NCBI RefSeq assembly: GCF_000090965.1
Contig: NC_008513.1
Location: 330,001-362,000 of the forward strand
DNA from: Candidatus Saccharimonadota bacterium
GTDB taxonomy: Bacteria; Pseudomonadota; Gammaproteobacteria; Enterobacterales; Enterobacteriaceae
Length of the DNA: 32,000 nucleotides
Direction: 5' to 3'
The notes below the pieces were generated by a model that saw only the letters and a list, made by a program, of their open reading frames with translations, had not been told where the DNA came from and did no database searches. The stretch's first letter is position 1. Each line of letters starts with the position of its first letter. Position numbers and translations under genes: made by a program. Below are positions 1-32,000 of the stretch, in pieces.

Positions 1-729
1 AACTTTTTTAATCCATTTATTAAAATGAAATAAATCATTTTGAACATAAACTTTAAATTTCATATTAGAAAAACCATTACCACTATAATTTGAAGAAATA
101 CCTTTATAAATTCCGTTACTTAAAGCTATTAAATTTAATTCTGTTTTCATTCCAGCCATAGTATATATTTGACTACCTAAATTAGGAATAAAAAAAGAAT
201 TCATAACAGAATTAGAAGTAATCTTAAAATTCACTGGAACATTTTTAGGAAAAGATATTTCATTAATTGTTGCAATTTTATAATAAGGATAAATAAATAA
301 CCAACGCCAATTTAAAGAAACTACTTCAATTGTAATAGGTTTATTAATATTTACTTTTAATTTTTTACTAGGTTCTAAACTATGTGTAGTATTCCATGAT
401 AAAAATGCTAAAAAAGAAATTATAAAAATTGGAATTAACCAACATATAATTTCTAAAAAATATGAATGTTTCCAATTTGGAGTATATTTTTCAGATGTAT
501 TTGAATGTCTATAATAATAGACAATAAAAAAAACTAACATTAAAACAGGAAAAACAATAATAAACATAATTTTAAAAACTAATAGCATTAATTCAAATTC
601 TAATTTTGAAATATAACCTGAAACATTTACACATATTTTTTTACTCATATATATCATAAAAAAAAATATTATAGAAACAAAAAAAATCATTAATAATTTA
701 AAAATATTATATTTACTAAATTTTTTCAT
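1..729 (-). CDS. cyoA: Cytochrome bo3 ubiquinol oxidase subunit II, N-terminal 243 codons; the 3' end runs off the window start
   Basis: Not in the ORF track because no stop lies in the window. The reverse-strand reading frame is open from ATG (727-729) to position 1. My translation is [10 protein letters not shown]...[52 protein letters not shown]...[71 protein letters not shown]. It aligns with E. coli CyoA (SPNWSHSNKVE...WKTTHALEPSKPL...[71 protein letters not shown]). Confidence 0.93.
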   Translation of the reverse strand, partial: [243 protein letters not shown]

Positions 730-1216
730 AGTTTTTAAACCTATATAACATAATATATTTGTTTTTTCTTAATAAAAAATACTTTAAAATATAAAAAACA
801 TTTTTTATATAAAATAATTATTTGTAATAATAAAATTTATTAATCTATTAAAATTAAATATAATAAAATGTTTAACAATTCTAAATTGACAGTAACGATA
901 ATTATACTGTATATTAAAAATAATAATGTATTTATATATATAAAAATTTTAAAAATTAATTTTATAACACAATTCATAATAAATAATAAATAATAAATAA
1001 TAACATTATTACATAGCGAATTATTTTTTCAAAATAAAATATTAAATTTATAATAATAAATATTATTTATAATATTTTTAAAAATTTTATTAAAAATTTA
1101 AAATTCAAAATAATATCAAAATATAAATAAAAATATTTATCATAATTATAAATATTATGATCTTAATAATTATTAATTCAATAATAAAATAAAAAATTAT
1201 AATTAAATCTACTATA

Positions 1217-1516
1217 ATGAAAAAAAAAATTAAAAAAAAAATTAAATCTATATTTGATATATTTTATCTAAAAATTTCTAAAGTTACTCATTTTAATAAA
1301 AATTATAGAAAAAATTCAAAACATTATATGATAATAATATCTGCATATGAATTTAATAAATTATCTTTATTAGAGCAACATAAAAAAATTTATAAAATTT
1401 TCTTTAAATATATTCCAAAAAAAATTTATTCTATACAAATACAAACATTTACAGTATTTCAATGGAAAGAAAAGAAAAAAAAAATATTTTTACCAGTATC
1501 TTGTATAAATTCTTAA
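1217..1516 (+). CDS. bolA: BolA family transcriptional regulator / morphogene
   Basis: 99-aa ORF. The segment ...HYMIIISAYEFNKLSLLEQHKKIYKIF...IYSIQIQTFTVFQWKEKK...PVSC aligns with E. coli BolA ([27 protein letters not shown]...VHALALHTYTIKEWEG...PPC). It sits at the syntenic position upstream of clpP. Confidence 0.85.
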   Translation: MKKKIKKKIKSIFDIFYLKISKVTHFNKNYRKNSKHYMIIISAYEFNKLSLLEQHKKIYKIFFKYIPKKIYSIQIQTFTVFQWKEKKKKIFLPVSCINS

Positions 1517-1723
1517 AAATAAAATTTTTAAATGAATGAATATATATTTGTATTTAAAAATAAAATCAAAATAAAAATATTTATTTCTAAAATATTTTTT
1601 ATAAAAATATATATGAAAATATTTAAAAATATTTAAAATATATAAAATTTTATATAAAAAGTAATATAAATAAAAAAAATTTATATTAATTTAATATAAA
1701 CATTTTTTAAAGAGAAATTAAAT

Positions 1724-2326
1724 ATGAATAATATTAAAAAAAAAAATCAACAAAAAAACAATTTACTTATACCATTTGTAATTGAAAAAACAAATCATGG
1801 AGAAAGATCATATGATATATTTTCTAAATTATTAAAAGAAAGAATAATTTTTATTACTGGGATAATCGATGATAATATCGCTAGTATTGTTATATCTCAA
1901 ATATTATTTCTAGAATCAGAAAATAAAAAAAAAGATATTTTTATATACATAAATTCTCCTGGAGGTATTATAACATCAGGATTATCAATTTATGATACTA
2001 TGCAATTTGTTCAACCTAAAATTAATACAATATGTATTGGACAAGCGGTCTATGCAGCTATATTATTATGTTCAGGAAACAAAGGAAAAAGATTTAGTTT
2101 ACCTCATGCTAGAATTATGTTACATCAACCATTAGGTGGTTTTAAAGGACAAGCATCAGATATTATGATACACGCTCAAGAAATAAAAAAAATAAAAAAA
2201 ATAATAAATAACTTATTATCTTATCATACCAAACAACCAATCAAAAAAATAAAAAAAGATACAGAACGTGATTACTTTTTTTCAGCACAAGAAGCTATTA
2301 AGTATGGTTTAATTGATTCTTTTTAA
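1724..2326 (+). CDS. clpP: ATP-dependent Clp protease proteolytic subunit; the reading frame is intact but the catalytic Ser is missing (see finding)
   Basis: 200-aa ORF collinear with E. coli ClpP ([72 protein letters not shown]). The active-site stretch reads [10 protein letters not shown] instead of GQAASMGAFLL. Confidence 0.9.
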
Positions 2327-2378
2327 AAAAAAGAAATATTTATAAATAAAAATGTTTTAAATAATCATAGAGAAAAAA

Positions 2379-3641
2379 ATGGATAATACAATTGATAATC
2401 AAGATATTATATTATGTTCTTTTTGCAAAAAAAATCAAAAAAAAACAAAAAAAATGATTACCGGTCTATCAGGACATATTTGTGACCAATGTATTTTACT
2501 GTGTTATGATATTCTAAATAAAAATAAATTTCAAAAAAACAAAAAAAAAATTAAATTATATACACCAAAAATTATAAAAGAATATTTAGACAAATTTATT
2601 ATAGGTCAAAAAAAAGCAAAAAAAATAATTTCAGTAGCTGTATATAATCATTATAAAAAAATTAATTATTTATTAAAAAAAAATCGTTCCCTAGAATTGG
2701 GAAAAAGTAATATTTTAATTATAGGACCTACTGGAACTGGAAAAACTTTAATAGCTGAAACATTAGCAAAATATTTAAAAGTACCATTCGCTATAGCAGA
2801 TGCTACTACTCTTACAGAAGCAGGATATGTAGGAGAAGATGTTGAAAATATTTTAAGAAAATTAATAGAAAACAGTAATTTTGATATAAATAAAGCAGAA
2901 AAAGGTATTATATATATTGATGAAATTGATAAAATTACAAAAAAATCAGAAAATCTTTCAATTACTCGTGATGTTTCAGGAGAAGGTGTACAACAATCAT
3001 TACTTAAAATAATAGAAGGAACTATTGCATCAGTTCCAATAAAAGGAACAAGGAAACATCCACAACAAGAAACATGGAAAATAAATACCTCAAAAATTTT
3101 ATTTATTTGCGGCGGATCTTTTTTTGGATTAACAAAAATTTTATCTAATCGTTTAAATAAAACATCTAATATTGGATTTAACAAAAAAATTAAAAAAATA
3201 AAAAAAAACAAAAAAAAAAACAATTATTTAAATAAAATACAACCACAAGATTTAATAAAATTTGGTTTAATTCCAGAATTTATTAGCAGATTACCAATTA
3301 TTGTTACATTAAAAAGTCTAAAAAAAAGTGATCTAATTAAAATACTCTGTAAACCGAAAAATGCTCTTATAAAACAATATAAAAAGTTGTTTTCTTTAGA
3401 AAAAGTAAAATTAAAATTTGATAATACAGCTCTAAAAGAAATTGCAAAATATGCTATTAAAAAAAAAACAGGGGCAAGAGGATTACGATCAATATTAGAA
3501 TCAGTTTTATTAAACACCATGTATAAAATACCTACATTTAAAAACATAAAAAGTATACATATTGATTCTTCTGTTATAAAAGGAATTCATCCGCCAAAAT
3601 TATTTTTTTTAAAAAAAAAAACAAAAAAAAATAATATATAA
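2379..3641 (+). CDS. clpX: ATP-dependent Clp protease ATP-binding subunit ClpX
   Basis: 420-aa ORF. It keeps the N-terminal zinc finger (CSFC...CDQC), Walker A (GPTGTGKT), pore-1 loop (GYVGEDV), Walker B (IIYIDEIDK), the IGF ClpP-docking loop (SNIGFN) and the sensor region (TGARGLRSI). Collinear with E. coli ClpX. Confidence 0.97.
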
Positions 3642-3748
3642 ATTTTATATTATATCAATGTATAAAAATATTTTTATAAAGTTAAAATAACATCTATAAA
3701 ACTATAAAAAGTTTTATATATATTTAAAATTCTAATAGAGAGATATAT

Positions 3749-6097
3749 ATGAATGCTGGGTATTCTAAAAATGTTGATATTCCAATATTACCCTTACGGG
3801 ATATTGTAATTTATCCGTATATGGTTACTCCTTTATTTATTGGTCGAAAAAATTCAATCAAATGTATAGAATTTTCTATGCAAACTAATAAAAAAATACT
3901 TTTAATCACACAAAAAGAACCAACTATAGAAAATCCAAAAAAAAATGATTTATTTAAAATTGGTACTATAGCAAAAATCTTACAAATATTAAATTTGCCA
4001 GATGGAACTGTAAAAATTTTAGTTAAGGGAAAAAAAAGAGCAAAAATAGAAAAAATAAAAAAAAATAATAATTATTATTTAGCAAATATAAAATTTATTA
4101 AGCCTATTAAAATTGAAAAAAAAGAAAAAACAGTACTTATAAAAACAACAATAAAACAATTTAAAAAATATATTCAATTAAATAAAAAAATTTCATTAGA
4201 AACATTAGATAAATTAAAAAAAATTAAAGATATTGAAAAATTTAGCGATATATTAGCATATCAAATGCCTTTAAAAACAAAAGATAAACAAAAACTATTA
4301 GAAATGTTTAATACTAATAAACGTTTAGAATTTTTAATAGGAATTATGGAATCAGAAATTGAATTATTAAATATAGAAAAACGCATAAGAAATAGAATTA
4401 AAAAACAAACAGAAAAAAATCAAAGAGAATATTTTTTAACTGAACAAATTAAAGCAATACAAAAAGAATTAGGTGATATAGAAAATTCTATTGATGAACA
4501 TGAAAAATTAAAAAAAAAAATAAATTTAGCAAAAATGCCTAAAGAAGCAAAAAAAAAAGCACAGAATGAATTAAGAAGATTACGAATGATGTCACCTTTA
4601 TCAGCTGAATCTACAGTAGTAAGAAATTATATTGAATGGATAATACAAATTCCTTGGTGTAAAAAAAGTAAAATAAAAAAAAATATTCATATTGCTCAAA
4701 AAATATTAAATAATGATCATTTTGGACTTAATAATGTCAAAGAAAATATCTTAGAATATTTAGCAGTTCAAAATAGAAAAAGAAAAATAAAAGGTCCAAT
4801 TTTATGTTTAGTTGGTCCTCCAGGAATTGGAAAAACTTCTTTAGGAAAATCTATTGCACGTGCTACAGGAAGAAAATATATACGTATGGCATTAGGAGGA
4901 ATTAGAGATGAAGCTGAAATAAGAGGACATAGGAGAACCTATATTGGTTCCATGCCAGGAAAATTAATGCAAAAAATAGTAAAATCAGGTGTAAAAAACC
5001 CTCTTTTTTTACTAGATGAAATAGATAAAATGGCATTTGATATACGTATTGATCCAGCCGCTGCATTACTAGAAGTACTAGATTCAGAACAAAATAATTC
5101 TTTTAATGATCATTATTTAGAAATTGACTATGATTTATCAGAAGTTATGTTTATTGCTACATCTAATACTATGAATATACCAACACCATTATTAGATCGA
5201 ATGGAAATTATAAGATTGTCTGGATATACTGAAGAAGAAAAAATAAATATTGCTAAAAAATATTTACAACCAAAACAAATGAAACAAAATGCTTTAAAGA
5301 AAAAAGAATTATGTATTCAAGATAACGCTTTTACAGATATAATTAGATATTATACTCGAGAATCAGGAGTAAGAAATTTAGAAAGAGCAATTTCAAAAAT
5401 TTGTCGAAAATCTGTTAAAAAAATATTATTAGATACTAAAATTAGTGATATTGTGGTAAATAAAAAAAATTTAAAAAAATATTTAGGTATAAAAAAATAT
5501 GAATATGGGAAAACAAATAAAAAAAATCATATTGGACAAGTAGTAGGACTAGCATGGACAGAAATGGGGGGCGATCTATTAACTATTGAATGTTCATGTG
5601 TACCAGGTAAGGGAAAATTGATATACACTGGATCTCTTGGAAAAGTTATGCAAGAGTCTATACAAACAGCTTTAACAGTTGTTAGATCACAAGCTAATAA
5701 ATTAAATATTAAAAAAAATTTTTATAATAAAAATGATATACATATACATGTACCAGAAGGAGCAACACCAAAAGACGGACCTAGTGCAGGAGTAGCAATG
5801 TGTACAGCTATAGTATCCTGTCTTACAAATAATCCTGTCTTATCATGTATTGCTATGACTGGAGAAATTACATTAAGAGGAAAAGTATTAAATATTGGTG
5901 GACTTAAAGAAAAATTGTTAGCTGCTCATAGAGGTGGTGTAAAAAAAGTGTTTATTCCTTATGGAAATAAAAAAGATTTATCTGAAATACCTAAAAATAT
6001 ACTCTCTAAATTATATATACATAAAATAAAAAACATAGAAGAAATTTTTATTCTAGCTTTAGAAAAAAATCCTTATATAAGACATATAAATAAATAA
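3749..6097 (+). CDS. lon: ATP-dependent Lon protease
   Basis: 782-aa ORF. Walker A is GPPGIGKTS, the catalytic Ser motif is PKDGPSAGVAM and the catalytic Lys context is IGGLKEKLLAAHRGG. Collinear with E. coli Lon over its full length. Confidence 0.97.
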   Translation: MNAGYSKNVDIPILPLRDIVIYPYMVTPLFIGRKNSIKCIEFSMQTNKKILLITQKEPTIENPKKNDLFKIGTIAKILQILNLPDGTVKILVKGKKRAKIEKIKKNNNYYLANIKFIKPIKIEKKEKTVLIKTTIKQFKKYIQLNKKISLETLDKLKKIKDIEKFSDILAYQMPLKTKDKQKLLEMFNTNKRLEFLIGIMESEIELLNIEKRIRNRIKKQTEKNQREYFLTEQIKAIQKELGDIENSIDEHEKLKKKINLAKMPKEAKKKAQNELRRLRMMSPLSAESTVVRNYIEWIIQIPWCKKSKIKKNIHIAQKILNNDHFGLNNVKENILEYLAVQNRKRKIKGPILCLVGPPGIGKTSLGKSIARATGRKYIRMALGGIRDEAEIRGHRRTYIGSMPGKLMQKIVKSGVKNPLFLLDEIDKMAFDIRIDPAAALLEVLDSEQNNSFNDHYLEIDYDLSEVMFIATSNTMNIPTPLLDRMEIIRLSGYTEEEKINIAKKYLQPKQMKQNALKKKELCIQDNAFTDIIRYYTRESGVRNLERAISKICRKSVKKILLDTKISDIVVNKKNLKKYLGIKKYEYGKTNKKNHIGQVVGLAWTEMGGDLLTIECSCVPGKGKLIYTGSLGKVMQESIQTALTVVRSQANKLNIKKNFYNKNDIHIHVPEGATPKDGPSAGVAMCTAIVSCLTNNPVLSCIAMTGEITLRGKVLNIGGLKEKLLAAHRGGVKKVFIPYGNKKDLSEIPKNILSKLYIHKIKNIEEIFILALEKNPYIRHINK

Positions 6098-6140
6098 CAA
6101 TGTGAAGAAAAAATTGAATAAAGTTTATCTTTATACAACT

Positions 6141-6172
6141 TAGCTAGTTAGAATACATATTCTTACTAGCTA
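6141..6172 (+). terminator. Stem-loop just downstream of the lon stop codon; possible intrinsic terminator
   Basis: tagctagttagaat (6141-6154), loop acat, attcttactagcta (6159-6172): 14-nt arms with one mismatch. The following sequence has only a weak T-run (ttctatttta), so terminator function is uncertain. Confidence 0.35.
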
Positions 6173-6937
6173 TGAAAATTCTATTTTATAAAACTATAAA
6201 TTAGTAAACAATAAGGTTAAAATGATTAAATCATCTTTAAAAAATTTTTATAAAAAAAAAATTTTAATAATAATTACTATAGTTATTACATCTTCAATAA
6301 TATTAAGTAGTTTATCTAGTTTTTTTATACAAAAAAGATCATTACCGATCTTAACAGTAAATCAAGAAAAAATATATCCTGAAGTATTAAAATTAATTTA
6401 TAAAATAATAAAAAAAAAACAAAATAAAACAATTAAAGAAATATTTTTAAAAATAATATCTAAAGAAGAATACAAAAAATATATTTTTCAACAAATAATT
6501 ATAGATGTTATAAACGAATCTCTTTTAAAAGAATACATTAAAGATATAAATTTTTATATTTCAAAAAAGAACATTAAAAAAATTATATATTCTTCAAAAA
6601 ATTTTAAAAAAAAAAAAAAAATCAATTATAAGAAATATTTAAAATTTATTAATTATATACAATACACACATAATGAATATATAAATTCATTACAAAAAAA
6701 AATATCTGTAAAATATCTTATAAAACTCTTATCTAAATCTATTATTCTACTAAAAAAAGAAATTCATAATAAATTAAAAAAAATTATTGAAAGAAAAAAC
6801 ATACAAGTAATTCATTTTAATACTAAATTAAACAAATTAGAAAAAAAAAAAAATAAATCAAAAATAAAAAAATATTTTTTATTAAATAAAAAAAAATTTT
6901 ATTACCCAGAATCTTGTATTATAAAAATAATTCATTT

Positions 6938-6953
6938 AAAAAAAAAAAAAAAA
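6938..6953 (+). repeat. A16 homopolymer; site of ppiD frameshift 1 (frame 0 to frame 2)
   Basis: Counted 16 consecutive A. The upstream frame ends at TAA (6954-6956). The PpiD-like reading continues one base earlier (AGT AAT ATA... = SNIKNNFINFY). Confidence 0.85.
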
Positions 6954-7003
6954 TAAGTAATATAAAAAATAATTTCATTAATTTTTATTTAAAAAACATT
7001 AAT

Positions 7004-7014
7004 AAAAAAAAAAA
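7004..7014 (+). repeat. A11 homopolymer; site of ppiD frameshift 2 (frame 2 to frame 1)
   Basis: Frame 2 stops at 7049-7051. Frame 1 is open from 7006 and carries the PpiD-homologous sequence, so the overlap of the two open frames contains this A11 run. Confidence 0.75.
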
Positions 7015-7517
7015 TATAAAAAATATAAAATTTTACAAACTAATAGTTTAAAAAATGCAAAATTTTTATTAAACAAATTAAAAGAACAAAAAAAAAAAAA
7101 AAAATCATATAAATTCAATAATTTAAATAAAAACTTTAATTTAATATCTTTAGGCTGGATAAATAAAAAAAAAGTACCGAATTATATCAAAAAATTAAAA
7201 TTAAAAAAAAATAAAGATTATTCGAAAATAATATTTTATAAAAAAAATTTTTTTATTTTTTTTCTAGATTCAATTTATAAATCCAAGTTAAATAAAAATA
7301 ATATTAAAAATACTAAAATAATAAAAAAAATAAAAAATAATAATTATTTTTTTGAAAAAAAATTTTTTAAACAATCTATTAATAACACAATAAAAATAAA
7401 AAATAAAAAATTAGAAAATTTATTTATTAAAAAAAACATAAAAATATTTAAAACAAAACCAATTAATTATCAAAATATAATGAAACATAAATATTTAAAA
7501 AATTTAAGGATGTATAT

Positions 7518-7535
7518 AAAAAAAAAATTTTTTTT
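7518..7535 (+). repeat. A10 followed by T8; site of ppiD frameshift 3 (frame 1 to frame 0)
   Basis: Frame 1 stops at 7537-7539. Frame 0 is open from 7491 and carries the PpiD C-terminal homology from about 7542. The switch must therefore lie in the A10 (7518-7527) or T8 (7528-7535) run. Confidence 0.7.
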
Positions 7536-8176
7536 ATAAAAAATCTATTCAAAATAATTCAAAAATCCATATTTATAAAAAAAAAAAATAATGATATTTA
7601 TTTACTACAGATACACTCATATACCTCAAAAAAACTACAAAATAAAAAAACAATATATAAAAAAATTTTAAATATTTTAAATCTTAAAGAAAAAAACAAA
7701 AAAAATTATTTAAAAATAAAAGATTTCTTTTTAACACCAATGAATCAAAAAAAAAAATTTTTACAAAAAAATTCTGTATATTTATATAATAGTCAAACAT
7801 TATCAAGACAAAATTATGAAGAAATAATGCAAATACTTAATAATTTACCTCCAATAAAAAAAAATCATTATATATATTTATTATATAAACAAAAAAATAA
7901 AAAATATGAATTAATTATCATTAAAAAAGAATTTTTTAAAAAAATTGAAAAAAATGAAAAAAAAACCATTATTAAAAATATAAAAAAATATTTAAAAACA
8001 AAAACAATTAATAATATTTTAAATAGTTTATATAAAAAATCAAAAATTATTCTGAATTTTAATCAAACAAAATAAATTTTAGTATTTAAATAAAATTAAT
8101 TTATTTAAAAAAAAATTAATTATTTACTTTATTTTCAAAAAAAAAAAATTCATTTTTTATAAAATAAGGAAAAATT

Positions 8177-9901
8177 ATGGAAATATTTAAAAAATTAAAA
8201 TGGTATTTTTTTCAGGAATGGAAAAAATATATAGGAACAATCGTAATATTAATTTGTATAACATTGTTACAATTATTACCATCAAAAATTATTGGTATTA
8301 CTATTGATTTAATTTTAAATAATAAAATATCAACATATAATGTATTTCTAAAATTATTAAAAATAATTTTTATATCTATAATAATTTATATACTAAGATA
8401 TTTTTGGAAAATTTTATTATTTAGTACATCTTATAATTTAACTTCAGAATTAAGAAAAAAATTTTGTAAATCACTATTAAAAAAAGATTTTTATTTTTTC
8501 TCGAAATATAAAAATGGTGATTTAATTACTAGAATTACAAATGATATTGATCGAGTAGTATTTTCTACTGGAGAAGGTATATTAACTATTATTGATTCAA
8601 TTATAGTTGGGTTTTCAATATTTTTTATGATGTGTATACAAACTAATTGGAAATTAACTGTATTTTCATTAATTCCAATGCCTATTATGGCGTATGTAAT
8701 AAAAGGATATGGAATTCAGTTATATAAAAATTTTCAAAAATCACAAAAATATTTTTCTTTATTAAATAATCAAGCACAAGATAGTTTAAATAATATAAAA
8801 ATGATACGAAATTTCGGATTAGAAAAATCAGAAATAAAAAAATTTTCTTTAATAAATAATTTAGTAAAAAAAAAAGATTTTCAAGTATCTAAAATTGATT
8901 CTAAAATTGAACCTATCATTCATAATTCTATTGCTTTGTCTAATTTATTTGCAATCTTAGGTGGAAGTTATTTAATTTCAAAAAAACAAATAACTTTTGG
9001 TCAATTAACTAGTTTTATTTTATATTTAGGATCTATGATTTGGCCTATATTAGCATTTGCATGGATGTTTAATATTCTTAGTAGAGGAAAAGTATCATTA
9101 AAAAGAATATATGAAATTATTGAAATGAAAAAAAAAAAAAACAAAAAAAAAGAATATAACATTAATTATAATAAAAACAATTTAAAAATAAAAATAAAAA
9201 AATTTTATTATCCAAATAGAAATAAAAATTCATTAAAAAACATAAAAATAAAGATACCTAATAAAACAACTTTAGGTATATGTGGACCTACAGGATCGAC
9301 TTTATTCGATATTCAAAGATATTTTGAAATACCAAATGGATATATTAATTATAATAAACAAAATATTAAAAATATACCAATTAAAAAATGGCGTAATATT
9401 ATTTCAATTGTTAATCAACAACCATTTTTATTTTCTGACAATATTTTAAATAATATCTCTTTTGGAAATTCAAAAGCTACATTTAAAGAAATAAAATATG
9501 CAGCAAAATTGGCATGTATACATTCTGAAATAAAAAAATTACCTAAAGGATATCAAACAAATATTGGAGAAAAAGGTATTAAATTATCAGGAGGACAAAA
9601 ACAAAGAATCACAATAGCCAGAGCATTTCTGTTTCCTTGTAAAATTTTCATATTAGATGATCCTTTATCATCTGTAGATCATAATACAGAAAGAAAAATA
9701 ATAAAAAATATTTATAAACACACAAAAAAATATCAATTAACCACAATAGTAATTACACATAGATTATCAATATTGAAAAAATTTAAAAAAATTATTGTTT
9801 TAAAAAACGGAAAAATTTTACAAAAAGGATCACATAACAAACTATTATCTGAAAATAATTGGTATCGTAATATGTATAATTATCAAAAATATAAGATATA
9901 A
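8177..9901 (+). CDS. mdlA: ABC exporter MdlA (permease fused to ATPase); the Walker A motif is truncated (see finding)
   Basis: 574-aa ORF collinear with E. coli MdlA (LKWYFFQEWKKYIGT vs LSWYFRREWRRYLGA; TNDIDRVVFSTGEG; GQLTSFILYLGSMIWP). The nucleotide-binding domain has the signature LSGGQKQR, Walker B IFILDDPLSSVD and the H-loop THRLS. Walker A reads GPTGS-TLF instead of GPTGSGKSTLL. Confidence 0.9.
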   Translation: MEIFKKLKWYFFQEWKKYIGTIVILICITLLQLLPSKIIGITIDLILNNKISTYNVFLKLLKIIFISIIIYILRYFWKILLFSTSYNLTSELRKKFCKSLLKKDFYFFSKYKNGDLITRITNDIDRVVFSTGEGILTIIDSIIVGFSIFFMMCIQTNWKLTVFSLIPMPIMAYVIKGYGIQLYKNFQKSQKYFSLLNNQAQDSLNNIKMIRNFGLEKSEIKKFSLINNLVKKKDFQVSKIDSKIEPIIHNSIALSNLFAILGGSYLISKKQITFGQLTSFILYLGSMIWPILAFAWMFNILSRGKVSLKRIYEIIEMKKKKNKKKEYNINYNKNNLKIKIKKFYYPNRNKNSLKNIKIKIPNKTTLGICGPTGSTLFDIQRYFEIPNGYINYNKQNIKNIPIKKWRNIISIVNQQPFLFSDNILNNISFGNSKATFKEIKYAAKLACIHSEIKKLPKGYQTNIGEKGIKLSGGQKQRITIARAFLFPCKIFILDDPLSSVDHNTERKIIKNIYKHTKKYQLTTIVITHRLSILKKFKKIIVLKNGKILQKGSHNKLLSENNWYRNMYNYQKYKI

Positions 9902-9932
9902 AAATATATTTTTATATATTAAGGAAAAAAAA

Positions 9933-11687
9933 ATGAAAAAAAATAAATATTCTTCATGGAAACTAATAAAAAGATTATTATCATACTATTCTAAAAAAAA
10001 ATCTTTATTATTCATTTCATGTGTATTTATTATGTTATCAACAATAACAGAAATATTAAGTCCCATTATATTAAGTAATTTTATTCAAAATATACTTAAA
10101 TATCGTATTATTAAGCTAAAACCTATATTATATCTTATTTTTTCTTTTATGATATTACAAATATTAACCTCATATTTTTGTTATTTTTATACTATTTATT
10201 TTACTAAAATATCAACAAGTATTATTAAAGAAATACGAAAAAATATTATGTTTATTGCATTAAAACAACCTATGGAAATATTTGATCAAAAACCAATTAG
10301 TTCTATAGTTACAAAAATTACAAATGATACAGAATCAGTAAAAGAATTTTATGAAACTATTTTGTCTTCTTTTTTAAAAAGCATTATATTATTTAGTATG
10401 ATATTAATATCTATGTTTATTTTAGATTGGAAAATGGCTTTGATTAGTTCTATTATAGCTCCATCAATTATACTTATTATGATAATACATCAATATTTAA
10501 GTAAACCAATTATTAAAAAAACAAAACTTCTTATATCTAAATTTAATAATACAATTAATGAAATTATTAATGGAATATCAGTTATTCAACAATTTAATCA
10601 AGAAAAAAAATTTATTAAAAAAATAAATAATATTAATAATAATTATTATATTTATAAAATAAAAACATTAAAAATTGATGGGTTATTATTAAGACCGTTA
10701 TTAAATATAATTTCTTCTATTATTTTATCATCAATTATATTTATTACAAAAGCTTTTCCAAATAAAATATTAGAAATGAGTATACTACATACATTTATTA
10801 ATTATTTAAGATATTTAAACGAACCTTTAGTTACAATTATTAATCAACAATCATTATTACAACAAGCTCTTGTTTCTTTTGAAAGAATATTTAAATTTAT
10901 TGATTCCCCAATAAAAATATACGGAAATAATTATTCAATGTTTAAAACAGGAAAAATAAATTTTAAAAATGTGTATTTTAATTACCCTAATACTAAAAGA
11001 AAAATTTTAAAAAATATTACTTTAAAAATTCAAGATAAAAGTTATATAGCATTAGTCGGTAAAACTGGAAGTGGTAAAACAACATTATCTAATTTAATAT
11101 TAGGACATTATCCAATTCAAAAAGGAGAATTATTATTAGATAATAAAAAAATTAATACAATTTCAAATTGTACATTACGAAAAAATGTTTCTTTTGTTCA
11201 ACAAGAACCAACTATTTTACATGATTCTTTAATTAAAAATGTTTCATTAAATAGAAAAATAAAAAAAAAAAAAATTATCAAAGCTTTATACAAAAGTCAA
11301 TTAAAAGAACTAATAGAAAATTTACCAAAAGGATATAAAACAATTTTAGAAAAAAATGGAAATTCTCTGTCTCAAGGACAAAAACAGTTAATAGGTATTG
11401 CAAGAATACTAATATCAAATCCAAAAATATTAATATTTGATGAAGCTACTGCTAGTATAGATTCAGAATCTGAACAAAAAATACAAAAAATTTTAGCAGA
11501 TATTAGAAAAAAATCTACTGTAATTATTATTGCTCATAGATTATCTACAATTGTAGATGCTGATCTAATTATAGTGTTAGATAAAGGAAAAATAATTGAA
11601 ATGGGTAATCATAAAAAATTATTAAAAAAAAAAAAAATATACTACAACATGTATATACATCAAAATAATAACAAGAAAAAAAAATAA
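9933..11687 (+). CDS. mdlB: ABC exporter MdlB (permease fused to ATPase)
   Basis: 584-aa ORF with six predicted hydrophobic TM stretches and a complete nucleotide-binding domain: Walker A GKTGSGKTT, Q-loop VQQEP, signature LSQGQKQL, Walker B ILIFDEATASID, H-loop AHRLST. It is adjacent to mdlA, as in E. coli. Confidence 0.92.
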   Translation: MKKNKYSSWKLIKRLLSYYSKKKSLLFISCVFIMLSTITEILSPIILSNFIQNILKYRIIKLKPILYLIFSFMILQILTSYFCYFYTIYFTKISTSIIKEIRKNIMFIALKQPMEIFDQKPISSIVTKITNDTESVKEFYETILSSFLKSIILFSMILISMFILDWKMALISSIIAPSIILIMIIHQYLSKPIIKKTKLLISKFNNTINEIINGISVIQQFNQEKKFIKKINNINNNYYIYKIKTLKIDGLLLRPLLNIISSIILSSIIFITKAFPNKILEMSILHTFINYLRYLNEPLVTIINQQSLLQQALVSFERIFKFIDSPIKIYGNNYSMFKTGKINFKNVYFNYPNTKRKILKNITLKIQDKSYIALVGKTGSGKTTLSNLILGHYPIQKGELLLDNKKINTISNCTLRKNVSFVQQEPTILHDSLIKNVSLNRKIKKKKIIKALYKSQLKELIENLPKGYKTILEKNGNSLSQGQKQLIGIARILISNPKILIFDEATASIDSESEQKIQKILADIRKKSTVIIIAHRLSTIVDADLIIVLDKGKIIEMGNHKKLLKKKKIYYNMYIHQNNNKKKK

Positions 11688-11698
11688 AATATTTTGTA

Positions 11699-11808
11699 TA
11701 CACTCTTGTCAATAAAAACAATAACACCTACTTATTTAAGTTGGCTGCTTCTTCCCAGACCTGACCATTTTTTTAAACTTATAGCGTTATATCATTAACA
11801 AGAGTGTA
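11699..11808 (-). ncRNA. ffs: 4.5S RNA (signal recognition particle RNA)
   Basis: The reverse strand contains GGTCAGGTCTGGGAAGAAGCAGCC, matching the conserved SRP domain IV of E. coli 4.5S RNA (GGUCAGGUCCGGAAGGAAGCAGCC). The ends tacactcttgt (11699-11709) and acaagagtgta (11798-11808) are perfectly complementary and form the long terminal helix. The region is a G+C island in an intergenic gap. Confidence 0.88.
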
Positions 11809-11913
11809 ATATATAAATATGTAGAAAATTTCTATCTATATACTTATAATAAATATTATATAGGAATAAATAAAATTAATCAATAAAAACATTATTACTT
11901 TAAAGTGAAAAAA

Positions 11914-13020
11914 ATGAAATATAAAATTTTATCTAATAAATGGAGACCACAAAATTTTAATCAGATTATAGGACATAAATATACTGTAAAAATGATAAAA
12001 AATAGTCTTAATTTTAAAAAAATTCATCAATCATGGTTACTTTCAGGAATGCATGGAGTAGGAAAAACTACTATAGCTAGAATTTTAGCAAAATGCTTAA
12101 ATTGTAAAATTGGAATTACATCTATACCATGCAGAAAATGTAAAAATTGTTTATCACTTGAAAAAGGAAAATTTTTAGATTTTATAGAATTAGATGCAGC
12201 ATCTAAAACTAAAGTAGATGATATTAAAATCATGCTTGATACTACTAAATACGCGCCTATGTGTGGTAGATTTAAAATTTATTTAATTGATGAAGTTCAT
12301 ATGTTATCTAAACATAGTTTTAATGCTTTATTAAAAATACTAGAAGAACCACCAAAATATATTCAGATATATATAGCTACAACAAATATACATAAAATAC
12401 CAAAAACAATAATTTCTAGATGTTTACATATAAAACTATCATATATTACACTGCATAATATATATAACTTTTTAAAAAAAATCACAAAAAAAGAAAATAT
12501 AAAAATTAAAAAAGAAGCATTAAAAATTATTTCTAATACTTCTCAAGGTAGTATTAGAAATGCTTTAAATACTCTTGAATTTATTAGATCCTCAGTAAAA
12601 AATAAAACAGAAATAAAAAAAAAATATATATTTAAATTATTAGGAATACTTGATAAAAAAAATGTTCTAAAACTAGCTATAGAAATAATTAATAATGATT
12701 TTAATAAAATATTTAATATATTAAATAATGCAGAAAAAATTGGTATACAATATTCTAATATAGTATCATCTTTAATTATATTTTTTCATAAAATTTCTTT
12801 AATAAAAATTAATCAAAAAAAAAAAAAAAAATATAATAAAATATCCAAATATAAACAAAAAGTTTATATATTATCTAAAAAAATTTCCTTTAAAGATTTA
12901 CAATTTTATTGTAAAATTCTTCTTCAAGGAAAACATTATTTAAATAATTCACCAAGTCCTAAAATTGGATTTGAAATAATGTTATTTCAAATATTTCAGT
13001 ATATAAAAGAAAAAAAATAA
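11914..13020 (+). CDS. dnaX: DNA polymerase III clamp-loader subunit DnaX, short gamma-like form (domains I-III only)
   Basis: Key motifs present: Walker A GMHGVGKTT, four-Cys zinc module NCKIGITSIPCRKCKNC, Walker B YLIDEVHML, and SRC motif ISRC. The ATG at 11914 gives MKYKILSNKWRPQNF, which matches the E. coli start MSYQVLARKWRPQTF. The ORF track starts three codons earlier at GTG 11905, which is possible but less likely. The C-terminus (GFEIMLFQIFQYI) aligns with roughly residue 370 of the 643-aa E. coli tau. Confidence 0.93.
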   Translation: MKYKILSNKWRPQNFNQIIGHKYTVKMIKNSLNFKKIHQSWLLSGMHGVGKTTIARILAKCLNCKIGITSIPCRKCKNCLSLEKGKFLDFIELDAASKTKVDDIKIMLDTTKYAPMCGRFKIYLIDEVHMLSKHSFNALLKILEEPPKYIQIYIATTNIHKIPKTIISRCLHIKLSYITLHNIYNFLKKITKKENIKIKKEALKIISNTSQGSIRNALNTLEFIRSSVKNKTEIKKKYIFKLLGILDKKNVLKLAIEIINNDFNKIFNILNNAEKIGIQYSNIVSSLIIFFHKISLIKINQKKKKKYNKISKYKQKVYILSKKISFKDLQFYCKILLQGKHYLNNSPSPKIGFEIMLFQIFQYIKEKK

Positions 13021-13123
13021 TTATTTTATATAATTAATAAAATAATTAATGAAACTAATAAAAAAATACAGATATCTCTATAAGTAAAATAATTTAAAAT
13101 AAATTTAAAATTGGATAAATAAC

Positions 13124-13432
13124 ATGTATACAAAAGAAAAAATCAATGAGTTAATGGAAAAAGCACAAGTCATGAAAAAAGAAATGGAAAAAATACAAAA
13201 AGATATAAAAATGACGAAAATAAAAGGAGAATCAGGTGCTGGTTTGGTAACTATTTTTATGAATGGTAATTATAATTGTAGAAAAACAAAAATAAATGAT
13301 GAAATTTGGAATGAAAAAAACAAAATTTTAATTCAAGATTTAATTACATCAGCTATAAATAATGCTGTTAACAAAATAACAGAATTACAAAAAAAAAAAA
13401 TTATATTAAAAACCCCATTTCATAATGAATAA
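13124..13432 (+). CDS. ybaB: Nucleoid-associated protein YbaB/EbfC
   Basis: 102-aa ORF. [19 protein letters not shown]...[20 protein letters not shown] aligns with E. coli YbaB (LMKQAQQMQEKMQKMQEEI...[20 protein letters not shown]). It sits at the syntenic position after dnaX. Confidence 0.92.
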   Translation: [102 protein letters not shown]

Positions 13433-13539
13433 AATATATCAAATAATATAAAACATATGACAAAAAATCAGATATAATATATAAAAATTAAATAATTTAT
13501 AAAACAAATTATTTATCTATATTTTAATAGGTATTCAAT

Positions 13540-15414
13540 ATGAATAATAAAAATAAAATAACACATACATTTCAATCAGAAGTAAAAGAATTACTACATC
13601 TAATGATTCATTCTTTATATTCAAATAAAGAAATATTTTTAAGAGAATTAATATCTAATGCATCAGATGCAATAGAAAAAATAAGATTTGAAAAACTATA
13701 TAGTTTAAAAAAATATAGAGAAAATTTATATACACCTAAAATAAAAATTTCCATTAAAAAAGATGAAAAAAAAATTATTATTTCTGATAATGGTATAGGT
13801 ATGACATATAAGGAAGTAATAAAAAATTTAGGAACAATTGCAAAATCAGGAACAAAATCATTTTTAAATAAAATTCAAAATATTGAAAAAAAAGAAAAAA
13901 ATGATTTTATCGGACAATTTGGAGTAGGATTTTATTCATCTTTTATTGTTTCCAACTCTGTTTCTGTTTATACAAGACATGCAAAAGAAAAAAAAAACAT
14001 TGGAACACTTTGGATATCAGAAGGTAAAGGAAAATATTCTGTAGAAAAAATTTCTAAAGAAGAACATGGAACAATAGTAGAATTATCATTAAAATCTTCT
14101 GAAAAAGAATTTTTAGAAATTTGGAAAATAAAAAATATTATAAAAAAATATTCAGATCATATTTCCATACCAATAGAAATAGAAAACTACGACGAAAAAA
14201 CAAAAACAATTTCTTGGGAAAAAATTAACAAAGCACAAGCATTATGGACAATTAATAAAAATAATATTACTAAAAAAAAATATCAAGATTTTTATAAATA
14301 TCTTACTAATGATTCAGAAAAACCATTACTTTGGAGTCATAATAAAGTTGAAGGAACACAAGAATATATTAATTTATTATATATTCCTAAAAAAGCAACA
14401 TGGGATATTTGGCATCAAGAAAACAAACATGGTTTAAAGTTGTATGTTAAACATGTTTTTATTATGGATGAAGCAACACAATTTCTTCCAAATTATCTAC
14501 GTTTTGTAAAAGGAATTATTGATTCCCAGGATCTTCCGTTAAATATTTCTAGAGAAATATTACAAGATAGCTCAATTACTCATATTTTACGAAAATCATT
14601 AACTAAACGTATTTTAAATATACTAAATAATTTATCAGAAAATAATATTAAAAAATATCAAAAATTTTGGAATGTGTTCGGAATAATTATTAAAGAAGGA
14701 ATAGCTGAAGATTCTGAAAATAAAACTATATTATCTAATTTATTACGTTTTTCTTCTATAAAAAAAGGAAACATAGAACAAACATTATCTTTAAATGAAT
14801 ATATAAAAAACATGAAAAAAAATCAGAAAAAAATATATTTCATTACTTCAGATAGTTATAAATCAGCTTTAAATAGTCCGAATTTAGAAATATTTAAAGA
14901 AAACGATATTGATGTATTAATATTATCTGAAAAAATTGATGAATGGATGATGAATTATTTAACTGAATTTAATAATATAAAATTTCAATCAGTAAGTAAA
15001 TTAGATGATACTATAGATAGTCTTTTATTAAAAAAAAATGTTTCTAATGAAAAAAACACATTTAATGAATTTATTGAAAAAACAAAAAAAATATTGAAAA
15101 ATAAAGTTAAAGATGTAAAAATTACATATCGTTTAAAAAATACACCAGCTATAGTATTAACTGATACCAATGATATGAGCACACAAATGGCAAAAATATT
15201 TAGTGCTGCTGGACAACCAATTCCAAAAATAAAATATATTTTAGAAATTAATCCATTACATCCATTAATAAAAAAAATAGAAAAAATAAAAAATGAAAAA
15301 GATTTTTCTAATTGGATAAAAATAATATTTGATCAATCAATTCTATCAGAAAAAGGTAGTTTAGAAAATCCACATAAATTTATTCAAAGAATAAACAATT
15401 TCTTTATATCATAA
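13540..15414 (+). CDS. htpG: Chaperone HtpG (Hsp90)
   Basis: 624-aa ORF, the same length as E. coli HtpG. Shared blocks: FQSEVKELLHLMIHSLYSNKEIFLRELISNASDA, DNGIGM, GQFGVGFYS, PNYLRFVKGIIDSQDLPLNISREILQ, IDEWMMNYLTEF, MSTQMAKIF. Confidence 0.98.
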   Translation: MNNKNKITHTFQSEVKELLHLMIHSLYSNKEIFLRELISNASDAIEKIRFEKLYSLKKYRENLYTPKIKISIKKDEKKIIISDNGIGMTYKEVIKNLGTIAKSGTKSFLNKIQNIEKKEKNDFIGQFGVGFYSSFIVSNSVSVYTRHAKEKKNIGTLWISEGKGKYSVEKISKEEHGTIVELSLKSSEKEFLEIWKIKNIIKKYSDHISIPIEIENYDEKTKTISWEKINKAQALWTINKNNITKKKYQDFYKYLTNDSEKPLLWSHNKVEGTQEYINLLYIPKKATWDIWHQENKHGLKLYVKHVFIMDEATQFLPNYLRFVKGIIDSQDLPLNISREILQDSSITHILRKSLTKRILNILNNLSENNIKKYQKFWNVFGIIIKEGIAEDSENKTILSNLLRFSSIKKGNIEQTLSLNEYIKNMKKNQKKIYFITSDSYKSALNSPNLEIFKENDIDVLILSEKIDEWMMNYLTEFNNIKFQSVSKLDDTIDSLLLKKNVSNEKNTFNEFIEKTKKILKNKVKDVKITYRLKNTPAIVLTDTNDMSTQMAKIFSAAGQPIPKIKYILEINPLHPLIKKIEKIKNEKDFSNWIKIIFDQSILSEKGSLENPHKFIQRINNFFIS

Positions 15415-15492
15415 AAATTTTATTTATAAAAATATCACTTATTTAAAATTGATGTATAATAAAATAATTTTTATAAAGGAAAATTTTTTATA

Positions 15493-16143
15493 ATGCGTAT
15501 TATTATGATAGGTCCACCTGGTAGCGGTAAGGGTACACAAACACAATTATTATCAAAATATTTTCATATTCCTTGCATTTCTACAGGAGAAATACTACGA
15601 AAAGAAATAAAAAAAAATAAAAAAACAAAAAAATATATTAAAAAAACAATTAATAAAGGTAAATTAATTAAAAATTCTTTTATTATTAAAATAATAGAAA
15701 AAAACATAAAAAAAAAAAAATTTTTTAATGGATTTATATTAGATGGTTTTCCTAGAAATATTGAACAAGCAAAATCTTTAAGTAAAAAAATAAACATAGA
15801 ATATATAATATATTTAAAAATTAAATATGATGATATTATTAAAAGAATAACAGGAAGATTAATTCATGCATCTTCGGGACGAACATATCATAAAATATTT
15901 AATCCTCCAAAAATAAAAAATAAAGATGATATAACTCAAGAAAAATTATGTTCTAGAAATGATGATAATGAGAAAACCATAAAAATAAGATTACAAGAAT
16001 ACAAAAAACATACTAATCCATTAATTAAATGGATAAAAAAAAAAAAAAAAATAAAATTTATTGAAATACATGCAAATCAATCAATTAAAATTGTAAATAA
16101 AAAAATTATTTATAATATAAATAATAATAATATAAATAAATAA
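15493..16143 (+). CDS. adk: Adenylate kinase
   Basis: 216-aa ORF with P-loop GPPGSGKGTQ, NGFILDGFPR, GRLIHASSGRTYHKIFNPPK and SRNDDNEKTIKIRL. Collinear with E. coli Adk. Confidence 0.96.
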   Translation: MRIIMIGPPGSGKGTQTQLLSKYFHIPCISTGEILRKEIKKNKKTKKYIKKTINKGKLIKNSFIIKIIEKNIKKKKFFNGFILDGFPRNIEQAKSLSKKINIEYIIYLKIKYDDIIKRITGRLIHASSGRTYHKIFNPPKIKNKDDITQEKLCSRNDDNEKTIKIRLQEYKKHTNPLIKWIKKKKKIKFIEIHANQSIKIVNKKIIYNINNNNINK

Positions 16144-16157
16144 TTATATATTTTTTT

Positions 16158-16232
16158 TGCGCTCTACAGGATTCGAACCTGTAACCTACAGCTTAGAAGG
16201 CTGTTGCTCTATCCAAATTGAGCTAAGAGCGC
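16158..16232 (-). tRNA. tRNA-Arg (anticodon UCU)
   Basis: The reverse complement folds as a clean cloverleaf: GCGCTCT TA GCTC AATTTGGATA GAGC A ACAGC CTTCTAA GCTGT AGGTT ACAGG TTCGAAT CCTGT AGAGCGC A. All four stems are perfect. The anticodon loop is CT-TCT-AA. CCA is not encoded. Confidence 0.95.
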
Positions 16233-16376
16233 TTAAAAATTATATAAATAAAAATTTATATTATTATACTAAATAAGTGATTAAATAACAATAAATAAAT
16301 TTTTACTAAAAATAAGATTAATAATAAAAAATATTTCTATAAAATAGAAAGAAAAAAATTAGGTTATATAAAAAAT

Positions 16377-17231
16377 ATGGAAACAAAAATTCTTGATGGA
16401 TTAAAAATTTCAAAGAAAATTATAAAAAAAATAAAAAAAAAAATAGAAAAAAGAAAAAAAAAAAGAAAAAAAATTCCTGGTTTAGCTATGATTGTAATTG
16501 GAAATAATCCAGCTTCATTAATATATGTTAATAAAAAAAGAGAAGCATGTAATCAAGCAGGATTTTTTTCTATATATTGGCATTTATCAAATCAAATAGA
16601 AGAAATAGAATTAATTAATTTAATTAAAAAATTAAACAAAAACAAATGTATTGATGGTATTTTAATTCAATTACCATTACCTATTAAAATAAATTATTTA
16701 AAAATAATTACCAGTATTGATCCGAAAAAAGATGTAGATGGTTTCCATCCTTATAATTTAGGATCTTTATGTCAAAATAATCCTCAATTTAGATCATGTA
16801 CTTCTAAAGGAGTAATTACATTACTTAAAAAATATAAAATCAATATACATGGATTATATGCAGTAATTATAGGATCATCTAATATAGTTGGAAAACCTAT
16901 GTATATGGAATTATTATTAGCGGGATGTACAGTAACAATTGTAAACAAAAATACAAAAAACATAAAAACATATGTTAAAAAAGCTGATTTAGTTGTGATT
17001 GCTATTGGTCAACCAAATTTTTTATATGGACATTGGATTAAACTAGGAGCTATTGTAATAGATATTGGAATTAATTATTTGTATAATAAAAACAAATATA
17101 AAATTGTTGGTGATGTACATTTTAAATCTACTTCAGTAAAAACGTCTTATATTACTCCAGTACCAGGAGGAGTAGGTCCTATGACCGTAGTATCATTATT
17201 AGAAAATACACTACAAGCGTGTATAATGTAA
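16377..17231 (+). CDS. folD: Bifunctional methylenetetrahydrofolate dehydrogenase / methenyl-THF cyclohydrolase
   Basis: 284-aa ORF with [47 protein letters not shown] and [14 protein letters not shown]. Collinear with E. coli FolD. Confidence 0.97.
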
Positions 17232-17241
17232 AAATATTTAA

Positions 17242-18672
17242 TTATATAAATCTATAATATGAAGAATAAGAATTATCTTCTACAATAACACCTAAACAAA
17301 ACAATTTTTTTCTAATAATGTCTGATAAATTCCATTGTTTTTTAGATCTATAAAAATTTCTCATATGAAACAATTTTTCAACTATAATTAATAAATCAGT
17401 TGATTTATTACAAAAATTATCTTTTAAAAAAAAATTTTTAGGATCATTTTGAAATAAACCTAAAATTTTTCCTAAATAAACTAAATCAGATGCTAAAATA
17501 TTAGCTAAATAAGTATTATTTTTTTTATTTTTGTAAATTAATTTTGATATTTTTTGCAAAATACTACATGCTTTGGGTGTATTAAAATCATCATTCATTG
17601 CACTAAAAAATTTTCTTTTTATTTTATTTCTTAAATGATATTCATAATCAATTTTTGTATTAATAGTTACAACACAATCTAATAAAGATCTATAAATCTT
17701 AATAAAAATATTTTTCATCATTAATAAATTTTTTTCAGAATAATAAAGTGGGTGTCTATAATGAGTAGCAAGAAAATACCATCTAATAATTTCAGAATCA
17801 TATTTTTTCAATAAATATTGAATAGAAACAGAATTAGAAAATGATTTTGACATTTTATGATTTTTATTAATAACCATACCTGAATGTATCCAAAAATTAA
17901 CAGAAAAAGAATTATTCATACTTTTTAATTGTGCTATTTCATTTTCATGATGAGGAAATAATAAATCAATCCCTCCTCCATGAATATCTACTACTCCATC
18001 TTTAAAAAAATTATTAATTATAGAAGAACATTCAATATGCCATCCTGGACGACCAGCTCCCCAAGGGGAAGACCAATTTGTACATGTATCTATTGATAAT
18101 TGATTACTATGTTTCCAAAGAACAAAATCATTAATGTTATTAATATAATTTTTTTCTTTACTAATAGTAGTAAAATTTTTTTCTGAACAATTAAACATTC
18201 TATTAGATAAAAATCCATATTCCTTAAAATTATTAAGTTTAAATAAAATATCTTTATTATCAGAAACATAAGCATAATTATTTTTTAATAATAACTTAAT
18301 AGAAGAAATAATATTAGATATGTGTTGTGTAACTCTAGGTTCTTGATCAGGTTTAATTAAATTTAAAGATAAAAAATCTTTATGCATTAATTTAATCATA
18401 CGATTAACTAGAATATGAATTGATTCATTATTTATTTTTGCTTTATTAATAATTTTATCATCAATATCAGTAATATTTCTTATATAAAAAGTATTATATC
18501 CTAAATATTGTAAATAACGTATGATAATATCAAATATAATAAATGTACGAGCGTGTCCTATATGACAAAAATCATATGTAGTGACTCCACAAACATAAAT
18601 ATTAATTTTCTTATTCAATAAAAAATCAAAAATTTCTTTTTTTTTTGTTAATGTATTAAAAATTCTTAACAT
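17242..18672 (-). CDS. cysS: Cysteine--tRNA ligase
   Basis: 476-aa ORF with the class I HIGH motif (CHIGHARTF), the KMSKS motif, and zinc/cysteine-site context GRPGWHIECS and HGGGIDLLFPHHENE. Confidence 0.97.
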   Translation of the reverse strand: MLRIFNTLTKKKEIFDFLLNKKINIYVCGVTTYDFCHIGHARTFIIFDIIIRYLQYLGYNTFYIRNITDIDDKIINKAKINNESIHILVNRMIKLMHKDFLSLNLIKPDQEPRVTQHISNIISSIKLLLKNNYAYVSDNKDILFKLNNFKEYGFLSNRMFNCSEKNFTTISKEKNYINNINDFVLWKHSNQLSIDTCTNWSSPWGAGRPGWHIECSSIINNFFKDGVVDIHGGGIDLLFPHHENEIAQLKSMNNSFSVNFWIHSGMVINKNHKMSKSFSNSVSIQYLLKKYDSEIIRWYFLATHYRHPLYYSEKNLLMMKNIFIKIYRSLLDCVVTINTKIDYEYHLRNKIKRKFFSAMNDDFNTPKACSILQKISKLIYKNKKNNTYLANILASDLVYLGKILGLFQNDPKNFFLKDNFCNKSTDLLIIVEKLFHMRNFYRSKKQWNLSDIIRKKLFCLGVIVEDNSYSSYYRFI

Positions 18673-18865
18673 ATAAATTCTCTTAACAATTATTTATTAT
18701 TTTAAGTATTTAAAATTATTAAAAAATTTTATAACAGTAGAAATTTAAAAATATTTAAAAAAATTTAATTTTTTTTAAATAAAATTATATAATTTTTTTA
18801 TAAATCCAATTAAATATAATATATAATATATAAATAATATATATATATACTATTCGGATATAAAA

Positions 18866-19129
18866 ATGACAAATAAATTAAAAAAAATGTTAAAATTCCC
18901 TTGTACTTTTACTTATAAAGTAATCGGATTAGCGCAACCAGAATTGACTAATAATATTATAAAAATTATACAAAATCATATACCTGGAGATTACGCACCT
19001 CAAATAAAATCTAGTAATAAAGGAACATATTTATCAATTTCTATAACTATTTGTGCTAAAAATTTTAAACAAATAAAAAATTTATATAATGAATTAAGCA
19101 AAATTCACTTAGTTAGAATGGTTTTATAA
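18866..19129 (+). CDS. ybeD: UPF0250 protein YbeD
   Basis: 87-aa ORF. LKFPCTFTYKVIGLAQPEL...PGDYAPQIKSSNKGTYLSISITI...LYNELSKIHLVRMVL aligns with E. coli YbeD (LEFPTPFTYKVMGQALPEL...[23 protein letters not shown]...LYEELGKIDIVRMVL). Confidence 0.93.
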   Translation: MTNKLKKMLKFPCTFTYKVIGLAQPELTNNIIKIIQNHIPGDYAPQIKSSNKGTYLSISITICAKNFKQIKNLYNELSKIHLVRMVL

Positions 19130-19137
19130 ATTAAATT

Positions 19138-19169
19138 TGCGATGCGGTATCATAATATTCCGCACCGCA
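19138..19169. terminator. G+C-rich hairpin between convergent ybeD and cspE; candidate bidirectional terminator
   Basis: tgcgatgcgg (19138-19147), a 12-nt loop, then ccgcaccgca (19160-19169): 10-nt arms with one mismatch. It lies 9 nt after the ybeD stop and about 48 nt after the cspE stop. Its composition is very unlike the surrounding DNA. The flanking U-runs are only modest. Confidence 0.5.
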
Positions 19170-19217
19170 AAAGTACTACTAAATCAATTAGTATAATAAA
19201 ACTTTTTTCGGTTTAAA

Positions 19218-19427
19218 TTAAACACTAACAACATTAGCAGCTGACGGCCCTTTTGCGCCTTCGGTAATTTCGAACTCAACACTTTGACCTTCTGCCAAAG
19301 TCTTAAATCCGTTGCTTTGGATAGCAGAAAAATGAACAAAAACATCTTTGCTTCCATCTTCAGGAGTAATGAAACCAAAACCTTTAGATTCATTAAACCA
19401 TTTTACATTACCTTTTATCTTGGACAT
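19218..19427 (-). CDS. cspE: Cold-shock-domain protein CspE
   Basis: The 69-aa [72 protein letters not shown] differs from my recollection of E. coli CspE at about 6 positions. RNP1 (KGFGFI) and RNP2 (VFVHF) are intact. Confidence 0.97.
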
Positions 19428-19613
19428 CTATACATTACCTTAGAGTGAAAATATAAACTAAAAATTATACCTAAACATAATATATTATACATAGTAATAA
19501 AATATTTTACTAAAAAATCTTATTACTAAAAATAATTAAATTAAATAATACATTTACAGAATATAGATATAAATAAGAATATAAAAATTTTAAAAATATA
19601 ATTAAAAAAAACA

Positions 19614-19733
19614 AAAACTGGCAATGTCCTACTCTCACACAAGGAGACCTTGCACTACCATTGGCGTTGAAATGTTTCACTTCTGAGTTCGATATGGTTT
19701 CAGGTGGTTCCAGATCACTATGATTACCAGATT
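19614..19733 (-). rRNA. rrf: 5S ribosomal RNA (ends +/- 3 nt)
   Basis: The + strand reads ctggcaatgtcctactctcacacaaggagaccttgcactaccattggcgttgaaatgtttcacttctgagttcgatatggtttcaggtgg. This matches the reverse complement of E. coli 5S (CTGGCAGTTCCCTACTCTCGCATGGGGAGACCCCACACTACCATCGGCGCTACGGCGTTTCACTTCTGAGTTCGGCATGGGGTCAGGTGG). Confidence 0.95.
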
Positions 19734-19744
19734 TTATTTTTTTT

Positions 19745-19766
19745 AGAAAAACACCTCTGGTGTTGT

Positions 19767-19770
<4 letters not shown>
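19745..19770 (-). other. 3' half of the inverted repeat bracketing 23S (pre-23S processing stem)
   Basis: agaaaaacacctctggtgttgtaagg is complementary to 22689-22714 (accttacaacccacaggtgtttttct). Pairing is about 9 bp plus about 12 bp around a small internal loop, and it includes the terminal nucleotides of mature 23S. This is the geometry of the RNase III stem in enterobacterial rRNA operons. Confidence 0.6.
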
Positions 19771-22688
<2,918 letters not shown>

Positions 22689-22691
<3 letters not shown>

Positions 22692-22714
22692 TTACAACCC
22701 ACAGGTGTTTTTCT
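22689..22714 (-). other. 5' half of the inverted repeat bracketing 23S (pre-23S processing stem)
   Basis: This is the partner of 19745-19770; see that entry. Confidence 0.6.
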
Positions 22715-22824
22715 AAATTTTAATCATATTCAAATTTTTAAAGAACATAAAAACAAAACATATTTAAATTACAAAAAGATTATAACATATTTTTTTTTTT
22801 TAGTATAGAAAAATATTCAAATTT

Positions 22825-22896
22825 TGTCCTCTAGGGGATTTGAACCCCTGTTGCCGCCGTGAAAGGGCGGTGTCCTAACCACTAGACGAAGAGGAC
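22825..22896 (-). tRNA. tRNA-Glu (anticodon UUC)
   Basis: The reverse complement GTCCTCT TC GTCT AGTGGTTA GGAC A CCGCC CTTTCAC GGCGG CAAC AGGGG TTCAAAT CCCCT AGAGGAC A closely resembles E. coli tRNA-Glu (GTCCCCTTCGTCTAGAGG...CACCGCCCTTTCACGGCGG...AGGGGTTCGAATCCCCT). CCA is not encoded. Confidence 0.96.
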
Positions 22897-22930
22897 TAAA
22901 AATAAAAATTAATAAAAATATTAATGTATA

Positions 22931-22958
22931 ATAATACAGAATACACAAAAAGAGTCAA
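22931..22958 (-). promoter_or_regulatory. Candidate sigma70 promoter for the tRNA-Glu / 23S / 5S transcription unit
   Basis: The reverse strand reads TTGACT (22958-22953), a 16-nt spacer, then TATTAT (22936-22931), roughly 35 nt upstream of the tRNA-Glu 5' end. -10-like hexamers are everywhere in DNA this A+T-rich, so the support comes mainly from the rarer TTGAC and from the position. Confidence 0.35.
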
Positions 22959-23032
22959 GTTTTTTTATTATATTTTTAATAGATATTTTTTTATATAAAA
23001 AAATATTTAAATTATTTGAAATAAAAAAACAT

Positions 23033-23875
23033 TTATATAATAGATTTTAATAAATTAATATTTTTTTTAATGTTTGGTAGTATGTTAAACCATATATAAC
23101 ATGAATATGCTGCTTGTGCTACTAACATTCCTAAGCCATCAGAATATTTTCTACTACCTAAATCTCTACAAGTAGATAAAAAAGGGGTTAATTTTTTATT
23201 TTTTGAATAAGAAATATCATAACATTTTGTATTTGGAAATATCAAATTTTTTGGAAATTTAGGAGAGAAATTATATAACCCGCATGAAGTGGCATTAATA
23301 ATAATATCAAATTTTTTTGTATATAAATTTTTATCAAAAACAAAAATTTTTCCAAATTTTTTAAATTTATTTACTAAAATACATGATTTACTAATTGTTC
23401 GATTTAAAATAAAAATACAACATTTTTTTTTTAATAAATGATATACAATAGAATATACAGCTCCACCTGAACCTAATATTAAAATAAAAGAATTTTCTGT
23501 GATATATTTTAAACGATTTAAATCATAAATTAATCCAATTCCATCCGTGTTGTAACCAATAATATTATTATTTGAACTTTTTTTTAAAACATTTACCGAA
23601 TTAGAAATTTTTACATATTTAGTATTTTTATTTGAAATTTGAAATGATTTTTTTTTAAAAGGAACAGTAATGTTGCATCCAAAACCACCATTTTGAAAAA
23701 AATTTTTTACTATAACAAAAAAATTTGATTTTGTACATAAAAAAGAGTTATAATTATAATTAATTTTTATCTCTTTAGAAAAATTTTTATGTATTAATGG
23801 AGATAAAGAATGCTCTATGGGATTTCCGAACAAAGCAATATGAATTTTTTTTTCACAATATTTACTATTTTGCAT
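23033..23875 (-). CDS. aroE: Shikimate dehydrogenase
   Basis: 280-aa ORF with FGNPIEHSLSPLIH, NITVPFKKK (catalytic Lys), GYNTDGIG (catalytic Asp), LGSGGA, IINATS and DGLGMLVAQAA. Collinear with E. coli AroE. Confidence 0.95.
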   Translation of the reverse strand: MQNSKYCEKKIHIALFGNPIEHSLSPLIHKNFSKEIKINYNYNSFLCTKSNFFVIVKNFFQNGGFGCNITVPFKKKSFQISNKNTKYVKISNSVNVLKKSSNNNIIGYNTDGIGLIYDLNRLKYITENSFILILGSGGAVYSIVYHLLKKKCCIFILNRTISKSCILVNKFKKFGKIFVFDKNLYTKKFDIIINATSCGLYNFSPKFPKNLIFPNTKCYDISYSKNKKLTPFLSTCRDLGSRKYSDGLGMLVAQAAYSCYIWFNILPNIKKNINLLKSII

Positions 23876-24043
23876 TTTAAATTCCTAAAAATTTTAATAA
23901 AATCAAAAACAATAATATAAAAAAAAATTATTATATTTATATTAATAAATAGTTAATTAAATATTCTGGTAAATTAACTTAAAATTTAATAAAAATATTT
24001 TATTTATATAAATATTTATAATAAAATAATATAAATAATATTT

Positions 24044-24493
24044 ATGTCAATACGTAAAATACTACAATTTCCAGATTATCGTTTACGATTACTATCTAAA
24101 CCTATTAAGATTATAAATAAAAAAACAAAAAAAATAATCTATGATATGTTTGATACAATGTATGCTAATAATGGTATTGGGTTAGCTGCTCCCCAAATAA
24201 ATATTTTGAAACAAATCATTGTTATTAGTTCTCTAAAACCTACAATGTCTGAATTAGTTTTAATTAATCCAGTAATTTTAAAAAAAAATAAAAAATATAT
24301 AAATACAATTGAAGGTTGTTTATCAATTCCTAAAAAAACTGCTAAAATAAAAAGATCTAGTTGTATAAAAATACAAGCAATAAATACTTACGGAAAATCA
24401 TTTACATTAACAGCAAAATCATTGCTATCAATATGCATTCAACATGAAATAGATCATTTAATTGGAAAATTATTTATAGATTATATTAATTAA
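24044..24493 (+). CDS. def: Peptide deformylase, lacking the C-terminal helix extension
   Basis: 149-aa ORF with all three deformylase motifs intact: GIGLAAPQ, EGCLSIP and QHEIDHLIGKLF. It ends about 20 residues earlier than E. coli Def. Confidence 0.95.
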   Translation: MSIRKILQFPDYRLRLLSKPIKIINKKTKKIIYDMFDTMYANNGIGLAAPQINILKQIIVISSLKPTMSELVLINPVILKKNKKYINTIEGCLSIPKKTAKIKRSSCIKIQAINTYGKSFTLTAKSLLSICIQHEIDHLIGKLFIDYIN

Positions 24494-24528
24494 TACCAAA
24501 ATTTTCTATAATAATTATTATTAAACAT

Positions 24529-25485
24529 ATGTTAAAAAAAAAAACAAAAATAATTTTTGCTGGAAGCGATAAATTTTCATTAGCACATCTTCGATCATTA
24601 TTTTTTTCCCAAAATATTATTTCAGCTGTTTTAACAAAACCAGATAATCAATATTTTAAAAAAAAAAAAAAAGCATTTTCTTCTGTAAAAAATTTTTCTA
24701 TTAAAAATAAAATAAAAATATTTCAACCAAAAGATTTATATGAAGAAAAATTTTACTTAAATATTAAAAAAATAAATCCTGATTTATTAATTGTATCATC
24801 TTATGGAATGATAATTCCAAAAAAAATATTACAACTATTTCCTTTAGGAGGTATTAATGTACATGCTTCTTTATTACCAAAATGGAAAGGAGCTGCTCCT
24901 ATACAACGATCTATTCTTCATGGTGATAAAAAAACTGGAATTAGCGTTATAAAAATGAATTCAAAAATGGATTCTGGAAAAATAATTTATCAATTATCTT
25001 GTCCTATATATTATAATGATAATACTAAAAAATTATCTATCAGATTGATACCTATTTCTTTACAATGTATGTATCAAGCATTAAATATTATCTTAAGTAA
25101 AAAAAAAAAAAAATTTCATAAGCAAAAAAGAAATCAAGAAACTTTTGCATTAAAAATAAAAAAAGAAGAAGCAATTATTTCATGGTCACAAACTGTTATA
25201 GAAATAGATCGAAAAATTCGAGCGTTTAGTTTATGGCCGATTTGTAAATTTTTTTTTAAAAAATTATTAATACAAATTAAAAAATCATCAATTATTTCTA
25301 TTAAAAAAAATAATTTTAAAAATGGAGAAATAGTTAATATCACAAAAAAAGGAGTACAAGTAAATACAAAAACTGGTATATTAAATATAGAAAAAATTAA
25401 AATTCCAGGAAAAAAAACAATGTATATACATGAAATATTAAATTCAAGAAGAAAAATGTTTATTAAAAATAAAATATTAAAATAA
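24529..25485 (+). CDS. fmt: Methionyl-tRNA formyltransferase
   Basis: 318-aa ORF with IIFAGSDKFS, GGINVHASLLPKWKGAAPIQRSI (catalytic Asn/His), MDSGKI (Asp) and IRAFSLWP. It follows def, as in E. coli. Confidence 0.95.
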   Translation: MLKKKTKIIFAGSDKFSLAHLRSLFFSQNIISAVLTKPDNQYFKKKKKAFSSVKNFSIKNKIKIFQPKDLYEEKFYLNIKKINPDLLIVSSYGMIIPKKILQLFPLGGINVHASLLPKWKGAAPIQRSILHGDKKTGISVIKMNSKMDSGKIIYQLSCPIYYNDNTKKLSIRLIPISLQCMYQALNIILSKKKKKFHKQKRNQETFALKIKKEEAIISWSQTVIEIDRKIRAFSLWPICKFFFKKLLIQIKKSSIISIKKNNFKNGEIVNITKKGVQVNTKTGILNIEKIKIPGKKTMYIHEILNSRRKMFIKNKILK

Positions 25486-25522
25486 TTCTTCTATAATTAA
25501 AAATTATATATTTTTTTAAAAA

Positions 25523-25549
25523 AAAGAACGGCATAAAAATGCCGTTTTT
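25523..25549. terminator. Bidirectional rho-independent terminator between convergent fmt and rplQ
   Basis: Core stem aacggcat (25527-25534), loop aaaa, atgccgtt (25539-25546). It is preceded by an A8 run and followed by tttatttaa, so each strand sees a hairpin followed by a U-run. Confidence 0.65.
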
Positions 25550-25597
25550 ATTTAACTAATATATTAAAAAATAAATTATTTTTATAATATAAAATTT

Positions 25598-25960
25598 TTA
25601 AAAATTACGACCAACTAATTCTACATAAGCAATGATAGAATTATCACCTTTTCTAAATCCACATTTTAATATACGTAAATAACCCCCTGGACGAGAATAA
25701 AAATGTGGACCTAATTCATGAAATAGTTTTTTTACTGTAAAAATATCACGAACACGAGAAAATACAATTCGACGATTAGCAATCGTATCATATTTTGCTA
25801 TTGTAATAATAGGTTCTATAAAACGACGTAATTCTTTTGCTTTAGATAAAGTTGTTTTTAAATATTCATACTTTACTAAAGAACAAGTCATATTTTTAAA
25901 CATAGATTTTAAATGACTTCGTGTTCTATTTAATAATCGTCCAATTTTTCTATGTCTCAT
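25598..25960 (-). CDS. rplQ: 50S ribosomal protein L17
   Basis: 120-aa ORF beginning [24 protein letters not shown]..., collinear with E. coli L17 ([24 protein letters not shown]...). Confidence 0.97.
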
Positions 25961-25987
25961 AATTATTTCCTTTAAAATTTTAAAAAT

Positions 25988-26977
25988 TTAATCTTCTAAA
26001 AGACTTTTAGGTGGCCAATTATCTAATTTCATTCCTAATGATAATCCACGTGATGCTAATACATCTTTAATTTCAGTAAGTGATTTTTTACCTAAATTTG
26101 GAGTTTTGAGTAATTCTACTTCTGTTTTTTGTACTAAATCACCAATGTAATGAATGCTTTCTGCTTTCAAACAATTAGCAGATCGTACAGTTAATTCTAA
26201 ATCATCTACTGGTCGTAATAAAACAGGTTCAAATTCTGGTTTTTCTTCTTTAATTTCTGGCTCACGAACACCTCTTAAATCTACAAAAGCTTCTAGTTGT
26301 TGAGCTAAAATAGTAGCTGCTTTTCTAATTGCATCTTCAGGATCAATAGTTCCATTAGTTTCCATTTCTATAATTAATTTATCTAAATCAGTTCTTTGTT
26401 CTACCCGGGCAGATTCAACTGTATACATAATACGTTCTATTGGGCTATAAGTAACATCAAGAAAGAGTTTTCCAATAATATGTTCATTATCATAATTTTC
26501 TTTTCTAGATTTTGCTGTAATATATCCTCTTCCTCGTGTTACTTTCATTCTAATATCAATTGATGCATCCGAACAAGTAAGATTACAAATAATGTGTTTG
26601 TTATTTATAATTTCAGTAGAATTATCATGATTAATATCTTTAGCTAAAACTGGACCAATCCCGCTTTTTTTTAAATATAAAGTGACTTCATCTTTTCCAA
26701 ATAATTTTATTGATAAACCTTTTAAATTTAAAAGAATATCTAATATATCTTCTTTTACTCCTTCCTTATGCATATATTCATGTAAGATTCCATCTATTTC
26801 AACCTCTGTAACTGCACATCCTGAAATAGAAGATAATAAAATTCTTCGTAAAGCATTTCCTAAAGTATGTCCAAAACCACGTTCTAATGGTTCTAAAGTA
26901 ATTTTAGCATGTGTGGCACTAATTTGTTGAATATCAACTAATCTAGGTTTTAAAAAATCTTCTACAAAACCTTGCAT
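25988..26977 (-). CDS. rpoA: DNA-directed RNA polymerase subunit alpha
   Basis: 329-aa ORF, the same length as E. coli RpoA and nearly identical over long stretches ([96 protein letters not shown]). Confidence 0.99.
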
Positions 26978-27010
26978 TATTATTTCTCTCTTAATAGAAT
27001 ATATAAAATG

Positions 27011-27631
27011 TTACTTCGAATATAATTCTATAATTAAATGCTCATTAATATCCGAAGATAAATCATCACGTTCTATAGAACGTAAAAATACGCCTTCCAT
27101 GTTTGGATAATCTATACTTAACCAACTAGGTTTTTCTTTTTGTTTCATAATTTCTAAAGAAGCTTTAATTCTTAATTGATTTTTAGACTTTTTAACAACT
27201 GATATTTTATCATCAATAGATACTTGAAAAGAAGGAAAAGAAACAATTTTATTATTAACACAAATAGATTTATGATTAATTAATTGACGTGCTTCTAAAC
27301 GAGTAGTTCCAAAACCTAATCGATATACAATATTATCCAAACGACTTTCTAATAAAAATAATAAATTTTGTCCTGTGTTTCCTTTTAATTTTGATGCTTT
27401 CTTATAATAATTATGAAATTGTTTTTCTAATATTCCATATAAACGACGTAATTTTTGTTTTTCTCGTAATTGTTTTGCATATTCCGATAAACGCAATTTT
27501 CGAGATCCATGTTGACCAGGAGCTTGATCAATATTACATTTAGATTCAATAGTACGCACTCCAGATTTTAAAAATAAATCTGAATTTTCACGTCTACACA
27601 ATTTTAATTTAGGACCCAAATATTTTGCCAT
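27011..27631 (-). CDS. rpsD: 30S ribosomal protein S4
   Basis: 206-aa ORF beginning [24 protein letters not shown]..., containing [27 protein letters not shown]. Collinear with E. coli S4. Confidence 0.98.
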
Positions 27632-27664
27632 ATTAATATCTCTTTTAAAAACTTAAATAAAAAA

Positions 27665-28057
27665 TTACACTCTACGTTTTTTTGATGGACGACAACCATT
27701 ATGAGGAATAGGTGTAACATCTATAATATTTGTAATGCGAAAACCAGAAGAATTTAATGCTCGAATAGTAGATTCACGACCAGGACCAGGACCTTTTATC
27801 ATAACTTCTAAATTTTTTATTCCATAATCTTTTACACGATCTGCACATTTTTCTGCAGCTACTTGTGCGGCAAAAGGTGTCGATTTTCTTGATCCTCTAA
27901 ATCCAGAACCACCCGAAGTTGCCCAACCTAAAGTATTACCTTTACGATCTGTAATAGTTACTATAGTATTATTAAATGATGCATGAATATGAGCAATTCC
28001 ATCTAAAATTTGTCTTTTAATACGTTTTTTTGGTTGATTTAATTTTTTTTTTGACAT
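27665..28057 (-). CDS. rpsK: 30S ribosomal protein S11
   Basis: 130-aa [50 protein letters not shown]...[16 protein letters not shown] is nearly identical to E. coli S11. Confidence 0.99.
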
Positions 28058-28075
28058 AATAAATTATTTTTCCAA

Positions 28076-28435
28076 TTATCTACTTTTTATTAATTTTCTA
28101 GGACCTTTCCGAGTACGGGCATTTGTTTTTGTTCTTTGACCTCTAACTGGAAGATGTTTACGATGACGTAATCCTCTATAACAACCAATATCCATAAGTC
28201 TTTTAATATTAATAGTTTTTTCTCTACGCAAATCACCTTCTACTAAAAATTTTGATATTATTGAACGTAATGATTCAATTTTTTCTTTTGTTAAAGAATT
28301 AATTTTTACATCACATCTAATACCTATAGAAAAACAAATTTTTTTAGATAAAGATATTCCAATACCATAAATACTTGTTAAAGCTACTAAAATATGTTTT
28401 TTATCAGAAATATTTATTCCCGCAATTCTAGTCAT
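28076..28435 (-). CDS. rpsM: 30S ribosomal protein S13
   Basis: 119-aa [12 protein letters not shown]...ALTSIYGIG...VEGDLRRE...[38 protein letters not shown] matches E. coli S13. Confidence 0.99.
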
Positions 28436-28466
28436 TCACACTACTCCAAGAGTAAATAGCATAAAA

Positions 28467-28491
28467 TATATACATTTAAAAAATGTATATA
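28467..28491 (-). other. Perfect 11-bp-arm hairpin in the rpmJ-rpsM spacer (spc/alpha operon junction)
   Basis: tatatacattt (28467-28477), loop aaa, aaatgtatata (28481-28491). On the transcribed (-) strand it is followed by TTTTAT and then the rpsM ribosome-binding site (GGAG, 9 nt before the ATG). The stem is made only of A/T pairs, so its stability and function are uncertain. Confidence 0.25.
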
Positions 28492-28534
28492 AAATTTTTT
28501 ATAATAAATAAATTTTTTTAAAAAAAAAACATTA

Positions 28535-28651
28535 TTATCCTTGTCTTTGTTTATGTTTTGGATCATTACTACAAATAACACGAATTATATTTTTTCTACG
28601 AATAATCTTACAATTACGACATATCTTTTTTACTGAAGCTCGAACTTTCAT
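28535..28651 (-). CDS. rpmJ: 50S ribosomal protein L36
   Basis: Not in the ORF track because it is too short. The reverse-strand ORF encodes [38 protein letters not shown] (38 aa), matching E. coli L36 ([37 protein letters not shown]). It lies between secY and rpsM, as expected. Confidence 0.96.
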
Positions 28652-28686
28652 TACTTCTCCAAAATTAACATAAAAATATATAATTT

Positions 28687-29982
28687 TTAATTTTTTAAAT
28701 ATAAATGTGATTTTTTTAATATTTTTTTATATTGAGTTGACATCATTAATGTTTGTGTTTGCGTAATAAATTCTATTAAAACAACTACTACAATTAATAA
28801 AGAAGTACCACCAAAATTAAAAGGTACTTTAAAAAAGTAACGTACAATATCAGGAATTAAACAAATAAATACAGTATATATTGAACCAATAGTTGTTAAT
28901 TTAAAAACAATATTTTTAATATATTCTGCAGTCTTTAAACCCGGTCTAATTCCAGGAAGAAAAGCTCCAGATTTTTTTAAATTATTAGCAGTATCTTGAA
29001 CATTAAAAATTATATTAGTATAAAAAAAACAAAAAAATATTATTAAGATAATATTTACAATTAAATAAATACTATGTTTAAATTTTAAAAAATCAAAAAA
29101 ATATATTATTTTTTTATAATCGTTAAAAACATAACGCAAATAAGTTAAAAGTATTGATGGGAAAACAATTAAACTAGATGAAAAAATAACAGGTATTACT
29201 CCAGCCATATTTAATTTTAATGGTAAATAACTATGATGCGCAGTATACATTCGTCTACCTTGTTGACGTCGAGCATAACATACAATAATTTTACGTTGAC
29301 TTTTTTCTATAAAAACTACAATAAAAATTACAAAAAAAATAATTAATAGAAGAAAAAAAACATAAAGAAAACTAAAATTTTTAATTTTTATTAATTTATA
29401 AGTTCTTATAACAGAAGCTGGTAAACCAGATATTATACCTGAAAAAATAATTAAAGAAACTCCATTACCTACACCTTTAGTAGTAATAAGTTCTCCTAAC
29501 CACATTAAAAATATAGTACCGGTAACTAAACTAACAACCGCAATAATATAAAAATAACAATCTGCAAAAACTATAATATTTTTCATTCCAGGAAGAAATG
29601 GTAAACTAATTACTACTCCAATTGATTGTATAATTGAAAGAAAAAATGTAATATATTTTGTATATTGATTAATTGTTTTTTTTCCTATATCTCCTTCTTT
29701 TTTTAAATTACGTAAATATGAACTAATCAATGTTAATAATTGTACTATTATAGAAGAAGAAATATATGGCATTACACCTAAAGCAAATATTGAAGCTCTA
29801 TTTAATGATCCTCCTGAAAACATATTAAACATAGTTAATATAGAACTATTTTTATAAATAAAAAATTTTTCTAAAACTTGTATGTTAATACCTGGAATAG
29901 GAATGAATGAACCTATTCTAAATATCATTATTGCTATAAAAACAAAAAAAATTCTTTTTCGTAAATTATATAATGTAGACAT
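28687..29982 (-). CDS. secY: Preprotein translocase subunit SecY
   Basis: 431-aa ORF with [104 protein letters not shown] and [12 protein letters not shown]. Collinear with E. coli SecY, with an N-terminus about 11 residues shorter. Confidence 0.98.
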
Positions 29983-30030
29983 AGTATATTTTCTATTAAA
30001 AATGAATTGTTTAAATAAATAATTATATTT

Positions 30031-30468
30031 TTAACTTTTAACTACTCCTCCAGCTGATTCTATACATAAACGAGCTCCCTTAGTTACAGACAAACCAGAA
30101 ATTATTATAGGTCTATTAATCAATCCAGATTTGATAATCTTAACATATTTAATATTCTTATTAATTAAATTTATTTTTTTTAAAATAGATAAATTAATAT
30201 ATTTTAAATTATGAAAACAATCTAATTCAAATAATCTAATTTCATCAAAAAATTTTTTTTTCTTAGAACGAAAACCAAATTTTGGAATTCTTCTATATAA
30301 TGGTGTTTGCCCTCCTTCAAAACTTTTTCGTATTTTTCCACCTGATCTAGATTTTTGACCTTTATGTCCACGTCCTCCTGTTTTTCCCCAACCTGAACCA
30401 ATTCCTCTACATATGCGTTTTTTAGACCTTTTTTTATATACAGAATTTGATAATGAATTTAAATACAT
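30031..30468 (-). CDS. rplO: 50S ribosomal protein L15
   Basis: 145-aa ORF. GRGIGSGWGKTGGRGHKGQKSRSGG...FEGGQTPLYRRIPKFGF...VTKGARLCIESAGG matches E. coli L15. Confidence 0.98.
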   Translation of the reverse strand: MYLNSLSNSVYKKRSKKRICRGIGSGWGKTGGRGHKGQKSRSGGKIRKSFEGGQTPLYRRIPKFGFRSKKKKFFDEIRLFELDCFHNLKYINLSILKKINLINKNIKYVKIIKSGLINRPIIISGLSVTKGARLCIESAGGVVKS

Positions 30469-30479
30469 AAAGAATTCCT

Positions 30480-30653
30480 CTATTTAATAGATATCATATA
30501 ATATACTTTCTTAATCATTCCACGAATAGCTGCTGTATCTTTTCTTTCAACAGTATCTCCAATATTACGTAAACCTAATCCTTTCATAGTTGCTTTATGT
30601 TTTGGTAAACGACCAATTTGACTTTTTATTTGAGTTATTAAAATAGTTTTCAT
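30480..30653 (-). CDS. rpmD: 50S ribosomal protein L30
   Basis: Not in the ORF track. The reverse-strand ORF encodes [57 protein letters not shown] (57 aa), collinear with E. coli L30 ([59 protein letters not shown]). It lies between rpsE and rplO. Confidence 0.95.
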
Positions 30654-30677
30654 AATAAAAATATTCTCATGTTATTT

Positions 30678-31172
30678 TTAAATTATTGTAATAATTTTAC
30701 CTCTTTTTTTAGAAATCATTTCCGGTGATCTAATTTTTTTTAATCCGTTTAAAGTCGCCCTTACAACATTGATAGGATTAGTAGAACCATATATTTTAGC
30801 TAAAATATTTTGAATTCCCGCAACTTCAAGAACAGATCTCATAGCTCCACCAGCAATAATTCCAGTTCCTTCAGATGCTGGTTTCATAAAAATGAAAGAA
30901 CCTGTATGTAAACCTGTAACTGAGTGTTGAATAGTATTTTTAAATAAAGGAATTATAATCATATTTTTTCGTGCTTTTTCCATTGCTTTTTGAATTGCAG
31001 AAGGAACTTCTCTAGCTTTTCCATAACCAAATCCTACTTTTCCTTGATTATTTCCAACAACAGTTAAAGCAGTAAAAGAAAAAATTCTTCCTCCTTTTAC
31101 TGTCTTAGAAACTCTATTTACAGAAATTAATTTTTCTTTTAACTCAATTGATAACTTTTTTTCATAATGCAT
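30678..31172 (-). CDS. rpsE: 30S ribosomal protein S5
   Basis: 164-aa [57 protein letters not shown]...[21 protein letters not shown]...[13 protein letters not shown] is nearly identical to E. coli S5. Confidence 0.99.
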
Positions 31173-31190
31173 ATTTATATTCCTATAATT

Positions 31191-31559
31191 TTAGAAAATT
31201 AAACCTGATACACGGGCTGATTTAGCTAATTCTTCTATTCTACCGTGATATTTAAAGCCTGATCTATCAAAAAATACTTTTTTGATTCCTTTGATTAAAG
31301 CTCGCTCTGCAATTAATTTTCCAATTATTTTTGCAGAAATTTTATTTCCTGTATAGATATTATTTATATTTAATTTTCTAAATTCTAAAGTAGATGCACA
31401 TACTAAAACAAAAGAAGTTTTACATGAAATAATTTGAGCATAAATATGCTTTGAAGTACGGTGAATTACTAAACGAAAATCACGATTACTTCTTATTTTT
31501 TTACGTATTTTAGTATAACGTCTAATCCTAGTTTTTTTTTTGTTTACATAACCTTTCAT
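31191..31559 (-). CDS. rplR: 50S ribosomal protein L18
   Basis: 122-aa [19 protein letters not shown]...YTGNK...[43 protein letters not shown] is collinear with E. coli L18. Confidence 0.98.
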
Positions 31560-31560
31560 T

Positions 31561-32000
31561 TTACTTTTTTTTTGCCTCTTTAATACGTATTATTTCATTT
31601 AAATAACGAATACCTTTACCTTTATAAGGTTCTGGTTTTCGATACGAACGTATATTAGCTGCTACCTGACCTACTAATTGTTTATTAATTCCTGATAATA
31701 CGATTTCTGTTTGAGATAATAAATTTGCTGTAATTAGATTCGGTAACTGATAAGAAATAGAATGTGAAAAACCCAAATATAATTTTAAAATATTATTATT
31801 TTCTAAAATAACTCTATAACCAATTCCAAATAAAATTAATTGTTTCTTAAAACCTGTAGTTACTCCAATAATCATAGTATTAACTAAAGCACGACAAGTA
31901 CCTGCTTGCATCCAACCATATGAACTTGATGAATGATTATGAGAAAAAAATAAATAACTATTCTTTTTTATAATTTTTATACATTTATGTATATTTTTTT
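31561..32000 (-). CDS. rplF: 50S ribosomal protein L6, C-terminal about 146 codons; the 5' end lies beyond the window
   Basis: The ORF-track start (Met at 31911) is internal. The same frame stays open to position 32000 and reads ...[39 protein letters not shown]..., aligning with E. coli L6 residues ...[36 protein letters not shown]. About 33 N-terminal codons are missing from the window. Confidence 0.95.

Follow-up and report, generated by a model that had tools for sequence, protein, structure and literature searches.

The clpP gene deposited for Buchnera aphidicola BCc lacks its catalytic serine codon, beside an apparently functional clpX

ClpP makes up MEROPS family S14 (Pfam PF00574; NCBIfam NF001368 / TIGR00493), and forms of it that cannot catalyse are known. 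The engineered Escherichia coli ClpP Ser97Ala ‘trap’ is wild-type ClpP in every other respect, with the nucleophile removed and with active ClpX as its partner; a Ser-to-Ala ClpP combined with active ClpX is a substrate trap and should be costly. ClpR is an old, separate paralogue that combines with active ClpP into mixed rings, and in most cases no residue of its catalytic triad is left. The ClpR proteins are non-catalytic ClpP paralogues of cyanobacteria, plastids and apicoplasts (PMC7966870; PMC6508832).

The clpP gene considered here lies in a stretch of 32,000 nucleotides, called the window below. [quoted passage not shown] The window carries bolA, clpP, clpX, lon, a broken ppiD, mdlA, mdlB and the SRP RNA, further dnaX, ybaB, htpG, adk, folD, cysS and the 5S and 23S rRNA genes, and also aroE, def, fmt and a block of ribosomal-protein genes with rpoA; names from aroE to rpsM were taken from the Pfam labels of the syntenic genes of relatives. 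We observed in passing that folD is kept in BCc and in two other relatives, while between cysS and adk no folD was called or found by BLAST in the Buchnera of Cinara cuneomaculata (L087 11414-11854) and C. piceae (L090 11411-11719); some Cinara Buchnera have apparently lost the gene.

The BCc protein scored 297.2 bits with the NF001368 profile (cut-off 249) and thus belongs to the family. With TIGR00493 it reached 287 bits, under the equivalog cut-off of 308.6, as did five of six intact relatives (294-308.5), the sixth (P0007) being above it with 309.2. It is 77-84% identical to the ClpPs of Cinara-Buchnera and ∼65-70% identical to the E. coli ClpP structures, and PDB ClpP chains were matched with E = 1e-78 to 1e-80. 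By descent, as judged from sequence, the gene is the Buchnera clpP orthologue, yet its predicted product fails the test that defines the peptidase family, the catalytic serine. The features concerned are as follows.

1724..2326, forward strand: clpP ORF, 200 aa, the syntenic Buchnera clpP orthologue in bolA-clpP-clpX-lon
2045..2056, forward strand: lesion block GCG GTC TAT GCA (A V Y A), replacing ancestral GCT TGT TC[A/T] ATG GCA (A C S M A)
2049..2054, forward strand: TCTATG, the former Ser-Met codons, kept in the sequence one base (+1) out of frame
2123..2125, forward strand: codon CAT of His134, the catalytic His, intact (E. coli His136 in the precursor, His122 in the mature protein)
2270..2272, forward strand: codon GAT of Asp183, the catalytic Asp, intact (E. 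coli Asp185 in the precursor, Asp171 in the mature protein)

Positions 2039-2062 read in frame GGA CAA GCG GTC TAT GCA GCT ATA, that is G106 Q107 A108 V109 Y110 A111 A112 I113. In a first alignment all 19 other ClpPs had GQACSM[A/G] or GQASSMA at this site. In an alignment of the 119 closest homologues BCc alone was without the serine and one residue shorter (GQAV-YAAIL versus GQ[AS]xS[MI]), and GQxxS[M/I] was kept in 118 of the 118 other ClpPs. A HMMER alignment to E. coli ClpP structures placed a gap opposite Ser111 of the precursor, i.e. Ser97 of the mature protein. Thus, the claim of the earlier note that the catalytic serine was lost, with the protein one residue shorter, is borne out, as is its reading of TCTATG as lying one base out of frame. 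The author of that note had named an offset in the active-site alignment as what would undo the claim; we looked for it, and the gap sits on the E. coli catalytic serine with no alternative alignment in BCc ClpP that would supply a nearby one, the next serine being 10 residues downstream. No second ClpP on the BCc contig was found among the 120 best ClpP matches, which include one protein from that contig. As deposited, BCc ClpP would be incapable of serine peptidase activity, given the established catalysis by ClpP, since the nucleophile of the Ser-His-Asp triad is gone. An AlphaFold2 model of the protein, built from a 20-sequence alignment, had a mean pLDDT of 50 and was discarded.

A different kind of anomaly was seen in an unrelated ClpP from an ENA metagenome contig of 62.5% G+C (L002, 1143-2039). 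This protein of 298 aa has an internal tandem repeat of ~90 residues, with the stretch from LRFALPNAR to FLTAEAAK present twice; it is unrelated to Buchnera, and the repeat is probably an assembly duplication.

One could imagine that the activity is rescued in BCc, either because TCT ATG is read through recoding, ribosomal or transcriptional, or because another residue is the nucleophile, and it is true that TCTATG persists one base out of frame and that BCc has a specific Ala>Ser replacement at residue 117 (LLCSG). Recoding would require a +1 shift and then a -1 shift two codons on, and neither site has a slippery sequence or a homopolymer; Ser117, ten residues from the nucleophile position, is implausible as a substitute. 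We give rescue of either kind hardly any credence.

The reading that we put first, and hold only tentatively, is a genuine, young, in-frame inactivation of clpP on the BCc chromosome. It would have required the loss of 2 nt (TT) with a T>G change right after GC, just upstream of the Ser codon, and the loss of 1 nt just downstream of the Met codon, within GG of ATGGCA. The Cys-Ser-Met codons would have been turned into Val-Tyr, with the nucleophile removed and the nucleophile elbow shortened by one residue. A homo-oligomeric ClpP of this kind would then have no serine peptidase activity, as expected from the established mechanism of ClpP. With a net change of -3 nt the ORF would have stayed open and the gene would have been annotated as functional, a cryptic loss of function in a visibly eroding genome.

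We reconstructed the indel path with the clpP orthologues of five Cinara-Buchnera as comparison DNA, scoring explicit gap models against them. The orthologues have GCx TGT TC[A/T] ATG GCx GCx ATA where BCc has GCG GTC TAT GCA GCT ATA. A model with 2 nt lost after GC and 1 nt lost in the GG of ATGGCA required one substitution if the ancestral codon was TCT and two if it was TCA; the best model with a single 3-nt gap required 5-6 substitutions. The compensated -2/-1 frameshift proposed earlier (two indels with 1-2 substitutions against one indel with 5-6) is thus supported as by far the most economical path on the sequences compared. The scoring of explicit gap models is what reveals this path, since the default MAFFT nucleotide alignment presents the lesion as a single 3-nt gap and masks the frameshift. 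The codons concerned otherwise hardly vary: a single conservative Cys/Ser replacement (GQASSM, in the Buchnera of Periphyllus, P0016) was seen among all Buchnera examined. The earlier note had also held that neither indel lies in a homopolymer run; this is correct inasmuch as there is no long homopolymer, but the 1-nt loss is within GG and the upstream loss is beside TT.

With the -2 event alone BCc ClpP would stop 14 codons later; therefore, the frame was restored by a second deletion, or a single complex event produced the two together. It was also observed that the 8-mer CGGTCTAT across the lesion junction (2047-2054) is repeated 415 nt downstream in clpX (2462-2469), where the codons ACC GGT CTA TCA form a run specific to BCc. 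Any such repeat within +/-600 nt has a probability of about 0.03 by chance. The suggestive repeat led us to consider that the -2/T>G change was templated from clpX by a template switch, an origin that we did not adopt; with P about 0.03, coincidence is possible.

Some properties of the lesion fit less well with a genuine loss. The T>G change at the junction makes the rare codons GCG and GTC, contrary to the AT mutational bias of the genome. A dispensable gene would normally first take out-of-frame indels and stops, and a frame-preserving hit exactly on the nucleophile is unusual as the first lesion. It is quite possible, and is the explanation that we would place second, that the lesion is a local artefact of sequencing, finishing or cloning in the 2006 assembly (CP000263), which we take to be Sanger-based, and that living BCc has a normal GQACSMAA. 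A short garbled patch could have dropped 3 of about 11 bases and gone unnoticed because the ORF stayed open. The clustering of 3-4 base-level differences in 12 nt with unchanged flanks is in line with such an artefact, as are the rare codons produced against the mutational bias, and BCc is represented by a single deposited sequence.

Outside the lesion the protein carries no mark of decay. As the earlier note had stated, the His and Asp of the triad are conserved; both are invariant columns in the alignment, and in the alignment of 119 homologues there was no unique BCc change at columns at least 97% conserved. With the lesion masked, four-point estimates of the terminal branch of clpP were 0.065 for BCc versus 0.060-0.084 in four ingroup relatives, the outlier GCA_900128725 having 0.156; the BCc branch is 0.93 times the median of the five relatives taken together, so that there is no acceleration of rate. 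ClpP is among the slowest-evolving proteins of the window. Counts of unique deviations (13 in BCc versus 2-5 in the ingroup) had suggested an elevated rate; the elevation was gone in the masked four-point estimate, and such counts depend on the shape of the tree. Looked at as a candidate pseudogene, BCc clpP has a disabling lesion and no relaxed constraint, its ORF being open with no further stops or frameshifts.

Two differences at the ends of the protein were noted as well. BCc ClpP is without the Ser that precedes LIPFVI (1763-1783) in five of the five relatives compared at the DNA level, a position presumably near the propeptide junction of E. coli ClpP. Its C-terminus comes early (DSF*, 2315-2326), a few residues short of that of the relatives, which run on with ILKKxx.

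The earlier note had proposed a dead partner, a very recent inactivation or an artefact; the present evidence narrows the properties of these three options, each of which keeps some probability. As there is no relaxation of rate, a real lesion must be young, or ClpP must still be constrained. If clpP were simply dead, the lesion would be very young, with a rough estimate that puts it within the final few per cent of the terminal branch. The lack of acceleration and of unique changes at well-conserved columns speaks against a genuine young loss. A ClpP perfectly conserved in its remaining part, with His, Asp and the IGF loop of ClpX intact and with a rate not raised, is what an artefact in a functional gene would leave.

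The second possibility, a ClpP still under constraint, leads to another explanation: the lesion is real, and purifying selection maintains a ClpP without peptidase activity, which serves as a non-catalytic partner or scaffold. By analogy with ClpR, and as the sole ClpP detected, it might for instance bind ClpX by way of the IGF loops and tune the ATPase or unfoldase activity of ClpX. This explanation, which we judge unlikely, accounts jointly for the hit on the nucleophile, the kept frame, the slow evolution of the remainder (0.93) and the retained IGF of ClpX; a frame-restoring deletion 8 nt after a truncating one likewise suggests selection for the downstream half of the protein. On the other hand, we know of no benefit from a lone dead ClpP, and a substrate trap is expected to be costly. 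His134, Asp183 and the other highly conserved residues are unchanged, unlike in ClpR, hence the lesion cannot be old. A mixed ring of the ClpP/ClpR type would be unavailable, for no active ClpP from the BCc chromosome was found among the 120 best matches.

The neighbouring genes bear on what would remain of ATP-dependent proteolysis if ClpP were dead.

2379..3641, forward strand: clpX, 420 aa, predicted and apparently fully functional on its motifs and profile score
2415-2426 and 2481-2492, forward strand: zinc-finger Cys pairs of ClpX (C4 motif)
2724-2747, forward strand: ClpX Walker A motif
2823-2834, forward strand: ClpX GYVG motif
2907-2930, forward strand: ClpX Walker B motif
3051-3059, forward strand: ClpX RKH motif
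3171..3179, forward strand: ClpX IGF tripeptide of the ClpP-docking loop, conserved
3471-3488, forward strand: ClpX sensor-2 motif GARGLR
3749..6097, forward strand: lon, intact ORF of 782 aa, candidate for ATP-dependent proteolysis if ClpP is dead

The gene for ClpX begins 52 nt downstream of clpP. Its product keeps all these motifs and scores 604 bits against an equivalog cut-off of 359, in agreement with the earlier view that clpX looks fully functional, the IGF loop included. Under a genuine loss ClpX may act alone as an unfoldase, or may be docked on a dead chamber, and ATP-dependent proteolysis would be left to other proteases and to Lon, whose neighbouring gene is intact.

The gene ppiD, situated between lon and mdlA (6222-8075), is a clear pseudogene with frame-shifted remnants: residues 2-230 of the PpiD of a relative are matched with 58% identity, and residues 301-430, with 44%, in a different frame. 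The remainder of the gene is gone in BCc; in relatives it is whole and encodes about 610 aa. A gene broken at this place indicates that real erosion is under way around clpP.

A second lesion was found in mdlA, at the Walker A motif.

9284..9316, forward strand, within the ORF 8177..9901: mdlA lesion, GPTGS---TLFD-IQ in place of GPTGSGKTTLIRLIQ, with GKT of Walker A lost

The deposited BCc DNA at this site is GGATCGACTTTATTCGATATT, while the intact form is GGATCAGGAAAAAC and so on; the homologues have GPTG[S/C]GK[ST]TL in 119 cases out of 119. At the DNA level 9-10 contiguous nt were lost together with a further -1/-2 pair, a net change of -12 nt that leaves TTCG out of frame. Elsewhere in its nucleotide-binding domain MdlA keeps all motifs, namely the Q-loop, LSGGQ, Walker B and the H-loop. 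The Walker B of MdlA is LDD in all 120 sequences, and the signature of MdlB is LSQGQ; the complementary motifs are FDE in MdlB and LSGGQ in MdlA. Judged by what is established for heterodimeric ABC exporters, the lesion hits that ATP site of the MdlA/MdlB heterodimer which is degenerate and non-hydrolytic. This site is the most dispensable catalytic element of MdlA, other parts of which still serve the consensus site. The site is degenerate family-wide, and a real lesion would be tolerated there. The loss of mdlAB has been reported in the Buchnera of C. tujafilina (PMC3246468), and in a reappraisal of transporters MdlAB counts as the single ABC transporter conserved in BCc (PMC3246468). The transporter literature examined (PMC3246468) makes no mention of the loss of Walker A in mdlA.

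The two lesions taken together cut in several directions. Two such young lesions within 8 kb are a priori unlikely as genuine losses, and a similar second patch inside an otherwise intact nucleotide-binding domain is what a flawed assembly could contain. An artefact would need two independent multi-error patches, of which that in mdlA includes 9-10 contiguous nt lost, untypical of base-calling error; this patch coincides with the ATP site that is degenerate and most dispensable, a placement for which biology accounts and error does not. Both net changes are multiples of 3, as selection against truncation would explain; independent base-calling errors would give this with a chance of only about 1/9, unless the frame was hand-edited. 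To the idea of a maintained, non-catalytic ClpP the mdlA lesion offers a parallel: a dispensable catalytic element is lost, while the transmembrane domain and LSGGQ, which completes the consensus site of MdlB, are still needed.

In its extended form, for which we again see little likelihood, this idea says that in BCc, one of the smallest Buchnera genomes, purifying selection preserves a ClpP without peptidase activity as the only partner of a fully functional ClpX, and that an MdlA whose degenerate ATP site is without its P-loop is kept as well. Frame-preserving hits on catalytic motifs would have created pseudoenzymes whose protein bodies are still needed, and ClpX with dead ClpP would serve as a non-degradative unfoldase or holdase in a proteome under heavy mutational load.

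We assessed the quality of the assembly by a scan for indels in 20 BCc genes (about 6,700 codons) with up to seven taxa of Cinara-group Buchnera including BCc. The relatives, up to six in number, were five named Buchnera genome assemblies and an unlabelled Logan contig. A 100,274-bp contig labelled ‘MAG: Janthinobacterium lividum’ (P0132, P0245) has a CysS 59% and an MdlA 69% identical to those of BCc; the two proteins rank among those of Cinara Buchnera, and the contig looks like a Buchnera sequence under a wrong organism name.

Lineage-specific indels in invariant or nearly invariant context numbered two in the whole data set, both in BCc: the serine of clpP and the Walker A of mdlA. The 20-gene scan gave no BCc indel in invariant context in dnaX, htpG, adk, cysS, fmt, def, rpoA or the ribosomal proteins. 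BCc-specific amino-acid indels amounted to 12 in the 20 genes, against 1-3 per relative, though branch lengths in substitutions are similar; five of those outside the two lesions were checked at the DNA level and are clean codon indels in variable, Lys/Asn-rich regions. Changes in dnaX (KFIL>QIYI) and fmt (QWA>QRS) were considered as further lesions and set aside, the DNA having substitution clusters and no frameshift. In the 23S and 5S rRNA (3.1 kb) we counted six BCc-specific indels versus 2-6 in the relatives, a normal number.

An error-prone assembly should have lesions scattered irrespective of essentiality, and no such scatter was seen in the 20 genes and the rRNA. About 18 kb of further coding sequence, essential genes included, and 3.1 kb of rRNA contained no indel comparable to the two lesions, which excludes a general problem with indel errors. 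The assembly looks generally sound; an artefact would have to consist of two isolated, multi-error, frame-neutral patches. We lean towards a genuine lesion: the assembly is clean apart from the two sites, neither lesion shifts the downstream frame, that in mdlA would be tolerable and the neighbourhood is decaying; the clpP lesion would then be real and recent, and the peptidase activity lost.

A second sequence of the C. cedri Buchnera was searched for in the protein collection, the assembled-contig index, JGI metagenomes and the literature, and none was found. The exact BCc ClpX product as a probe for an independent C. cedri contig returned nothing on record, a scan of JGI metagenomes with a pattern fitting either clpP allele gave 0 hits, and in the literature searched no paper reports the missing ClpP serine or a resequencing of BCc.

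If the lesions are real, BCc is without ClpXP proteolysis despite a clpP annotated as intact, and reconstructions from gene content overstate the quality control and transport, MdlAB included, of an organism that is a reference minimal genome. It would be a natural bacterium whose only detected ClpP has no nucleophile beside an intact ClpX, which bears on ClpP-independent roles of ClpX. For a genome known to erode, this would be one further step of gene loss, and it would illustrate that genes in eroding genomes may die through frame-preserving hits on catalytic motifs ahead of visible decay. If the lesions are artefacts, two entries (clpP and mdlA) of a widely reused reference genome need correction.

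Compared with the canonical ClpP of E. coli, the BCc protein is a syntenic orthologue in which His, Asp and the other highly conserved residues are present; it differs in having no nucleophilic Ser, in an elbow one residue shorter and in a C-terminus a few residues shorter. It resembles the cryptic, ORF-intact pseudogenes and compensated frameshifts of endosymbionts in having an open ORF annotated as functional with a decayed ppiD nearby. Unlike them, BCc clpP has no relaxed constraint elsewhere, and its lesion is exactly on the catalytic residue. With the Ser97Ala trap it would share, by analogy, a nucleophile-less ClpP beside an intact ClpX. The BCc protein has in addition a one-residue deletion and the replacements Cys>Val and Met>Tyr, so that assembly and docking of ClpX are unassured. 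Like ClpR, it has the ClpP fold without a working triad in a genome that keeps a Clp ATPase. Unlike ClpR, it has lost Ser alone and retained His and Asp, it has no coexisting active paralogue among the 120 best ClpP matches, and it is the sole ClpP detected. It is a syntenic orthologue close to the Cinara-Buchnera ClpPs (77-84% identity) rather than an ancient paralogue of an anciently diverged lineage, and its lesion must be young.
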